Source: Promethearchaeota archaeon (GTDB taxonomy: Archaea; Asgardarchaeota; Heimdallarchaeia; Hodarchaeales; Hodarchaeaceae). Taken from it: 64,000 nucleotides of DNA. Below, in pieces: positions 1 to 64,000 of the stretch (positions are counted from its first letter, which is position 1; each line of letters starts with the position of its first letter). Under the pieces are notes generated by a model. The model had not been told where the DNA came from. It searched no databases and saw nothing but the letters and a program-made list of their open reading frames with translations. A program made the position numbers and the translations under genes. Location of the stretch: assembly GCA_048938105.1 (NCBI GenBank), contig JBHLMN010000016.1:1-64000 (forward strand), in the 5' to 3' direction.

Positions 1-2
1 TT

Positions 3-87
3 GCGGGGGTCTCCCAGCCAGGTCAAAGGAGCTAGGTTCAGGTCCTAGTCGCGTAGGCGTTCGTGGGTTCAAATCCCACTCCCCGCA
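3..87 (+). tRNA. tRNA-Leu(CAG)
   Basis: Cloverleaf GCGGGGG...CCCCGC-A, anticodon arm CTAGG-TTCAGGT-CCTAG, long variable arm, T-loop TTCAAAT. Confidence 0.95.
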
Positions 88-107
88 TAATCATTGGCAC
101 TAAGAAA

Positions 108-244
108 GCCGAGGTAGCCAAGCTCGGAATAAGGCGCTAGACTCGAGTTAGAATTTCTCTCTCAGAGAAATCTAGTGTGCTTTGCACGCGTGGGTTCAAA
201 CTTCAAGGAAGTGGGTTCTCTGATTGAAAATCCCACCCTCGGCG
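108..244 (+). tRNA. tRNA-Ser(CGA) with two introns (37/38 at 148-169; T-loop 59/60 at 201-230)
   Basis: GCCGAGG/CCTCGGC acceptor, G discriminator, long variable arm. Removing both segments restores the CT-CGA-GA and TTCAAAT loops. BHB helix TTCA/TGAA at the T-loop intron. Confidence 0.88.
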
Positions 245-562
245 CTTTTTTTGTGCAAAAACAGTAGAATTAATTTTAGAAACGGAAATTATTGTATTTC
301 ATCTCTTTTTTTTCATTCAATTGCTTTCTACTCATTATCCAATAATTATTTTTACATGAATTTATGAAAATAACTATGATTCTGAGAGCAAAATAATTAA
401 GTTGAAAGCAGAGTAGGCGTACCTTTGCTGATTTAATAAAATAGATAGTCATATAATTATTCTCATCCGAAAAAGCAGATTGAGACAACATAGTATCTAT
501 TTGGACTAAATATCTTGATTAGAATAGTAATCTACCTTTCAATCATATATAGGTGACACTCT

Positions 563-1432
563 GTGGACATTGATAAAGCAATTTCAGAAATTCAAGAAAA
601 ATTTGGAGTTGTCGGGCGAGAAAGTTCACTTCGGAAGCTCATATTAGGTAAAACAGCAGGAAAACATATTATCATAGAGGGTCCTGTTGGAGTGGGTAAA
701 ACAACTCTAGCTCATGCAGTAGCTGCATACTTCGACCAAGGCTTCATTCGTATAGATGGTGATGAACGTTATACTGAAAGCAAATTAGTTGGCCATTTTG
801 AACCTCCATTAGTTGTAGAAAAAGGATGGGTATGGGATGCCTTTGTTCCAGGTCCATTGACGCTGGCAATGAAAAATGGATCAATCCTGTTTATCAACGA
901 AGCCAATCGATTAATAGAGGGCACTCAAAATGTCTTACTTCCTTCCATGGATGAAGGATTACTTATTTTACCTAAGCTAGGCGTTATTAGGGCAAATGAT
1001 GGTTTTCTTGTTGTAGCAACACAGAATCCAGAGTCATATATTGGTACTACTGTCCTATCAGAGGCATTAAAAGACCGATTTGTCTGGATTAAATTAGAGT
1101 ATCAAGGTTATGAAGAAGAGCTCGATATTGTAGAACAGAAAGCAATTATTGGGACGGAAGATAGATTAATTTCAGAAACAGCCACAAAAATAACTAGAGC
1201 AACTCGCAACCACCCTGAAATACGACGGGGTTCCTCAATTCGTGGCGCAATTGATCTAGCAAAAATATTGAATCTAGTGAAGAGCTTAAATCTAGAAACT
1301 GTTTCTGAAATGTCTATTATGACTCTCGCTACTAAAATTGAACTAGAAGATGGGGTTGAGAGGCCCATCGAAGATATTATTCATGAGATAGTCGAAGCAA
1401 TTCTTTCAGGAGACGAAGACCGTTTTTTATAA
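563..1432 (+). CDS. MoxR/AAA_5-type AAA+ ATPase
   Basis: Walker A GPVGVGKT, Walker B-like LFINE, ATQNP sensor, ALKDRF arginine finger; SD AGGTGA before GTG. Confidence 0.9.
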   Translation: MDIDKAISEIQEKFGVVGRESSLRKLILGKTAGKHIIIEGPVGVGKTTLAHAVAAYFDQGFIRIDGDERYTESKLVGHFEPPLVVEKGWVWDAFVPGPLTLAMKNGSILFINEANRLIEGTQNVLLPSMDEGLLILPKLGVIRANDGFLVVATQNPESYIGTTVLSEALKDRFVWIKLEYQGYEEELDIVEQKAIIGTEDRLISETATKITRATRNHPEIRRGSSIRGAIDLAKILNLVKSLNLETVSEMSIMTLATKIELEDGVERPIEDIIHEIVEAILSGDEDRFL

Positions 1433-1459
1433 GTAAATCCCGGGAGACCTCTCGGGATT
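1423..1459 (+). promoter_or_regulatory. Putative -1 programmed ribosomal frameshift signal
   Basis: T TTT TTA heptamer (1423-1429) directly before the TAA stop, 6-nt spacer, 10-bp hairpin 1436-1459; the -1 frame is open into the VWA ORF. Confidence 0.8.
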
Positions 1460-1488
1460 ACAACAAAAATATTCGCCTCTTTGGTCGA

Positions 1489-2499
1489 TTGAAGTTGGAG
1501 GATCTTGCAGAAGCTGCTATTGCTGCAGGGGATACTCTCCCAAGACTAGACAAATTAGATCTTGCTAGCATTGAACGTTTAACTGAATCAGCCATTGAAC
1601 ATGAGAATCTTCCTGCATTGATGTCTCTAGCTAAAATCAATAAATATGCTGTTTCAAATACGTTAAACACTGATCGATTAGTCTCTTTAGGCCGTGTTGC
1701 TGGATCAGGGGGTATTTATACTCCTCGCCTCTATTTTGTCATGAGAGGTACCCTTGATCTTAAACGTAGAAAGATCTTGAAACGACTAACACGAACATCC
1801 ATATTAAAATTATCACTTCGAATTGCTTCAGAAGGCTTAAGAGGAGACTTACCCGTCCGAGGTGAATATCAACCTGAAAGCGATTTTGACTTAGATGCGA
1901 CCATGGATCAGTTATTGGAAAAATATCCAACTGGTATTCCCACTTTGAGGAGAAGTGATATCGTCGGTATTGAACGGCGTGAAAGGAAAAAGAATGGAGT
2001 ACTTATTCTTGATGCTAGTGGATCAATGATGGGGGAGCGGAATATTAATGCAGCTTTATCTGCTGCGGTTATGGCTTATTCAATGCGAAAAGATCAGTTT
2101 GGGGTCATTGCTTTTAATACGAAAGCTTTCTTGATTAAGGGAATCAAAGATGACCTTACAATAAAGGAAATTATGGATAAAATTTTAGATTTAGAAGCAG
2201 TGGGGTATACCAATATTGAAGATGGCTTAAGAATGGGGGCACTTCAATTACAGGGCTTAAAAACACGATTTAAATGGGCCATTTTACTAACTGATGGAGC
2301 CTATAATAAAGGGGATGACCCAAGGTACTTGTGTAGGAAATTTGAAAAGCTGCACATTATCAATCTCCCAGGAGGAAAGAAATGGGGAGAGCGTGTATGT
2401 AAAGATTTAGCAAGGCTTGGAGGTGGGCGATATGTTGTTGTTAGAAGTTACCATGAAGTTCCCAGGGCACTGATGAAGATTCTTAGAACTCCTTGGTGA
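1489..2499 (+). CDS. VWA (MIDAS) domain protein; probably also or mainly the C-terminal part of an AAA-VWA frameshift fusion
   Basis: DASGS MIDAS motif, GYTNI threonine, LLTDG aspartate; only a TTG start. Confidence 0.88.
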   Translation: MKLEDLAEAAIAAGDTLPRLDKLDLASIERLTESAIEHENLPALMSLAKINKYAVSNTLNTDRLVSLGRVAGSGGIYTPRLYFVMRGTLDLKRRKILKRLTRTSILKLSLRIASEGLRGDLPVRGEYQPESDFDLDATMDQLLEKYPTGIPTLRRSDIVGIERRERKKNGVLILDASGSMMGERNINAALSAAVMAYSMRKDQFGVIAFNTKAFLIKGIKDDLTIKEIMDKILDLEAVGYTNIEDGLRMGALQLQGLKTRFKWAILLTDGAYNKGDDPRYLCRKFEKLHIINLPGGKKWGERVCKDLARLGGGRYVVVRSYHEVPRALMKILRTPW

Positions 2500-3223
2500 G
2501 AACCTGTTGTAACCGATCGGGATAATTAGTGAGTATCCCATCCACTCCTAAATGCTTCACCCTTTTCATTTCATCGGGTTCATCAGCATAAAAGTAGAAC
2601 ACTCTAATGTCATTCTTATGGCATTTATTCAAAAAAGAAGGTTCAAGTGCTGATGGACGTATTTGAGCAGTTTTTAGATCTAACTCTTTCAACAACCTGA
2701 AATATTCATTCGGTGTTCGCTCCTTTTGCAATAATGCGTAATCAATATTTGGTTCTTTTTCTTGTAATCTGCTAATGTTTTCAATATATCTAGCTGTTAT
2801 TACAGTTTTATCTTCTATTTTGTATTTCTTAACTGTGTTGATGATCTCATTTTCAAACCAATCCGAGTTCTGGTCATAAAACTTCAATTCAATGTTATAT
2901 TGGATATTTGAGTATGATGATTTTTCTAACACCTCTGAGAGTGTGGGGATTTTCTCTCCTTTAAATTTTTGATCGAACCAGCTCCCTGCATCTAAAGACC
3001 TTAGATAATCAACTGTTAGGTCTGGTATCTTTCCTTTACCATTAGTTGTTCTTTCTATCCCATTACGATCATGGTATACAATGAGCTGAGAATCTTTAGA
3101 AGGTTGAACATCAAATTCTATCATGTCAGCAAAGATTATACCCTGTTCGAAACATGCAAGAGTATTTTCAGGAGCTAAACCTGCGCCTCCCCGATGAGCT
3201 ATGTTTAAGACCATTTTTATCAC
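2483..3223 (-). CDS. Glycerophosphodiester phosphodiesterase (GDPD)
   Basis: AHRGG, PENT, IEFDV, HD, NIELK and GILTNYP motifs. Confidence 0.92.
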   Translation of the reverse strand: MIKMVLNIAHRGGAGLAPENTLACFEQGIIFADMIEFDVQPSKDSQLIVYHDRNGIERTTNGKGKIPDLTVDYLRSLDAGSWFDQKFKGEKIPTLSEVLEKSSYSNIQYNIELKFYDQNSDWFENEIINTVKKYKIEDKTVITARYIENISRLQEKEPNIDYALLQKERTPNEYFRLLKELDLKTAQIRPSALEPSFLNKCHKNDIRVFYFYADEPDEMKRVKHLGVDGILTNYPDRLQQVLTKEF

Positions 3224-3281
3224 TGATTATTTCTAAAAACCTCTAATGATTAAAATATAATTTCTCCAAAATTATTTGAAA

Positions 3282-3296
3282 AATCATATGGTAAGA
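3282..3296 (+). repeat. 15-bp motif AATCATATGGTAAGA, copy 1
   Basis: Identical copy at 5920-5934, inverted 13-bp copy at 3390-3402, partial TGGTAAGA at 3309-3316. Confidence 0.85.
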
Positions 3297-3336
3297 AATA
3301 AAATAACCTGGTAAGAAAATCATATCATGATTTATT

Positions 3337-4436
3337 CCCACCCCTACCTTTCCTTCCACTGGAAACTTTCTTTTAATAATAATTTAGAGTCTTACCATAT
3401 GAATTTATAGTCTATCATAATATGAAGAAATCTTGACAATAAGAACAATAATTTTCGTAATTACATATTAAAATGCTTTATTTTTCATTAAGAATATAAT
3501 TTACATCAAACTGATCTTGTATTTTAGTTTTTGTCGTATTTGTTTCCCATTTAAAATATACCCTTTTTACAGTTAAGTAGTTCCAGATGTTCCATAGGAA
3601 ATCAACGGGTAAGGGGTTCCGACTTTATTCAAAAAATATAGTGATATACATTTTAGAGAAAAAACAGCTGATAAAGAGGAATCATTACTTATGGATAAAA
3701 GTTTTTTATCATATTAAAATTTCAGTATAGTTTATAAAAGACCTTAGGTCTTCCTTTTGACTTCCTAGGGGTTGAATATTTTACTACAACTTTTTTTAAC
3801 ATCAATCTGTTCAATGCGTCATATATGGTCGTTCTTGGAATCCCTGTTTTTTTACATAAATCCATACGTGTCGAGGGTTGAATTTCTGATAGAGCTCCTA
3901 GTATTATTCGATCTGTTTCATTAGTAATTTTAACATCAGATAAAGTAGAATGTGTTAGATTTTCTCTCTCTTTTTTTGAAGATAAGGAGTTATGAAGATA
4001 TTGAGTCATAAGTTATCACTAGTGTCTTTAAACTACTTTGATTCAATATTACTAATGGCCATATTTAAGATTTTCAGTATAATATCAATGTCAAAGATAA
4101 TAGAAACATCATGAAATAGTATTTAAGAAAAACAGTCAAAAACAAATCCAATCTTGATTAAAGAGATCATTTATTCACATGTTAAAGCCTTTATAGGAAG
4201 ATAAATCGACAAACCTATTCATTTAACTTCAATACCATACCATAATTTTCACCGGAAGTGTAGGTCTTAATTATTCTAAATTATTTTTTTTTGAAGATAA
4301 AAGAAAAATTGATAAGATTTATATATTTAATGGATTTTATCTTAAACATTGACTTATCTATCAAAATAAATAAAGTATTCTTTAAAATAAAGGTAATTCA
4401 CAATAACTAATATCACCCCTTTATTTCCATTGGAAC
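3337..4436. other. Probable replication origin (oriC) with ORB elements and AT-rich DUE (about 4265-4413)
   Basis: ORB-like boxes with G-strings: 3337-3366(-) GTTTCCAGTGGAAGGAAAGGTAGGGG, 3589-3616(+) GTTCCATAGGAAATCAACGGGTAAGGGG, 4414-4436(-) GTTCCAATGGAAATAAAGGGGTG; mini-ORB 4247-4264(+); close to cdc6 and DP1. Confidence 0.82.
3722..4009 (-). CDS. Small TrmB-like winged-helix DNA-binding protein
   Basis: TRMDLCKKTGIPRTTIYDALNRL...GRPKVFYK; paralog of 5596-5889. Confidence 0.85.
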   Translation of the reverse strand: MTQYLHNSLSSKKERENLTHSTLSDVKITNETDRIILGALSEIQPSTRMDLCKKTGIPRTTIYDALNRLMLKKVVVKYSTPRKSKGRPKVFYKLY

Positions 4437-4829
4437 TTTTTTATGGAAATCTATGAAAAATAATTCTCATCTTTCACATCCAAAAGGAATTAATAAACGA
4501 AACAGTTGTGTTAGAAATTAATAAATAGTCAAAAAAAGTAATTTCTTCTTATGTTATTGTATTATAATCAGGGTACTGGTATTTGAGTGAAACCAAAGTA
4601 AATTTTTATATTCACGATTAACCTTATATTATAAATTATCAAGAGAAAAAGCATTTACATGTTTATCAAATTATTAGTAAAAGTCAAAGTTGATAGTTAG
4701 AGATGTTATAGAGATATAGATTAAACTTTATTAAAGTGAAAGTGCGGATACTAATTGTGAAAGAATTGAGGTAAAAAATCGAACTCGAAAGTAATTCATC
4801 ATATATTATTCGAAATCAAGGTTATTATT

Positions 4830-5312
4830 ATGCGTGAAACTGGTTCAAAAATCACTGCGAACAATGATAAAATCACTATAGCTTTTGATAGGAAAATAAG
4901 GTTGGGTCCTTTACATACACTTGTCGAGGGGTATTTACAATTAACTAGAGACCAACAAAAACAGATTGATTATCTAATGGAATCATTTTTGATGGAAAAT
5001 GAGATACAAGAAGAATACACCAGAAAAGAGACGAATATCTCACCGATTCTTTCACTAAATGATTTAAAAACTAAGAAAGAACGTATTCTTATAATTGTTA
5101 GAAATAGAGCAAATCCTAACTATCTAACTGCACGAGAAATCCAGGAGTTATATCAACATTATGTGAGGGAAATAATTGGGATTTCTACAATTCAAACGAA
5201 TTTAAATCGCTTAGTTGATATAGGATTGGTTGAACGTCAAGAAGGCGCTAATCCCATTGAATACAGAATTAATCCAAAGAAAGTTCACGAAATACCAAAA
5301 ATGTTAATGTAA
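4830..5312 (+). CDS. Winged-helix domain protein
   Basis: C-terminal LTAREIQELY...ISTIQTNLNRLVDIGLVER wHTH pattern. Confidence 0.75.
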   Translation: MRETGSKITANNDKITIAFDRKIRLGPLHTLVEGYLQLTRDQQKQIDYLMESFLMENEIQEEYTRKETNISPILSLNDLKTKKERILIIVRNRANPNYLTAREIQELYQHYVREIIGISTIQTNLNRLVDIGLVERQEGANPIEYRINPKKVHEIPKMLM

Positions 5313-5595
5313 CTCAAATCTTCTCTTCTAATCCTCTTTCTCAAAAGAGTTCTTTAACCTGTTCTGTTAAATTCCAATCCTAGTTCTTTAAAAATAAATA
5401 GATCACGATCTACTTTAAAATAAATCGGAAAAGTAGAATTAAAACATCTTTTTCATAGAACAACACTTCTCAAATTCTTTTCTAATGATTTTACTTTGTA
5501 ATATGCCTTTTTTTCACAACATAATTCCTAGATATTTTCGAATTTTATATTATTATTCTCTGAGATGTGATGTAGAAAACCAATCGGTGGTTTTT

Positions 5596-5889
5596 ATGTC
5601 CAATAACCAAGTTATAAAAATCAGTGAGAAAAGGGGTCAAACTCCTTCAGAATTGAAACCTACAATAGATAAGCCTGCTATAGTTCACGAGTTAGATCGA
5701 AATGTTTTGGAAATTCTGAAAAATGAAGGACCAGTCACTAGAACGAGACTAGTGTCTATCACAGGTATAGCCCGTTCTACATTGTACGACAGTTTATTAC
5801 GTTTAATCTTAAAAGGTTATGTCGCAAGGTTTTCTGAAGAACGTAGACAAAGAGGCCGCCCTAAAGTATATTACAAAGTAGCACATTAA
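5596..5889 (+). CDS. Small TrmB-like winged-helix DNA-binding protein (ORF track starts at 5485; ATG 5596 preferred)
   Basis: TRTRLVSITGIARSTLYDSLLRL...GRPKVYYK; the shorter length matches its paralog. Confidence 0.85.
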   Translation: MSNNQVIKISEKRGQTPSELKPTIDKPAIVHELDRNVLEILKNEGPVTRTRLVSITGIARSTLYDSLLRLILKGYVARFSEERRQRGRPKVYYKVAH

Positions 5890-5919
5890 GAATAATTTTC
5901 AGTATTAATTATAACAAAT

Positions 5920-5934
5920 AATCATATGGTAAGA
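5920..5934 (+). repeat. 15-bp motif AATCATATGGTAAGA, copy 2
   Basis: Exact match to 3282-3296; ends 29 nt upstream of the DUF6788-like start. Confidence 0.85.
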
Positions 5935-5963
5935 TTTTTTTTGAATTACAAGAAGAAAATGTT

Positions 5964-6299
5964 ATGCCCTCAGTAATTGCGAAATGGCAAAAATGTGGTA
6001 AATCCAACTGTAGATGTAGTGAGGGAATGTTACATGGCCCCTATTTTTGGCTCGTAGCATATGTCTCTAAGAAATCGAATGATAAGAGAAAAGGAAAATA
6101 TTTGTGGCGATATCTTGGTAAAAATCCAGTAGATGCCTGGAAGAAGATTGAAAAGCTTAATAACAGATTTAGTGAGAAGTATGATCTTCAAGATTTGAAT
6201 ATTAAAATTCGAAAATTACTGAAGGATAGGGAGGAAAAAAGTGATTTCAAAACAGTTGAAAAAGTTTTAACAATAGAAGATACCATTATGGATGAGTAA
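5964..6299 (+). CDS. DUF6788-like small Cys/His (zinc) protein
   Basis: KCGKSNCRC-x2-G-x2-HGPYF motif followed by GKYLWRYLG. Confidence 0.75.
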   Translation: MPSVIAKWQKCGKSNCRCSEGMLHGPYFWLVAYVSKKSNDKRKGKYLWRYLGKNPVDAWKKIEKLNNRFSEKYDLQDLNIKIRKLLKDREEKSDFKTVEKVLTIEDTIMDE

Positions 6300-6556
6300 T
6301 GAACTTTTCTCATATTAAAGAAGGTAAAGATAAGTATAATTGACAAATCTAACAGTTTTTAATCAATGATAGACAGATGAGACAATTTATAAGTCTTATT
6401 TTCCAAAGCAAAATCTAATCAGAAGTCTTAAATTGATTATTATCATGATACCATGGTGTTTACCTAACTTTTATTCACTAGAAATAATGGTATTTCCTGT
6501 CTAAACATATTGATTATTCTGAAGTATGTATTAATCTAACTGTTTCGGCTTTCTTA

Positions 6557-6575
6557 TTTCGAGTGGAAATACAGG
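6557..6575 (+). promoter_or_regulatory. Mini-ORB upstream of cdc6 (possible autoregulation)
   Basis: TTTCGAGTGGAAATACAGG resembles the ORB core TTCCAGTGGAAA. Confidence 0.6.
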
Positions 6576-6608
6576 TAATGCTATTGGAACGAATAATTTT
6601 GAACTTAA

Positions 6609-7856
6609 GTGGTGAGAGGTTTACTATTGAATCAATATGAAGATTCTGATATAACACTTGATGAAATATTCGAAGGATATCTTAAGTCACCTAAATTGGT
6701 CAAACGACGCGATGTTCTTGATAGTTCTTTTGTACCTGAGAATCTTCCTCATCGTACTGAACAAATCAAACAATTAGGGTATATTTTAGCTTCTGTTCTC
6801 CGTGGAGCAAAACCTAGTAATATATTATGCTTTGGTAAAACGGGAACGGGAAAAACTGCAGTCTCTAAGTATGTATTGAACATATTAGGCAAGAAAGCAC
6901 CTCAACATGGACTCCGGATAGAAGTGGCTTATTTAAATTGCAATACTGTAGATACAAATTATCGTGTTTTTGCTGATTTATGCAATACATTAGGTATCGA
7001 AGTGCCTTTTACAGGTCTTGCAACTGATGAAGTATTTACTCGATTTAAACAAGGTTTAGATCAACGTGATTCTTTATTCATAGTCGTCCTTGACGAAATT
7101 GATAGTTTAATAAAAAAATCTGGTAACGAGACACTTTATAATTTAACACGAATAAATTCAGATCTAAGTCGTGCAAAGGTTAGTCTGATTGGAATATCCA
7201 ACGATTTGAAATTTAAAGAATATTTAGATCCTCGAGTATTATCTTCTCTATCTGAGGAAGAGCTTGTTTTCAAACCATATGAAGCTCCTGAGATAACTGA
7301 TATATTGATTGAGAGAGCAGAATTAGCTTTTCAAGATCAAATATTATCTGAAGGAGTTATCAACATGATAGCAGCCATAGCAGCTCAAGAACATGGTGAT
7401 GCTCGACGGGCGATCGATCTTTTACGAGTCTCAGCAGAAACAGCCGAGCGAGAGGGTGCTGATAAAATTAACCAAACACATGTTAAGAAAGCCCAAGGTG
7501 CGATAGAAAGGAATACTATAACTGAAGTAATTAGTACTTTACCTTTACAATCAAAAATGGTCATTTTATCTATCCATTTGTTAGAGAATATCATTGACAA
7601 TTCGAATACTGTTTCTACTGGAGATGTCTATGAAGAATATTCTCGCTTATGTAAAGAGATGGGAATGGATTCTTTGACCCAGAGACGTGTTGGTGATCTT
7701 ATAAATGAGCTAGATGCTCTTGGAATAATTAGTGCTCGAGTTGTATCACGAGGAAGGCATGGTAGAACAAAGGAAATTCACTTTAGTATTCCAAAATCGT
7801 TACTAGAATCTACTTTGAAAGAAGACAAAATGATATCAGGAAAAATCAACTGGTAG
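6609..7856 (+). CDS. cdc6: Orc1/Cdc6 replication initiator
   Basis: LPHR, GKTGTGKT, LDEID, GDARRAIDLL; C-terminal wHTH with the SRGRHGRT wing. Confidence 0.97.
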   Translation: MVRGLLLNQYEDSDITLDEIFEGYLKSPKLVKRRDVLDSSFVPENLPHRTEQIKQLGYILASVLRGAKPSNILCFGKTGTGKTAVSKYVLNILGKKAPQHGLRIEVAYLNCNTVDTNYRVFADLCNTLGIEVPFTGLATDEVFTRFKQGLDQRDSLFIVVLDEIDSLIKKSGNETLYNLTRINSDLSRAKVSLIGISNDLKFKEYLDPRVLSSLSEEELVFKPYEAPEITDILIERAELAFQDQILSEGVINMIAAIAAQEHGDARRAIDLLRVSAETAEREGADKINQTHVKKAQGAIERNTITEVISTLPLQSKMVILSIHLLENIIDNSNTVSTGDVYEEYSRLCKEMGMDSLTQRRVGDLINELDALGIISARVVSRGRHGRTKEIHFSIPKSLLESTLKEDKMISGKINW

Positions 7857-7887
7857 GCGTGCAAGATCCTTAAAGCATTAATAGCTT

Positions 7888-9435
7888 TCACAAGGGCTTT
7901 AGATCTATCATTTCTACATTTCCTGAGACAGTGTCAAGAACATAAACTATTCCGATCGAAACATCTCCTCCTATGTGAAACTCTTTTTCGTGTTTTCGTT
8001 GAAATGTTCCGCAAGTGATAATTTTTACGCCTTTATACTCCTCAAAATGTGCTTGGTGGAAATGACCTGAGACAACCACTTCAGGCATCTCATCTATGAC
8101 TAAATAATCCTTTTTAAAAGGAGCTAAGGGATAAAATGACCCATATTCAGGACAAAGATGTCGATACTCCAAAAGGTGTTTAATCCCTGCAATTGGGTTG
8201 AATTGTTCTTGTTGGGATTGTTGATAAAGAGTATAATTACCTTGCCCGTGAAACACTAACAAGTTCAAATTCTCTACGGATAAACGTACAGGATTACCAT
8301 AGCTGGTCAGATTTGGCAAAGCTAGAAGTGGTTTTCCAATCTTTTTGTCTATCGCTGGTTGAGGAAGGGCTGTATGTGTTGCGTCATGTTCTCCAGGAAT
8401 AACAATAATTTGTATGTGCGCTGGAATTTCCATTAGCGATGTTGCTAGGTTTTCATATTGTATTTGGATGGAATGAGCCGAGATTTGGTCTTTTTGATCT
8501 GAAAAATGCCCCACTCCATCTACAAGATCCCCTGCGATTATAATACAATCAATTTCTGAAGCGATATTCTCATATAATGGATTTAAATCCTTCAAAGTTA
8601 AAAATTTTATTAATTTAGCAAATACACTTCTTGAAAAATATTTTGAACCAAAATGTATGTCAGCGATGAATAGAATTTTACGAGATTCAGAGGTAGGTTT
8701 GAATTTTATTGGTGAAAACCCTGGTCTTATGATATTTTTTCCCCAAAAAGCCGTTATATCCCCCCCTTTAAAATTCTTTGGTAACACACCTGATATACCA
8801 ATTACAGTATCTCTGAGAATCTCTCGATATTTAGGAAAACTCTCACTATCCTGAACCATTACGCAATTAGTTATTATTTCGCTTTCTGGATCCTCCAGTT
8901 GGATAACAAACTTATTTGTATGAAGGACTCGAGTATCTTGAACCATCCCAATGATAATTCCAGTTTTAATAAGTGGAATTTCTTCTACTGAGAGATTTCT
9001 TTTTAATATCGCCTCAGAGTGATTGAGGTTTCTCTTAAGAATATTAGAAAGCTGTTCATAACGATCCTGAAATAATTGTCTAAAAGCAGGAATATCTGGT
9101 TTATCAGCTGTTCGTTCAGGGATATCAGTCTTTACTGTGATATGTGAAGTAAGCTTTCGAATTGAAGGAGTAATGGGTTCTTTTTTCTGGATTCGTTCAA
9201 TTTGTTTAGTTTTTTCTTTAATTTCTTCTTTAATGGGTTGAGAAGACTGATCAAGCGGTTCTAGGTATTCTTCTACCGTTTTTAGGTTGACTACAGGAAT
9301 GTCTTTGGGGATCCTTGCAACTTTTTTTTTCAGAGCTTCTTCTGATGCATTTTTTTGTAATAAATAATCCAAAGTGTCTTCTGTAACATTGAAGTTATGT
9401 TCTAAGAAGATTTTAATAAGATCTATTCTTTCCAA
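7888..9435 (-). CDS. DNA polymerase D small subunit DP1 (divergent)
   Basis: F-x-DRY, OB-fold region, phosphoesterase motifs DIHFGS, GDLVDG, PGEHD, FHG, RHLCP, GHFH. Confidence 0.9.
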   Translation of the reverse strand: MERIDLIKIFLEHNFNVTEDTLDYLLQKNASEEALKKKVARIPKDIPVVNLKTVEEYLEPLDQSSQPIKEEIKEKTKQIERIQKKEPITPSIRKLTSHITVKTDIPERTADKPDIPAFRQLFQDRYEQLSNILKRNLNHSEAILKRNLSVEEIPLIKTGIIIGMVQDTRVLHTNKFVIQLEDPESEIITNCVMVQDSESFPKYREILRDTVIGISGVLPKNFKGGDITAFWGKNIIRPGFSPIKFKPTSESRKILFIADIHFGSKYFSRSVFAKLIKFLTLKDLNPLYENIASEIDCIIIAGDLVDGVGHFSDQKDQISAHSIQIQYENLATSLMEIPAHIQIIVIPGEHDATHTALPQPAIDKKIGKPLLALPNLTSYGNPVRLSVENLNLLVFHGQGNYTLYQQSQQEQFNPIAGIKHLLEYRHLCPEYGSFYPLAPFKKDYLVIDEMPEVVVSGHFHQAHFEEYKGVKIITCGTFQRKHEKEFHIGGDVSIGIVYVLDTVSGNVEMIDLKPL

Positions 9436-9764
9436 TACAATTTAAACCCCAAAAACATCTGATAGGCACAATGATGGTATATGGAGATAAAATCTTTGAT
9501 ATTATCAAATTTCTTTAAACATCATGTAATTTAAGAATATTTTACTAAAAAAGATAGCGCTCTATTTTCAAGCGAAATTACTCATTTTTCATTCTCTTTG
9601 AGAAAATATAATATTGATTTTATTTTGGAGGGAATAAATTTGCTAAGTGAATAGAAAATATAATCAATAACCCCATATAGATTTTATGGTTTACTATTAA
9701 TAGAAACGGTACGACAACTATACTGTCAGTCTGGTTGATTTACATCTTTAAGATATAAACGAAT

Positions 9765-11942
9765 TTAAGGTGTAATAGCTCCTGGGGGAATAATTTCCCA
9801 TTTAATTCGCCAAATGTATATCCATTTGTGTGTTGTTCTATAAGCAAGCTCATAATAATTCGCATACTCTGTGTAAGCATCAGAAAAACCTTTTGTTGTA
9901 GGAGCATTTTCAGTTATTGGAGCGTATGATTTAATTCGTTCGAAAGATTCGGTTGAGACACCTGCTTCATCTGAGGCTCCTCCTCCAGTAAACAATGACC
10001 AAAATACTGAGTCATAAAACTTGTTGACATAGCCTTGAATATATTGACCTCTCGAATCGTACTCAAGGTAATCATCTGGATCTATTTGGATGATATTACC
10101 ATTGGCGGCTCCAATGCGAATAAACCAAGGGACTTTCCCAAGGTCAGAATCAAGTTGATACCATCCATCAGAGACCAAAAGGACAATATAGGTTACATCG
10201 TATATTTTTGCAATTTTTAAAGAGTCTGGAGGATTGAGAACCAATAAACATCCAATATTACCAATTTTTGTCTTATTACCTGTAGAATTATCCACTAAAA
10301 TCGTGGTATTTGAATTTCCACTTATCCAGTATCCATAATCCCACCAAGATGCTGTCACATCCGTTGGTCCTGTGTGATAATCTAACCATGCTATTGCTTC
10401 CTGCCAGTCCTTTCCTAGAATAACCTGTTGTCCTGTATATACAGGGGTAAGTATTGAAGGAGCTTGTGTTGTTTTAATAGATGCATCCACAGCTGTACCA
10501 ACAGAATATAATAAAAAAAGGCCTATGAATAAGAAAGCGATTGCAGTTTGTTCATTTGATAGGGGTTGTGTAAAGCGAGTTTTACGGCGACTTAGTGCGA
10601 ATCGTTCTTGGAATGCTAATACAAAAGGTAATAAAGTTTGGTCGATGGCTTTTGCTGCTAATAATGAAATAGCTGGAGCCAATATCAGAGCTAATCTTAC
10701 CATAGAACCAGCGAAATATATTGCTGTAATACCGAATAATAAGAGGAGTATATTCCTTTCAGTTGGTTTTTCATAGAGGTAATAGATACATAATGGTATT
10801 AAAAAAACTAATATTCCAACATTTCTGAAGAATGTAGCCCAAGTTACAATTTGATGTTCACTAACTGATTTTAAAATAGGAGCTTCATCTCGGAATACTG
10901 GTAAAAGAACTGTTACAAATTTTGATGATATATTAGTTAGTTGGCCTGCTAATAATAATACTATGAATATTAAAACTGTAGCGACTCCAATAAAAGGAAT
11001 AAGTGTTTTAAAGCGAGTTTGTATTTGTGTTGTGTCATAAAAGGTATTAATATAACGATAAATTTCTGCTAGGGTTAACAAACCAAGGACACCTAGACAA
11101 GTTAAAGCGTCCGTTGCTAGGATTGATTTTGGCCCATTTCTCGGGATTAATGTCATGATAAAGAAGCCTACAAGAATTGTTCCCCCGTACGAAAGAAATA
11201 ATCTTTCTGAATGTTTTTTAAGAAGCAACATGACAAATGCGTGAATTGCTATCAAGTTAAAAGCGTAAGTCGAAGCACCCCACGATCCAGATAAGATTCC
11301 AAGGCAAATTCCTGATATTATTGTTGTAATAACTGACCCAGTCCGTAAGGATCGCGCATAGAAATACAATGCAAGGACAAGGAAAAGAATTCCCAGTGAT
11401 TCATTGTCAAAGAACCCTACTACAGTTCGTTGTAAGTGACCAGCTGAAATTGCTAGTAAGAGTGCAGCAAGTAGACCAACTTTTTTATTTCCAAGCTCTT
11501 TACCTAGAAAATAGATTGCTACACAGGTTAAGGCTCCAAACAGAGCGGGTTGATAATAACAAACAACCAATAATGGAATATCGAGGCCCAAAAATACTGT
11601 TATTTGATATAAAAGGACCGCTGAAAGAGGTGTTCCAATGTATAACCCTCGTCCCCAGAATCGTCCTTCAGGGTACCATGTTTGATTATCGACCCAGCTT
11701 AAAAATTGAGCAAGACCATGTTCTTGAATATATACTGCAGCACGGTATTGTGCGAAGGGATCATTAGCTGTAAGGATAATTTCGTATGGTCTAATGACTG
11801 AGAATATTCTAACAAGGTAAGCTAAAATGAAAATCAAAATGATAGCAGAATAGTTGAGAAGCATTTCTTTGTTAATCGTTGTTATAGCAGTATTATAGCG
11901 ATTTCTGAGGTCATCTAAGATTTTGTCTATGAAGATAGGCAT
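9765..11942 (-). CDS. aglB: Oligosaccharyltransferase AglB/STT3 (eukaryote-like)
   Basis: Multi-TM N-terminus, DP/FDNE acidic motifs, SVSEHQ, WWDYG, DNST, DLGK-x-PWFIRIG. Confidence 0.95.
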   Translation of the reverse strand: MPIFIDKILDDLRNRYNTAITTINKEMLLNYSAIILIFILAYLVRIFSVIRPYEIILTANDPFAQYRAAVYIQEHGLAQFLSWVDNQTWYPEGRFWGRGLYIGTPLSAVLLYQITVFLGLDIPLLVVCYYQPALFGALTCVAIYFLGKELGNKKVGLLAALLLAISAGHLQRTVVGFFDNESLGILFLVLALYFYARSLRTGSVITTIISGICLGILSGSWGASTYAFNLIAIHAFVMLLLKKHSERLFLSYGGTILVGFFIMTLIPRNGPKSILATDALTCLGVLGLLTLAEIYRYINTFYDTTQIQTRFKTLIPFIGVATVLIFIVLLLAGQLTNISSKFVTVLLPVFRDEAPILKSVSEHQIVTWATFFRNVGILVFLIPLCIYYLYEKPTERNILLLLFGITAIYFAGSMVRLALILAPAISLLAAKAIDQTLLPFVLAFQERFALSRRKTRFTQPLSNEQTAIAFLFIGLFLLYSVGTAVDASIKTTQAPSILTPVYTGQQVILGKDWQEAIAWLDYHTGPTDVTASWWDYGYWISGNSNTTILVDNSTGNKTKIGNIGCLLVLNPPDSLKIAKIYDVTYIVLLVSDGWYQLDSDLGKVPWFIRIGAANGNIIQIDPDDYLEYDSRGQYIQGYVNKFYDSVFWSLFTGGGASDEAGVSTESFERIKSYAPITENAPTTKGFSDAYTEYANYYELAYRTTHKWIYIWRIKWEIIPPGAITP

Positions 11943-12111
11943 ATTTCTGTTTCACCTTGGCAGTTCTCTACTGGACAGTTGGTATCCATGAGAAAAATAG
12001 TTTTTTATTTTAAAACGACTTACTTGCTTAACGAACGGCACTCTTTTACAAGATTTTATTTGTGTAATGTAATACAATATTTTAATTGTTTCATGAAATC
12101 TTCAACGATTT

Positions 12112-12456
12112 ATGGTGTCAATAATGACAAAACAACCAATAGATATAGATATAGAGTTATTTGAGCTCATGTTTCCAGGAAAACTCATAGGAAAAGCCGT
12201 TATTGATGCAAATGCACGTATGATTGGGGTTATTCGTAATATTAGAATTCAAATCCCCTCACCAACTATTAGTTTGACTGTTAAGGGTCTTGATACCGAA
12301 TTTAGTGTTAAGTCAGAAGATATTCAAGCAATTGGTAACGTTGTACAATTGAATGTTGTTATAAAACATTCTGAACCAGTTGAAGTAAATGATATAATGA
12401 AGTTAAGGAATGAAATACAAGAAGAACTAATCCACTTTTTTTCGTTATTAAAATAA
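12112..12456 (+). CDS. PRC-barrel domain protein
   Basis: LIGKAVIDANARMIGVIRNI...IQAIGNVV pattern. Confidence 0.7.
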   Translation: MVSIMTKQPIDIDIELFELMFPGKLIGKAVIDANARMIGVIRNIRIQIPSPTISLTVKGLDTEFSVKSEDIQAIGNVVQLNVVIKHSEPVEVNDIMKLRNEIQEELIHFFSLLK

Positions 12457-12729
12457 TAATTGAAGGAAGTAAGAATTAACGTCTTAATAGGCATTATTAA
12501 TAGGGGAACTTGAAATGAAATTTTTTAGATGTTCTCTTGACCTTTTGTAGACATATAAAACAAGAAAAATGGTTTCTAATTTCTATTCCCTTTGAAGCTA
12601 TATAATCATGATTTTGATAATAAACGTCTATAATGAAAAAAAAGCAATCTTATCAACTTACAATGAAAAACATTTAATTAATTGTTGGATTTCTTGTTTT
12701 AAGCCATTAGAATATTTTTAGGGAAAATT

Positions 12730-13593
12730 ATGGTAAATAGGAGTCGTCTGACATCTTGGTTGATGCATTTAAGAGGTAGACGTGGTAAGCAGGTTATTAA
12801 CCATACTGTAAAAATGTTTCGTTTCCATATGACACCCTTTTCTCAATTATTACAAAGGATCTTTGAAACACTTGCTGAATATGATGCTAAATTCACGTTT
12901 CCACTTGTGGCAGCAACAGCTCAGTCAAACACTTCATTAGTTGAATATTTAAAGTTATTTCCCCATGAAATAGCTATTCATGGATATAAGCATGTAAAAT
13001 ATCCGTTTCTATCACCTAAACAGCAGGTAATTGAATTAACGAAGGCTATCAATATCTTCAAGGAATTAAAAATTCCTTATCAAGGTTTTAGAGCACCATA
13101 CAATTCATATTCAGAAACTACAATGGAATTAGTAGAGAGATTTGGATTTAAATGGGATGGAGGAATAGGATATCGTCGGGAGTATAGACATGGACATAAA
13201 TTCTTCCAAATTAAATTAAAAAATGGAAAAATGTCGTCTTATACCTGTATTCCTTTATGTGAGTGGTCTGATGACCGGATGATCGATAAATACAAACTTT
13301 CAGTAGAAAAAATGGCTAAAATCTTGATATTTCACTTAGAAAAAGCCCGCAAGGTCAATGGCCTTGTTATGTACGATCTTCATCCAATAAGGATTGGACA
13401 AAAAAAGTACATTCGGAGTTTAAGTGAGTTACTCCTTCATGCAAGGAAAATTGGCGCGTGGGTACCCACAATTTCGGAAGCAATAGACTATTGGTCAAAA
13501 AACCAGCGATGGAAAAGGGATGCACCTGTATGTTGCCTTCTTACGGGGGATATAGATAATTTCACATTTTTTGATTATATGAGAAGAACTTGA
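12730..13593 (+). CDS. Polysaccharide deacetylase family protein
   Basis: KFTFP, HEIAIHGYKH, GFRAPY, LHP motifs. Confidence 0.85.
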   Translation: MVNRSRLTSWLMHLRGRRGKQVINHTVKMFRFHMTPFSQLLQRIFETLAEYDAKFTFPLVAATAQSNTSLVEYLKLFPHEIAIHGYKHVKYPFLSPKQQVIELTKAINIFKELKIPYQGFRAPYNSYSETTMELVERFGFKWDGGIGYRREYRHGHKFFQIKLKNGKMSSYTCIPLCEWSDDRMIDKYKLSVEKMAKILIFHLEKARKVNGLVMYDLHPIRIGQKKYIRSLSELLLHARKIGAWVPTISEAIDYWSKNQRWKRDAPVCCLLTGDIDNFTFFDYMRRT

Positions 13594-13611
13594 TTATGAG
13601 GTTGATTTTAA

Positions 13612-14103
13612 TTGACAAATTGGTCGATTGGTATTGATATCATTGAAATTCAACGATTTAGAATGTTCCTTCCTTCGAAACATTCTCGTTTTTATGAACG
13701 TGTCTTTAGTGAATATGAGTTTCAATACTGTATTGATTTTTCTGACCCTTATCCTCATTTTGCGGGGATTTTTGCTGCAAAAGAGGCAATCTTTAAAGCA
13801 TTAAATAAGCTATTACCAATAAAGCTTACTCAAATTTCAATCAGACATGATAAAAATGGGAGACCTATAGTTTCATCTAGAGATGATTTATTGTCTCTTC
13901 CTACGGCTAATAAATGGTTGAATAACAATCATAATCTTGAAGTTCAAGTCAGCATAGCACACACCAATGAGCTGGCTATAGCATGGGCGGTAGCATTTTC
14001 ACGAGTATCTGATTTTGAATTATTGGAGAATTTAAGTGAAGTTATAGTTGAATTTAAACAAGGGGTTTATGATGAATTACTCAAGTATCGATGTATTTCG
14101 TAA
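13612..14103 (+). CDS. acpS: Holo-ACP synthase (4'-phosphopantetheinyl transferase)
   Basis: IGIDIIEI-x-RF, FAAKEAIFKAL, G-x-P, VSIAH. Confidence 0.9.
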   Translation: MTNWSIGIDIIEIQRFRMFLPSKHSRFYERVFSEYEFQYCIDFSDPYPHFAGIFAAKEAIFKALNKLLPIKLTQISIRHDKNGRPIVSSRDDLLSLPTANKWLNNNHNLEVQVSIAHTNELAIAWAVAFSRVSDFELLENLSEVIVEFKQGVYDELLKYRCIS

Positions 14104-15928
14104 ACAGAATGATTTACTTGAATTGATTCGTAAAGAATCAACTCATAGAAACTATTGGAATGTGTACAAGCGAATTAAGAAGTTAGATTTTTCAAATGTA
14201 GAAATACCCTCTCACCAACGTATAAACATCGCATTATTGAGTTCTTTCACTATTGACCCATTGGCAATTTATCTTGATATTGATTGTCGTTTAAAAGGCC
14301 TTTTTCCAGAAATTTACATTGCTCCATTTAATCGGTTTCACGAAGAGGTAATTAATGAAAATAGTGACCTATACAAATCTCAACCAGATGTGGTTATATT
14401 TTTTGTAGAGGTTGAATCATTATTAGATGAAATGTTCAGGTTTAAATTTCCTCAAATGAAAACAGAAAATAAGAATGTTGAATTAGATAGAGTTATTCAT
14501 AATATTAGTCAAATCTTGACATTATTCAATCGAAGGAGTGAATCGCTAGTCCTTTTCAGTAATTTTATATTACCTCCATTTTCTCCCTTTGGAATCCTGG
14601 ATAATAAACAAGAAATTGGATTCAAGCGTTTTTATCAATTATTAAACATACGACTGGAGAAATCATATAGAAATAACAAACAAATATTCATATTTGATCT
14701 CAATGAAGTTGCTAGCAATTACGGCAAAGATAATTACAAGAATTATCCAATGTATTATCGAGGCTCATTTCTATTCAAAGAATCTTTCATACCACATATT
14801 TCTTACGAGTTGATGGGGTACATTAATGCACTAAAATCGAAGAATAGGAAATGTATTGTTCTTGATTTAGATGGAACTCTTTGGGGTGGTATTATTGGGG
14901 AAGATGAGCTCGATGGAATTAAACTTAATGTTACTTATCCTGGCATTGAATTTCTGGACTTTCAACGTTCTCTCCTTAGCTTGAACAATAGGGGGATAAT
15001 TTTGGCTGTAAACAGCAAGAATAATCCCGAGGATGCTCTTGAGGTTTTCCAAAAACATCCCTTTATGCTTATAAAAGAAAAAAATCTAGCTGCTCACCGT
15101 ATTAATTGGAATGATAAAGTAAAAAACCTTATTGAATTGAGTAAGGAAATTAACATTGGATTAGATAGTATGGTTTTTTTTGATGACAATCCGATAGAAC
15201 GTGAACGTGTGAGGACATCCTTACCTGAAGTTCACGTTGTCGAGCTGCCTTCTAATCCTGCTTTGTTTCGACAAGCTTTAGAAAAATTAAATGACTTTAA
15301 TACGTTATCACTGACTAGAGAGGATCTTAACCGTAGCGAAATGTATTACGCAAGACGAAAACGCCAGGTTCTCGAACAACAAGTACAATCTGTTGAGGAA
15401 TTTATCAAGTCGTTGAACATTGTAGCAAAAATTCGATATGCTGATGATTCAGTACTTCCACGTGTCACAAGTCTTCTGAATCGGACAAATCAATTTAATT
15501 TAACAACTAGGCGGTATACTGAAGCAGAGATCCGTCAAATGCATTCTGACAGAGAAGGACATCTCTTTTACACCCTAGAAGTCCATGATAAATTTGGACA
15601 TGAAGGAACCGTTGGTGTCGCGATTGTTAAAGTAAAATCTGCAGAAACATATCTAATAGATAGTTTTCTTATGAGTTGTAGGGTAATCGGTAGAAAAATC
15701 GAAACTACATTTCTATATAAAATAATAAAGGATGTTCAAAATAAAAAAGTCAAAAATCTAGAAGCTGAATACATTCCCTCAAAGAAAAACTCATTAGTAA
15801 AGGATTTTTATCCAAAACATAGCTTTAAGTTAGTAGAAAAGCGAAATGATGGATATACACGATGGGTACTCCAGCCTCTTGATTCCAAGGTAATCTATCC
15901 TGAATACATTCAGGTAGTTGAAGAATGA
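14048..15928 (+). CDS. FkbH-like HAD-IIIC glyceryl-ACP transferase/phosphatase
   Basis: KCIVLDLDGTLWGG, SKN, FFDDNP-x-ER, RTNQFNLT, LMSCRV-x-GR. Confidence 0.93.
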   Translation: MNLNKGFMMNYSSIDVFRKQNDLLELIRKESTHRNYWNVYKRIKKLDFSNVEIPSHQRINIALLSSFTIDPLAIYLDIDCRLKGLFPEIYIAPFNRFHEEVINENSDLYKSQPDVVIFFVEVESLLDEMFRFKFPQMKTENKNVELDRVIHNISQILTLFNRRSESLVLFSNFILPPFSPFGILDNKQEIGFKRFYQLLNIRLEKSYRNNKQIFIFDLNEVASNYGKDNYKNYPMYYRGSFLFKESFIPHISYELMGYINALKSKNRKCIVLDLDGTLWGGIIGEDELDGIKLNVTYPGIEFLDFQRSLLSLNNRGIILAVNSKNNPEDALEVFQKHPFMLIKEKNLAAHRINWNDKVKNLIELSKEINIGLDSMVFFDDNPIERERVRTSLPEVHVVELPSNPALFRQALEKLNDFNTLSLTREDLNRSEMYYARRKRQVLEQQVQSVEEFIKSLNIVAKIRYADDSVLPRVTSLLNRTNQFNLTTRRYTEAEIRQMHSDREGHLFYTLEVHDKFGHEGTVGVAIVKVKSAETYLIDSFLMSCRVIGRKIETTFLYKIIKDVQNKKVKNLEAEYIPSKKNSLVKDFYPKHSFKLVEKRNDGYTRWVLQPLDSKVIYPEYIQVVEE

Positions 15929-16173
15929 TGACGAAAGTTCAAGAAATTTATGAAGATATTATTTGTAAGATCCTTCTATTGGAAAGAGATATGATAAGCA
16001 ATGATATTTCCCAAGAAAGTCTCGAAATCTGGGATTCAATGACTCATCTTGCTTTGGTATCTGAATTGGAACAGGCTTTTGATATTTTTCTCTCCGATGA
16101 TGACATCTTGGAGATAAAAACAATTGGTGATATAAAAAAAATTCTTGATAAGTATGGAATTAAAGTCATGTGA
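15925..16173 (+). CDS. Acyl carrier protein
   Basis: Acidic 82-aa protein with WDSM phosphopantetheine serine and LE-x-x-FDI. Confidence 0.9.
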   Translation: MMTKVQEIYEDIICKILLLERDMISNDISQESLEIWDSMTHLALVSELEQAFDIFLSDDDILEIKTIGDIKKILDKYGIKVM

Positions 16174-16193
16174 GACAATACCAATATATGTAA

Positions 16194-16670
16194 TCATTTT
16201 TTTTCTTCTTTCTTCTTAAGTTTCCCTTTTTTGGGCCTCGGTAATTCAGAAATTATTCGTGCTGGATTACCAGCAGCGATTCTAAAGTCAGGGATTGCAC
16301 GATTAACAACAGCTCCAGAAGCTACAATTGATCCTTCGCCAATTATTGCTCCTGGAAGGATGATTGCCCCTGATCCAATCCATGCACCACGTTTGATATG
16401 CACTGGTTTTGGTTGCTGTTTAAAGATACCAGTTTGCTGGTGATAAGGGCTTCCTCCAGAATGAGCCAAAATCAAAGCTAAGGGCCCAATACTAGCATCA
16501 TCTTCAACTGTGATCAAGTGTGGATATTGACTATCAATAAAGACTAGATTTCCTATGTACACACGCCTCCCAATGTTCACACCACATCTACGCCACACAC
16601 TAGCCCTAAATTGGTATATAGGGGCAATCCAGGCTAAAATACGGAGAATTCTTCCCAAAATTCGTCCCAA
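16194..16670 (-). CDS. Hexapeptide-repeat (LbH) acyltransferase
   Basis: IG hexapeptide repeats, AWIG, GNPAR. Confidence 0.88.
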   Translation of the reverse strand: MGRILGRILRILAWIAPIYQFRASVWRRCGVNIGRRVYIGNLVFIDSQYPHLITVEDDASIGPLALILAHSGGSPYHQQTGIFKQQPKPVHIKRGAWIGSGAIILPGAIIGEGSIVASGAVVNRAIPDFRIAAGNPARIISELPRPKKGKLKKKEEKK

Positions 16671-16778
16671 TTACAATCACCAACCAGTTAAGAGTTTATA
16701 CTCAAAGAATTGATATTTAGTAAATCAAATAAAGTTTTGAGTTTAATCCTTAAGAATTCAGTTATTAATTTCTTATTA

Positions 16779-17150
16779 TTACTTAATTCTTGCGATTTTA
16801 GTAATTAAGTTGAGTAATAAATCCATTATTTCAAGAATAGTTTTTATTTCTTCAAAATCTTCACAGTCTGCAAGCTTTTGAGTCATATAGTTTAATTTTC
16901 CAGTTAAAATGTCTTGTGTCATTTCGCGGGTTTCTGAAAATGAGTAAGCATGTTCAATTTCTTTTACTTCGTCTTCAGAACTCACAAATACAGCTTTTCT
17001 GCCACATTTTGGGCAAAATGTATTCTCATTCTTCTTAAATAGAGGAACTTTACAATCTGGACAAGATTCTGTTAACATTGTAGCTCCTGAAAGTAATAGA
17101 GTACTCATCTGCTTAATATCAGATGAGGAATCTTTCTCTTTATTCGACAT
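16779..17150 (-). CDS. UPF0148/SSSCA1 (autoantigen p27) zinc-ribbon protein
   Basis: LLSGATML-x-x-SCPDC-x-x-PLF...CPKC. Confidence 0.88.
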   Translation of the reverse strand: MSNKEKDSSSDIKQMSTLLLSGATMLTESCPDCKVPLFKKNENTFCPKCGRKAVFVSSEDEVKEIEHAYSFSETREMTQDILTGKLNYMTQKLADCEDFEEIKTILEIMDLLLNLITKIARIK

Positions 17151-17173
17151 TGGAGATAAGACCTTTGTACTAT

Positions 17174-19750
17174 TTAGATTTTGATTGCATATGAATTGGT
17201 ATGAATAATTCCTTCTTCCTCAAGGTTAGGTTTTAATGTAAGAATGATTTTAACATTGTGCATTTCTTTCAAGTCTGGAATAAATTCTTTTAAATTATTA
17301 GGAATATGAATTTTTGTTACTGATGCTTTCAAAGAGAGACCTCGATCTTGTTTTACTTTCCAGATAAAGGAATTTAACTCTATTAGTTCATATGTTCGAG
17401 GATCTTCATTACCACTATTTTTTTTTGATTTTGGTAATAGTTCGTGATGGATACTACCTGAAGGCTGGTAAAGATTTCTATATATGCTTTCGGTAACAAA
17501 TGGTGTTATTGGGGCTAGTAATTTTAATACAGCTTGAAGTATTTGATGAAGACAATAATGTACACTTTGTCTTTCATCACTTATTTCATTCTGTTTATAT
17601 GCACGGGATTTTACCAGTTCTATATAATGAGGAGCAAAAATATTCCAAACCCAGTTGTAGATATTTTCAGCTGGAATAGAAAAATCAAGCTTCTCATAAC
17701 CCTCTCTACAACGGTGTATTAAAGCATCCAGACTATTAAGAATCCATTGGTCTGTTGTAGATAATGATTTAGGGGGATTCTCGATGGGAAAAGTCGAAAT
17801 AAATCTAGCAATATTCCATAATTTTGTTATAAATTTCGCATTACCATCAAGCTTGGATACAGAAAAACGAATATCGGAACCATGGCTTCCTTGTAAACAA
17901 GATGTTAATCTTAGGCTATCAGCACCATAATAAAGATTTGATTTTATTTTCTTCATAATTTTTGATGTTTTTTCCATTTCTGCTATAATTTTCAGACTAT
18001 TTTTATCAGGCCTTAATAATTTTGGAGTATTTTCAGGTAAGATTGGAGGTTGTAAAAACAGGAGGGGATCGATAGTATTTCCAAGACTTTTCGACATTTT
18101 TCCCCCATAAGGATCTCGTACAAGACCAGAAATCCATACTTGTTTAAATGCAGGCTTTTCAAAGAGATGGTATGCACGGAGAAGAGTATAATAAAGCCAA
18201 GTTCTTACAATTTCTTTTCCTTGAGGTCGGATTGAACATGGGAAATTCTCTGAAAAGAATTTTCCGTTATTATCTTCAAAGAAAATATTTCCATAATTAC
18301 AGGCAATTAATTCCGATATAGATGAATCAAACCAAGTATCAAAGGTTCTGTCTTCACCAATTGCTTCTTTAAGAGAACTCCCACATTGATAACAAGTCGA
18401 TATTGGTGCTTTTTCCTTCCATGCCTCGATATATCGCGTTAATTGATTTTCATGTGGTACATTAGGGGTATTACATTTAGGGCAATACCATATCGGAATG
18501 GAAGTTCCATAAAATCTTCTGCGACTAATAGCCCAATCCATGGTTATTGATCTTATCCAGTTGTTAAGAATGATTCTACTAGATTGTGGATAAAATTTCA
18601 TCTGATCTATAATTTTTTCAAGTTCTGGTAGAACTCCTAGTTGTTGTAAATAATACTCATCCATAGCAATGATTTCAATAGGTGTTTTTGATCTCCAACA
18701 TATAGGTACTCGACGGCTTGTGGGCCCTGAATTTATTAAAAACCCATTTTTTTCTAGATCTTTCAATATTGCGGCTTGTGCTTTCTCTATTGTTTGTTTT
18801 TGATATTTTCCTGCTACTTCATTGGTATATCCATCTGCGTCAATCATCGTTCTCGGGAAAATCACCCCAAATTCTCGAAGAATTTTCACATCAGATTTAT
18901 CACCATAAGCACAAATCATCATGATCCCTGTTCCGTATTTTGGATTCGCTTCAGGATGAACTTCAATAGGAACAGTTTTTTCAAATAGTGGAGTAATAGC
19001 ACTTTTTCCTTTTAAATGGGAATATCTTGCGTCAGAAGGGTGAAAGATTATTAGTTCACATGTTGGGATCAACTCTGGACGTGTTGTTGCAATAATAATA
19101 GTTTCCTCAGATTCTTTTATGTTGAATTTTATATAATAAAGATAAGAATCATCTTCACGGTATTCTATCTCTGCATCCGCAATTGTGGTTCCACAATCGA
19201 TGCACCAATTATTTGGTCGTGTTGCTCTCAATATTTTTCCTTCATGCCAAGCCTTACAAAATGTTTGTTGGGTGTTAAAACGGTATTGAGGAGAATCTGT
19301 TTGGTAATAGATTTCAGGAGAACCATAAAACGCGTTACAAGACAATCCCATCCATTTCATGACTTGTATTGTATTCTCTTCCGCTTTATCGAGTTCTCTT
19401 TTACATATTTGAAGGAACTCTTCACGATCTATCTTATGCATGGATTTTCCTATTTTCTTTTCAACTTTCACTTCCACTGGAAGACCATTACGATCAACAC
19501 AAGCAGGGAAAATAACATTATAACCTAACATACGGTGATATCGTGCTATCATGTCTATCTGGGCATAATGAATAGCGAAACCAATGTGAGCTCGTCCAGA
19601 AACGTAAGGAGGGGGGGTATCAATAATGTATACAGGTTTCGTTGTGTCAGGGATATATCTGAAAATATCTTTATCAGCCCAGAATTTAATAATTTCTCGT
19701 TCGTTAATTGTTTTCCATCTTTTCTGTTTAAGTTTTGGTTCGAGTCTCAT
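17174..19750 (-). CDS. valS: Valyl-tRNA synthetase (archaeal type)
   Basis: DTPPP, HIGF (HIGH), TTRPE, DWAISR, DTWFDS, KMSKS. Confidence 0.95.
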   Translation of the reverse strand: MRLEPKLKQKRWKTINEREIIKFWADKDIFRYIPDTTKPVYIIDTPPPYVSGRAHIGFAIHYAQIDMIARYHRMLGYNVIFPACVDRNGLPVEVKVEKKIGKSMHKIDREEFLQICKRELDKAEENTIQVMKWMGLSCNAFYGSPEIYYQTDSPQYRFNTQQTFCKAWHEGKILRATRPNNWCIDCGTTIADAEIEYREDDSYLYYIKFNIKESEETIIIATTRPELIPTCELIIFHPSDARYSHLKGKSAITPLFEKTVPIEVHPEANPKYGTGIMMICAYGDKSDVKILREFGVIFPRTMIDADGYTNEVAGKYQKQTIEKAQAAILKDLEKNGFLINSGPTSRRVPICWRSKTPIEIIAMDEYYLQQLGVLPELEKIIDQMKFYPQSSRIILNNWIRSITMDWAISRRRFYGTSIPIWYCPKCNTPNVPHENQLTRYIEAWKEKAPISTCYQCGSSLKEAIGEDRTFDTWFDSSISELIACNYGNIFFEDNNGKFFSENFPCSIRPQGKEIVRTWLYYTLLRAYHLFEKPAFKQVWISGLVRDPYGGKMSKSLGNTIDPLLFLQPPILPENTPKLLRPDKNSLKIIAEMEKTSKIMKKIKSNLYYGADSLRLTSCLQGSHGSDIRFSVSKLDGNAKFITKLWNIARFISTFPIENPPKSLSTTDQWILNSLDALIHRCREGYEKLDFSIPAENIYNWVWNIFAPHYIELVKSRAYKQNEISDERQSVHYCLHQILQAVLKLLAPITPFVTESIYRNLYQPSGSIHHELLPKSKKNSGNEDPRTYELIELNSFIWKVKQDRGLSLKASVTKIHIPNNLKEFIPDLKEMHNVKIILTLKPNLEEEGIIHTNSYAIKI

Positions 19751-20169
19751 ATTTTATTCGTCCATATAGTAGGTGTTACATGATTCATAATTTTGATTTT
19801 CCCCACAAAGGGGAAAAAATGTAATAATCAAAATATAGAAATTATTGGCATGGAATGAACCATTTATTTCATTAAGGGAAAAGAGACAGAGAAATATACG
19901 GTGATAATGTTGTTTTGGACTAGCTGGAGAAGCTAGAAGAATTAACAAAATGATCCCAGCTGGATAACACCACATATCACCCATTTGAATTGATTTAAGA
20001 AACCCTTTTTAAACTTTAATTTAGAGTAAATACTGGCATTAATATCAGTCGTATTCTAATTATTTTCATCAATTATCAAATATTAGATTGTATAACCAAT
20101 CATTAATTGCATGGTCTTCTAAATTGCTTAAGTTTAACCTATGATAATTCCATTTGAGAGAATTGTTTT

Positions 20170-21255
20170 ATGACTCCTGACATTCTAGCGGAAGAACAGC
20201 TTAAGTTAGAATTAATCCGTGTTCTGACGAAGTTTTTCTTGAAACAAATAGAAGAACTGGTGAGAAATCACACAGGAGCCTTTTTTCCAGTTGAAAAAAT
20301 AGAAAATGTGACTTTGGGGAAGAGGTTGGGAAGAAGAAAAGAATTACAATTGATGACTGTCGAAGTTGTGGATACATTACAAAACAGAAAATATAAAATT
20401 GATCTTGCGTTTAAATTCCTTTCAGATCCAGAAACAGCAGCAAAAGAAGGTAATGGGGCCGTATGGCTAGGAGAAGTCTTAAAAAACAATATTAAGGTTC
20501 GAACACCTCAATTACTACATTTTTCTCATGAAAATTCCTTATTAATTTATGAAGGTCTTAGAGAACCGCGAGAGTTCTTTGATAGTGAACTTGATCAACC
20601 ACAGAAGTTTTTTTTGGCAGGAATGGCGTTACCATATATTCATGGGATTTTTAAACATAAAGTATTTGTTGACAGATATTTACATCTGATTTCTGAGGTG
20701 GTTAAAGGATTAAATGTGGCCCCAGGGGATAAAGATGAGCTTTTTTCTCTTTTTAAAGAAGAATTTCGTCGTATTGGACTAAGTGATGCAGGTGCAAATT
20801 GTTTTGGGGATTATCACCCTGGAAATATAATGTTCAAGGAGGGAAAAACATTAACAAGTAATACTGGAGATTTAAAAATTGACCGAACTGATATATTTTT
20901 GATAGATCCTGCATATTTAGATAAGGCGGGAAACGTTGATCGTGCGGAGGATATCGGAACTTTTTTCTCTAAATTTGCTTATAACGACTTTTATCTCTCT
21001 CAATCGTTTGACAAAACAGTGAATGATTTTGAACTCATATGTAAGGGATATGATTACACAATCTCTAGAAATGGTATCACCCTGGAAGAATTTTATCCTG
21101 ATGGGACATCTTTTGATTTCCATATAGCTCTTGGGATTCTAATAGATACAATGTTTAAAATTCGAGATCCAAAGTTCATCAATCCTCAAGGTAGGATTCA
21201 AACAAGCATAGAAGCAGTAAAGCATATTTTGAAAAAAAAACCCTTTGAAATTTAG
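20170..21255 (+). CDS. APH/choline-kinase-like fold phosphotransferase
   Basis: AFK...KE, GDYHPGNI catalytic loop, LIDP. Confidence 0.7.
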   Translation: MTPDILAEEQLKLELIRVLTKFFLKQIEELVRNHTGAFFPVEKIENVTLGKRLGRRKELQLMTVEVVDTLQNRKYKIDLAFKFLSDPETAAKEGNGAVWLGEVLKNNIKVRTPQLLHFSHENSLLIYEGLREPREFFDSELDQPQKFFLAGMALPYIHGIFKHKVFVDRYLHLISEVVKGLNVAPGDKDELFSLFKEEFRRIGLSDAGANCFGDYHPGNIMFKEGKTLTSNTGDLKIDRTDIFLIDPAYLDKAGNVDRAEDIGTFFSKFAYNDFYLSQSFDKTVNDFELICKGYDYTISRNGITLEEFYPDGTSFDFHIALGILIDTMFKIRDPKFINPQGRIQTSIEAVKHILKKKPFEI

Positions 21256-21682
21256 ATTATTCACCAAAATTCTTCTATTCATTATTTTCCATGAAATTCA
21301 GATCAATAGAGTTTACACTTAAGAGATTTTATTCAAATATAAGAGAAAAGGGTTGTATATGTGAAAAAATTCCTTTGTAGATGAAAGATTTTCATATTAA
21401 TTCTTTGCTGCATTTATCGAGTGTTTGGTTGATGTAACATCAAATTTAAATTCACACAAATTTCGTTTTAACTGCCTTCCTTACTGAGCTCAGCTGGTGT
21501 CTGTCAAGGTAGTTCATAAAAAGATGGGATAGATAGTTTTTTCGGTGAGATTCACTTAAGGTTAGTTTAAAAAGGTCAATAGTTCACATTTCAACGAAAT
21601 CAAGGGTAACTAGTTCAATTTTATAAGTACCATCATTTTTTCATGAGAGAATAATAAGAAGACAGAAGAAGGAGTATTTGTT

Positions 21683-24600
21683 ATGGAGCAAATCACCAAT
21701 AATGATAAATGGGAAGTCCTTAAATCCATGTATCATGAATTTGGACTTGTAAGACAGCATCTTTATTCTTTTAATGAATTTGTAGAAAAAAAATTGAATG
21801 AAATTGTCCAGGAACGACCAAAAATCGAACCGGACATTGAGGGCTTTTATGTAAAGCTAGAAGGTATTGATGTAGGAGAACCTTCAGTAAGAGAAGCAGA
21901 TGGCTCTGAACGAACCATATATCCCATGGAAGCTCGTATAAGAAATTTAATATATTCCTCTCCTTTGAATTTAAAAATGAGACCTGTTTATGTAGATGCA
22001 GGTATTGAAAAGGAAGAAGAGGTTGTAACAGCATATATTGGACGATTACCAATAATGTTGAAATCCAAGTCATGTTTGTTGTTTAATTTAAGTCGGGATG
22101 AATTGACAAGGTTAGGGGAGGATCCAGAGGATCCAGGTGGTTATTTCATTATCAATGGTTCAGAACGAGTAATTGTAACACAGGAATATTTAGTTTCTAA
22201 CCGAGTTCTAGTTGATAAAGGACGTAAAGGTTCATCAACAACTGCAGTGGCAAAAGTTTTTAGTACTGTTGCAGGATTTCGTTCTTTGGTTTCCGTTCAA
22301 CGTCGGAAAGATGGTAGGCTGCTAGTTAACTTCTTTAGTGTTCCACGACCATTACCTCTTGCTGTTCTCATTAAAGCTTTGGGTGTAACAATTGATCGAA
22401 ATATTGCTAATCTAGTCACTAATGAACCAGAACTAATTCAAGAGCTTTTACCAACCCTTCGTGAGGCAGCGGAGATAGTAGACCAAGAAGAAGCTCTAGA
22501 TTTCATTGGTAAAAGAGTCGCTGTAGGTCAGACTAGACAATATCGTATATTACGTGCAAAACAAGTATTAGACAACTATTTATTGCCTCATGTGGGTAAA
22601 GATGAAAGTTTTCGGCATCAAAAGGCCTTATATCTAGCACAAATGGCTTTAAAGGTTATTGAACTTAACCTTGGCCGTATTGATCAAGATGATAAAGATC
22701 ATTACGCTAATAAACGACTTAAATTAGCAGGAGAGATGCTTACTAGTCTCTTTAGAGTTGCATTCCATTCATTATACCGTGATATCAAATATCAATTAGA
22801 AAAAGGAGCGAGAAGGGGGAAATTACCCAATTTAAGGGTCGCTATGAGAGCTGATGTTATTACTGAACGAATTCGACATGCTCTTGCAACAGGAAACTGG
22901 GTTGGAGGTAAAGCAGGAGTTTCACAGCTCCTAGATCGTACAAATTATATGTCAACTTACAGTCATCTTCGCCGAGTCATTAGTCCTTTGATTCGAAGTC
23001 AAGCTCATTTTGAGGCAAGAGATTTACATGCTACACATTGGGGTAAAATATGCCCTAATGAGACCCCAGAAGGTCCTAACTGTGGTTTGGTTAAAAACCT
23101 CGCTATGCAGGCCTATATATCTATTGGTACAAGTGAGGAACCTGTACGTGATTTTATATTCCAGAATTGTGCTGTTAAACCAGTTACAGAAGTTATAGAT
23201 CATCAGGGTGTTCATATTCTTCTAAATGGTAATCTAATTGCTACAACACGTCTACCTGAGGAAACATTTAGCTTAATTCGTGAAGCTAGAAGATCTTCTA
23301 AGCTTCATCATGAAATTAACTTGGCTTTTTTCGAAGAAAATAGGATAATTTCAATAAATACAGATGGGGGACGTGTTCGAAGACCCTTGATAATTTTAGA
23401 TCGAGAAACAGAAGGAATAAATCAATTTGCTAAACCCCGTTTAAAACAAATTCATATTGATAAATTAAGAAAAGGAGATATTAAGTTCTCTGATCTACTT
23501 AAAGAAGGAGTTATCGAATTTCTCGATGCAGAAGAAGAGGAAAATGCTTACATTGCCATGACTTTGGAAGAAATTCAACCTGAACACACTCATGTAGAAA
23601 TTTCTCCATCTGCTATATTAGGTATTTGTGCATCAATTATTCCCTACGCAGAACACAACCAATCTCCACGAAATACATATGAGGCTGGAATGACAAAACA
23701 AGCTCTAGGTTTATATGCCTCAAATTTTTATTTTCGGACTGATAGGCGATCACATATTTTACAGGCACCACAAATCCCATTAGTTGGTAGTAAATCGATG
23801 GATGTTATTGGGTTCAACGATCGTCCTGCTGGCCAGAATTTTATAGTAGCTATCTTGAGTTTTCAGGGATATAATATCGAGGATGCAATTATCCTAAATC
23901 GTGCTAGTATTGAACGAGGTCTCGCCCGAAGTCATTTTTTCCGATCATATGTTGGTGAGGAAAAAAAGTACCTTGGAGGACAAGAGGATAGATTTGAAAC
24001 TCCTCAAAAAGGAGTTCGTGGGTATCGTGCAAAAGAAGTCTATCGTCATTTAAGTGAAGTTGACGGAATAATTGAGCCCGAAATTGAAGTAGGAGGAGGT
24101 GATATCTTAGTAGGTCGTACTTCAAGGCCAAGGTTTTTGGAAGAATACATTGAATTGGAATCTTTAGAATCTTCAACACCTCAAAGGCGTGAAACTAGTA
24201 TTGCAATTCGCCATGGAGAAAAAGGAATAGTAGATGGAGTGATATTAACAGAAACCTCTGAAGGGAGTACTCTAGTAAAAATCAAAGTAAGAGATCAAAG
24301 AATTCCGGAGTTAGGAGATAAATTTGCTTCCCGTCATGGCCAAAAAGGGATTATTGGACATATTGTCCCTCAAAGAGATATGCCATTTACAGAAAGCGGA
24401 ATCGTTCCTGATCTAATAATAAATCCCCATGCTATTCCAAGTCGAATGACATTAGGACAGATAATTGAGTGTATGAGCGCAATTGTTGCATGCTATGAAG
24501 GACGACAAATAGATGCAACGTTATTTGAAGCTCCAGATCCTGAAGATATTGCACGTAAACTTCGTGACTTAGGTTTTCATCCATATGCTGAGTCAGTTAT

Positions 24601-25057
24601 GTATGATGGAATGACTGGACAGAAACTTCCAGCAAGAATTTTTATTGGTCCTACTTACTATCAGAAACTACATCATCTAGTAGCAGATAAGATTCATGCC
24701 CGAGCGAGGGGACCAATTCAAATATTAACACGACAACCTACAGAGGGGAGAGCCCGGGAAGGAGGTTTGAGATTTGGAGAAATGGAACGCGACTGTTTAA
24801 TCGGTCATGGTGCTGCACTTTTGCTAAAAGAGAGATTATTGGAAGAATCTGACAAAACAGAGATTTTTATTTGTGAAAAATGTGGACTGATAGCTACTTG
24901 GGATCGTAAAAAAGACCAAACATATTGTAATGTATGTGGAAATGTTGATACAGGAATTTTCAAGATTGCTATTTCTTACGCATTTAAACTACTTCTTCAA
25001 GAGCTAATGTCTCTTACGATCAAACCTCAGCTTATCTTAACCGATTCAACTCACTGA
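21683..25057 (+). CDS. rpoB: RNA polymerase subunit Rpo2 (unsplit B)
   Basis: GGYFIING, ETPEG, GDKFASRHGQKG, GGLRFGEMERD, C-terminal Zn finger. Confidence 0.99.
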   Translation: MEQITNNDKWEVLKSMYHEFGLVRQHLYSFNEFVEKKLNEIVQERPKIEPDIEGFYVKLEGIDVGEPSVREADGSERTIYPMEARIRNLIYSSPLNLKMRPVYVDAGIEKEEEVVTAYIGRLPIMLKSKSCLLFNLSRDELTRLGEDPEDPGGYFIINGSERVIVTQEYLVSNRVLVDKGRKGSSTTAVAKVFSTVAGFRSLVSVQRRKDGRLLVNFFSVPRPLPLAVLIKALGVTIDRNIANLVTNEPELIQELLPTLREAAEIVDQEEALDFIGKRVAVGQTRQYRILRAKQVLDNYLLPHVGKDESFRHQKALYLAQMALKVIELNLGRIDQDDKDHYANKRLKLAGEMLTSLFRVAFHSLYRDIKYQLEKGARRGKLPNLRVAMRADVITERIRHALATGNWVGGKAGVSQLLDRTNYMSTYSHLRRVISPLIRSQAHFEARDLHATHWGKICPNETPEGPNCGLVKNLAMQAYISIGTSEEPVRDFIFQNCAVKPVTEVIDHQGVHILLNGNLIATTRLPEETFSLIREARRSSKLHHEINLAFFEENRIISINTDGGRVRRPLIILDRETEGINQFAKPRLKQIHIDKLRKGDIKFSDLLKEGVIEFLDAEEEENAYIAMTLEEIQPEHTHVEISPSAILGICASIIPYAEHNQSPRNTYEAGMTKQALGLYASNFYFRTDRRSHILQAPQIPLVGSKSMDVIGFNDRPAGQNFIVAILSFQGYNIEDAIILNRASIERGLARSHFFRSYVGEEKKYLGGQEDRFETPQKGVRGYRAKEVYRHLSEVDGIIEPEIEVGGGDILVGRTSRPRFLEEYIELESLESSTPQRRETSIAIRHGEKGIVDGVILTETSEGSTLVKIKVRDQRIPELGDKFASRHGQKGIIGHIVPQRDMPFTESGIVPDLIINPHAIPSRMTLGQIIECMSAIVACYEGRQIDATLFEAPDPEDIARKLRDLGFHPYAESVMYDGMTGQKLPARIFIGPTYYQKLHHLVADKIHARARGPIQILTRQPTEGRAREGGLRFGEMERDCLIGHGAALLLKERLLEESDKTEIFICEKCGLIATWDRKKDQTYCNVCGNVDTGIFKIAISYAFKLLLQELMSLTIKPQLILTDSTH

Positions 25058-25073
25058 GTAAAGTGAAAGAAAA

Positions 25074-25274
25074 ATGTCAATAGACAGTAGTAGAATAGGA
25101 ACAGCAAGTTTCTATAAAAGAGCAATTCGAATACTAAAATTGGCGAAAAAACCAGACAGATCAGAAGTTTTCTTGGTCATCAAGATTACTACTGCTGGGA
25201 TGGCAATCCTTGGGTTAATAGCTTACATCATTCGACTTGTGCTTTATGGAGTAATACTTCAAAACCAAATGTAA
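25074..25274 (+). CDS. secE: SecE/Sec61-gamma
   Basis: RILKLAKKPD-x-x-E plus one TM; upstream of spt5. Confidence 0.92.
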   Translation: MSIDSSRIGTASFYKRAIRILKLAKKPDRSEVFLVIKITTAGMAILGLIAYIIRLVLYGVILQNQM

Positions 25275-25299
25275 TTGATATCTGGAACAATATAGCACC

Positions 25300-25803
25300 T
25301 TGGTTATTTCACTCGAGAACGTGATTAGATTGCTTGAAAAAGTTGGGATCTATTGTTTTAAGGTTAAAAAGGGGCAGGAGTTCAATGCAGCAGAAGCAGT
25401 CGCTTCTCGTGCAGAAATAAATCAACTAGATGTAAAAACTGTTTTAGTAACAGAGATCCAAGGGTATATTTTCATAGAAGGGGATGTTCAAGATATAACT
25501 CAAGCTGTTGATGGTGCTCATTATATCGGTAAACAATTGGGACGTGTTCCAGTTTCAGAATTAGAGGGACACCTTATTCCAACACCTGTTATTGAAGGAT
25601 TAAAAACAAACGACATAGTTGAGATTGTTGATGGTCCCTTTAAAGGTAGTCGTGCTAAAATCTCTTCAATTTATCAAGCTCGGGAAGAAATTACTGTTGA
25701 TTTACTGACAAGTAGTGTCACCATACCAATTGTCCTTCATGCAGATTCAGTTAAACTAGTTCAACCAAGTGAAGAAGAACAGGATGAAGATTCTGATTTC
25801 TGA
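25300..25803 (+). CDS. spt5: Transcription elongation factor Spt5
   Basis: GQE, GYIFIE, KOW motif VEIVDGPFKG. Confidence 0.95.
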   Translation: MVISLENVIRLLEKVGIYCFKVKKGQEFNAAEAVASRAEINQLDVKTVLVTEIQGYIFIEGDVQDITQAVDGAHYIGKQLGRVPVSELEGHLIPTPVIEGLKTNDIVEIVDGPFKGSRAKISSIYQAREEITVDLLTSSVTIPIVLHADSVKLVQPSEEEQDEDSDF

Positions 25804-25991
25804 ACTATATTCTATTCCCTTATATATAGAATAATAAACCCAAGACAGTTTTTCAAACGTTTGATTTCAATTTCTTTCTTTTTTGGTCTTCAGATAACTT
25901 ATTAATATTGACAAAAAAAGCCCACGTGCTTGATGCATAAAACAAGAGTCTCTGAATCAAAAGATTTGACTGAGAGGAAAAAACCTCAAAG

Positions 25992-26903
25992 GTGACTATG
26001 ATGGCAATATCTGCAATTCGATCAGAAAAAGGACAAAATAAGAAGAAGGAACAAATTGATACAATAATTAACCTAGCAGAGCAAAACTCAGTTATAGGTT
26101 TGGTTAATTTAAGTGGAATAAGTTCAAAAGCCCTTCAAGATATTCGCTCTTCAATGCGGTCAGGAGAAGTCGCTGCAACATTGAAAGTAGCAAAAAATAC
26201 CTTAAAAACGTTAGCATTAGAAAACGTTGATAAACCTGGTATTGTAAAACTTATTCCGTATATAAACGGCTCTTGTGCAATGATATTTACAAACGTAAAC
26301 CCATTCAAACTTCAAAAGTTTTTAAATCAAAACCAAGTTCCTGCTCCTGCAAAAACTGGTCAAATATCGCCTGTTGATGTGTTTGTTTCCGAAGGTGTCA
26401 CTAATTTGGATCCAGGACCAATCATAGGTGAACTTAGTTCAATTGGATTACAAACAAGAATTGAGAAAGGAAAAATAAGGATTATAAAAACAGCTAAAGT
26501 TCTCTCAGTAGGAGAAACTGTATCTGAAGCGCATGCTACAGTACTTTCTCGTTTAGGGATTCAACCATTTAAAATAGGTTTAAAACTCAGCACGGTTTTA
26601 GAAAACCAGGAAATTATAGATGGAAGTATTCTCGATGTAGATGAGGTTAGAATGATTGCAGATCTGCAACGAGCCTATATGGATGCCTTATCTTTAGCAA
26701 TCAACCCTAAACTTGCGTATTACTCTGCTGCGTCAATTCCATTTTTATTAAAAACAGCTATTTCCCAGGCAATGGCTTTATCTATAGATTGTGGTTATAT
26801 CACTGATAAAACAATCGATTTTTTCCTTACTAAAACTGTAAAACAGGCCCAGTTATTAAAAGAAGAAGTCCTAAAGCATGATTCAGGATTAGAGTTTTCA
26901 TAG
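25992..26903 (+). CDS. rpl10: Ribosomal protein uL10/P0
   Basis: KVAKNTL, PAPAKTG, PGPIIGEL, LSRLGIQP. Confidence 0.95.
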   Translation: MTMMAISAIRSEKGQNKKKEQIDTIINLAEQNSVIGLVNLSGISSKALQDIRSSMRSGEVAATLKVAKNTLKTLALENVDKPGIVKLIPYINGSCAMIFTNVNPFKLQKFLNQNQVPAPAKTGQISPVDVFVSEGVTNLDPGPIIGELSSIGLQTRIEKGKIRIIKTAKVLSVGETVSEAHATVLSRLGIQPFKIGLKLSTVLENQEIIDGSILDVDEVRMIADLQRAYMDALSLAINPKLAYYSAASIPFLLKTAISQAMALSIDCGYITDKTIDFFLTKTVKQAQLLKEEVLKHDSGLEFS

Positions 26904-27055
26904 TGTTAGCTAGCTGATGGTAGTTCACTAAAACTACCTTTATCTCTATATTCTTTGATCCTGTAGCTAATAGAGGAGGTTAGAAGAATACAGTATCTTT
27001 CAAAAATGATTACTAATAGTAAATACCACTTATTTTTTCTAAAAATTAGTAGGTC

Positions 27056-27979
27056 TTAATTTATTAGTTGGTTGATATAATTTTCTGGTTGGAATAGTTC
27101 GAAATCTGTATATTTTTGACCTGTTCCGAGAAAAAGAACTGGAACTCCTCCTGTAATATAAGTGACGGAAATTAAAGCCCCACCACGAGCATCAGCATCC
27201 ATTTTTGCAAGAATTATCCCATTTAAGGGAATTTCTTTGTGAAAATCTTTCGCTTGCTTAGTTGCATCATTCCCAGCTAACGCATCCACAACTAATATTG
27301 TATAGTCTGGCTTTGTAACTCGATGAATCTTCTTCATTTCTTCCATTAAATCCTGATTTACAGCCATTCGTCCAGAAGTATCGATTATAACGGCATCTGC
27401 ATATCTTGCTTTTGCATGGGCAATAGCATCATAAGCGACAGCTGCAGAATCACTACCATATTTTCCCCTAATTAATTTGACACCAATTTTTTCAGCGTGA
27501 ACTTTTAATTGTTCTTGTGCTCCTGAACGAAATGTATCACTAGCTGCAAGTACTACATGATACCCTTTATTCTTTAATAGATAAGCCAATTTAGCAATAG
27601 AAGTTGTTTTACCAGTTCCATTTATACCTAAGAATAAGAAAATGAGAGGAGACTTTTCACTTGTTTGACTTGAAGTTTTCTTATGATTTTCCAAGACCTC
27701 AAGAAGATCTATTGCTTTCTTCGGAGTAATAATCTCAAGAATAATTGGTTTTGCGAAAACAGGAATCATTTTTGAGAGATCACTGAATCTTTTTGCACGC
27801 CTTCCTAGCATTTTTATTCTAAGTTCCTTAGAAATCTGTTTAGCTACTGTTAGAGAAACATCATTCGATATAAGAAGTAATTCGAATTCACGAATAGCTT
27901 TTTTAATATTATTATCATTAATTTCATAGGTAGAAACTTTTCCAAGAAATTTTTGTACTCCTTTTTTTAGGGATGACAA
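27056..27979 (-). CDS. ftsY: SRP receptor FtsY
   Basis: GINGTGKTT, DTFR, DTSGR, KMDADARGG, GTGQ. Confidence 0.96.
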   Translation of the reverse strand: MSSLKKGVQKFLGKVSTYEINDNNIKKAIREFELLLISNDVSLTVAKQISKELRIKMLGRRAKRFSDLSKMIPVFAKPIILEIITPKKAIDLLEVLENHKKTSSQTSEKSPLIFLFLGINGTGKTTSIAKLAYLLKNKGYHVVLAASDTFRSGAQEQLKVHAEKIGVKLIRGKYGSDSAAVAYDAIAHAKARYADAVIIDTSGRMAVNQDLMEEMKKIHRVTKPDYTILVVDALAGNDATKQAKDFHKEIPLNGIILAKMDADARGGALISVTYITGGVPVLFLGTGQKYTDFELFQPENYINQLIN

Positions 27980-28064
27980 TCTTTACGATAACCTCCAAAA
28001 AATGCTTAGTTCACCCATTATTATATGTGTTCAAATCCCTTGAGATATATTTAAAAAAGTTCTA

Positions 28065-28508
28065 TTACAAAATTTGGTATTTTTGGGCGATTTCTAGTAA
28101 TTCTTGTCTATGAAGATTCAATTTTTGAGATAATTGTGAGTGTTGCTCTTGGAGTTGATTTATACTCTTCTCTAAGTTTTCAACTTGAGATTTATTCCTA
28201 TCTTTTGAGTCTTCAAGTTCTGTCAGAAGAGTCACTCCTGATCCTAGAGATATATATGTCTTCTGGGGGTCTTCAATAGCGCATAGAATGAGATTTGAAC
28301 CTCCAATAGGTATTAAAATTTTATCCCCAGGTTTTTTTGATTTTAGTTCATTTTGAGTTTTAATGGCATCATTTAATGAACTGATGACTCTGTAAATAAG
28401 ACTCATCTGTTGTTCTATTGCACTCACATTAGCCTGTAGTTGGTCAATTTCTACTTGAATGTTTCTTACTTGGTTTAAAACTTCATCAGGTATAGTTGAA
28501 TTAGACAT
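28065..28508 (-). CDS. pfdA: Prefoldin alpha subunit
   Basis: Coiled coils flanking ILIPIGG / ISLGSG hairpins; conserved operon position. Confidence 0.92.
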   Translation of the reverse strand: MSNSTIPDEVLNQVRNIQVEIDQLQANVSAIEQQMSLIYRVISSLNDAIKTQNELKSKKPGDKILIPIGGSNLILCAIEDPQKTYISLGSGVTLLTELEDSKDRNKSQVENLEKSINQLQEQHSQLSQKLNLHRQELLEIAQKYQIL

Positions 28509-28511
28509 CCA

Positions 28512-28778
28512 TCAATCCTCATAAGGAATCTTGAAATCAGTGGAGACTAGTTTTTGGATAAAGGGATCAGTAATTTCTTTTGGGGAAATCTCATCAATCG
28601 AAATGATCCGAATTTGGCGTCTTTTAAGACGATTTCGACTTCCGAATTCTGAAAAAAGCTTATCTTTAGCCTGCTCTTCAGTTATAGCACATAATTCTTT
28701 GGAAAAAGGGGTTGTTTCCCGTCTTTGCTTAAAAAAACCCGAAATTCTAAATATCTTAACAGATATATCACTTTTCAT
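28512..28778 (-). CDS. rpl18a: Ribosomal protein eL20 (L18a/LX)
   Basis: FSEFGSRNRLKR-x-QI-x-I motif. Confidence 0.92.
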   Translation of the reverse strand: MKSDISVKIFRISGFFKQRRETTPFSKELCAITEEQAKDKLFSEFGSRNRLKRRQIRIISIDEISPKEITDPFIQKLVSTDFKIPYED

Positions 28779-28874
28779 GTTGTTTCACCCCTTGTAGGTG
28801 ATTTGTTTTCAATTTAATTCGATTTTGAACATTCTTTAAATTAATTCGCAATTCACTTGAGTAATCTTTGCGTT

Positions 28875-29534
28875 TCATTGAGAAAAACAGCGTGTTATTT
28901 CCATAATCTCAATACCTGTTGTTTCTCGCCCAATAAGTATCCCTTTTGTGTTTCCGACTATTCCAGAAGCCACAAATTCCGAACCTTTATTTACACTCCC
29001 AACTCCTACTTGTTGTAGGTGAAGTATTTCTTTTATTTCCGAAATTTCTTCTTCATTTGCGAGTGGTGTAAACAACCCTCCATTATTAGTAACAAATGCA
29101 AGACTTCCTACTAAGTCTGAGTTAGCAATTTGTCTTGCTTCTAGTGGTATATTTAAAGTGTCAGATATTTCTTTTCTAATTGTTGGAGGAATAATAGGAG
29201 AGATTAAACCACCATAATCATTCGCAAGAACAACATTACCAAATGCAAAGAATTCAGAAGATTGATAGATTGGTAGACCTGCTGACTTCATTTCGTTTTT
29301 TACTTCTGGACTAATCACACTTGAAACAACATTTCCAAAAGAATTTCCTATAGCTAAAGAACCTATAATATTGTCTGATACTTGAGTCATTTCAACTTTT
29401 AAGATGCGTCGGACCAGATTTTTGATATATAAAGGAGTATTGTTTGGTAGAAATGCCCTATTTTCCGTACAAAGCATTTTGACACCAATATGAATACTCC
29501 CAAGGAAGTCAATGAATTCAATTTCCATGTTCAA
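28875..29534 (-). CDS. eif6: Translation initiation/anti-association factor aIF6
   Basis: GNVVLAND, VGS, GSVNKGS, TTGIE; operon context. Confidence 0.92.
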   Translation of the reverse strand: MNMEIEFIDFLGSIHIGVKMLCTENRAFLPNNTPLYIKNLVRRILKVEMTQVSDNIIGSLAIGNSFGNVVSSVISPEVKNEMKSAGLPIYQSSEFFAFGNVVLANDYGGLISPIIPPTIRKEISDTLNIPLEARQIANSDLVGSLAFVTNNGGLFTPLANEEEISEIKEILHLQQVGVGSVNKGSEFVASGIVGNTKGILIGRETTGIEIMEITRCFSQ

Positions 29535-29589
29535 GACTCACATGAATTAAAGAAGCATAAGGATTAAAAAAAAGATAAAAAAGCGTTTA

Positions 29590-29871
29590 TTATCCGAGAT
29601 ATACAGTTACAATATCATCCTCAGTTTTTACTGCACGAATTCTTATTTTTCTTGGTGGATGTTGGATCCCACGAGCCCACATAAACTCATTCACTTCGGG
29701 GTCAATAATTACTGTTTCACAGCGAAGATGACGTCTGATAAAAGCTCTAAGGTGCCGTATTGCTCTAGGAGTTCTCCTAGGGCGAGGGATTCGACGACCA
29801 TAAACTATTTTGCTGAATGGAATCGTATAAATCCTTTCTTCTATTATTGAGTCAGATGAGGCTTCGCTCAT
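29590..29871 (-). CDS. rpl31e: Ribosomal protein eL31
   Basis: ERIYTIP, PRAI, NEFMWARGI-x-x-PP-x-KIR. Confidence 0.96.
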   Translation of the reverse strand: MSEASSDSIIEERIYTIPFSKIVYGRRIPRPRRTPRAIRHLRAFIRRHLRCETVIIDPEVNEFMWARGIQHPPRKIRIRAVKTEDDIVTVYLG

Positions 29872-29889
29872 TAAGTTCTCCTTCTATTC

Positions 29890-30045
29890 TTAAGGTTTTA
29901 TTTTTGTAGAACGCCACCGTCTTTTTTTCGGATGAGTAGTTACTTTTCGTGAGGTTTTCATAATTACCCAAGTTGGAACGGTCTGGTTTGAAACCATTTT
30001 TTTCCCAAGACGAAGTTTTTTTGCATGAGGTTTATGTCGTGCCAT
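29890..30045 (-). CDS. rpl39e: Ribosomal protein eL39 (51 aa, absent from ORF track)
   Basis: Hand translation [51 protein letters not shown]. Confidence 0.95.
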
Positions 30046-30066
30046 CTGGTAATCTCCTTACTTTCT

Positions 30067-30717
30067 CTAAATTTTCTCGGAGGGCCCCATTGTGGTTTTA
30101 AAGCTGACTGATTTAATCTGTACAGCTCCTTTGGGAAGTTTCACAATTAAAGCTTGTAAAATGGTGCTTGCATTATCCGCTAAGACTTTATCAGCTTGAT
30201 TAGCTTTTCCAATCTTCGCGTTGACTACAGGAGTTGATTTTAATCTCATTTTTACTGTACGATTGTATCTTTCCACAAATTTATCAATATCAACACGAGG
30301 TGGTATTGGTTTAGGCATCTTTCCTCTTGGTCCTAAAATTTTTCCGAGAAATTTTGCAACAATAGGCATTAACTGTGGCTCTGCGAGAAAAAATGAGAAT
30401 TCATTTGCTAGTTTTTTTGCATTTTTAGGTTCTTTCGCTAGGCTTTCGATTTCTTGCCGACTCAAAGTTGTTAGTCCAGATTCTTTAGATTTGACGGCAA
30501 GATCACCTTCTGCAAAGACGGCAACACTAGATTTGCCTCCCAAATCATTTGGAACCAATGTTTCTAAGTTGATTCTATTCGCAGGATTCTTTAAATCAAT
30601 ATCACGAAGGCCAATGGAAATTTCAACAGTTTCAGTGAATTTTCTTTGTTTTCTCTCAATGCTTTTTGCTTTGGCTTTGGAAATTGCTTCTTCCAGTTGA
30701 TTTGGTGTATATGACAT
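30067..30717 (-). CDS. rpl1: Ribosomal protein uL1 (start trimmed to ATG 30717)
   Basis: RKFTETVE, LGKILGPRGKMP, KTTMGP. Confidence 0.96.
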   Translation of the reverse strand: MSYTPNQLEEAISKAKAKSIERKQRKFTETVEISIGLRDIDLKNPANRINLETLVPNDLGGKSSVAVFAEGDLAVKSKESGLTTLSRQEIESLAKEPKNAKKLANEFSFFLAEPQLMPIVAKFLGKILGPRGKMPKPIPPRVDIDKFVERYNRTVKMRLKSTPVVNAKIGKANQADKVLADNASTILQALIVKLPKGAVQIKSVSFKTTMGPSEKI

Positions 30718-30928
30718 GAAATATTCCCTTTTGAAGTGTAATTTGGGCTTCTTTAATGTTTTTAATCTATTATATGGTTTTTTAGTAAAGTTTTTTGTGT
30801 GTTTTGAGAAACAACATGGAATAGGGTAGTGAAAAAATAACAAAAAATTTAATTTTTCACTCTAAAATCGATAATTACTGGATTATTGGTGAGAATTAGA
30901 ACATAGAATTTGTTTCTCATTCATTCAG

Positions 30929-31411
30929 GTGAAAATAATGTCCAAAACCATTGAAGCATTAGTTGATGCAGGCCAAGCAACACCAGGCCCACCTTTAGGA
31001 CCCCAATTGGGCCCTTTAGGTGTAAATATCAAAGCTGTCATTGATGAAATTAATAAAAAAACCCAAGGATTTAAAGGTATGAAAGTTCCTGTTAAAGTTG
31101 TTGTGGATGATTCACGGAACTTTATGGTAACTGTTGGCATTCCTCCAACATCATCTTTATTATTGAGGGAAGCGGGAGTTGAGAAAGGAAGTGGAACACC
31201 AAATAGTGAAAAAGCGGGAAATATCAATTTTGATCAATGTATTAAAGTTGCTCAAATGAAACGCAAATCCATGCTAGCTATAAAATTACGATCTGCAGTG
31301 AAAGAAGTCATTGGAACGTGTATATCGATGGGTTTAACTGTGGATAATGAGGATCCAAAAACAATAATTGAAGCTATCAATACAGGAAAGTACGATGAAT
31401 TTTTTGAGTAG
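30929..31411 (+). CDS. rpl11: Ribosomal protein uL11
   Basis: ATPGPPLGPQLGP, PPTS, GTCISMG. Confidence 0.97.
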   Translation: MKIMSKTIEALVDAGQATPGPPLGPQLGPLGVNIKAVIDEINKKTQGFKGMKVPVKVVVDDSRNFMVTVGIPPTSSLLLREAGVEKGSGTPNSEKAGNINFDQCIKVAQMKRKSMLAIKLRSAVKEVIGTCISMGLTVDNEDPKTIIEAINTGKYDEFFE

Positions 31412-31413
31412 TT

Positions 31414-32616
31414 ATGTTGAAAGATTATTCAGTTGAGTCCATTATTGGAGTTCATGGATTTAATACACCACAATTCAAGGGCTTAGGGGGTATGATAAAG
31501 CAGCGCAATAAAGACTTCATTGTTCGAGAAATCCCTCCAAGTGGTAAGCCAATCTTCGATGGATCAGAAATTGGAAAAGATTTAGGAGGGATGTTCATTC
31601 ATTGTGTTCTCTGGAAAACAGGTATTGACACTTTTAGTGCAATAAGAAAGCTAAGTAGTAGCTGGAAGGTCGCAGAAAATGATTTTGGTTTTGCAGGTTT
31701 GAAAGATGCCGCTGCTGAAACCTATCAAAGAATTTCAATTTGGAACATTGATAAGATGTGTATTAATAATACAAATTTCCCAAATATTAAAGTATTTCAT
31801 CCCATACGACAGAAATTCGCTATTAAAATAGGTGATTTACTTGGTAATTTTTTCGAAGTTATCATTCGTAATAACCAACAGAAGTGGAACAAGGAAGAAT
31901 GGGAGCGCTTTAAAGTCTATTTAGAATCAAATGGGGTCTTAAACTTTTATGGATCTCAACGATTTGGAACAAAACGACCCATTCTCCATATAATAGGTAA
32001 ATTTCTTTTACAGGAGAAATATTCCGATGCAATCACAAAATATTTAGGTGAAACAAGTCCCTTAGAGAATGAGAGGATTACGAAATTACGACAGGAATAT
32101 CAAAATACACATTCTTACGAGAAATTAAGGTCAGAATTTCCATACTCTTATAGGATAGAAAAGATGTTATTAAGAGGCCTAATAAGATATCATTCAGCTA
32201 AAAGGATTATTTTAAATTTACCTAAGTCGTTTTTGAAATTAGCAATTTCTGCTTACCAATCTTATCTTTTTAATAAAATACTAAGTTATCTTAACGAGAC
32301 CTATTTTCCCCTCCCTAGTGACATTTTTATACCTTTACCAGGATATAGGACTATTCAAGAACAATCTAGTGATGAAATATGGGATAAATTGGTAGTTTTA
32401 TTAGAGGAAGATTCTTTAGATTTACAAAGTTTCAGACACGAGCAACTAAACTTACGTTCCAAAGGATCCTTAAGAAAAGCTATTGTTTTCCCAAGTGAAT
32501 TCAATTATTTTCCAATGGATATTCAGGAAAAAGGTATAAAAGTTACATTTAGCTTACCCAAGGGTTCTTATGGGACCATTGTCATCCGAGAGATAATGAA
32601 AAAGGAGATTTGTTAA
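31414..32616 (+). CDS. truD: tRNA pseudouridine-13 synthase TruD/Pus7
   Basis: DFIVRE, AGLKD, GNFF, NFYG-x-QRFG, AYQSYLFN, LPKGSYGT. Confidence 0.95.
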   Translation: MLKDYSVESIIGVHGFNTPQFKGLGGMIKQRNKDFIVREIPPSGKPIFDGSEIGKDLGGMFIHCVLWKTGIDTFSAIRKLSSSWKVAENDFGFAGLKDAAAETYQRISIWNIDKMCINNTNFPNIKVFHPIRQKFAIKIGDLLGNFFEVIIRNNQQKWNKEEWERFKVYLESNGVLNFYGSQRFGTKRPILHIIGKFLLQEKYSDAITKYLGETSPLENERITKLRQEYQNTHSYEKLRSEFPYSYRIEKMLLRGLIRYHSAKRIILNLPKSFLKLAISAYQSYLFNKILSYLNETYFPLPSDIFIPLPGYRTIQEQSSDEIWDKLVVLLEEDSLDLQSFRHEQLNLRSKGSLRKAIVFPSEFNYFPMDIQEKGIKVTFSLPKGSYGTIVIREIMKKEIC

Positions 32617-32617
32617 A

Positions 32618-33028
32618 TTATTCATAGGGGTAAAAAACCCCATTCTCAACTCTCCCATTAAGCTCACCCTGATTTATCAGTCTTTCAATAGCTTTGCCAA
32701 CAGAAGCAGCTGAAATACCTGCGATCTCGATTTGGTCAATAGGAGTAGCCTCTTCTACAAGATTAACTGCTTGAATCAGTAATTCTCTTTTTGATTTTCC
32801 AGAACCAATTTCATCTCCACGAATTTTCTTTAAAGAAGCACGAATAGAAGCATTACAAATTGGACAATGAAATGATCCCATTATTGTTAAAGTAACTCGG
32901 CCATCCTTGTCAGGCATTGGACTAATTAATTGCCATGTTTTTTCCGGAGGAGTATCAATAGGATTTAGAATATGGCCACATTTTTTGCATGAAATCTTCT
33001 TCTTTTGCTTTTTATTGCGGGGATTCAT
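32618..33028 (-). CDS. Cren7-like zinc-ribbon protein with C-terminal wHTH-like domain
   Basis: CKKC...PEKTWQLISPMPDKDGRVTLTIMGSFHCPIC; C-terminal LINQGELNG. Confidence 0.6.
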   Translation of the reverse strand: MNPRNKKQKKKISCKKCGHILNPIDTPPEKTWQLISPMPDKDGRVTLTIMGSFHCPICNASIRASLKKIRGDEIGSGKSKRELLIQAVNLVEEATPIDQIEIAGISAASVGKAIERLINQGELNGRVENGVFYPYE

Positions 33029-33088
33029 AATTTTTGCCTTCTTTAATGGTCATAAATCAAGACTAATGAATACTAAATTCAGGAATTA

Positions 33089-33343
33089 TTATAAATTGAG
33101 TGCTTGAATAGTAGTTCTCAGACAGGCGTGACAAATCTCTCCTCCATATGGTCGATCTGCATGTCTTCTACTTTTGGAGTCTTTCAATGTGTTTGTTTGT
33201 ACTAATGTGCCACAAATCCTACAGTGAGACTTTTGGGTTTTTCTTTTGGTTTTATGGACTAACAATCGTCCCCCTGGACTTTTTTTCTTTCTGACATTCT
33301 TCGTCATTTTACTTGAACACCTATCACTTTGATTATTTCTCAA
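33089..33343 (-). CDS. rpl34e: Ribosomal protein eL34
   Basis: KSPGGR, CRICG, RPYGG-x-x-CH-x-CL. Confidence 0.92.
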   Translation of the reverse strand: MRNNQSDRCSSKMTKNVRKKKSPGGRLLVHKTKRKTQKSHCRICGTLVQTNTLKDSKSRRHADRPYGGEICHACLRTTIQALNL

Positions 33344-34638
33344 TCAGGTTGTAAGCCTGAAACTTTTCGTAAAATTGATCCAAATGCTAAGCTACCACCA
33401 AAATACCACCAGATGTAGTTGGGGACGAAAACCAATCCCCATCCTTGAACCTCTACATTCTTTCCGATTTGGAATATCCAAAGCGTCTCAAGCCCAAAGG
33501 TTGGATCAAAAGGTATTATGGCAGGGATATTTCCAGATACCATTTTTCCATTATAAGCTGGATTTAAAGCTAACTGCTGACCACTATTTTCCACATCTTG
33601 ATTAAGCCAGTCAGTCCATTCTCTGGCTTCTGTATCTCCAGCAGTTTTTTGCACAAAATAAGCTGTTTCAATAACAAAACTGATTTCAGGATCAACTCTT
33701 TTTGTTTCCTTAATTTTTTTAGTGTTACTCGGGACGTTACCATCCTCAACATCAGCACTATTAGCTATCGCATAAAGCCAAATCATACTTTTCTCCTGTG
33801 ATGTTTTCACACTTGGAGATACACAAGGCTCTTCTGTCTTTTGTTGAACTGCTCCTTTGATATGAATTGGAGAGGTAGTATTTATATTCCTAAAAGAATT
33901 AATCTGACCTATCCAGCTACAATTATCTGTCCAAGTCCATGAGTAATTTGAAGGTTCAGAATCACCTGCAATTTTCCAATAAATATAAACATGATTACCA
34001 CTACTTGCATTATGTATATAATCATGCTCAAGTGTCCAACCAGAGGGAGTAGAGCTTATTGAAGTACCATTGTTATCGGAACCAATTGTGCTAACTACAA
34101 GAGCAATCATTAAATCATCTTTCAATGTCCCTGATGGCTTATTTATCAGCATTGTTGTTACAGAATCACCATCAGTTGCCTCTGCATAACCAATATAAGA
34201 GATACCTGTTTGAAAGCTATAGAATCCTGAGAGAACAATAAAAAAAAGTATCATTGGAATAAACATAATCATCAATGGTTTCAAGTTCATCATTGTAAGT
34301 TCAGACTGTACTTTTCTCATTCTATCTGCATTTCTCTCATACTTCAATTTTAATTTACTATCAGCTGTTTTCATCATTTGCATACGTAATTTGTTGTACT
34401 TTTTAGTTTCTCTTGTTAACCTTCTTAGTTTATCAATATCAATCATCTTTCTAGATACTAATGTAGACGCTAACGATACAAAGAAAGCAACAATTAAAAT
34501 AAATATCGATGATAGAGGAGGTTGTGTTGGAATGACATCGGTTACATCTTGTAGAACAGCCATAGGCATTGTGACTAGATTAAAAAGAGCAGTTAATATA
34601 TCTTGAAAAATATACATGTTTATTCCCTTTGTAAGCAT
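33340..34638 (-). CDS. DUF106/EMC3/TMCO1 (Oxa1 superfamily) insertase with large internal insertion
   Basis: TM1, cytosolic coiled coil, TM2 (KPLMIMFIP), ~215-aa insert, TM3 (YIWWYF...RK); next to rpl34e as in other archaea. Confidence 0.85.
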   Translation of the reverse strand: MLTKGINMYIFQDILTALFNLVTMPMAVLQDVTDVIPTQPPLSSIFILIVAFFVSLASTLVSRKMIDIDKLRRLTRETKKYNKLRMQMMKTADSKLKLKYERNADRMRKVQSELTMMNLKPLMIMFIPMILFFIVLSGFYSFQTGISYIGYAEATDGDSVTTMLINKPSGTLKDDLMIALVVSTIGSDNNGTSISSTPSGWTLEHDYIHNASSGNHVYIYWKIAGDSEPSNYSWTWTDNCSWIGQINSFRNINTTSPIHIKGAVQQKTEEPCVSPSVKTSQEKSMIWLYAIANSADVEDGNVPSNTKKIKETKRVDPEISFVIETAYFVQKTAGDTEAREWTDWLNQDVENSGQQLALNPAYNGKMVSGNIPAIIPFDPTFGLETLWIFQIGKNVEVQGWGLVFVPNYIWWYFGGSLAFGSILRKVSGLQPD

Positions 34639-34858
34639 CTTGTACCTTTTTTAGGGACTATAGATTCAATTCTTTCTAAAAATTCCTTTTTTTCGATTAT
34701 TTTTTATTTTTCCCGTTAGAGTAATAAGATCAAAGCTGAACTCGAAAAACAATAAATGAGATTTCTATTTAACAGACAATAGAAGAATCGTGATAAAGTC
34801 TTATAATGGTGAAAAGGGCTTATAAAAACCAGATCACTGTCTGTATTAAACAGGAGTT

Positions 34859-36244
34859 TCACTTCTTTTCAGTATAATGATTGTTTAAGATTGTTCGTCG
34901 TTTTAAAAAGTCATAAAATGCCTGTTTGAAATCTACTTCAGGTGAGAGATGAAATTGTAAGGGATAGTTTCTGGACACTGGTTTAGTTAAGTGTCTTTGG
35001 GCACAAACAGGGATTACATATCTTATCCCTGTTCGAATTTTTCGGCTTTTCTGTCGATAATCGTAGTTTTTCTTTGGAGAGATGTAGGAGCATTTCTTAC
35101 ATTTTAATCCTTGTTTTTTCCCTGCAGATGTTAGAGTAGCTCCACAAATGGGACATTTTGGAGTTATTTTTTCTTGGATATTGGTTAACTTGATGATTTG
35201 GATCTCTTCGATATTTATTGTAACAGGATTTTCTTCAGATGCAGGTCTAACTCCTCCAAAAACTAGAACTTCGTCTCCTTCGATTAGTTCTCTAATTATT
35301 TTTCGAAATCTTTTTGTCGGTTCGTATGCTGCACAATCGATTGAAGCGTTACCTGATTTAATGGTAAAGATGACATGTCCACCAGGGTAGTCATAAGGTT
35401 TTCTTTCCACTACCCCTCTTACTTTTACAGAAAGATAGGGTTTTAGTTCTTGTCCAAGGAACATTTTAGGAAAATTTACTTGTGTATGTTGATTGGTTCG
35501 ATAAACCATCGTAGTTTGGATCGGTTCTAAAATATCAATTAGTTCCCACATTCGGATAACTGCATCAGCGGTTTCGCCTCTGATTCCACAAAAAACAGGA
35601 TCAGGTCCATGAGGACTAATCATTATTTGTTTATGCTCATAATCATAATTATTGAAGGTCAACGGAGTTTTCTTATCAGCGTTTATGACAGATATGGGGT
35701 CGATTAAACGTTCAGGTTTCTTCTCTTTCGGATTTCGATAAGCAATGAATTCATAAGTATAATCTTGTGAGAGTATCGCCCCAATAGCGGCGGCAGCCCC
35801 GATCAGGCCTCTTCCTTTCTTAATATAGAAGTGTTTTTCTGATGGATGCTCGTAAAGTAGCTGCTTTACTGAATTCAAAGGAATTACTTGATATAATGCC
35901 TCATGGTACAATTCTTGGAAAGTAGAAGGAATTTTTCCTTTGATAAATACAAGACCTGGATCAGTGTGCGGATCATTAATGTCAGCATTCTTCTTTACTA
36001 AATCTACGGTACCATTCCAAAGATCATCAATGATTTCTTCATGTGTTATAAAAGTAATAGCAACAGCTCCATTTCCTCTAGTTTTATAAGGGATGTTGGG
36101 ATTTAAGCGAATCAATTTTGGAAAATCAAGAAATTCTACAGAGTGTTTGAGTAAGAAATCAACTATTATCGTCCCCAAGAAGGTTGTACACATACCATTT
36201 TGGGAATCAGTGTCATCTACTCCGATATGCCAGGTTTGTAACAT
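34859..36244 (-). CDS. tiaS: tRNA(Ile2) agmatinylcytidine synthetase
   Basis: IGVDDTDS-x-x-GMCTT, RLNPNIPYKTRGN, DPV-x-x-GIRG, AAYEPT, C-terminal Zn ribbon. Confidence 0.97.
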   Translation of the reverse strand: MLQTWHIGVDDTDSQNGMCTTFLGTIIVDFLLKHSVEFLDFPKLIRLNPNIPYKTRGNGAVAITFITHEEIIDDLWNGTVDLVKKNADINDPHTDPGLVFIKGKIPSTFQELYHEALYQVIPLNSVKQLLYEHPSEKHFYIKKGRGLIGAAAAIGAILSQDYTYEFIAYRNPKEKKPERLIDPISVINADKKTPLTFNNYDYEHKQIMISPHGPDPVFCGIRGETADAVIRMWELIDILEPIQTTMVYRTNQHTQVNFPKMFLGQELKPYLSVKVRGVVERKPYDYPGGHVIFTIKSGNASIDCAAYEPTKRFRKIIRELIEGDEVLVFGGVRPASEENPVTINIEEIQIIKLTNIQEKITPKCPICGATLTSAGKKQGLKCKKCSYISPKKNYDYRQKSRKIRTGIRYVIPVCAQRHLTKPVSRNYPLQFHLSPEVDFKQAFYDFLKRRTILNNHYTEKK

Positions 36245-36258
36245 GAATATTCATTCCA

Positions 36259-37191
36259 TTAATCTTGAAGCCGAGATAAGACTCCAGAGATCATTAATGG
36301 TAATACTAGAGTGATATCAGAAGGAATATCAATCCATTTTGCTTCAGGTGCTACTTTTCCCCAAGATATTGCCTCTTTTACACTTGCTCCACTAATACCC
36401 CCATGTTCTGGACGATCCATTGTTATTTGGATTGCATATGATAATCCATTGTGCAAAAGAGACCCATTCATTATGAAGTGCTTGGGTACCCCTCCACCTA
36501 GGAATAGAGCTCCCATACGTTCTGTTTCGTAAATAATCTTAGTGAATTCTGAATGATCTTTCAAAACATCAATAAAAAGAGGATTTGTTTGAGAGAAAAG
36601 CCAAGCTTGAACACCTAACATACTGTCTGCAAATGAGGGGGAGAAAATTGGAACCTTTTTAAGAAAGGCAGCTCTTACTATTGACTGAGGATCATTCACA
36701 TGTCGGCCAAGCTCATATAAAAATCTTTGACTACTTATTCTTTCATCAGGGATATTCATGAGGATTTTTTGAGCCATTCTTTCAAATTTCACAAATGAAT
36801 CATAAGGAATTAGAGTACTAAAAATACGACTCATTTGCAGTTCCACAAGTTTTTCATCATCTAAGTATTCTGAACCATGATGATGAGAACCTCCAGATGT
36901 TTCTAACAAGTCGTGACTGATATTAGCTCCTGTTGTAACTATACAATTCACCATGTTTTTTTCAATCATTATACGAAGGATTTTTCGCATACCTCCTGGA
37001 ATCAAAGCTCCTGCAAGCCCTAAAAAGACCATACAACTATCATCAAGGATCATTTGTTCTAATAATTCAGTTGCTAAAGCAATCTTACGACATGTAAAAC
37101 CACCATTTTTCATGGATGCCAATAGTTCATCAACTGTCATATTTGGATGAATATCCACTTGTTTCATGCGTTTAAATTTCATACTTGCCAA
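36259..37191 (-). CDS. dys: Deoxyhypusine synthase
   Basis: TTGAN-x-x-HD, DS, GGGVPKH, SGAS-x-x-EAISWGK. Confidence 0.92.
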   Translation of the reverse strand: MASMKFKRMKQVDIHPNMTVDELLASMKNGGFTCRKIALATELLEQMILDDSCMVFLGLAGALIPGGMRKILRIMIEKNMVNCIVTTGANISHDLLETSGGSHHHGSEYLDDEKLVELQMSRIFSTLIPYDSFVKFERMAQKILMNIPDERISSQRFLYELGRHVNDPQSIVRAAFLKKVPIFSPSFADSMLGVQAWLFSQTNPLFIDVLKDHSEFTKIIYETERMGALFLGGGVPKHFIMNGSLLHNGLSYAIQITMDRPEHGGISGASVKEAISWGKVAPEAKWIDIPSDITLVLPLMISGVLSRLQD

Positions 37192-37373
37192 AACCTCTGA
37201 TTTTCAATGCCAATGAGCCTTAAGCAATAATTTTTTCTCCTTGAAAGTTATTTGAAACTTTATCTTTTCCAAAAGGATGTTTAATCTCTATTTTACTTGT
37301 TTTTAGATAATTTGATAAAGCTTTATTCAGTTAAACTGTCTTTAGTGGTTTGACTATAAAGTTGTGATATACT

Positions 37374-38300
37374 GTGAAAAACATTGATTTTGTGTGCCAT
37401 AAACCTGAAATGTTGTGTGGGATTCTTAAACGTGAATGGGTGGAGAATAAGCCTAATTATCACTTTTTAGGTGTACCTATAGATATTTCCTCTTCCTATA
37501 GGAGCGGAGCGCGTCATGGGCCAGATACTTTTAGAAGAATTCTTCGTTCGGAGAATTTTGAATGCATTACTGAAACAGGGGTAAGTTTAAAGGATTATTA
37601 TAGAATCATAGATTGGGGAAACATTGGGGTGATAACTACAAATCTACATGAGAGTTTAAGACTAATTTCTGATGGTGTTCTTGATTTAATTCTAAGTAAA
37701 TTACCATTTTTAGTATTTGGGGGTGATCATTGCTTAACAATAGGTATTGGTCAAGCTTACAAAGAAGCAGATCTTCCAGTCTACCTCATTTATCTTGATG
37801 CGCATCTAGACCTGTATAATGAGATGATGGGAACTGATTTGTCTCACGCGTGTACTTTAAGAAGGTTTTCAGAGATATCAAATTTCCAGGGAGCAATAGT
37901 ATTAGGATATCGGGATTTCACAAATGAACAACTAGCATATGCGAAAAATAACAATATTAAAGTTGTTTCTACAAATGAGTTGATTAATCAATCCAACTTA
38001 TTTAATTTTGGTCTTGAGTTCGCTCAAAATCTTCGTAAAGAAAATATTAAAATTCATATTTCTGTAGATCTAGATGTTTTAGACCCAAGTTTTGCCCCTG
38101 GAGTTGGAAATCCTGTTGCTGGAGGGATATCAACAAGGCAGCTAATGTGGCTTCTTACAGGGATATTTCGGGGGATTAACAAACAGGTAATCAGTTGGGA
38201 TATAGTGGAGTACAATCCTCTATACGACCCAGTTGAAATCACAGCTTTTTCCATCGTTAAATTACTTTTGGAGAGTTTAGGAGCGCAAATCATAAAATAA
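37374..38300 (+). CDS. speB: Agmatinase (ureohydrolase)
   Basis: GGDH, DAHLD, SHAC, SVDLDVLDP-x-x-APG, DIVEYNP. Confidence 0.9.
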   Translation: MKNIDFVCHKPEMLCGILKREWVENKPNYHFLGVPIDISSSYRSGARHGPDTFRRILRSENFECITETGVSLKDYYRIIDWGNIGVITTNLHESLRLISDGVLDLILSKLPFLVFGGDHCLTIGIGQAYKEADLPVYLIYLDAHLDLYNEMMGTDLSHACTLRRFSEISNFQGAIVLGYRDFTNEQLAYAKNNNIKVVSTNELINQSNLFNFGLEFAQNLRKENIKIHISVDLDVLDPSFAPGVGNPVAGGISTRQLMWLLTGIFRGINKQVISWDIVEYNPLYDPVEITAFSIVKLLLESLGAQIIK

Positions 38301-38493
38301 ACTCCTTCAAACCAAAGTCATCATGAAAGTAATGTAATGAAGGTTAAAAATCCTGACTCATTTTATAAATCAAAAATTTTGAATTTACAAAACTTGTTTT
38401 AAGTCAGTTTCTTAGAATTAAGAAATAGATTTGAAGGTATTCTTGGTAATAATTGAATGAAAATAGAAAAAAAGGAAAATTGGTGAGATAGAA

Positions 38494-39708
38494 ATGCAAA
38501 GTGATTCCACATCTTTTCTAACTGATGAAATGCAAGAGATCCGTGAAGCTGGACGAGAATGGATACATAGAGTTCTAGAGGGCCCTAGTGACACAGTATG
38601 CAAGGTAGAAGGAAAAGAAGTTATTATGTTATGTTCCAATAACTATCTTGGCTTATCTAATCATCCCAAAATGAAGGAAGCGGCTATTGAAGCTATTAAA
38701 ACTCATGGGGTCGGTTCTGGTTCAGTTAGAGCGATTGCAGGGAATATGGATTTACATGAAAAATGGGAAAAAAGACTGGCAAAATTCAAAGAACAAGAAG
38801 CTGCTTTTATCACATCTGCAGGATTCGCAGCTAATCAAGGTGTTATCCAACAACTTGCTCCTACTGCTGATGATGTTATATTATCTGATCGTCTGAATCA
38901 TGGCTCAATAATTGATGGTGTGCGAACTACCAAGGCTAAGAGAGCAGTTTACGAACATTGTGATATGGCTTCTCTTGAAGTTGAGCTTACCAAACTAGCA
39001 AAAGGAAATCCTAGAAGGATTTTGGTAATTACTGACGGAGTTTTTTCTATGGACGGGGATCACGCACCCCTTGGCGAGATTTTCAAAATATGTGAACCTC
39101 ACAGTAATACGATCATTTACGTGGATGATGCTCATGGTGATGGAGTCCTTGGTCGTAATTATTCTGGGAAGGGTCTTGTTGATCACTATGGTTTGCAAGG
39201 AAAAGTCCATATTGAAATGGGTACCTTTTCTAAAGCATTTGGAACCATGGGTGGGTCGATAGTAGGATCCCAGGAATTAGTTACTTGGTGTCGAAATAAA
39301 ACACGATCATACTTATTATCTGCTAGCCACCCTCCTGCAACTGCAGCGGCATCTATCAAGGCTTTAGATCTCATTGAGCATGAAGAACCTGATCTTGTCA
39401 AAAGACTCTGGAATAACATTGATTACTTCAAAAAAGAAATCATAGCTATGGGTTATAACCATGAAATAACAAATGCTTCAACTACTGCGATCATTCCAAT
39501 TATTTTTGGTGATCCTTTAAAAGCAAAAGAAGCATCGAATTTACTCTATTCTGAATACAGCATTTTTGCCTTACCGATTGTTTTTCCGATGGTTCCTCGT
39601 GGATTGGATCGAATTCGTGTTCAAGCTAATGCAGCACTTACGAAAGAACAGCTAGATGAAGGTCTTCGTGCTTTTGAAGAGGTCGGTAAAAAACTCAAGA
39701 TATTTTAA
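38494..39708 (+). CDS. PLP-dependent alpha-oxoamine synthase (glycine C-acetyltransferase/Kbl-like)
   Basis: SNNYLGL, LNHGSIIDG, DGVFSMDG, DDAHG, GTFSK, RIRVQ. Confidence 0.88.
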   Translation: MQSDSTSFLTDEMQEIREAGREWIHRVLEGPSDTVCKVEGKEVIMLCSNNYLGLSNHPKMKEAAIEAIKTHGVGSGSVRAIAGNMDLHEKWEKRLAKFKEQEAAFITSAGFAANQGVIQQLAPTADDVILSDRLNHGSIIDGVRTTKAKRAVYEHCDMASLEVELTKLAKGNPRRILVITDGVFSMDGDHAPLGEIFKICEPHSNTIIYVDDAHGDGVLGRNYSGKGLVDHYGLQGKVHIEMGTFSKAFGTMGGSIVGSQELVTWCRNKTRSYLLSASHPPATAAASIKALDLIEHEEPDLVKRLWNNIDYFKKEIIAMGYNHEITNASTTAIIPIIFGDPLKAKEASNLLYSEYSIFALPIVFPMVPRGLDRIRVQANAALTKEQLDEGLRAFEEVGKKLKIF

Positions 39709-39758
39709 ATTCTAAATGAGTATGATGGAAAAGAATTTTTCCTTTCACTTCTTCTTTT

Positions 39759-40214
39759 TTAAAAGAATTTCGTTAATCTTCTATTTTCTCTTCTGGTTTT
39801 GAGCGTGTCAAGAACTTCTTCTAGAATCTTGATTACTCGATCTTCATATGTTTCTCTTTTATAATAATAGCTCCAGTGATTCCAATGTGGTCGTTTATGC
39901 GCTACTTTATATTTTAATCCTGTCATTTCTGTCTTATAGGTATTCGCGTCTAGTTTGTTAACCCTTTGATCAGCAATGATATACCAGTGATATTTTGTGT
40001 TGTTTAAAGCACCCGTACCAACTGGTGCCTGATGAATTCTAAATTTATTACAAATAAACTCAAACTTCCATTTATCTGGTGCAATTTTCGTTTCATTCCA
40101 ATCTCCGTCTTTGTAATTCCATCTATGTTTTCCCCCAATTGTCATTCCTGTGTATTTTTGGCCATTATACTCTTTAAGAGAATTAAAATATTTCCTTTTT
40201 GGATCTTTGATCAT
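39759..40214 (-). CDS. Conserved hypothetical protein
   Basis: 151-aa aromatic/basic ORF (YTGM-x-IGG-x-H-x-W-x-Y, YKVAHKRP) that reads like a real protein. Confidence 0.65.
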   Translation of the reverse strand: MIKDPKRKYFNSLKEYNGQKYTGMTIGGKHRWNYKDGDWNETKIAPDKWKFEFICNKFRIHQAPVGTGALNNTKYHWYIIADQRVNKLDANTYKTEMTGLKYKVAHKRPHWNHWSYYYKRETYEDRVIKILEEVLDTLKTRRENRRLTKFF

Positions 40215-40488
40215 ATACTTTCAACCTATGGAATGAATTCATGAGTCTCGTCATTTAAGTTTTTAATAGAAAGAAAGTATATAAACTAAATTAAGAGACT
40301 TAATTGAAAGTAATTTTTACATTTAAAGGACTATGAACCTATAAAACAAAATTATCTTAGATTTTGGATAATAATTAAATCTGAGATATATCTTTCTCTT
40401 TTTTTTAACCATTTTATTCTATTAAATTTAAAAAGAGACGAAATTTCTCTGAATAAATACCTGTTCTTACTGTAAAGTTGATGATTTC

Positions 40489-40896
40489 TCATTTTTTTTT
40501 AGATATTATTCGCCGTTTAGGTTTCACATTAATTCTCCCCGAGAATCTAAAAACTTGGCCACAGTCTGGGCAAAACCAATATTTTCGTGACGCCTCATCA
40601 CCGCGAGAAAACTGATAAAATCCTTGAAAAACAGCATTAGGATGATTACATCGTTTTTTCTGACGTTCATCATATGTTTGAATGAAAATTCGTGGTATTG
40701 GGGGTGGTTCATTCTCTAAAATACGTGTATGGTCTCGTGGAGTGTGTTCTATTGGTGTACGTTCTTGAAATGCAGTCGTATCTTCAATTTCAACAGTTTT
40801 TTTACAATTAGGACATTCAAAAATCATCTGCTTCTTTGAACCCTTCCTCTTCGGTACTATCAACGATCCACATTTTTCACAAAATGGTGAGGACAT
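40489..40896 (-). CDS. TFS/RpoM-like transcription factor paralog
   Basis: N-terminal FCEKCG...CPNC; C-terminal Q-x-SRGDE...FCPDCG. Confidence 0.75.
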   Translation of the reverse strand: MSSPFCEKCGSLIVPKRKGSKKQMIFECPNCKKTVEIEDTTAFQERTPIEHTPRDHTRILENEPPPIPRIFIQTYDERQKKRCNHPNAVFQGFYQFSRGDEASRKYWFCPDCGQVFRFSGRINVKPKRRIISKKK

Positions 40897-41119
40897 AAGT
40901 TTTCCACGGGATTTTCAGGATTTTTTACTTTTTTTAATTATAATTTCATTCTTATCTTTTGGATAGGAGGAATTCATCCCTTTAATTGATTCTATCATTA
41001 GTTTCCTTAATAATAAAACTCTTAAAAAGATATTGATTAAGTTTTTACAATTTATTAATATTCTCATAAGATGATTTCAAAAAGGTTTTCTCTTTCTTCT
41101 CTTTCAATAGTAGTAATTA

Positions 41120-43183
41120 ATGTTAGAATGGTTTGATTTTTTTATAACCTTTTTCTCTCTAAACATGATTTTTTTAACTCTCAGTAGCGGCGACACAAAG
41201 GTGAAAATACCCTATCTAGGAAAAATAAGATTGTATTGGTGCGAGTTTTGTCATGTACCACTGATTCGTGAATATTGCTCTCTATGTGCGAAAAAAGGTA
41301 AAAAGATCCAGTTAACTCCTCCTGGAGATGTTCGTCCTGCTTTTGAAGGTGATCTAAAACGGATAACTTCAGTAATTAGATCTCAATTTGGTAAGATTTC
41401 AGCCCAAAAATTTCGACAACTGATTGAAAACCAAGTGATTTTATTAAATAAAGTACCCTATGTTGACCGTATGGATGAAATCATTTTACAAGGACACATA
41501 ATTGGAATATTTCGGTTTAATCTTGTTAAAGGGAATTTTGAGTTACTTCCTAGAATTTCTTTAGCAACAGAATTATGGAATACTCAATCTAAAGGATGGG
41601 TAGTCGTGGATGTCGGAGCTAGAAATCCAATCGTTAGGGGAGCTTCAGTCCTTTCTCCTGGTGTTGTGGCTGCAGATACGAATGTTTCTGTAAATGATCC
41701 TGTAATAATTGTATGTCAAGACGAGGTAATTGCAGTTGGTCTTGCAAAAATGAATGGTGGTCAAATGGGACCACAAAACAAGGGTATTGCAGTAAAAACA
41801 AAATATCGCAAAAAGTCCAGAATTTCTCCAATAAGATCAAAAATTTCAACTTGGGAACGGATAATTGACGCCAACCTACTTTCACTAGAAAATTTAGAAA
41901 ACGAAGCAATTGAATTTATTAAACGGGAAGCTAAGAAATTTAAAAAGCATGTCGTAGCATATTCTGGCGGAAAAGATTCTTTAGTAACGTTAGATCTAGT
42001 GGCTCGATCTAATGTGTCCTATGAAATTATTTTTTCTGACACAGGTCTTGAATATCCCGAAACGCTAGAAAATATAGCATTAATTAAACAAAAATATCAA
42101 AAAGAAGTGATTGTTCAAAGAAACAAGTTATGGGAGTTTTGGAATCGATTTGATCAATTTGGACCGCCATCAAGAAATACCCGATGGTGCTGCAAATCAG
42201 CCAAACTATCTCCAATAAACGAAATAATGGAAAAATTCTTTCCTAACGATAATCAGATACTTAGTTATCTTGGGAGAAGAAGGTATGAGTCACTAGGGAG
42301 ATCTCGGGAATCTCGTGTATCAAAAAACCAGTGGATTCCCAAACAAGTGATAGCTGCACCGATAAATAATTGGAACGCTTTTGAAGTTTTTTTATATATT
42401 CATAAAAATGGTCTCACTAAATTTCTAAACCCATTATATAATAAAGGGTTTATTAGAATTGGTTGCTGGGTTTGTCCTGCTTCCTCCATGGCAGATTTTA
42501 AGATTATGAAAGAATCACATCCAACATTAATTACCCAGTTGAATAAAAGGTTACTTAAGATCAAAAATCAACAAAGATTTCCAAGTCAGTATATTTCATG
42601 GGGATTATGGCGCTGGAAATATCTTCCTCAAAAGATTATTAATTTATTAAAGACTGAGAACGTACCATTTTCTATCACTAAACAAAGGTTTCACATAATG
42701 AATAATTTAGCTTTTAGAATTACATCTAATCCCTCACCCTGTGTTTATGGAGGTTTTTCTTCTTTGTTATCTGCAAATCAAATGTTGGATCTCTCTAGAA
42801 TGAAAGATTTTTTACCAATTTTAGGTTCAGTCCAACACGACGATGAATTAGATGTTCTTTCGATTTCAATGAAGAATCACAGCCATTTTGACATTTTTTG
42901 TGATGGTTCGATCATACTTAAGAGTAAAAACAGAAGTTTCTTCTCAAAACAAATTTCATCTTTGATTCGAGTATTGTATAGGGCAAATCATTGTGACGGT
43001 TGTGGAATCTGTGTTTATTCATGTAAAGAAAAAGCACTTGTCATAAAATCGGGTGTTATCAATGTTCTTAAGGATCAATGTATTCATTGTCTGACATGCA
43101 ATGATTTCTGTCCATTAGTGAAATATCAAGATGATACCTCTTTTTTAATTTCTTCCAAGGAAATAGGAGAATCTATTTCATAA
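41120..43183 (+). CDS. PAPS-reductase-family protein with PUA and 4Fe-4S domains (GTG 41201 is the likely start)
   Basis: WC-x-x-C, PUA (GASVLSPGV), SGGKDS PP-loop, RWCC, RIGCWVCP, two C-terminal CxxCxxCxxxC. Confidence 0.88.
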   Translation: MLEWFDFFITFFSLNMIFLTLSSGDTKVKIPYLGKIRLYWCEFCHVPLIREYCSLCAKKGKKIQLTPPGDVRPAFEGDLKRITSVIRSQFGKISAQKFRQLIENQVILLNKVPYVDRMDEIILQGHIIGIFRFNLVKGNFELLPRISLATELWNTQSKGWVVVDVGARNPIVRGASVLSPGVVAADTNVSVNDPVIIVCQDEVIAVGLAKMNGGQMGPQNKGIAVKTKYRKKSRISPIRSKISTWERIIDANLLSLENLENEAIEFIKREAKKFKKHVVAYSGGKDSLVTLDLVARSNVSYEIIFSDTGLEYPETLENIALIKQKYQKEVIVQRNKLWEFWNRFDQFGPPSRNTRWCCKSAKLSPINEIMEKFFPNDNQILSYLGRRRYESLGRSRESRVSKNQWIPKQVIAAPINNWNAFEVFLYIHKNGLTKFLNPLYNKGFIRIGCWVCPASSMADFKIMKESHPTLITQLNKRLLKIKNQQRFPSQYISWGLWRWKYLPQKIINLLKTENVPFSITKQRFHIMNNLAFRITSNPSPCVYGGFSSLLSANQMLDLSRMKDFLPILGSVQHDDELDVLSISMKNHSHFDIFCDGSIILKSKNRSFFSKQISSLIRVLYRANHCDGCGICVYSCKEKALVIKSGVINVLKDQCIHCLTCNDFCPLVKYQDDTSFLISSKEIGESIS

Positions 43184-43367
43184 ATACAAATCCATATTTT
43201 TTTCTAGAAAGTATTTTATGTTTAAAATTCCTCGGAAAAACTATTGTAAGTTAAAATTTCTGGTAATTTATTCCATTCATGTTAAGGTTTGTTACTAGTG
43301 AAACTGAATGACGATGTAAATCTGATTGGTATAATTCAAGACAGAGAAAAACAAAAAAAAACCAGAC

Positions 43368-43949
43368 ATGATTGGGCTTATGAGCTGCATTTGGAGAATA
43401 CAGAGTGTGAATGGTCGTAAGGAACGAGTTATTGACGGAGCTAAATCAATTCTTTCAACAAGAGGATTTAAAGTAACTTCTGAGATTGAAAAAGATGAAT
43501 TTTACGAAATCTATGGAAAAGACGCCAACAAGAAGACAATTATAGTACGCATTCCAACAAAAGAAGTTGTTGGTGTTCGTGAATTACGTGATTACAAGGA
43601 AGAAATAGAGAAAAAAGGTTACGATCACGCCATTCTTCTTGCTTTAAACAAATATACACATTATGCAAAAAGAGAGGCAAAAACCGCTGGTATTGAAACC
43701 TTTTCAATTAAGTTTCCATTCTTTAATTTATTTAAACATTATTTAGTACCCTTACACGAGTTTGCTAGCGAGGAAGAAATCAAAGAATTAGAGAAAAGAT
43801 ATTCCATTTTTAAGTATCAATTACCCAGAATATCAGCAGAGGATCCAGCTGTGCAACTTCTAGGTGCTAAAGTCGGAGATGTGCTGAAAATAATACGTAG
43901 AAGCCCCACAGCAGGTGAGTTTATCATCTATCGGGCTGTGGTACCTTGA
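43368..43949 (+). CDS. rpoH: RNA polymerase subunit Rpo5 with eukaryote-like N-terminal domain
   Basis: C-terminal HYLVPLH, QLPRI-x-x-x-DP, GDVLKIIRRSPTAG; ~115-aa extra N-domain. Confidence 0.93.
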   Translation: MIGLMSCIWRIQSVNGRKERVIDGAKSILSTRGFKVTSEIEKDEFYEIYGKDANKKTIIVRIPTKEVVGVRELRDYKEEIEKKGYDHAILLALNKYTHYAKREAKTAGIETFSIKFPFFNLFKHYLVPLHEFASEEEIKELEKRYSIFKYQLPRISAEDPAVQLLGAKVGDVLKIIRRSPTAGEFIIYRAVVP

Positions 43950-44073
43950 TCATTGAACCTAGAGAAGTAGTTTTCATCCTTATCAAAAAACCAAGTACAT
44001 AAAAAAGGCTGTATAAGGTGTTAAAATTGACATCCAACGCCTCCGAAGTTTTCCTAGTAATCGGATATACGAT

Positions 44074-45402
44074 GTGCGACATACTAATTCGAGCAAGGCA
44101 ACTAGCATTAAGAAAGAGGAATGTTTATTGAGCAAACTGAAGAATTCTTGGATCATAATAGTCATGGTATTCTTTCTCAATCTTCTTACTATAAATAATT
44201 CATATTTAAATCCTTTAATAGTTCAGGGAACAGTTAAACCCACGATTGAATCTGAAATCATTATTGGTATTGATTTATACCACCAAAGTGATATTAATAC
44301 TAGTGAGATCACTAATTTAACGTCTATTCTTAATACTACCTTTAGTTCGCAACAAGTTGTGTATCTTAAGGAGAAATTCACTTCCGAGAATTTAGCAGGT
44401 ATAGATGTATTAACTATATTAGCACCAACCTTAAGATTCGATCCTGAAACGGAAGTAGTGGTCATAGAAGAGTTCATAAAGAAAGGTAACTCCTTACTAA
44501 TAGCTTCTGGGTATAGAAACCAAACGAGAGAGCCATCGAATGACATCCTGAATGTTTTTGGTTTAAGATTCAATTATTCCAGTTCTATTATATCAGAAAA
44601 GGCCTTGGCTCGAAATTTCACAACGCCAGTTACTCCTTTAACTGAAAACATCTCCCAAATCATATGTCCAAATGGACTGGGAATTTCATTAAATAAATCA
44701 AAACTAGAAAGTTATCAAACTCCAGCTATAGTGTATTATAACCCTATTCTAGTTGTTAATTCCGAGAAAGCTCCATCGGAGAATAATACTTTGATTTCAA
44801 CCCTTGAGTTTGAAAATGGAGCCCGAATATTAGCTATTGGATCAGCAGACATGTTTAATAACAGTTTCATTGAACCTCTTGCCAATGCTACTAGTATTTT
44901 CTTAGATAACACAGATTTTATAACGAATGCTATAAGGTGGTTAGGAAGAAATACTGGACTAATGAATTTTTATAATCCATGGGTGGATTTAGATGAGCAA
45001 TCAATTGATATTGGAGAAGTAATTCATGGGAATGTCACATTGGTAAATTCTCAAAATCAAAGTCTTTCACAGGTACATCTAATCATCACGCTTGAACGAA
45101 CAGGAGCAATTCTGAGTTCAAGAATTATGCATATGTTTCCTAATAATGCTTCAAATTATTTTGGTTGGGTGAGTACAGAAGAATTAAGTTATGGATATTG
45201 TGATGTAGTATTCATCGCTAGTCGGGTCGGTTATCTGCCTGTGGAATTAAGTGCTGGGCGTATATACTTAAAACCCCCATTTCCCTCACCGAAACCACCA
45301 AATACAGCTCTCCAGGGTTTATTTTTGGCATCTTTTCTCCTTTTTTTATCAGACACAATAGTCATTTATTTGAATTTAGGGAAGAAAAAACCAATAGAAT
45401 AA
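44074..45402 (+). CDS. Wbp1/OST48-like (GldG/IFT52-fold) type I membrane protein
   Basis: Signal-like N-terminus, DVLTILAP...EEFIKKGNSLLIAS, ARILAIGSADMF, N-x-DF-x-x-x-x-x-RW...G, many NxS/T sequons, C-terminal TM and Lys-rich tail. Confidence 0.7.
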   Translation: MRHTNSSKATSIKKEECLLSKLKNSWIIIVMVFFLNLLTINNSYLNPLIVQGTVKPTIESEIIIGIDLYHQSDINTSEITNLTSILNTTFSSQQVVYLKEKFTSENLAGIDVLTILAPTLRFDPETEVVVIEEFIKKGNSLLIASGYRNQTREPSNDILNVFGLRFNYSSSIISEKALARNFTTPVTPLTENISQIICPNGLGISLNKSKLESYQTPAIVYYNPILVVNSEKAPSENNTLISTLEFENGARILAIGSADMFNNSFIEPLANATSIFLDNTDFITNAIRWLGRNTGLMNFYNPWVDLDEQSIDIGEVIHGNVTLVNSQNQSLSQVHLIITLERTGAILSSRIMHMFPNNASNYFGWVSTEELSYGYCDVVFIASRVGYLPVELSAGRIYLKPPFPSPKPPNTALQGLFLASFLLFLSDTIVIYLNLGKKKPIE

Positions 45403-45419
45403 CCATTATTCTATAAAAG

Positions 45420-45791
45420 TCAGGTTATTGCACTTAAAGCCTCAGTTGTGATTTCATAATCTTTTGGTAGAAGTAAAAGATAATCGAGTTTCCCTAGGTT
45501 CAACATATCATATTCATATTGCCGAATGAATGCATTTAGTCGCTGTAAAAATCGTTTAGCTCGTATAGGTTTTTTTATTCGAAATTCTTTGAAAAAGATA
45601 ATGATTAAACTGTGATGCTCCATCTCGAGTTCAATGTCATCTGTATCAGTGAAATCCTTTATTGAAATGCAGCGGATTCTATTTTTATTTATTCTAAAGG
45701 AACGATTGAAGGTTCCAAATATATTAGTAATGAAGAGGCGCATTTTTTTTTCCAAGAGAAGGTAGATGAATTCAAGATAAACAAAAAGCAC
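45420..45791 (-). CDS. Hypothetical protein
   Basis: 123-aa ORF filling an intergenic gap; no recognisable motif. Confidence 0.45.
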   Translation of the reverse strand: MLFVYLEFIYLLLEKKMRLFITNIFGTFNRSFRINKNRIRCISIKDFTDTDDIELEMEHHSLIIIFFKEFRIKKPIRAKRFLQRLNAFIRQYEYDMLNLGKLDYLLLLPKDYEITTEALSAIT

Positions 45792-46002
45792 TATTTTCCT
45801 AGTTGATTCTCACATATCATTAGTTCTTTTACATTGGTTATATTCCATCATGATATTGTGATATTAGGTCTAGTTAATTTCAGAAGTAATCAGATGAATA
45901 AGAGAAAAATACCCACTATTCTATTATTTTACAAAATTAAATAAAGAGTTGATGATGGCCAAATCTTTGCATAATCATGTTTGAAAATCATTCAATTAGG
46001 AA

Positions 46003-46159
46003 CGGGCCCGGTGAGATTTGAACTCACGATCCCAGCGTCTTACTGAAAGTGGTACTTATACCCACTTCTCGCAGCGCCGTACTCTGTCTGGAATAATCTA
46101 GGTTAAGCCTACAAAAAGCATGCTTAACCATGATTTCATCCAGGCTAAGCCACGGGCCC
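46003..46159 (-). tRNA. tRNA-Arg(GCG) with two non-canonical introns (D-loop 46086-46137; 36/37 at 46040-46069)
   Basis: GGGCCCG acceptor, G discriminator; BHB helices CTGG/CCAG and GCTG/CAGT; the spliced product is a 75-nt cloverleaf with CT-GCG-GA loop. Confidence 0.88.
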
Positions 46160-46582
46160 TGTAAGATAAGCTCCGTGAGAAAAATCAATAGTTACATCGC
46201 TTTTGATCATTGTCTTAAATTTTTACTGTAGTAATTTGTATATTTTGGGAGAAATGGATTCTAACCATTACTTCTCTAACTTTAGGGATTTTAATATCTA
46301 ATTACACGAGAGTAACATTAAGGATTGCTAAAATATCTGGCTTTATTTTCCTTTTTGACTGATTAATAGACTCAATAGGCCGAACTTATGTTGTAGAAGG
46401 TTAATTGTACGAATTTGTTTCACAACATAACTATATCTTGGTAATAATTGAATATTTTATGATAAATATCTATCAAATTGAAGTATATGATGGTTCGAGT
46501 TCAAATATGAAAAAAAATAAAAATCATATCAGCTGTGAGAATCTAACTATCAAAGAAAGTATTTATCTAGAGGTCTGATGAC

Positions 46583-46942
46583 ATGAAAACCCCTACATTG
46601 ATTGGAACACTAATATTCGTGATTAGTATAATGATAGCAGTCATTACAGCTTTACCACCCCAACCAGAGACCCCATATATTGAATTATTTTTAATCTGGA
46701 TTGGTGGAATAGTTGGTGGTATAGGACTTGGGTATGGAAATCGGGAGAGTTTCGGATTCGATGAAGGAAATAGCGCAACGATTATTGGAGGTCTTGGTCT
46801 CGGATGGAGTATTCTTATATCGTTTTTGATGTATTATTATGGACATCCTCCCTTTGAAAGAGTCATTATATCATTTGTTGGATCAATTGTAGCAATTATT
46901 GGCTTATACATGGTGGTTGTTTCAACACAAGAGTCTTATTAG
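46583..46942 (+). CDS. Small 4-TM membrane protein
   Basis: Four Gly-rich hydrophobic segments; SD-like GAGGT upstream. Confidence 0.7.
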   Translation: MKTPTLIGTLIFVISIMIAVITALPPQPETPYIELFLIWIGGIVGGIGLGYGNRESFGFDEGNSATIIGGLGLGWSILISFLMYYYGHPPFERVIISFVGSIVAIIGLYMVVVSTQESY

Positions 46943-47039
46943 ATGTTTCCAAACTTAATGTTTGATTTCAATATTTCAATCCTTACAAGGATTTATCTTA
47001 CTAGGAGTGAAATTCTCAAATCATTGCTTAATTCTAGTA

Positions 47040-48374
47040 CTAAGTACTTTTTCCATGATCTTTCAGAAAATTTAATACAATTTCTTCTAAAGTAGGTGTA
47101 CCTTGCACTTCTAATTCATATTTTACTCTTACAGATGGTTTTTCAATTGTTATTAGTCGCTCTAAGTCAATGGGAGTACCTATGATGACTGTTTCACAAT
47201 CTGAAGCGTTTATTGTATCTTCAAGTTCTTTTATTTGGCTTTTTCCATAACCCATTGCTGGGAGAATATCAGTTAAATGAGAATATTTACTGTAGGTATC
47301 TTTAATAGTACCTACAGCGAAGGGGCGAGGATCAATAATTTCTTTTGCCTTAAATTTCTTAGCAGCAATGTGTCCAGCTCCATATCTCATTTCACCATGA
47401 GTCAAAGTTGGTCCATCTTCTACAACAAGAACTCTTTTGTTGGTAATCAAGCCAGGATTCTTCACTGAGATTGGAGAATTTGCTATAATGATTTTTGCAT
47501 TTGGATTGAGTTTTTTAATGTTTATTTTGAGTTGTTCAACATTTCCTTTTGGTGCGGTGCCAGCTTTGTTGATAATCACTACATCTGCTTGTCTTATATT
47601 TACCTCACCGGGAAAATAAGAGTGTTCGTGTCCCAAACGATGAGGATCCGCAATAGTAATCTTTAAATCTGCCTCATATAAGCTCCAATCATTATTTCCT
47701 CCATCAAAAAGAATTACATCCGTTTCCTGTTCAGCAGCCTTTAGAATATCAGCGAAATCAACCCCCGCAAAAACTAGATTTCCTTCCGTGATGTGAGGTT
47801 CATATTCTTCCATTTCTTCAATTGTGCACTCTTGTTGCAATAAGTCATCATAAGACCCAAATCTTTGACAGCGCTGTTTTAAAAGGTCACCATAAGGCAT
47901 TGGGTGTCGAATTACGGCCACACGTTTTCCATTCTGGCGGAGGATTTTTCCAATCTTTCGTGTTGTTTGACTTTTTCCACTACCAGTCCTCACAGCAAGA
48001 ACTGCAATGATTGGAAGTTTAGACTTTATCATGGTATGATCAGGGCCTAAAATACGGAAATCTGCCCCAATTGATAACACCCAAGAAGCTATATTCATTA
48101 CATAATCATAAGACAAATCTGAATAAGCCAGAATTACCTGTTCAACTTTGTATTGATTTATTAAGGTTGGTAATTCTTTTTCAGGATAAATAGGGATACC
48201 TTCGGGATATAGAGATCCAGCTAATTCAGCAGGATATTTTCGTCCTGAAATATCTGGAATTTGTGTGGCAGTAAAAGCTACCACATCATATCTTTCATTA
48301 TTACGAAAATATGTGTTAAAATTATGGAAATCTCGTCCAGCAGCGCCTAAAATAACTGTTTTTATTCGTTTCAT
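47040..48374 (-). CDS. cDPGS-related P-loop protein, probable arginine synthetase (ArcE family)
   Basis: LGAAGRDFHNFN, TATQIPDI, VRTGSGKSQT, RHPMPYG, DGGNND, EDGPTLTHG, LPAMGY. Confidence 0.75.
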   Translation of the reverse strand: MKRIKTVILGAAGRDFHNFNTYFRNNERYDVVAFTATQIPDISGRKYPAELAGSLYPEGIPIYPEKELPTLINQYKVEQVILAYSDLSYDYVMNIASWVLSIGADFRILGPDHTMIKSKLPIIAVLAVRTGSGKSQTTRKIGKILRQNGKRVAVIRHPMPYGDLLKQRCQRFGSYDDLLQQECTIEEMEEYEPHITEGNLVFAGVDFADILKAAEQETDVILFDGGNNDWSLYEADLKITIADPHRLGHEHSYFPGEVNIRQADVVIINKAGTAPKGNVEQLKINIKKLNPNAKIIIANSPISVKNPGLITNKRVLVVEDGPTLTHGEMRYGAGHIAAKKFKAKEIIDPRPFAVGTIKDTYSKYSHLTDILPAMGYGKSQIKELEDTINASDCETVIIGTPIDLERLITIEKPSVRVKYELEVQGTPTLEEIVLNFLKDHGKST

Positions 48375-48738
48375 TGGAAGGATCCCTAATTTATTTGTTG
48401 ATAGAAGGCAAAAAGGACTGAATTTTTAAAATATTCTTTCATAATTCAAAAAAAGATTGAGAATGTAGATAAATTAAAACGAGAGAAAGTAGATTCATAA
48501 TCAAATTTAAAATAGCACACCAATTGAAGTATTTTTATTAACATTATGGTCCTTGATACTATTCCCTCAACATTGGAGTGAGGTTTTTGTAAAAAGCTAT
48601 CAACTACAGGTTTGTAATAGCTTAACATATTACCAGATATTTCAGACTGATTACTAAACTTAGAGGAGATTAAAACACTGAAAACACTAAAAAAATTCTT
48701 AAAAAACTGTGTAATTAGACAGGTTAGAGGAAAATATC

Positions 48739-49074
48739 ATGAGTTCAGATCTTGAAGGATGGTTTAATCTTCCTAAATCAATCAAATTGCTGGATATCTC
48801 TCTTATTGGCTATGGTTTCATCTTGATCATTGCCATATTATTATATATGAGCGTACTTGACCATACTGTACAGAATTTGATGCCTATATTTCTTACAGCC
48901 ATACTTTTGTTGATCACATGGAATTTTCGGACACAATTATCAAAAACACATATATCAAAAGAAGAATTTGACCCTGGAGTCCAAAAACGATACTTTCTCG
49001 AATGGTTCATTATTTGCCTGCTTATTATTGTGATTATAGGAGTTATTCTCATTGTTTATCCAGTAACATATTAA
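48739..49074 (+). CDS. Small 3-TM membrane protein
   Basis: Three hydrophobic stretches; SD-like GAGG upstream. Confidence 0.65.
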   Translation: MSSDLEGWFNLPKSIKLLDISLIGYGFILIIAILLYMSVLDHTVQNLMPIFLTAILLLITWNFRTQLSKTHISKEEFDPGVQKRYFLEWFIICLLIIVIIGVILIVYPVTY

Positions 49075-49176
49075 TTTCTCTGTTTATCAAGAATTCAAAG
49101 TCTATTTTATGATTGAGATAAACCTAAATGATAAAATATGATTAATCATTCGCCTTAAAGATGTATCTGATCTCAT

Positions 49177-49257
49177 ACATTCGCTGTATGATGATGTTAT
49201 CCCCGGATGAGTTGTGTATCAACAATGAATATATGAAGAGCCGTCTGAAGTGAATGT
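49177..49257 (+). ncRNA. Dual-guide box C/D sRNA targeting the LSU rRNA peptidyl-transferase region
   Basis: C box ATGATGA 49188-49194, D' ATGA 49207-49210, D CTGA 49245-49248, 9-bp terminal stem; guides complementary to CCGGGGAUAACA and CGGCUCUUC. Confidence 0.85.
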
Positions 49258-49300
49258 TCTTGATTTATGAGGTTTTAGTAAAAGTAAGAGAGGAAAAAAG

Positions 49301-49585
49301 ATGAAGAAGGACTTATTAGAAATTCTAGCCTGTCCAATATGCAAGAACCCCGAATTGGAATTATACATCTTTAAAGAGGATGGGGTCGAAATTGAAACTG
49401 GACTTATTGTTTGTTCAGAGTGTAATCGCTTTTATCCAATCAAAGGTACAATACCAGTTATGTTACCAGATGATTTGAGAAAAAAGGATGAAGATCTAAA
49501 ATTTCTTAGATCTAATCAGGAAAAAATTCCAGCTAAGGTTCTTACTGAAGGAAAACCTTTTTCATTGGCTAGCACTCAAAAATAA
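49301..49585 (+). CDS. Trm112 family methyltransferase activator
   Basis: LLEILACPICK...G-x-x-x-C-x-x-C-x-R-x-YPI-x-x-x-IP-x-ML. Confidence 0.9.
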   Translation: MKKDLLEILACPICKNPELELYIFKEDGVEIETGLIVCSECNRFYPIKGTIPVMLPDDLRKKDEDLKFLRSNQEKIPAKVLTEGKPFSLASTQK

Positions 49586-49690
49586 ACAACACTCCAGTCT
49601 TTTTGTTTTACTAGCAGGTCTTAGGTGTAATTTTGCTGATTTATAATACTTTCAAGGATAGTTAATTCTAGATAAATAGAAATAAGAACA

Positions 49691-49795
49691 TAGCCCCGCC
49701 CAGAATATCGCAAATAAGCATATGATGTGCTCTTGATTCGAACTGGGGTCTCGAGGACCAAAACCTCGTATGATGGTCCGCTACACTACGGGGCT
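49691..49795 (-). tRNA. tRNA-Gln(TTG) with T-loop intron (59/60, 49705-49736)
   Basis: AGCCCCG/CGGGGCT acceptor (A1-U72), CGAGG-TTTTGGT-CCTCG arm; removing 32 nt restores TTCGAAT. Confidence 0.9.
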
Positions 49796-50031
49796 GAAAT
49801 ATTTTTGACATTACACATGACATTGATTGCTAATACAGGACAAATAACCTCACAAGCTCGACATTCAAAGCATAAGCTGGGATCTGTAATTTTAATGGTT
49901 CCTTTAGGAGTTTTCTCATCAAAATTTCCTTGAATTATAATCTCTGCAGGACAGCTTCGGATGCATTTTAGACACTTAATACAGATATTTTGGTTGATTA
50001 TAATCTTTTGAGGGATATTTGTCCACCTCAT
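49786..50031 (-). CDS. 2x[4Fe-4S] ferredoxin
   Basis: CIKCLKCIRSCP and CFECRACEVICP. Confidence 0.9.
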   Translation of the reverse strand: MRWTNIPQKIIINQNICIKCLKCIRSCPAEIIIQGNFDEKTPKGTIKITDPSLCFECRACEVICPVLAINVMCNVKNISAP

Positions 50032-52103
50032 TTAGTAAGCAATGAACGTAGATCAATTAAAACCTTATCGACTTCGTTGTTCGCCTTACGAAGCTGTTTA
50101 TCATAATTGATTTTTAGTTTCGCATAGGCATCTTTACTGATTCTCTCCTGTGTTTTTTTTCGTTCGAGTGATTCAATATTTTGTAGAATATCTTCTCGAT
50201 TAGCTTCCGCAACTTCGATGGATCTCATAGCTATTCTATATCGTGGTCCTTTTTCTGATAATTTTTTTGATACTGATACAATTGAACGATCGATTCCTTT
50301 TTGACGATTTCCTAGAATTATCCGGGTTTGTTCGTACTCTCGTTGACTCATTCTCTTTGATTTTCGTTTTCGATCAAGTCTTAAGATTTGTTCTCTGATT
50401 GCAGTTTTTTCTTCATATGCTTTAACAAACTCCTTGATTAAATCTAAAGGTATTTCTTCTAATGTCAATCTTTTTGGTCTAAAACCGAACGAAAGATTTC
50501 TAAAAATCGTATAAGCCAAACCCAGAAGTAAAAACAAAATACAGATCGAGAGAGGAACGTTAATAAAATAAAGAAGAGGTAGACTAAAATCGATATTGAG
50601 ATATTGATTGCTGAGAGGGGTTAGATCTTTGAAAATTATTCTGAAACCAGTTTTATCGAAGATCCCAAGGAGTTCTTTCTCTCGAATTCGAGAATTATAA
50701 GTTGAATTTCTTAAAGTTATTTCTTCTATGGATCTTACTATACTAGTCAAGTTGTAACTCGAACCATGAGGTAGTAATAGATTAAATTCAAATCTTTGAA
50801 TAGTCCAATTGAAGTTCATTGACAATGGGATTCTTAATTGAGCTTTACCTCCTCCTAGGTCCTTTACGAGATCTGAAACTTCTTCTTGATAAGATAAGTG
50901 TAAATCATATTTTTCATTATCTTCTATTTGGACTCTCGGCTTAATACTCAGTACTTTTTTACTAATGATAGAATCAATAGAGACGGTTGGCGTGAGATTC
51001 CCATATTTATCATGTAAGCTAATTTTTTTAGCACTTTCAGGCAAGTAAAAATTAATTTGTGGAAAATTTGATCCTCCAAGGGTTGTTGAAATGGTAGATC
51101 CTGATTTAATACCAATATTATGAATTGCGATTTCATATTCAGTATTGACATATCCCCATTCCGATACGGTAACAACAGATTTCATCTCTGTGAACTCAAT
51201 TTTTGTATTTGCTTGTTGAAAATAGGTGAAAGAGAGATAAGATGTGAGATTAGCGGCTAGAGTCGGGATATAAACTGGTATAAAAGGTCGATTTTGGAGG
51301 AAAGTAAGATTATAATTTCCAAATTCAGACATATTTAATGAAGATCTGTTAATACTTGAAATTTCAGTGATATTTTCAAAAATTAAGCCATATGATGTAT
51401 CTTTTGAGAAATTACCTGTAAAAAAATCGCTTGTTGGTTGAATGGAATCATTTTCCACGTTAACGTCAATATCTTCCCCGACTTTCCACTGTAAATTATA
51501 AGAAGTAATTGGAAAAGATATCAGAGGAAGAAAACTGAGATTGAACTGATAAGGATAGGTTGCCTCTTCAAGTTTAGCCTTCTCTTCAAATGTTATTGCA
51601 TTTAGATGATCCATCTTTATAATTATTGATAGAAATTGATTTTTTTCAATTGATGGAATTTGAATAACAAATGTAGTTGATTCATTTTTTTCTATTCTAT
51701 CTATAACTTTGGTAGATTCTGCATCAGTATCATTTAGAGAATAAATTTCCAGATATTTTGAATCAACAAGTTCATGAGTTGGAATAGTGTAATTAAATGC
51801 ATCTATCGGTTGGGAAGCATTTTCAGACAAGTGCAGATGAATTTTAGTGTAAGAGGTTGTGTAACCATATGGATTGGCTATGATCACCCTACTTACGTTT
51901 ATTTCGTGACTTGTGTTGGTAAAATCATTAACATCAAAAAAATTGAGTAAGTCTTCATTGTTCTTTTCTACTTCAGCTTGAGAAGAATTCTCATTGTTTA
52001 TGGAGATTCCACGGTCAATGTTTGTATTAAGTGACACAAGAAGGGTAGAAACTATCAATGCAATGAGTAATAAATTCAAGCTGGACTCTAGTTTTCTTTT
52101 CAT
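50028..52103 (-). CDS. Ribophorin I (OST1)-like protein
   Basis: Signal anchor, two related luminal halves (RVIIANPYG / VTVSEWG), LLPHGS, single TM, cytosolic coiled-coil tail; many sequons. Confidence 0.75.
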   Translation of the reverse strand: MKRKLESSLNLLLIALIVSTLLVSLNTNIDRGISINNENSSQAEVEKNNEDLLNFFDVNDFTNTSHEINVSRVIIANPYGYTTSYTKIHLHLSENASQPIDAFNYTIPTHELVDSKYLEIYSLNDTDAESTKVIDRIEKNESTTFVIQIPSIEKNQFLSIIIKMDHLNAITFEEKAKLEEATYPYQFNLSFLPLISFPITSYNLQWKVGEDIDVNVENDSIQPTSDFFTGNFSKDTSYGLIFENITEISSINRSSLNMSEFGNYNLTFLQNRPFIPVYIPTLAANLTSYLSFTYFQQANTKIEFTEMKSVVTVSEWGYVNTEYEIAIHNIGIKSGSTISTTLGGSNFPQINFYLPESAKKISLHDKYGNLTPTVSIDSIISKKVLSIKPRVQIEDNEKYDLHLSYQEEVSDLVKDLGGGKAQLRIPLSMNFNWTIQRFEFNLLLPHGSSYNLTSIVRSIEEITLRNSTYNSRIREKELLGIFDKTGFRIIFKDLTPLSNQYLNIDFSLPLLYFINVPLSICILFLLLGLAYTIFRNLSFGFRPKRLTLEEIPLDLIKEFVKAYEEKTAIREQILRLDRKRKSKRMSQREYEQTRIILGNRQKGIDRSIVSVSKKLSEKGPRYRIAMRSIEVAEANREDILQNIESLERKKTQERISKDAYAKLKINYDKQLRKANNEVDKVLIDLRSLLTK

Positions 52104-52888
52104 CTACAAATGCTCCTATGATTTAGCTTTGTTATCAACAGTAACGCTAGCATTGATTAAGAGATTGATATTCTGATAATCCACCTGAACTTGCAGATTA
52201 TGGCTGATACGGTCTCGTTTTGCACAGTATAAAATATTTTATCTTTTCTTAGAAAACTTTACCTAAATTAAAAAAAAAGATGATTACAAGTAATCATAAC
52301 TGTGTATTGTGATTTTAAACAATAAAACTTACAAAAAATGTCATTAGATTAGGAAATCAAAATTTTCAAACTGGAAAAAAAGATTAAAAGTCTATATAAG
52401 AAATAGAGGTGTTCTTAACAACAAATTTGGATGTATTAAAATCATTTATGATATTCTTTGAAGGGTCATTTATTAGGTACCTTATCCTAACAATAAGCAT
52501 ATTGTTTGATATAAAGTTTTTAGAAAGTCTCGTTTCTGGCTATATCCTTGTTTCAAACCTCTTTTCAACAAGTATATACCTTTTTTCCTCTTTTCCTCCT
52601 TTATTTCCATAAGGACTCTTGACTCCGTCTCTTTATATTCTTCAGCTGTTATTTGCGTCTTAATCTAGCTTAATATTTTTAAACCTCAATCCTATCCCTG
52701 AAAAAACTGAATGAATTCCTTCCTTCCTCTGAGGTTGAGAAATTAGCAAAAATCTAAATTAATAAAAAAAGATAATGAAGTTGAATAGTTAAGGAAACAA
52801 ATCCTTTAGTCTCTAATAGATTCGTCTGTAGCATAAATCTGAGTACCTATGTATTAGAACCACTTATTCAATTTTGGAGGTTCATTAT

Positions 52889-54403
52889 GTGACATCTAGG
52901 TTTCTTCAAGCTGTTCGGCCATTCATGTCAATAACCCCAGAAGTCGTTAAACCTACTCGGGAGGTGCATTTTAATGAAAAAATGGTCTGGACATTTGCTG
53001 CTCTTGTTATTTATTTTGTGATGGCATCAACACCGATTATTGGAGCTGATTTAGGAGAGAGTGACCCTTTTGCCTTTATGCGGACAATCACAGCTTCAAC
53101 TCAAGGATCCTTAGCTGAACTTGGAATTGGCCCTATAGTGACAGCGGGACTCATTATGCAGATCTTGGTGGGATCTAAAATTATTAATGTAAATATGGGG
53201 GATCCAGAAGAGAGATCTCTCTATACTGGTGCCCAAAAGGTCATGTCAGTAGCAATGACGATTATAGAGGCATCTGCTTTCTTAATTGGAGGAACCTATG
53301 GAACTGATCTCGACCCTGGAAGTCAATTAGCAATAATTACCCAATTATTAGCAGCAGGCATCATCATCATTCTACTTGATGAAATGATTCAGAAAGGGTG
53401 GGGTTTAGGATCAGGAATCTCCCTTTTTATTGCAGGAGGCGTTGGCTTACAAATTTTCCAAGGATTATTTGCAGCACAGCCTGTTGGGGAAGGATCACTT
53501 GATCCGGACTCCATGGTGACCTCATTTCGAGGGATTGCTTTTGCATTTTTCGCTTGGGCAACACAACGAGGGCCAATTGAAGCAATAGGAGCCCTATTTT
53601 TCCGCTATAGTCCATCTGAGAATGTAAATCTTCCTTCCTTATCTCTCCTCTCTGTTATTGCGACTATTGTTGTGTTTATCATTGTGATCTATTTTGAATC
53701 AATGCGGATTGAAATACCAATCTCTTATGCCCAATATAAGGGGATCCGTTCAACCTATCCTATTAAGCTCCTTTATGTATCAAATATCCCTGTTATCCTA
53801 ACTTCGGCCGTATTCGCCGATATCTACTTTATCGCTCAAATGGTCTGGAATACGGTCGGTAGACAAAATCCAAATAATCCTATAGCTGCTTTTTTAGGAA
53901 CATTTAGGATTGATGAAGCTTCTAATCAGTATGTTCCTATGGGGGGTCTTGTTTATTTCTTAACCCCCCCACGATCGCTTATTGGAGATCTTGGGGTTAT
54001 TAATCCTAGTGATCCATTGAGTTCCTTAGCTCGTGCTTTTATTTATGCTGCTATTCTAATTGTACTTTCTGTCATTTTTTCAGTTATGTGGTTAGAAACA
54101 GCTGGAATGGGGCCGCGTGATGTAGCAAGCCAGTTCTTACAATCAGGAATGCAGATGCCAGGTTGGCGTCGAAGCAAAAAGATTGTTGAACGCCGATTAG
54201 AGATGTATATTCCTACAATAGCTGTAATCGGTGGGTTATTCATTGGTTGTCTTGCAGCCTTTGCTGATTTCCTTGGAGCAATCGGTTCGGGGATGGGTAT
54301 TCTCCTCTCAGTTAGTATTATGAGACAATATTTTGAATTAATAAGTAAGGAAAGAGTCGCAGAAATGAATCCTGCTTTACGTGGTTTCCTAGGAATATCC
54401 TAG
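52889..54403 (+). CDS. secY: SecY/Sec61-alpha
   Basis: LAELGIGPIVTAGLIMQ, LLDE-x-x-x-KGWGLGSGISLFI, YPIKLLYVSNIP; GTG start after GGAGG. Confidence 0.98.
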   Translation: MTSRFLQAVRPFMSITPEVVKPTREVHFNEKMVWTFAALVIYFVMASTPIIGADLGESDPFAFMRTITASTQGSLAELGIGPIVTAGLIMQILVGSKIINVNMGDPEERSLYTGAQKVMSVAMTIIEASAFLIGGTYGTDLDPGSQLAIITQLLAAGIIIILLDEMIQKGWGLGSGISLFIAGGVGLQIFQGLFAAQPVGEGSLDPDSMVTSFRGIAFAFFAWATQRGPIEAIGALFFRYSPSENVNLPSLSLLSVIATIVVFIIVIYFESMRIEIPISYAQYKGIRSTYPIKLLYVSNIPVILTSAVFADIYFIAQMVWNTVGRQNPNNPIAAFLGTFRIDEASNQYVPMGGLVYFLTPPRSLIGDLGVINPSDPLSSLARAFIYAAILIVLSVIFSVMWLETAGMGPRDVASQFLQSGMQMPGWRRSKKIVERRLEMYIPTIAVIGGLFIGCLAAFADFLGAIGSGMGILLSVSIMRQYFELISKERVAEMNPALRGFLGIS

Positions 54404-54432
54404 TTATTTTTTTCATTTTCTATTTATTAATC

Positions 54433-55212
54433 TTAATCAATGAAGCGAATTTGGATTCGATCACCAGGAGTAATGTCTAAAATATCTACTGCTCTACCAT
54501 TTCGAAGACTGATTTCTAATGTTTCAAAGCTACTAAGAACGAGAAAAGGATTTTCATCAGAACCTTCAAAGTAACTTCTCTTAAACCTTAATGACACTCT
54601 AGTCCTTGGCGTTAATAATAGATACTTTTTGTCATGTTGTAGATTCATTGAACTGGGAATGTTGGTTATAATATTACCAAAATGATCGATAAAGATAACT
54701 TCTCCAGTCTTTGTCGTCTTATCCCAAAAGAAATCTAAGGAAGTTTGAATGTCGCTGGGAGGGCCTAGACCATTAAGTGAATAAATCTGACTGAGGTTCC
54801 CCGCTGCAGGAGCAAATACATCTCGTCCATGAAAAGTGTGAGAAGTATCATTAGGGATTTGAAGATCAACAATAAAAACATCCTCATTATCGGAGATGAT
54901 AGGTGATAAAACACCATTATCAGGTCCAATGAAGTAATAATCCTCTTTTTGGGCAGCGATTGCTTTCCTAGAGCTACCAACCCCAGGGTCTACAACAACT
55001 AAAAAAATTGTATGAAGAGGAAAATATTTGTATGATTTCAACAAAACAAATGCAGCATGACGAATATCTTGTGTTTTAATATTATTAGTAAGTGAAATAA
55101 TTCTAACTAAGGGATTAATTTGAAGAATTCTCCCTTTCATTATACCAACATAAGGATCACTGCCAAAATCTGTTATAAAAACAATAAGGGGATTTTTTAA
55201 GGCCTCAATCAG
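54433..55212 (-). CDS. SAM hydroxide adenosyltransferase / chlorinase-fluorinase family (DUF62), extended to a CTG start
   Basis: ITDFG-x-D-x-Y lies upstream of the annotated ATG; VVDPGVGS, GPDNG, TFHGRDVFAP, IDHFGN. Confidence 0.88.
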   Translation of the reverse strand: MIEALKNPLIVFITDFGSDPYVGIMKGRILQINPLVRIISLTNNIKTQDIRHAAFVLLKSYKYFPLHTIFLVVVDPGVGSSRKAIAAQKEDYYFIGPDNGVLSPIISDNEDVFIVDLQIPNDTSHTFHGRDVFAPAAGNLSQIYSLNGLGPPSDIQTSLDFFWDKTTKTGEVIFIDHFGNIITNIPSSMNLQHDKKYLLLTPRTRVSLRFKRSYFEGSDENPFLVLSSFETLEISLRNGRAVDILDITPGDRIQIRFID

Positions 55213-55312
55213 AGTTCACATCTTAATACTCAAATACTATTAATGAAACTTGCTTCGAGTGAATTGAAGAGAAATAAAAAAATATTACTTTCCAATTCAT
55301 TCTTGTTATCTT

Positions 55313-56701
55313 TCAAAGAACGAGCTTTTGTGACGCCCCTGAATTCTTTTGAGGTTCATTGACAAGAATCAATATAAGAATTCCCAAACAACTTATTACA
55401 AGTAAAAAGATCAAAGCACCCGTAAAACTGAAAAATTCAAGTGTTGCACCTAGTAATCCATATCCTATTATTGAAAGAAACAAATTAATTGTGTTAAAAA
55501 GAGATTCCTGCGAGCTTCTAGTTTCAGAAGAAGTGATATTGAGATATACTTGCCAATATAGGCCTGTAGTAAGCCCTATTAAGATAATTCTCAGAAAAAA
55601 TATAAAAATAACCAGAATTAGTTTTAAAAATGGGGAGAAATTAATGCCTACAATGCATAAATAAGCAATCCAACCAACTGGATAATTGAGAGTATAAAAT
55701 ATAAGTAACCCTTTATAGGGAGAGTTAATGAAAGATGATATTTTTCCAGATAGGCGACTAGCAAACGCAAAAACGATTTCTGAAATCGCTCGGGTTATAG
55801 ATACGAGTATTATTGAGATTGTAGCGAATTGAATATTATAATTGTCTTGATTGAAAATCTGAATTGGAGAACTGATATCATATAATAAGGAAGAAAAGAC
55901 TACTGTACTAAAAGAAACTGAAGTAAAAGCTAGGAGTGAGAAACCTACGAAGAAAGGAGCGACATAAATATATTTTTCTTTAATATATTGAATTTTTCTA
56001 TTAATCCCAGATGTATTATGACTGTAAATTTGAGATATAGAATTTATTTTCTCTTCTTTTCTCAATATTCTTCTTTTCATCGAAGGAGGAGAGGAAATGA
56101 ATTTCAATCCGAGAAAAACTCCTATAACAGCAATCATAGCTTGTATTAGAAATATTGTTTGCGGTTTAACTTGGTTTAAGTGAAGTAGACACCCTCCTAG
56201 AAATGCTGCTAAAGCAGCTACAATTGTCTTTACAAAATTAACACTTCCCATTACACTACGGAAAGACAGTTCATTACCTTTTGACGAGAATAACTCCCAG
56301 GTATTCATGAACCAAACATTAAATGAACCAGAGAGGAGGGCAGAATAAATTCCTACTATAATTTCTAGAAATAATAATTCAATGGGCTTTACAGCAAAAA
56401 TAAGTCCTAAATAGTACACAAACAAACAGGATAATGCACCACAAAAGGCAAGTCTTTGACCCAAACGATCCGTTAGGATACCTAGGGGTAGATCAAGAAT
56501 AGCTCCACAAAACATTCCAATGGACAGGATTATTCCAAAAGCGATAAAAGAATCTAAAATTGACAAATAATATAATGAAATCCAAGCATAACTCAGATAA
56601 ATTCCAGAAACTACTACCTGCAAACTACAATATTTGAGACTTAGGTTTTTTAAATCCGAAGGAAAAGCTGATATACCAAGAATTGTGTGAATGAAAGACA
56701 T
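55313..56701 (-). CDS. MFS transporter
   Basis: About 12 TM; D-x-P-x-G-x-x-x-DRLGQR motif A. Confidence 0.85.
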   Translation of the reverse strand: MSFIHTILGISAFPSDLKNLSLKYCSLQVVVSGIYLSYAWISLYYLSILDSFIAFGIILSIGMFCGAILDLPLGILTDRLGQRLAFCGALSCLFVYYLGLIFAVKPIELLFLEIIVGIYSALLSGSFNVWFMNTWELFSSKGNELSFRSVMGSVNFVKTIVAALAAFLGGCLLHLNQVKPQTIFLIQAMIAVIGVFLGLKFISSPPSMKRRILRKEEKINSISQIYSHNTSGINRKIQYIKEKYIYVAPFFVGFSLLAFTSVSFSTVVFSSLLYDISSPIQIFNQDNYNIQFATISIILVSITRAISEIVFAFASRLSGKISSFINSPYKGLLIFYTLNYPVGWIAYLCIVGINFSPFLKLILVIFIFFLRIILIGLTTGLYWQVYLNITSSETRSSQESLFNTINLFLSIIGYGLLGATLEFFSFTGALIFLLVISCLGILILILVNEPQKNSGASQKLVL

Positions 56702-56747
56702 ATTTATCCTACTCTATTATTATCTAAATTAAATTAAACGAGGGGTT

Positions 56748-58127
56748 TCATTGAGTAGGTGTGGTCTTATTTGCTACATGAGAAACTGTAGTAAAATTTA
56801 CTATGGGATAATCTTGAGAGTTAACTTCCCCACCTGATAGGATAACAAGATATGGTGTTTTCCCAAGGTAATTTTTGAAAATGTCAAGATACTGACCAAA
56901 TTTATCTCCAAGAACCATTGTTCTATTTGCACAATCAAAAAATAACCCAAATACAGTGTTTTCTGTTACTAACCTTTCTAGAGTTTTTCTCAAGGAATTC
57001 TCAATTGTAGTCGAACTTTGGTCTCCTATGAATGCATTATATCGGTTTGGATCGTTGGAATGTAATTTCTTAGCTATTTGTGGAGGTGCTGTGATAAGTG
57101 CATGCTTTAAGTTCGGATTAACCATTAACCCGTATGGATTTAGGTTCTGTTGATCATCAATGACACAGAGAGGTCTGTAAGGATGAGCATAAAATGATCT
57201 TTGAGTACACCTTTCCAAGATATCTGGACATTTTTCCATACCAAATAATTCGAGTAAGGCGTCTGCGCCCCACTTTCCGTGAATTCGTGGAGTAAATCCT
57301 CCGTTAATAAAACTATCTAGACTAAAACTCTTATCAGGGATAATCTTAGCCCCTGAATCAGCTTTACTTTCAAACTGGAGTTCAGGAGAGCTTATTGACA
57401 TATAAGCCAGCGAATCTTTATAAGTTTTGCAATTATGGAATTGGTATGCTTTAAGCATGGTTATTGGATCAGCGCCAAAACTACCTGTAAAATGTATTCC
57501 TCTTTTATGAAGCTGTGTGAAAAGAGGCCAAGAAGAAGAATAGGAAAAACCAATTCCAGCAATATTCATTAATAGCTCAGTTGGTTTTCCAGCTAATTTT
57601 GAAAGAATAGGAAATTTGCACCAAATGCGGTTATTAAAGGCCATGAATGGATTTATGCCTTCAATGCGGTGATTCAACATATTTACCATAAATTTTGGAA
57701 ATCCAATTCCAGGGGGAAAGAAGAGGTGCGTGGTGTTTGAATTTCTTTTATACTCTTTTTGAACTGTTTTTCTACAGTCTCTAACAACCTTTTTTGTCTT
57801 GATCCAGTTACCAATCCGGAATCGTTTTACAATGGTACTTTTAGCAGTAATACCTGCAAACAACATCAATCCTGCCCCTTTCAAACCATAATCATCCTTA
57901 TTAGCCATACCAAGACCAGAACATCCTGCTAGTGGGACATTTGGATATTTGTCATTTATTATTGCCATTGCGCTGTCATATGTTTTCATTCCCCCAGAAT
58001 GTGATCCAGTGAAATACAGAATAGCACTTGGTTGCGCTCTTAATTCATCTTCAGCTTGTTTAAGAGCTTTTATAGTAGCTCGCTTTAAATTATGGTCTAT
58101 ATGGAGACCTATTGCTGTTTTTATCAG
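56748..58127 (-). CDS. FIST N/C domain sensory protein, extended to a CTG start
   Basis: PLAGCSG, FDCANR and GGE FIST-like motifs; 46 open codons upstream of the ATG read as a FIST N-terminus. Confidence 0.72.
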   Translation of the reverse strand: MIKTAIGLHIDHNLKRATIKALKQAEDELRAQPSAILYFTGSHSGGMKTYDSAMAIINDKYPNVPLAGCSGLGMANKDDYGLKGAGLMLFAGITAKSTIVKRFRIGNWIKTKKVVRDCRKTVQKEYKRNSNTTHLFFPPGIGFPKFMVNMLNHRIEGINPFMAFNNRIWCKFPILSKLAGKPTELLMNIAGIGFSYSSSWPLFTQLHKRGIHFTGSFGADPITMLKAYQFHNCKTYKDSLAYMSISSPELQFESKADSGAKIIPDKSFSLDSFINGGFTPRIHGKWGADALLELFGMEKCPDILERCTQRSFYAHPYRPLCVIDDQQNLNPYGLMVNPNLKHALITAPPQIAKKLHSNDPNRYNAFIGDQSSTTIENSLRKTLERLVTENTVFGLFFDCANRTMVLGDKFGQYLDIFKNYLGKTPYLVILSGGEVNSQDYPIVNFTTVSHVANKTTPTQ

Positions 58128-58129
58128 GT

Positions 58130-58570
58130 TTAGTCACCTAAGGGGGTTTTCTTATCTATAATTTCGCCTACTCGTCTTGCATTACGACTCATTTCGATTT
58201 CCATTAGACCTGTATTAGCTATCGTAGTGAGAATTGTTACAACAATACTAGTTTTTCCAGCACAATAAAAATAAACTGGGATAGCATCCTTATCATTGAT
58301 TTCTTTATCATATTTAATAGACCTTGATCCTGCTTGAAGTTCCTCCATTGTTTTAGAAATTATATTTTTCACCCATTTAATAACAACTAATAGATTTTGA
58401 GAAGCTTCAGAACGATATTGAGACTTTATAACTTTGCCATCCAGTCGAAATAGGATTACAGATTGTACATCATCAAAATCCGCAAGATACGTTAATTCCT
58501 TGTCAATTGAGGCTATCACTGGCGATAAATCGATAGAATGAACATTAGAATCAATTTTATGAGATCTCAT
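58130..58570 (-). CDS. Roadblock/LC7-like protein
   Basis: DVQSVILFRLDGKVI-x-S and GL-x-x-x-EM-x-R-x-A-x-x-V patterns. Confidence 0.7.
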   Translation of the reverse strand: MRSHKIDSNVHSIDLSPVIASIDKELTYLADFDDVQSVILFRLDGKVIKSQYRSEASQNLLVVIKWVKNIISKTMEELQAGSRSIKYDKEINDKDAIPVYFYCAGKTSIVVTILTTIANTGLMEIEMSRNARRVGEIIDKKTPLGD

Positions 58571-59309
58571 GGACTAACAGTCCTTTATTTTTCTCGAAAC
58601 CAATAGGTTGAGGCGTCTCTGAATGGGCAGATCCTCTAAACTTACGTATGCTTAGTGTTCTATTGTATATTCCACCTAGTCCTATATGATCAAGTTCAAT
58701 AATTGAGTCAGACAAAAAAAGTGGTATTCTTGCCAAAGTTTTGCCAAAACCCTTTTCGATTGTAACTACAGATGTGCCGATCTTTCTTAAGGAAGTAAAA
58801 ATTCGGTTGATTACATTTCTTTGGTGATTTGGTTCTGGAATTTCAAGAAGTAATGGAGTGAGAGGATCAATGGCTATACGAATACCGCCATGATAGCTAT
58901 TTGCTGTTTCCTTGATGACTTCTAGATACTTTGGTAGCTCGGACATAAAAAAGCGTAATGCAATCTCACCTGAAGTTAAGTCTGAATCTTCAGAAAATGC
59001 AACTTGAAATTGCAAATTTCCTTTTCGATATTTCTCTTCAAATTTCACAAGACCAATATCACTACAATCTTGGAACACTGAATCAATATTTTGTTCTAAA
59101 GATACATATAAAGCTGGGGATTGGGGGTCTTCAGAACAAAATTGCCAACAAAAAGTTGATTTACCGCATCCAGGGTCAGCGATAATTACGTTAACTGAAT
59201 TTTTGCGAAATCCACCAAAGACTAAATTATCGAAACCAGGGACACCACTTAATATTCTATTATATTCTTGTTTATACATTTTTCTTAACAATTTTTGCAT
59301 TAAAACCAC
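58557..59309 (-). CDS. KaiC/RAD55-like RecA-fold ATPase (single domain)
   Basis: SGVPGFD-x-x-x-x-GG, PGCGKS, YVSLEQ, IAID, IRKFRG. Confidence 0.88.
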   Translation of the reverse strand: MVLMQKLLRKMYKQEYNRILSGVPGFDNLVFGGFRKNSVNVIIADPGCGKSTFCWQFCSEDPQSPALYVSLEQNIDSVFQDCSDIGLVKFEEKYRKGNLQFQVAFSEDSDLTSGEIALRFFMSELPKYLEVIKETANSYHGGIRIAIDPLTPLLLEIPEPNHQRNVINRIFTSLRKIGTSVVTIEKGFGKTLARIPLFLSDSIIELDHIGLGGIYNRTLSIRKFRGSAHSETPQPIGFEKNKGLLVHEIS

Positions 59310-59310
59310 C

Positions 59311-59922
59311 TTAAGAGATTAATAGATGTTTTGAGATTTCAAATGATAATTCTGAGGAAAATTTAGCCCTTCCCCTCTCGATATTCTGAATATATTCAAT
59401 AACAGTTTGAAAAATACCTATTACGGAAATAACATCCTTTACTGAACATTTGAAAGAAGTTATGCACTGAAATCTTTTCTGAAAGGGTATTAAATCGAAT
59501 CCCCTTTCTTCAGAAGAAGCCATATCAGATTTTGTTCCAATTAAGAACCTGGGTACATGAGGTTCAATAAAATCTATCCATTCAGGGATAGAAAAAAGGG
59601 ATGATAGATCTGTTAGATCAAAACATAAGAGTGCAGCATCAGAACCCTTGCAAAACTCCCTAAAAACTCCCATATTCTTAAATTGTTCTTGTCCTCCTAG
59701 ATCCCAAATTTGGAGTTTACAAAAGGTATTCTTACGATCTGAAAGTATTTTCGAATGAAATTCTACAGCAATTGTTTGTTTTGCTTCACTAAAAAAAGAA
59801 TTATTGATGAATGTCTTTGATATAGTTGTTTTTCCAACTCCTCCTTCCCCTAAGATGACAATTTTCATTGGTTTTTTATTATCTGGAGGCAATAACCTCA
59901 TAAGCCACACCAATACTCCCAA
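59311..59922 (-). CDS. Rab/Ras-like small GTPase
   Basis: GEGGVGKT, TIAVEF, WDLGGQE, TKSD, CSVK. Confidence 0.92.
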   Translation of the reverse strand: MGVLVWLMRLLPPDNKKPMKIVILGEGGVGKTTISKTFINNSFFSEAKQTIAVEFHSKILSDRKNTFCKLQIWDLGGQEQFKNMGVFREFCKGSDAALLCFDLTDLSSLFSIPEWIDFIEPHVPRFLIGTKSDMASSEERGFDLIPFQKRFQCITSFKCSVKDVISVIGIFQTVIEYIQNIERGRAKFSSELSFEISKHLLIS

Positions 59923-60055
59923 TACAAAATTTGATTTTAATTACCCAAGAATCATATTTGTATTGCTAATTTTTAGGAGGTTAAAAGACACAATGGAATA
60001 GGGAGATTGATGAAGAAATGACATCAATTATAGGAAAAAAGGAGATTCTTTTATA

Positions 60056-60229
60056 GTGAAACGATTAAGAAAGGATAGAAGAGGTTCACCTTTAGTTGAA
60101 GAAGGAATATTAATAGGGCTGAGCTTATTCGGTTTTTTGCTTATTTTATCAATTGTGACTGGAGTTCTTGATTGGCTTCTAATTAATGCTGATGAATTAC
60201 TACAAGAGTTAGGATCTTTGTTTACTTAA
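60056..60229 (+). CDS. Flp/type IV pilin-like protein (57 aa, absent from ORF track)
   Basis: MKRLRKDRRG/SPLVEEGILIGLSLFGFLLILSIV...: basic leader, Gly at -1, Glu at +5, hydrophobic helix; SD AGGAG. Confidence 0.72.
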   Translation: MKRLRKDRRGSPLVEEGILIGLSLFGFLLILSIVTGVLDWLLINADELLQELGSLFT

Positions 60230-60406
60230 ACGATAAACATTATTTTCTTGAAAATATTCCAAGGGCTAAAGGTCTGATAAGCACACTCCTTTTTTAAAGA
60301 ATTTTCCTTATTATCATATTTAAAAAGAGTTCAAGGCTACAATAATACAACCTACCATCCTATATTCATAACTATGCTCTTTTTCGAGATTTTTTTAAAG
60401 AATTAG

Positions 60407-60481
60407 TGGACCGAATGGGATTTGAACCCACGACCTCCTGATTGCAAGCCAGGCGCTACTTCCAGGCTGAGCTATCGGCCC
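60407..60481 (-). tRNA. tRNA-Ala(TGC)
   Basis: GGGCCGA/TCGGTCC-A with G3:U70; CT-TGC-AA loop. Confidence 0.96.
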
Positions 60482-60524
60482 TAAATATCCAGAACGTTGA
60501 AGTTATTTTTTTCTTAAAAATTTT

Positions 60525-61091
60525 TCAATTTTCGTCGAGATGACGGTTTTTCCAAATTCTCTGAGGTTCCTGTTTAGATCTAAATCGTAATTGCTCTAGA
60601 TAACGATAAACAGTACCATGTTTCGATCCATGAACTAGCTGCATAATAGCTTCTCTTGCATTTTTGATTTCTGAAATCTCTCCAATGAGCGAAACCTGAT
60701 TACCGAAAATAGAAATCATTACTTCAGTACTTGTCTCTATCATCTTTCTTGCTTTTCCTTTCTCTCCAATAATTCGTGATTTTATTCTCTTAATCGTATT
60801 TTTCGATCCTTCTAGCTCAATGGTCTCTAGAAAGACATCATCGTCTAATAAATAGAAAGCTTTTTCCGCACTGAAACCTCTACCGATTGCTTTAACAATA
60901 TCGCGAGCCTTCCATACAACTGTAGGATCTGTCATATCTGAAGTTGATGATATATGAACTGAACCGTCTTCACTGTTGATTTTGATAGAAACACCAGTAA
61001 TAGACTCTATTTCTGATTTTACTTTCCCTTTTTTTCCAATCACTACCCCAATTCGACTTTTTGGAATTTTTAAGTGGCTTTCTATTACCAT
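60525..61091 (-). CDS. KH-domain rRNA processing protein Dim2/Pno1
   Basis: IG-x-x-G KH motifs, AIGRGFS, G-x-x-H-x-x-VY; adjacent to rio1. Confidence 0.93.
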   Translation of the reverse strand: MVIESHLKIPKSRIGVVIGKKGKVKSEIESITGVSIKINSEDGSVHISSTSDMTDPTVVWKARDIVKAIGRGFSAEKAFYLLDDDVFLETIELEGSKNTIKRIKSRIIGEKGKARKMIETSTEVMISIFGNQVSLIGEISEIKNAREAIMQLVHGSKHGTVYRYLEQLRFRSKQEPQRIWKNRHLDEN

Positions 61092-61135
61092 TCGGTCAAT
61101 TTCACCCTAAAACTTCTTCAGGTCTATTAATAGGT

Positions 61136-61966
61136 TTATAATATAAGATTTTTATCTGGAAAATTAATGGTTATTTCATTAAATAACTCTTTTTCGTTAG
61201 GAACCACCAATCCCTTCATTTTAAAGGACGATAGAACATTTTTCAGGTCTCGTTTTAGAAATTCTAAAGCCCTAGGATGCGAAATTAGAACACTTTGACT
61301 CATGTCAATGAAATAAGGAGTCTGATCTGCCATTATAACGTTGAATGGTGATAAATCAGCATGTACAAGGTCAGCACGTTGAAAAAGAAGTTTAATCTGA
61401 TTTATTATCTGGATTAATGTGGATTTTGTAAATGCTTTTGGTGTAAATTTTAATAATGGATATGGATTTCCTTCTTTTCCTAGGAGTTCCATCAGTAGAA
61501 TGTTGTTTTTTACTAAAATTGGCTTTGGAACATTAATTTTTGCCAAAGAGCTTCGCTGGAGATTACTATATTCCTTTTCAACCCAAAGATTTATGATGTG
61601 ACGGGTTTTTTTGCTATGCTTCTGAAACCTTTTGTCCCCATGAATATAACGGATAATTTGTTTGAAATTTAATGTGCTTGTACGAAATATCTTCACAACA
61701 ATAGGTGATTTTATTGAGTATGCTTCACAATATTCCATTCCTTTTGGTCCGAGTTCGGCCAGAAAAACACCAGATTCTTTTCCAGAGGCAATTGTTCCAG
61801 TAATTGAATCTATAAATCCTTTATTTTGCAGTTGTTTCAAGTATTTTGCAGTATTCAGATCAATCACTGCATCAACAGTCTGAAAATCTTCAGACCTCTT
61901 TTTTCTTTTCCGCCATCGATCCTCATTTAGGCCTATATTCCATATCTTCTTATCATTTGGTTTCAT
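61136..61966 (-). CDS. rio1: RIO1 family atypical kinase
   Basis: SGKES, VKIFR, W-x-x-KEY-x-NL, VHADLS-x-FN, IDMSQSV. Confidence 0.95.
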   Translation of the reverse strand: MKPNDKKIWNIGLNEDRWRKRKKRSEDFQTVDAVIDLNTAKYLKQLQNKGFIDSITGTIASGKESGVFLAELGPKGMEYCEAYSIKSPIVVKIFRTSTLNFKQIIRYIHGDKRFQKHSKKTRHIINLWVEKEYSNLQRSSLAKINVPKPILVKNNILLMELLGKEGNPYPLLKFTPKAFTKSTLIQIINQIKLLFQRADLVHADLSPFNVIMADQTPYFIDMSQSVLISHPRALEFLKRDLKNVLSSFKMKGLVVPNEKELFNEITINFPDKNLIL

Positions 61967-62618
61967 TCCTTGATGGCCTCAAATTAAGAATTAATTGTTT
62001 ACCAAAGTATTTTGATGTGATTCTTGATTGGATAGTTTCACAATTCGGGCATTCTAATCTATTTCGTCTTTTGTACTCTAATTCATGGCCACACTGGACA
62101 CAATAGGAAATTACTACACCCAATCCATCCCCAATTAAACTAATATAAACTGGTTTTATTGCTCTAATTATTCGAAATCTAAGCCAATCCCCTGGTCGAG
62201 CCACCTCGTACATATTCTTCACAAAACGTCGTGAAGCTTCCGAGATATGCAGCACAGCGCTGATAGGAATCGAAAGGTTTTCATTATTTAGGTGATATAT
62301 ATTAACTGATGCAATTTGTTTTTTCATGAATTCTACCCGTCCCAATCCAACATCACCATTCTTCACTGAACGGTGAGGGTGTTTTGGGATCACCGAGATT
62401 TTATGTTTTTTAGAATCCGTTACTACTTGACCGACGATTTTTGAATAAATGCTCCCATCTTGTTCATAACAGGTTTCATCTGGTAAGAATTCTTCTATTA
62501 CTGCAATCTTGTCACCTGGTAATACCCAATCATTGTTAACTTCAGATTTCTTGATATTATTCATCTTCATTCCTAATAGTTCTATCCAATATAGCTTTTT
62601 AATATGATTCGAGTACAA
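61953..62618 (-). CDS. csl4: Exosome subunit Csl4 (true start probably ~17-19 codons downstream)
   Basis: VLPGD-x-IAVIEEFLP, S1 domain, LGVV-x-x-x-C-x-x-CG...CPNC. Confidence 0.92.
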   Translation of the reverse strand: MYSNHIKKLYWIELLGMKMNNIKKSEVNNDWVLPGDKIAVIEEFLPDETCYEQDGSIYSKIVGQVVTDSKKHKISVIPKHPHRSVKNGDVGLGRVEFMKKQIASVNIYHLNNENLSIPISAVLHISEASRRFVKNMYEVARPGDWLRFRIIRAIKPVYISLIGDGLGVVISYCVQCGHELEYKRRNRLECPNCETIQSRITSKYFGKQLILNLRPSRNETK

Positions 62619-62966
62619 AATCAGCGAAGTGATTTATAGAATCAGATTGACCATGAAGTCATCTCATATCTCTCTTTAGACCTCATTCATATCTTCTAAA
62701 AATGTGGAGCTAAAATATCAGAATCAAACGGTACAAAAAACGGTACAGAGGAGGTATTTCAATTGGGTATGGTCCTGAATGGAACCAGGGATCTCAGCTT
62801 GGAGAGAAGAATAACCAAAATATTATCGCCATCACTTATAATAAATATATGTAACAATTGGCAAAAAAAACAAAGCACGGGGGATATTGGTTGTTAAAAT
62901 AAATTAAGGTAAACTGTAAATTTACTATTTTTAATTTACTTTGGTTATTAGAGGAAATATTCGCTT

Positions 62967-63674
62967 TTATATTATTTCATTGATTCTATAGACATCAACA
63001 CGAACATAATGGCTCTTTTTTTTATGAAATCTAAATAATGGTGGAATCGGGAATTCTAAAGTTGCTAATATTTCACATGATTTATTATAAGATCGACTTA
63101 TCCTATTAATGAGCTTTCGTGATTCCTGATTTGATTTATGAATAGAAATTACTTTTTTAGAAAAAACCAAAGCTTTTTCCAAAAATACAACGTCAATGCC
63201 CCTACGCTTTGTGCCAAATGGTGGATTCATTATTGATAATTCATAAGAATTCTTCCAGGAATAGGTTTCGAGAAATTCAATAGCTGATATTAACAGCTCT
63301 ACTTCGAGCTTTTGCTCTTTAAAGAGCCTTTTCAAATCATATATGGTCTTAGAATCTACATCAACGCAGAGTAAATGTGTTGAAAAGAATTTTACTAGTG
63401 GTAAACTGATTCTCCCAGTACCTGACCCAAATTCAACAATTCTCTGATTTTTTAAATCTTTTTCTAAAGAAACTAGAATAAAAGCAATGAGCTGCGCTGG
63501 TAATGTATATTGTTCTAATTGTATTTTTCCTTTGTGAAATGAATTGATGGTATTTACATAATTAAATATATTTTTATACAAAGAAAATTCATCATGTGTC
63601 CAATTCACGGCCTTAGGAAATAATAATCTGAATTCAGTAGGAACCCATTTTTTCCCAGACATTCTTTCTATCAC
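62967..63674 (-). CDS. METTL5-family N6-adenine RNA methyltransferase
   Basis: LEQY, FGSGTG, MNPPFG, D-x-x-FL, SIHK, FHKK. Confidence 0.88.
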   Translation of the reverse strand: MIERMSGKKWVPTEFRLLFPKAVNWTHDEFSLYKNIFNYVNTINSFHKGKIQLEQYTLPAQLIAFILVSLEKDLKNQRIVEFGSGTGRISLPLVKFFSTHLLCVDVDSKTIYDLKRLFKEQKLEVELLISAIEFLETYSWKNSYELSIMNPPFGTKRRGIDVVFLEKALVFSKKVISIHKSNQESRKLINRISRSYNKSCEILATLEFPIPPLFRFHKKKSHYVRVDVYRINEII

Positions 63675-63731
63675 ACATCAAAACAATATAAAACCGAGAA
63701 ATTATGGGCTTCTATCTAGAAATGATTAAAA

Positions 63732-64000
63732 CTACCGCATAGGTTTCTCTTTTTTTCCAGAGAGTAAAGCACTGAGGCTAACTCCATTTACATGAACAAC
63801 TTTATATCTCACGCCTGGTAAGTCACCTATGGCACCACCTTTTGCACCACCGATCCCTTCTATTATTATTTCATCATGCTCATCAATAAATAAAAGACCT
63901 CCATCGCCAGGAACAAAGGCAGTAACTTGTTTTCCATTTTTTATAAGTTGTACTCTTACACATTTTCTAATTGCAGAATTTGGTTGTTTAGATTCAATTC
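63732..64000 (-). CDS. rps12: Ribosomal protein uS12 (5'-truncated by window edge)
   Basis: [32 protein letters not shown]...[11 protein letters not shown]. Confidence 0.97.

Follow-up and report, generated by a model that had tools for sequence, protein, structure and literature searches.

A putative -1 frameshift signal linking a MoxR-type AAA+ ATPase to a VWA domain in Asgard archaea

Introduction

A 64,000-nt stretch of Hodarchaeales DNA (contig JBHLMN010000016.1, positions 1 to 64,000; hereafter the window) carries near its start an ORF for a MoxR-type AAA+ ATPase, followed at once by one for a VWA protein. In databases each half is entered as a protein of its own. An initial annotation of the window proposed that ribosomes shift frame at the end of the ATPase ORF, making both a free ATPase and an ATPase-VWA fusion. 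Are these neighbouring genes, or one gene read two ways? The comparison of sequences presented here indicates that they are very probably one.

Frameshifting between AAA+ and VWA ORFs has a precedent in the fs-chlD genes of Mg and Co chelatases (PMC3711429; PMC9227772; reviewed in PMC5009743), and chelatase frameshift cassettes give 10-63% frameshifting in E. coli (PMC3711429). The documented chromosomal frameshifts of archaea are few, that of fucA1 having been tested and that of chelatase predicted (PMC8211752). The Sulfolobus fucA1 signal, a chromosomal -1 frameshift with a heptamer and a putative stem-loop, is confined to two strains (PMC8211752), whereas the signal described here is conserved across a phylum. 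A literature search, mostly outside subscription journals, found no published frameshift for Asgard or MoxR genes, and the present one is apparently unpublished.

Results

The upstream ORF (563..1432, + strand) starts at a GTG lying 6 nt beyond a presumptive Shine-Dalgarno sequence, AGGTGA (551..556, + strand), and its zero-frame product is a 289-residue protein that matches the AAA_5 and AAA_3 domains. It has the features of a single MoxR-type module: besides these matches and an arginine finger there is a Walker A motif, GPVGVGKT (680..703, + strand), whose columns are invariant in the ATPase alignment, and a Walker B variant, LFINE (887..901, + strand), in which Asn replaces the usual Asp and the catalytic Glu is retained (E113 invariant, N112 at least 90% conserved in the family alignment). 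Walker B reads hhhNE, not hhhDE, throughout this ATPase family. The best NCBIfam match is GvpN, far below cut-off, and the protein reaches the cut-off of no model for a named MoxR subfamily. Relatives at 87-96% identity are labelled mostly Hodarchaeota or Heimdallarchaeota.

Downstream, no stop interrupts the -1 frame between 1387 and 2499, and the conceptual fusion product is 645 residues long. The 356 codons of 1429..2499 (+ strand) are predicted by domain search and structure modelling to form a flexible linker, a helical domain and a VWA domain of NorD-like fold: the model of this half has a pLDDT of 88, and its top Foldseek matches are the NorD VWA domains of NorQD complexes. DxSxS of the MIDAS is encoded at 2011..2025 (+ strand), its Thr at 2209-2211 and its Asp at 2293-2295; D195, S197, S199 and D289 are invariant in the VWA alignment, and T261 is at least 90% conserved. 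The locus sets an ATPase of this type beside a VWA part whose MIDAS (DxSxS, T, D) is intact, the layout of a MoxR/VWA pair. Gene neighbours change from family to family and none points to a client; a glycerophosphodiester phosphodiesterase gene (2483-3223, minus strand), which overlaps the VWA stop convergently, is retained in 14 family loci only.

The two ORFs meet at a sequence with the attributes of a -1 programmed frameshift signal. The ATPase ORF ends CGT TTT TTA TAA, in which U_UUU_UUA (1423..1429, + strand) stands in the correct X XXY YYZ phase within the ORF overlap; the zero-frame stop TAA lies directly 3' of it (1430..1432, + strand), and a hairpin follows whose conserved core begins 8 nt after the site. 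Heptamer, -1 relationship and stem are kept at 17/17 close orthologous loci in other Hodarchaeales genomes. The heptamer is invariant in the 17-sequence alignment of the cassette, as is CGTTTTTTA, and a stop (TAA, TAG or TGA) occupies the position of 1430 in 16 of 18 family genomes and falls one codon later in 2. The slippery sequence at the stop and the -1 frame open into the VWA ORF, both pointed out in the initial annotation, are confirmed in the window and in 17 other genomes.

These genomes also bear on whether the break is real. It could be an assembly error or a pseudogene, a fused gene broken by loss of one base from a homopolymer; there is a T-run at the junction, and there are in-frame fusions among close relatives. 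However, the 17 other genomes are independent assemblies, two of them chromosome-level; the break is identical in 18 family genomes and recurs at this position throughout the phylum; the two halves are each intact and conserved; and the linker of the fused relatives is different and has no T-run. An indel, which had been named in advance as fatal to the frameshift proposal, is scarcely credible in an arrangement shared with 17 other Hodarchaeales genomes.

The hairpin needed revision. A stem of 10 bp after a spacer of 6 nt had been described, and this is present in the window genome (1436-1459; ten pairs, one of them G-U, forming part of the MFE fold), but the conserved core is a stem of 7 bp (1438-1444 with 1451-1457, thus 1438..1457, + strand) and its spacer is 8 nt. 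Six of the seven pairs form in 17/17 sequences and the seventh in 15; two of the ten pairs first described, 1437-1458 and 1445-1450, are lacking in most other sequences of the alignment. One pair covaries (A-U, G-U, G-C), with a covariation score not above shuffles in these 17 sequences. The alignment of Asgard orthologues proposed in the initial annotation thus bore out heptamer, stem and -1 frame in the window lineage, but showed only weak covariation of the hairpin. The fold of the whole 106-nt segment is not exceptional (z -1.38); that of the 49 nt 3' of the slip site is more stable than synonymous shuffles in 18/18 family genomes (mean z -3.4), control windows falling below -2 in 11 of 152 cases. 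Strict heptamers terminate 2 of the 44 long ORFs of the 64-kb window, and a strong hairpin is found in only one of these, the ATPase (-14.8 vs -4.5 kcal/mol). No Rfam family matched at the ATPase-VWA junction. The possibility that the hairpin is an intrinsic terminator was rejected, there being no terminator-like U-tail after it on either strand. RNAalifold draws a second helix in 17/17 sequences, between the slippery U-run (1422-1427) and a downstream purine-rich stretch (1465-1470); this may merely reflect the Lys-Asn codons there.

Synonymous sites distinguish selection on the RNA from selection on the protein. Over both ORFs in 14 sequences there are 263 four- or six-fold codons with an invariant amino acid. 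Four of them are invariant also as DNA—CGT 1421, TTA 1427, TCC 1438 and CGG 1453—and all four are among the five such codons of the cassette (hypergeometric 3e-8, the cassette interval being that chosen beforehand in the initial annotation). The slip-site R, F and L codons are frozen synonymously. By this measure the cassette signal is under RNA-level selection. Codons 1459-1488, upstream of the TTG that had been called as a weak VWA start, keep their amino acids and vary synonymously. The TTG itself (1489..1491, + strand) proves to be a conserved Leu codon, its counterparts in 18 genomes being CTC (6), TTA (5), TTG (4), CTT, CTA and ATG (1 each). The -1 frame is open and coding before the TTG, and there is no conserved VWA start; on this substitution pattern, coding sequence in the -1 frame begins at the slip site.

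Of 399 Asgard genomes, 258 have a match to the VWA half (E 1e-20 or better), usually in single copy. Our junction set comprised 113 loci from 26 Asgard families; one locus (L034, G307:C119) was excluded, its genome, of another family, being 11% contaminated and the junction on this contig identical to that of the Hodarchaeales locus L035. Of these loci, 99 have the VWA in the -1 frame, 11 have it in the +1 frame and 3 have it as a fusion, tallies drawn from related genomes and so overstating independence. Orthologues consisting of separate genes would have told against recoding, but a plain separate downstream VWA gene occurs at 0/113 loci; a few orthologues are in-frame fusions. Slip sites at the -1 loci vary in sequence but retain the heptamer pattern, among them G_GAU_UUU, U_UUU_UUA, U_UUU_UUC, A_AAU_UUU and G_GGU_UUU. 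A strict heptamer lies at most two codons from the stop in 63 of the 99 (ATPase-body background 1.2%), a relaxed one in 89 (background 1.9%).

All 11 loci of the +1 class (L074-L079, L115, L135, L140, L144, L145) have an in-phase TTT TTT CGN; among 29,698 codon positions elsewhere it occurs 3 times. On a quick tree, a single clade is rejected for seven +1 rows drawn from three families (AU p 5e-8). These UUU UUU CGN sites resemble the amalgavirus +1 motif UUU_CGN, a shift for which PA-X is a parallel. Two fused relatives belonging to the same family as +1 orthologues (L136, L138) keep the FFR peptide.

The variety of sites speaks to how the frame is changed. RNA polymerase might add a U in the T6 run and so bring some mRNAs into frame: the window does have six Ts in a row, and the poly-A sites of relatives could slip in transcription. 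Yet the commonest Asgard sites, G_GAU_UUU and A_AAU_UUU, have just four U, polymerase slippage usually needing longer runs, and all sites are in ribosomal phase by the stop, with structure downstream. We consider such transcriptional slippage highly improbable.

A further alternative keeps two genes and couples their translation: ribosomes terminating at 1430 would reinitiate at AUA 1429 or TTG 1489, with the hairpin tuning the coupling. The stop overlaps the AUA, in place of which L011, one of the relatives, has AUG; in Korarchaeota homologues an ATG soon follows the stop in frame; and 86 of 108 loci have a start-like codon of some kind (ATG, GTG or TTG) in the VWA frame ahead of the conserved region, so that some independent initiation may occur. 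These codons, however, are at unconserved positions, and the remaining 22 loci have none; AUA/AUG is forced by TTA plus the stop, and AGT replaces AUA in two relatives (L010, L016); and TTG 1489 varies among Leu codons. Coupling would also leave unexplained the frozen synonymous sites upstream of the stop, the phased heptamers of several sequences and the +1 class, and we think it very unlikely. A GAGG...ATG pattern in other Asgard loci was rejected as Shine-Dalgarno plus start, its ATG being out of the VWA frame; it is in that frame only in Korarchaeota. The reading that we favour, with a probability of about 0.9, is that ribosomes slip -1 on U_UUU_UUA to produce the 645-residue fusion beside the 289-residue ATPase, the pair of products put forward in the initial annotation and now strongly supported by comparative evidence.

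The predicted long product has natural counterparts in a single frame. Four fusions (P0001-P0004, 647-655 aa) are colinear with it, each half showing 61-66% identity, and a quick tree places them within or next to the Hodarchaeales clade; their linkers are different, with no slip site and no T-run. Such fusions, of the same length, support the fusion product and do not refute recoding. The model of one (pLDDT 90) has two folded modules and a disordered stretch, 289-311, within which the frameshift junction is predicted to fall. Among more distant organisms, the VWA frame is likewise -1 in Korarchaeota homologues; metagenomic homologues, many of them GC-rich and probably bacterial, are fused or are -1 at A-runs; and one fused homologue is from Anaerolineae. 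In distant homologues on Rhodococcus plasmids (L233:4910-4912, L238:3383-3385) the AAA and VWA parts share a frame, with CCC GGT TGA AGA GC between them; these two cases, with ~330 open codons after the stop, are candidates for stop readthrough.

Outside the window lineage the stimulator appears to be of another kind. In many other Asgard families the site is followed by GA, a stem-loop, a GAU bulge and GA, the first GA being 8 or 11 nt on. A kink-turn consists of a stem, a 3-nt bulge and tandem G.A pairs, and in the l7ae leader, which L7Ae binds, the bulge is GAU (PMC5539422); the element that follows the slip site in many Asgard families and in Korarchaeota fits this definition. Its spacing from the slip site is constant wherever it is found, in families f3, f5, f6, f8, f11-f13, f18-f21, f26 and f29 and in Korarchaeota (L234-L236), where the motif lies in another reading frame, a sign of selection on the RNA. 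The pattern occurs in 39 of 102 loci, vs 19.8 expected from synonymous shuffles, and without family f20 in 33, vs 11.6; in f20, 17/17 fit a kink-turn in the opposite orientation. With anchors placed by sequence alone, most positions are paired more often than in column shuffles (out of 53, for instance, 43 vs 23 and 37 vs 21). We hypothesize that L7Ae binds these elements. The window's own hairpin was rejected as a kink-turn (0/18 in the window family); the plain hairpin core of this family begins at the same offset as the kink-turn-like element.

Discussion

The mechanism that we propose is as follows. A single mRNA, initiated at GTG 563, would yield two proteins. Most ribosomes would terminate at 1430 and release the free 289-residue AAA+ subunit. 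The hairpin 8 nt downstream and the adjacent stop codon would slow a fraction of them, and these would slip one base back on U_UUU_UUA with tRNA-Phe and tRNA-Leu, enter the VWA frame and complete a 645-residue AAA-linker-helical-VWA chain with the junction DRF[L/F]ISKSR. Less firmly, short and long subunits may form mixed hexamers, each with about one tethered MIDAS adaptor, slip efficiency setting the number of MIDAS per ring; the analogy is with NorQ6-NorD1, in which there is one NorD per NorQ hexamer (PMC9976466). The fusion-bearing hexamer might remodel a client, as NorQ6-NorD1 does.

Two known kinds of system resemble this one. As in fs-chlD, AAA+ and VWA ORFs are joined by a frameshift that is mostly -1 and sometimes +1, short and long subunits result, fused homologues exist and archaea are among the hosts. 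Unlike fs-chlD, the ATPase is a 289-residue MoxR/GvpN-like module, and the slip sites are U-rich where those of fs-chlD are A_AAA_AAR. Membership of ChlD was rejected: TIGR02031 scores 28 bits against a cut-off of 499.55 and TIGR02442 25 against 779.45, and the window genome has a separate chlD-like gene, which falls far outside on a quick tree. Judged by these comparisons, the Asgard locus would work like fs-chlD without being a ChlD member, and belongs to a MoxR-type family. With NorQ/NorD and CbbQ/CbbO it shares a single AAA+ module and a MIDAS-bearing VWA partner (PMC9976466), NorD topping the structural matches of the VWA half. There, however, the genes are separate; the VWA part of the Asgard locus lacks a conserved start, and the shift would tether it to an ATPase subunit. 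Walker B has NE here vs DE, and no client gene is nearby.

Two more remote likenesses had been drawn in the initial annotation. A special link to midasin/Rea1 was not supported. The two share a related AAA clade and the combination of AAA ring and MIDAS, but midasin has six tandem AAA domains, a long linker and the MIDAS in one chain, against one AAA domain here. Its top rank among PDB sequence matches came from summing six domains; its best single domains score 58-64 bits, below bacterial MoxR 2r44 (89), NorQ (77) and CbbQ (70), and Rea1 MIDAS ranked below NorD in Foldseek. Nothing in these comparisons speaks for a specific ancestral relationship. The HIV-1 gag-pol signal has U_UUU_UUA and then, after about 8 nt, a stem-loop. 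This geometry is indeed found in the window lineage, but it is not a trait of the family, the plain hairpin being confined to this lineage; the present signal differs also in lying in a cellular archaeal gene, with a stop right after the site and a shorter stem. The resemblance is convergence, limited to the window lineage.

The distribution of signals allows a tentative history, which we regard as possible though doubtful: an ancient, phylum-wide recoding would set the AAA+/VWA subunit ratio, with an L7Ae-bound kink-turn as the ancestral stimulator that the Hodarchaeales lineage swapped for a plain HIV-like hairpin, other lineages turning independently to +1 slipping at UUU UUU CG or to full fusion. 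If true, the L7Ae-bound stimulator would be a case of protein-assisted frameshifting in archaea. With plain hairpin, kink-turn, +1 site and fusion all in one gene, nature supplies a set of signals on which frameshifting by archaeal ribosomes can be tested. The locus would also extend the design of one locus and two subunits from chelatases to MoxR/VWA machines, and suggests a general way of making a ring with a sub-stoichiometric tethered adaptor.

Other parts of the window genome show similar layouts. A second MoxR-VWA pair (L022, G000:C6, about 376.8-378.6 kb, minus strand; ATPase 34% identical) has its VWA frame at -1 in 13/13 family genomes (L022; L274-L285); its sites, A_AAA_AAA/C/U, lie close to the stop, and 12 of the 13 have a hairpin of the GCGGGA/UCCCGC type. 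The chlD-like gene (L245, G000:C4:151.1-153.2 kb, minus strand) is in two parts that overlap in the -1 frame at an A-run, as in published fs-chlD; the layout is repeated in two relatives (L262, L263), and the gene is fused in several other Asgard genomes. In the window itself, tRNA-Leu(CAG) at 2-88 is directly followed by a tRNA-like element at 108-244, for which ARAGORN and Rfam made no call; by eye, it has acceptor arms GCCGAGG/CCTCGGC, a CGA anticodon (Ser) and seemingly two introns, one in the anticodon loop and one in the T loop.

What the first reader, a model, noticed from the sequence alone, without database searches (positions are those of the whole stretch)
49177..49257. Eukaryote-style box C/D sRNA with two guides aimed at the peptidyl-transferase centre
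Seen: C box ATGATGA, guide TGTTATCCCCGG (49195-49206), D' ATGA, internal stem GTTG/CAAC with a degenerate C', guide GAAGAGCCG (49235-49243), D box CTGA, and a 9-bp terminal stem ACATTCGCT/AGTGAATGT. Known (recalled rRNA sequence and numbering): the guides complement the conserved LSU segments CCGGGGAUAACA (E. coli 2442-2453) and CGGCUCUUC (2507-2515, archaeal/eukaryotic version). The D+5 rule predicts 2'-O-methylation at G2446 and C2510, which as I recall correspond to the yeast snR38/human SNORD1 and human SNORD49 targets. Inference: one Asgard sRNA may carry the ancestors of two eukaryotic snoRNA guides, with snoRNA-like architecture (terminal stem, degenerate C') rather than a compact archaeal K-loop. 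It lies just upstream of trm112.
Basis: partly seen in the sequence, partly recalled or inferred. Interest (0 to 1): 0.85.

Follow-up and report, generated by a model that had tools for sequence, protein, structure and literature searches.

The report
Hodarchaeal two-guide rRNA methylation RNA
This is a real, conserved small guide RNA of an Asgard (Hodarchaeales) archaeon, built to direct sugar methylation of two nucleotides at the ribosome's catalytic centre that eukaryotes also methylate; a published Methanopyrus guide RNA has the same pair of targets and the same layout, so it is a good new example of a known kind and not a demonstrated ancestor of eukaryotic snoRNAs.

Summary
Confirmed: an unannotated box C/D sRNA at 49177-49257 (+), between a membrane-protein gene and trm112. 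Both guide cores are invariant in 16 genomes of the genus while the flanks diverge. The best rRNA matches give 23S G2446 (D' guide) and C2510 (D guide), equivalent to the snR38/SNORD1 and U49/SNORD49 sites. Guides and rRNA change together in Thorarchaeia. Fibrillarin, Nop5 and L7Ae genes are present.

Corrections: (1) this lineage's 23S has G2448, not A, so the D' duplex holds one G-U pair, and G2446 itself is not assembled in this genome; (2) the 9-bp terminal stem is particular to this genome (median 5 bp); (3) the 'eukaryote-style, Asgard' reading is not supported. Methanopyrus kandleri sR7 (Dennis 2015) has the same two guides in the same order and a terminal stem, stems between D' and C' are common in Methanopyrus, and the G2446 guide occurs across archaea. 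Likeness to snoR38 and SNORD49 is confined to boxes and guides, far below Rfam cut-offs. Expression and methylation are untested. The scan reported this RNA family before in other Hodarchaeales and Thorarchaeia genomes. New member of a known kind.

The parts
49177..49257 (+). box C/D sRNA gene, widest extent; conserved core 49181-49253 (about 73 nt; 61 nt from box C to box D)
49177..49185 (+). 5' arm of terminal stem; only the inner 4-5 bp are conserved in the genus
49188..49194 (+). box C (ATGATGA, consensus)
49195..49206 (+). D' guide; invariant core 49196-49205; C49202 (+5) pairs with 23S G2446; U49200 pairs with G2448 as a G-U wobble in this lineage
49207..49210 (+). box D' (ATGA; only the GA is invariant in the genus)
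49211..49223 (+). internal hairpin GTTG / 5-nt loop / CAAC closing the C'/D' motif; 4 pairs intact and invariant in 16 of 16; other stems at the same place in other Asgard groups
49225..49231 (+). box C' (ATGAATA; first TGA invariant, second GA absent), after a one-base spacer
49232..49244 (+). D guide; 9 Watson-Crick pairs from 49235-49243 with this genome's own 23S 2507-2515; G49240 (+5) pairs with C2510
49245..49248 (+). box D (CTGA, invariant)
49249..49257 (+). 3' arm of terminal stem
48739..49074 (+). upstream neighbour: 111-aa hydrophobic protein with no Pfam match; syntenic in all 16 intact copies in the genus
49301..49585 (+). downstream neighbour: trm112 (PF03966, E 3e-12); syntenic in the genus only

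Best explanation
The locus encodes a roughly 70-80-nt archaeal double-guide box C/D sRNA. Inferred mechanism: boxes C/D and C'/D' form two kink-turns, the inner one closed by a 4-6-bp hairpin; L7Ae, Nop5 and fibrillarin assemble on them; the D' guide pairs with pre-23S 2442-2453 (10-12 bp with one G-U at 2448) and the D guide with 2507-2515 (9 bp); fibrillarin 2'-O-methylates G2446 and C2510, 64 nt apart, in the peptidyl-transferase region before that region folds. Shown here: sequence layout, conservation, complementarity, guide-rRNA co-variation between lineages, presence of the protein genes. Inferred from the known archaeal mechanism: expression, RNP assembly, methylation, and co-transcription with the flanking genes.
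For: Unique best rRNA match for each guide: 12 bp versus at most 7 for the next, and 9 bp versus at most 6. D-guide target is in this genome's own 23S on contig C8. Invariant guides with divergent flanks in 16 genomes. Same dual guide in 53 of 399 Asgard genomes with 0 control hits (a 54th hit lacks boxes). Compensatory changes: where 23S has A2444 the guide has U (G309, G311, G334); where it has G2448 the guide of G309 and G334 has C; where 2515-2516 read CC, GG or GA the D guide follows. Terminal and internal stems keep pairing with different sequences in different Asgard groups. Fibrillarin and Nop5 genes adjacent on C38, L7Ae-family gene on C46. A sequenced M. kandleri sRNA (sR7, RNA-seq coverage 5100) has the same predicted targets.
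Against: No expression or methylation data for this organism. G2446 is not in this assembly: contig C8 begins at A2450, so the D' target is taken from relatives about 97% identical in the adjoining segment. The D' duplex has a G-U two bases from the target, and the D duplex is only 9 bp, the lower limit used by Dennis et al.. Two genomes of the genus hold only half-copies (G012, G020), so the RNA may be dispensable or those copies misassembled. No covariation within the genus: the internal stem never varies.
Confidence: 0.87

Rival explanations
1. The RNA binds both rRNA segments, but only one guide (or neither) leads to efficient methylation; its main role is to chaperone folding of the peptidyl-transferase region.
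For: G-U pair near the D' target and a 9-bp D duplex; Thorarchaeia copies carry a fixed mismatch at -3 of the D guide; Dennis et al. propose chaperone roles and describe non-methylating guides.
Against: The +5 pair is Watson-Crick in every genome where sRNA and rRNA could be compared; both registers are those of active eukaryotic guides; G-U pairs are accepted in double-guide predictions.
Confidence: 0.1
2. This dual-guide RNA is the orthologue of an Asgard ancestor's sRNA that was split in early eukaryotes into snR38/SNORD1 and U49/SNORD49. This concerns history and is compatible with the best explanation of function.
For: Same two sites and registers as the eukaryotic guides; present in Hodarchaeales, Thorarchaeia and one Lokiarchaeota genome, and not above chance in 301 Thermoproteota and 40 Methanococci-group genomes searched; the guide keeps U opposite position 2448, as the snoR38 consensus does, although this lineage's rRNA has G there.
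Against: Same pair in M. kandleri; G2446 guide with other partners in Nanoarchaeota, Woesearchaeota, Methanothermococcus and Thermogymnomonas; not found with these patterns in the other 60 or so Heimdallarchaeia nor in 135 genomes of the largest Asgard family sampled; no likeness to the snoRNAs outside boxes and guides; the SNORD49 consensus has this guide at D', here it is at D; Hoeppner and Poole (PMC3511168) and Dennis et al. warn that shared guides can be convergent.
Confidence: 0.15
3. It is a cis element of the trm112 mRNA leader: an L7Ae-bound kink-turn that regulates trm112 translation, with the rRNA matches incidental.
For: It ends 10-50 nt before the trm112 start in every intact copy in the genus; L7Ae binding to mRNA leaders is described in archaea (PMC5539422, abstract only).
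Against: The same dual-guide RNA lies next to other genes in Thorarchaeia and Lokiarchaeota (no trm112 match in those loci); guides co-vary with rRNA. A side effect on trm112 expression is not excluded.
Confidence: 0.03
4. Chance arrangement of common motifs in an AT-rich intergenic region.
For: No Rfam family reaches its cut-off.
Against: Control scans give no such locus; invariant guides in 16 genomes; 0 control hits in 399 genomes.
Confidence: 0.005

Closest known systems
Methanopyrus kandleri C/D box sRNA sR7 (MKAsR7; Dennis et al. 2015, PMC4644070, Additional file 1)
   Same: D' guide to alignment position G2720 (E. coli G2446) and D guide to C2784 (E. coli C2510); same order and +5 registers; 4-bp terminal stem with a one-base spacer before box C; spacer between D' and C' longer than a minimal K-loop.
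   Different: GC-rich; near-consensus C' box; 8-nt D'-C' spacer against 14 nt here; D box CGGA; distant euryarchaeal host. Orthology versus convergence is not resolved.
Other archaeal sRNAs for one of the two sites: Methanococcus maripaludis sR101 (G2446, D'), Ignicoccus hospitalis sR414 (G2446, D) and sR473 (C2510, D), Nanoarchaeum equitans sR03 (similar D' guide)
   Same: Same target nucleotide and near-identical guide.
   Different: Paired with a different second guide or none; compact D'-C' spacer.
Eukaryotic snR38 / SNORD1 / snoR38Y (Rfam RF00213)
   Same: D' guide to the same nucleotide (yeast Gm2815, human Gm4392, Arabidopsis Gm2816), same register.
   Different: Single guide, longer spacer between C box and guide; score 22.2 bits against a cut-off of 45; no likeness outside boxes and guide.
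Eukaryotic U49 / SNORD49 (Rfam RF00277; RF01425 snoR121 has a similar guide at box D)
   Same: Guide to the same nucleotide (human Cm4456, Arabidopsis Cm2880), same register.
   Different: Guide at D' in the SNORD49 consensus, with U instead of A at -6; 10.5 bits against a cut-off of 37; no yeast counterpart is listed for this site.

Membership tests
Archaeal double-guide box C/D sRNA | Terminal boxes C (RUGAUGA) and D (CUGA) able to form a kink-turn | tested here: met
   Consensus boxes, conserved in 16 genomes, with a 3-9-bp terminal stem
Archaeal double-guide box C/D sRNA | Internal D' and C' boxes with tandem G-A pairs | tested here: met
   GA of D' and TGA of C' invariant; other positions degenerate; closed by a hairpin
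Archaeal double-guide box C/D sRNA | Two guides of 10-13 nt, each with at least 9 bp to rRNA and a Watson-Crick pair at +5 | tested here: met
   12-nt and 13-nt guides; 12 bp (one G-U; target from close relatives) and 9 bp (own 23S)
Archaeal double-guide box C/D sRNA | Two targets within 100 nt of each other | tested here: met
   64 nt apart
Archaeal double-guide box C/D sRNA | Host encodes L7Ae, Nop5 and fibrillarin | tested here: met
Archaeal double-guide box C/D sRNA | Expressed as a discrete small RNA bound by L7Ae | not testable with these tools
   No RNA run was listed for this stretch
Archaeal double-guide box C/D sRNA | Targets are 2'-O-methylated in vivo | not testable with these tools
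   Needs RiboMeth-seq, mass spectrometry or cryo-EM
Rfam snoR38 (RF00213; snR38/SNORD1) | Score at or above the family cut-off of 45 bits | tested here: not met
   22.2 bits, E 0.094 on 106 nt
Rfam snoR38 (RF00213; snR38/SNORD1) | D' guide to the G equivalent to yeast G2815 | tested here: met
   Same guide and register
Rfam SNORD49 (RF00277) | Score at or above the family cut-off of 37 bits, guide at D' | tested here: not met
   10.5 bits; guide at D
Rfam SNORD49 (RF00277) | Guide to the C equivalent to human C4456 | tested here: met
   Same register
Orthologue of M. kandleri sR7 | Same two targets in the same guide positions | tested here: met
Orthologue of M. kandleri sR7 | Common descent (non-guide similarity, synteny, continuous distribution) | tested here: inconclusive
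   Some Thorarchaeia copies share the GACC/GGTC terminal stem with sR7, but the pair was not found in the Thermoproteota and Methanococci-group genomes searched; Methanopyrus synteny not examined

The most novel reading that the evidence does not exclude
The G2446 + C2510 dual-guide sRNA of Hodarchaeales, Thorarchaeia and some Lokiarchaeota descends from one RNA of the Asgard ancestor (possibly older, shared with Methanopyrus) and is the true precursor of both snR38/SNORD1 and U49/SNORD49; the guide's U opposite rRNA G2448 is a relic of the A that eukaryotes keep. This would be a traceable archaeal-eukaryotic orthology of individual guide RNAs, which earlier surveys could not establish.
Probability: 0.15. 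Interest if true: 0.7.

Novelty: new member of a known kind. Interest (0 to 1): 0.33.

Why it matters
It gives two precise, testable predictions (Gm2446 and Cm2510) for the ribosome of Hodarchaeales, an order proposed as the closest relatives of eukaryotes, for which I found no published C/D sRNA or rRNA methylation map in the papers searched. With the other guides in this genome it suggests that several eukaryote-conserved methylation sites already exist in Asgard archaea. Whether individual snoRNAs descend from archaeal sRNAs is an open question (PMC3511168), and this family with its co-varying targets is useful material for it. By itself it does not settle the question, because the same pair of guides occurs in Methanopyrus and guide likeness is forced by the target.

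Tried and rejected
Pairing the D' guide with this genome's own 23S: not possible, the assembly lacks about 1423-2449 and contig C8 starts at A2450. I considered an intron at 2449 as the cause of the break; six related 23S sequences have none there, so it is not supported, though two of them may be spliced RNA. Expression: no RNA holder was listed; this is no evidence either way and read laying was not used. Rfam: no family reaches its cut-off. My first structure string was out of register and model R1 was built on it and never used; in the corrected count only the internal helix is in register, so terminal stems were measured per sequence instead. A single-guide scan with 10 perfect pairs found nothing above controls and misses this RNA by design. 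Alternative targets: no 16S site above 7 bp and no better tRNA site among the 20 tRNAs ARAGORN called; the 16S G132 side target listed for related guides in other archaea does not match here. Promoter scan is for sigma-70 sites and is uninformative; I saw no conserved TATA box upstream in the genus. No 23S was found in the single-contig relatives G007, G009, G015. Pattern searches in 301 Thermoproteota and 40 Methanococci-group genomes gave 1 hit against 2 control hits; exact patterns miss variant guides, so this is 'not found', not absence. Literature searches found no report of an Asgard C/D sRNA catalogue or of measured Gm2446/Cm2510 in archaea; the library is incomplete.

Full report
Observation. 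It lies in the 226-nt gap between a 111-aa hydrophobic ORF (48739-49074) and trm112 (49301-49585, PF03966) and is single-copy in the genome. No Rfam family reaches its cut-off.

Host. The sRNAs of genus members G009 and G005 are identical to those in records titled Heimdallarchaeota bin6 and Hodarchaeota CSMAG_10, so the genome is very probably a member of Hodarchaeales. It encodes fibrillarin and Nop5 side by side on C38 and an L7Ae-family protein on C46.

Is it chance? No. A scan of the whole genome for C-D'-C'-D layouts whose two guides both match the rRNA gave three loci, two with targets close together; seven reversed or shuffled target sets gave at most one locus and none with close targets. 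In 16 of 21 genomes of the genus an intact copy lies between the same two genes; both guide cores, the D box and the arms of the internal hairpin are invariant, while flanks are 40-64% identical. Two further genomes hold half-copies.

Targets. The D guide forms 9 Watson-Crick pairs with this genome's own 23S on contig C8, placing the +5 base on C2510. The D' target is mostly missing from the assembly, because C8 begins at A2450. Each site is the clear best match in 16S plus 23S. The two sites are 64 nt apart. The Arabidopsis RiboMethSeq table (PMC8583080) lists Gm2816 (AtsnoR38Y; human Gm4392, yeast Gm2815) and Cm2880 (AtU49; human Cm4456, no yeast site), also 64 nt apart, and the Rfam consensus guides of snoR38 and SNORD49 align with the two guides in the same register.

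Distribution and co-variation. A looser pattern finds the same dual guide in 54 of 399 Asgard genomes with no control hits; one hit lacks boxes. The true hits are this genus (16), two neighbouring families (36 genomes, the larger shown to be Thorarchaeota) and one Lokiarchaeota genome. Where sRNA and 23S come from the same genome, the guides follow the rRNA: U opposite A2444, C opposite G2448 in G309 and G334, and a D guide that tracks CC, GG or GA at 2515-2516. Terminal and internal stems also keep pairing with different sequences. This is the strongest evidence available here that these are the real targets. The pair was not found with these patterns in the other Heimdallarchaeia, in most other Asgard families, in 301 Thermoproteota or in 40 Methanococci-group genomes. 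The link to trm112 is limited to this genus.

Mechanism. [quoted passage not shown] Here the C'/D' motif is a stem-closed kink-turn: hairpin, three unpaired bases, then the tandem G-A pairs. Both targets lie in the peptidyl-transferase region, so pairing most likely happens on pre-23S, and simultaneous binding may help folding, as proposed for double-guide sRNAs. Expression, assembly and methylation are inferred, not shown; no RNA run was listed.

Comparison with what is known. The catalogue of Dennis et al. 2015 (PMC4644070) lists Methanopyrus kandleri sR7 with D' target 23S G2720 and D target C2784. The E. coli row of their alignment has no gaps there and the offset is 274, so these are G2446 and C2510. 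sR7 also has a 4-bp terminal stem, and many M. kandleri sRNAs have a hairpin between D' and C'. M. maripaludis sR101 and I. hospitalis sR414 target G2446, and I. hospitalis sR473 targets C2510. A genome-collection scan found the C box-G2446 guide-D' unit in Nanoarchaeota, Woesearchaeota, Methanothermococcus, Thermogymnomonas, Marsarchaeota and Desulfurococcales-type genomes, with other second guides where these could be read. So neither the targets, nor their pairing, nor the architecture is peculiar to Asgard archaea. The 9-bp terminal stem is a feature of this genome; the genus median is 5 bp. The degenerate C' is real in this genus, but Thorarchaeia copies have a near-consensus C' and a degenerate C box instead, so it is not a lineage-wide step towards snoRNAs.

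Ancestry. Likeness to snoR38 and SNORD49 is limited to boxes and guides (22.2 and 10.5 bits against cut-offs of 45 and 37). Hoeppner and Poole (PMC3511168) found that such likeness cannot separate common descent from convergence, and Dennis et al. describe guides being reshuffled between sRNAs. The wide archaeal spread of the G2446 guide makes an old origin of that site plausible. The specific claim that this dual RNA is the precursor of both snoRNAs stays possible but unsupported (about 15%).

Earlier scan notes. I found sR7 before reading them. They report the same RNA family in other Hodarchaeales and Thorarchaeia genomes with the same conclusion, and their Thorarchaeia guide variant led me to widen my patterns.

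Verdict. A real and well-supported guide RNA, a new member of a known kind. Interest 0.33.

Noticed in passing
window 49691-49795 (-): tRNA-Gln(UUG) with an intron of about 31 nt in the T arm, missed by ARAGORN. Relatives carry introns at other places (anticodon loop; D arm plus anticodon loop), so intron position varies within the genus. ARAGORN calls only 20 tRNAs in this 99%-complete genome, which suggests many more non-canonical introns.
   Followed up: partly
G000:C9 about 2437-3187 (-): 751-nt insertion in the 16S rRNA gene near E. coli position 788, AT-rich and apparently protein-coding (possible homing endonuclease; not tested).
   Followed up: no
G000:C8 about 54309-54628 (-); L084, L110, L113, L177: 320-nt insertion in the 23S gene near E. 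coli 2577 whose ends can pair; relatives have 44-75-nt insertions near 2478. rRNA genes of this lineage are rich in introns.
   Followed up: no
G000:C8 27636-28081, 46249-46678 and shorter pieces at 9.7, 10.6, 25.1, 42.0, 43.5, 50.7, 52.1 kb; C52 482647-482753: Diverged (75-94%) copies of the 3' end of the 23S gene are scattered along contig C8; similar lone 3' pieces occur in G001 and G010. Could be remnants of repeated integration or duplication at the rRNA 3' end.
   Followed up: no
L111 and L109 (metagenome contigs): The 3' end of 23S precedes its 5' end in these contigs, as expected of a circular pre-23S intermediate or circularly permuted 23S, if the contigs derive from RNA. Known in other archaea.
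   Followed up: no
G000:C11 91567 (+) and C11 4060 (-): Two more dual-guide C/D sRNA candidates. The first points to 23S A1913 and G1945 by my reading of the E. coli numbering, the second to G2251 with one G-U pair. Both were noted earlier by the scan.
   Followed up: partly
L006:1100-1200 (G012) and L011:1374-1463 (G020): Half-copies of this sRNA: G012 has the 5' part on the opposite strand with the D guide cut short; G020 has lost box C and part of the D' guide. Natural breaks or assembly errors.
   Followed up: partly
L165-L176 (Thorarchaeia and a neighbouring family): All these copies have a fixed A-G mismatch at position -3 of the D guide, and most have a degenerate C box with a near-consensus C' box, the reverse of the pattern in this genus.
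   Followed up: no
G001:C57 (L082/L085) and G006:C310 (L083): rRNA contigs that do not match the genus: an unrelated archaeal 23S in G001 and a bacterial-type 23S in G006, probably bin contamination.
   Followed up: no
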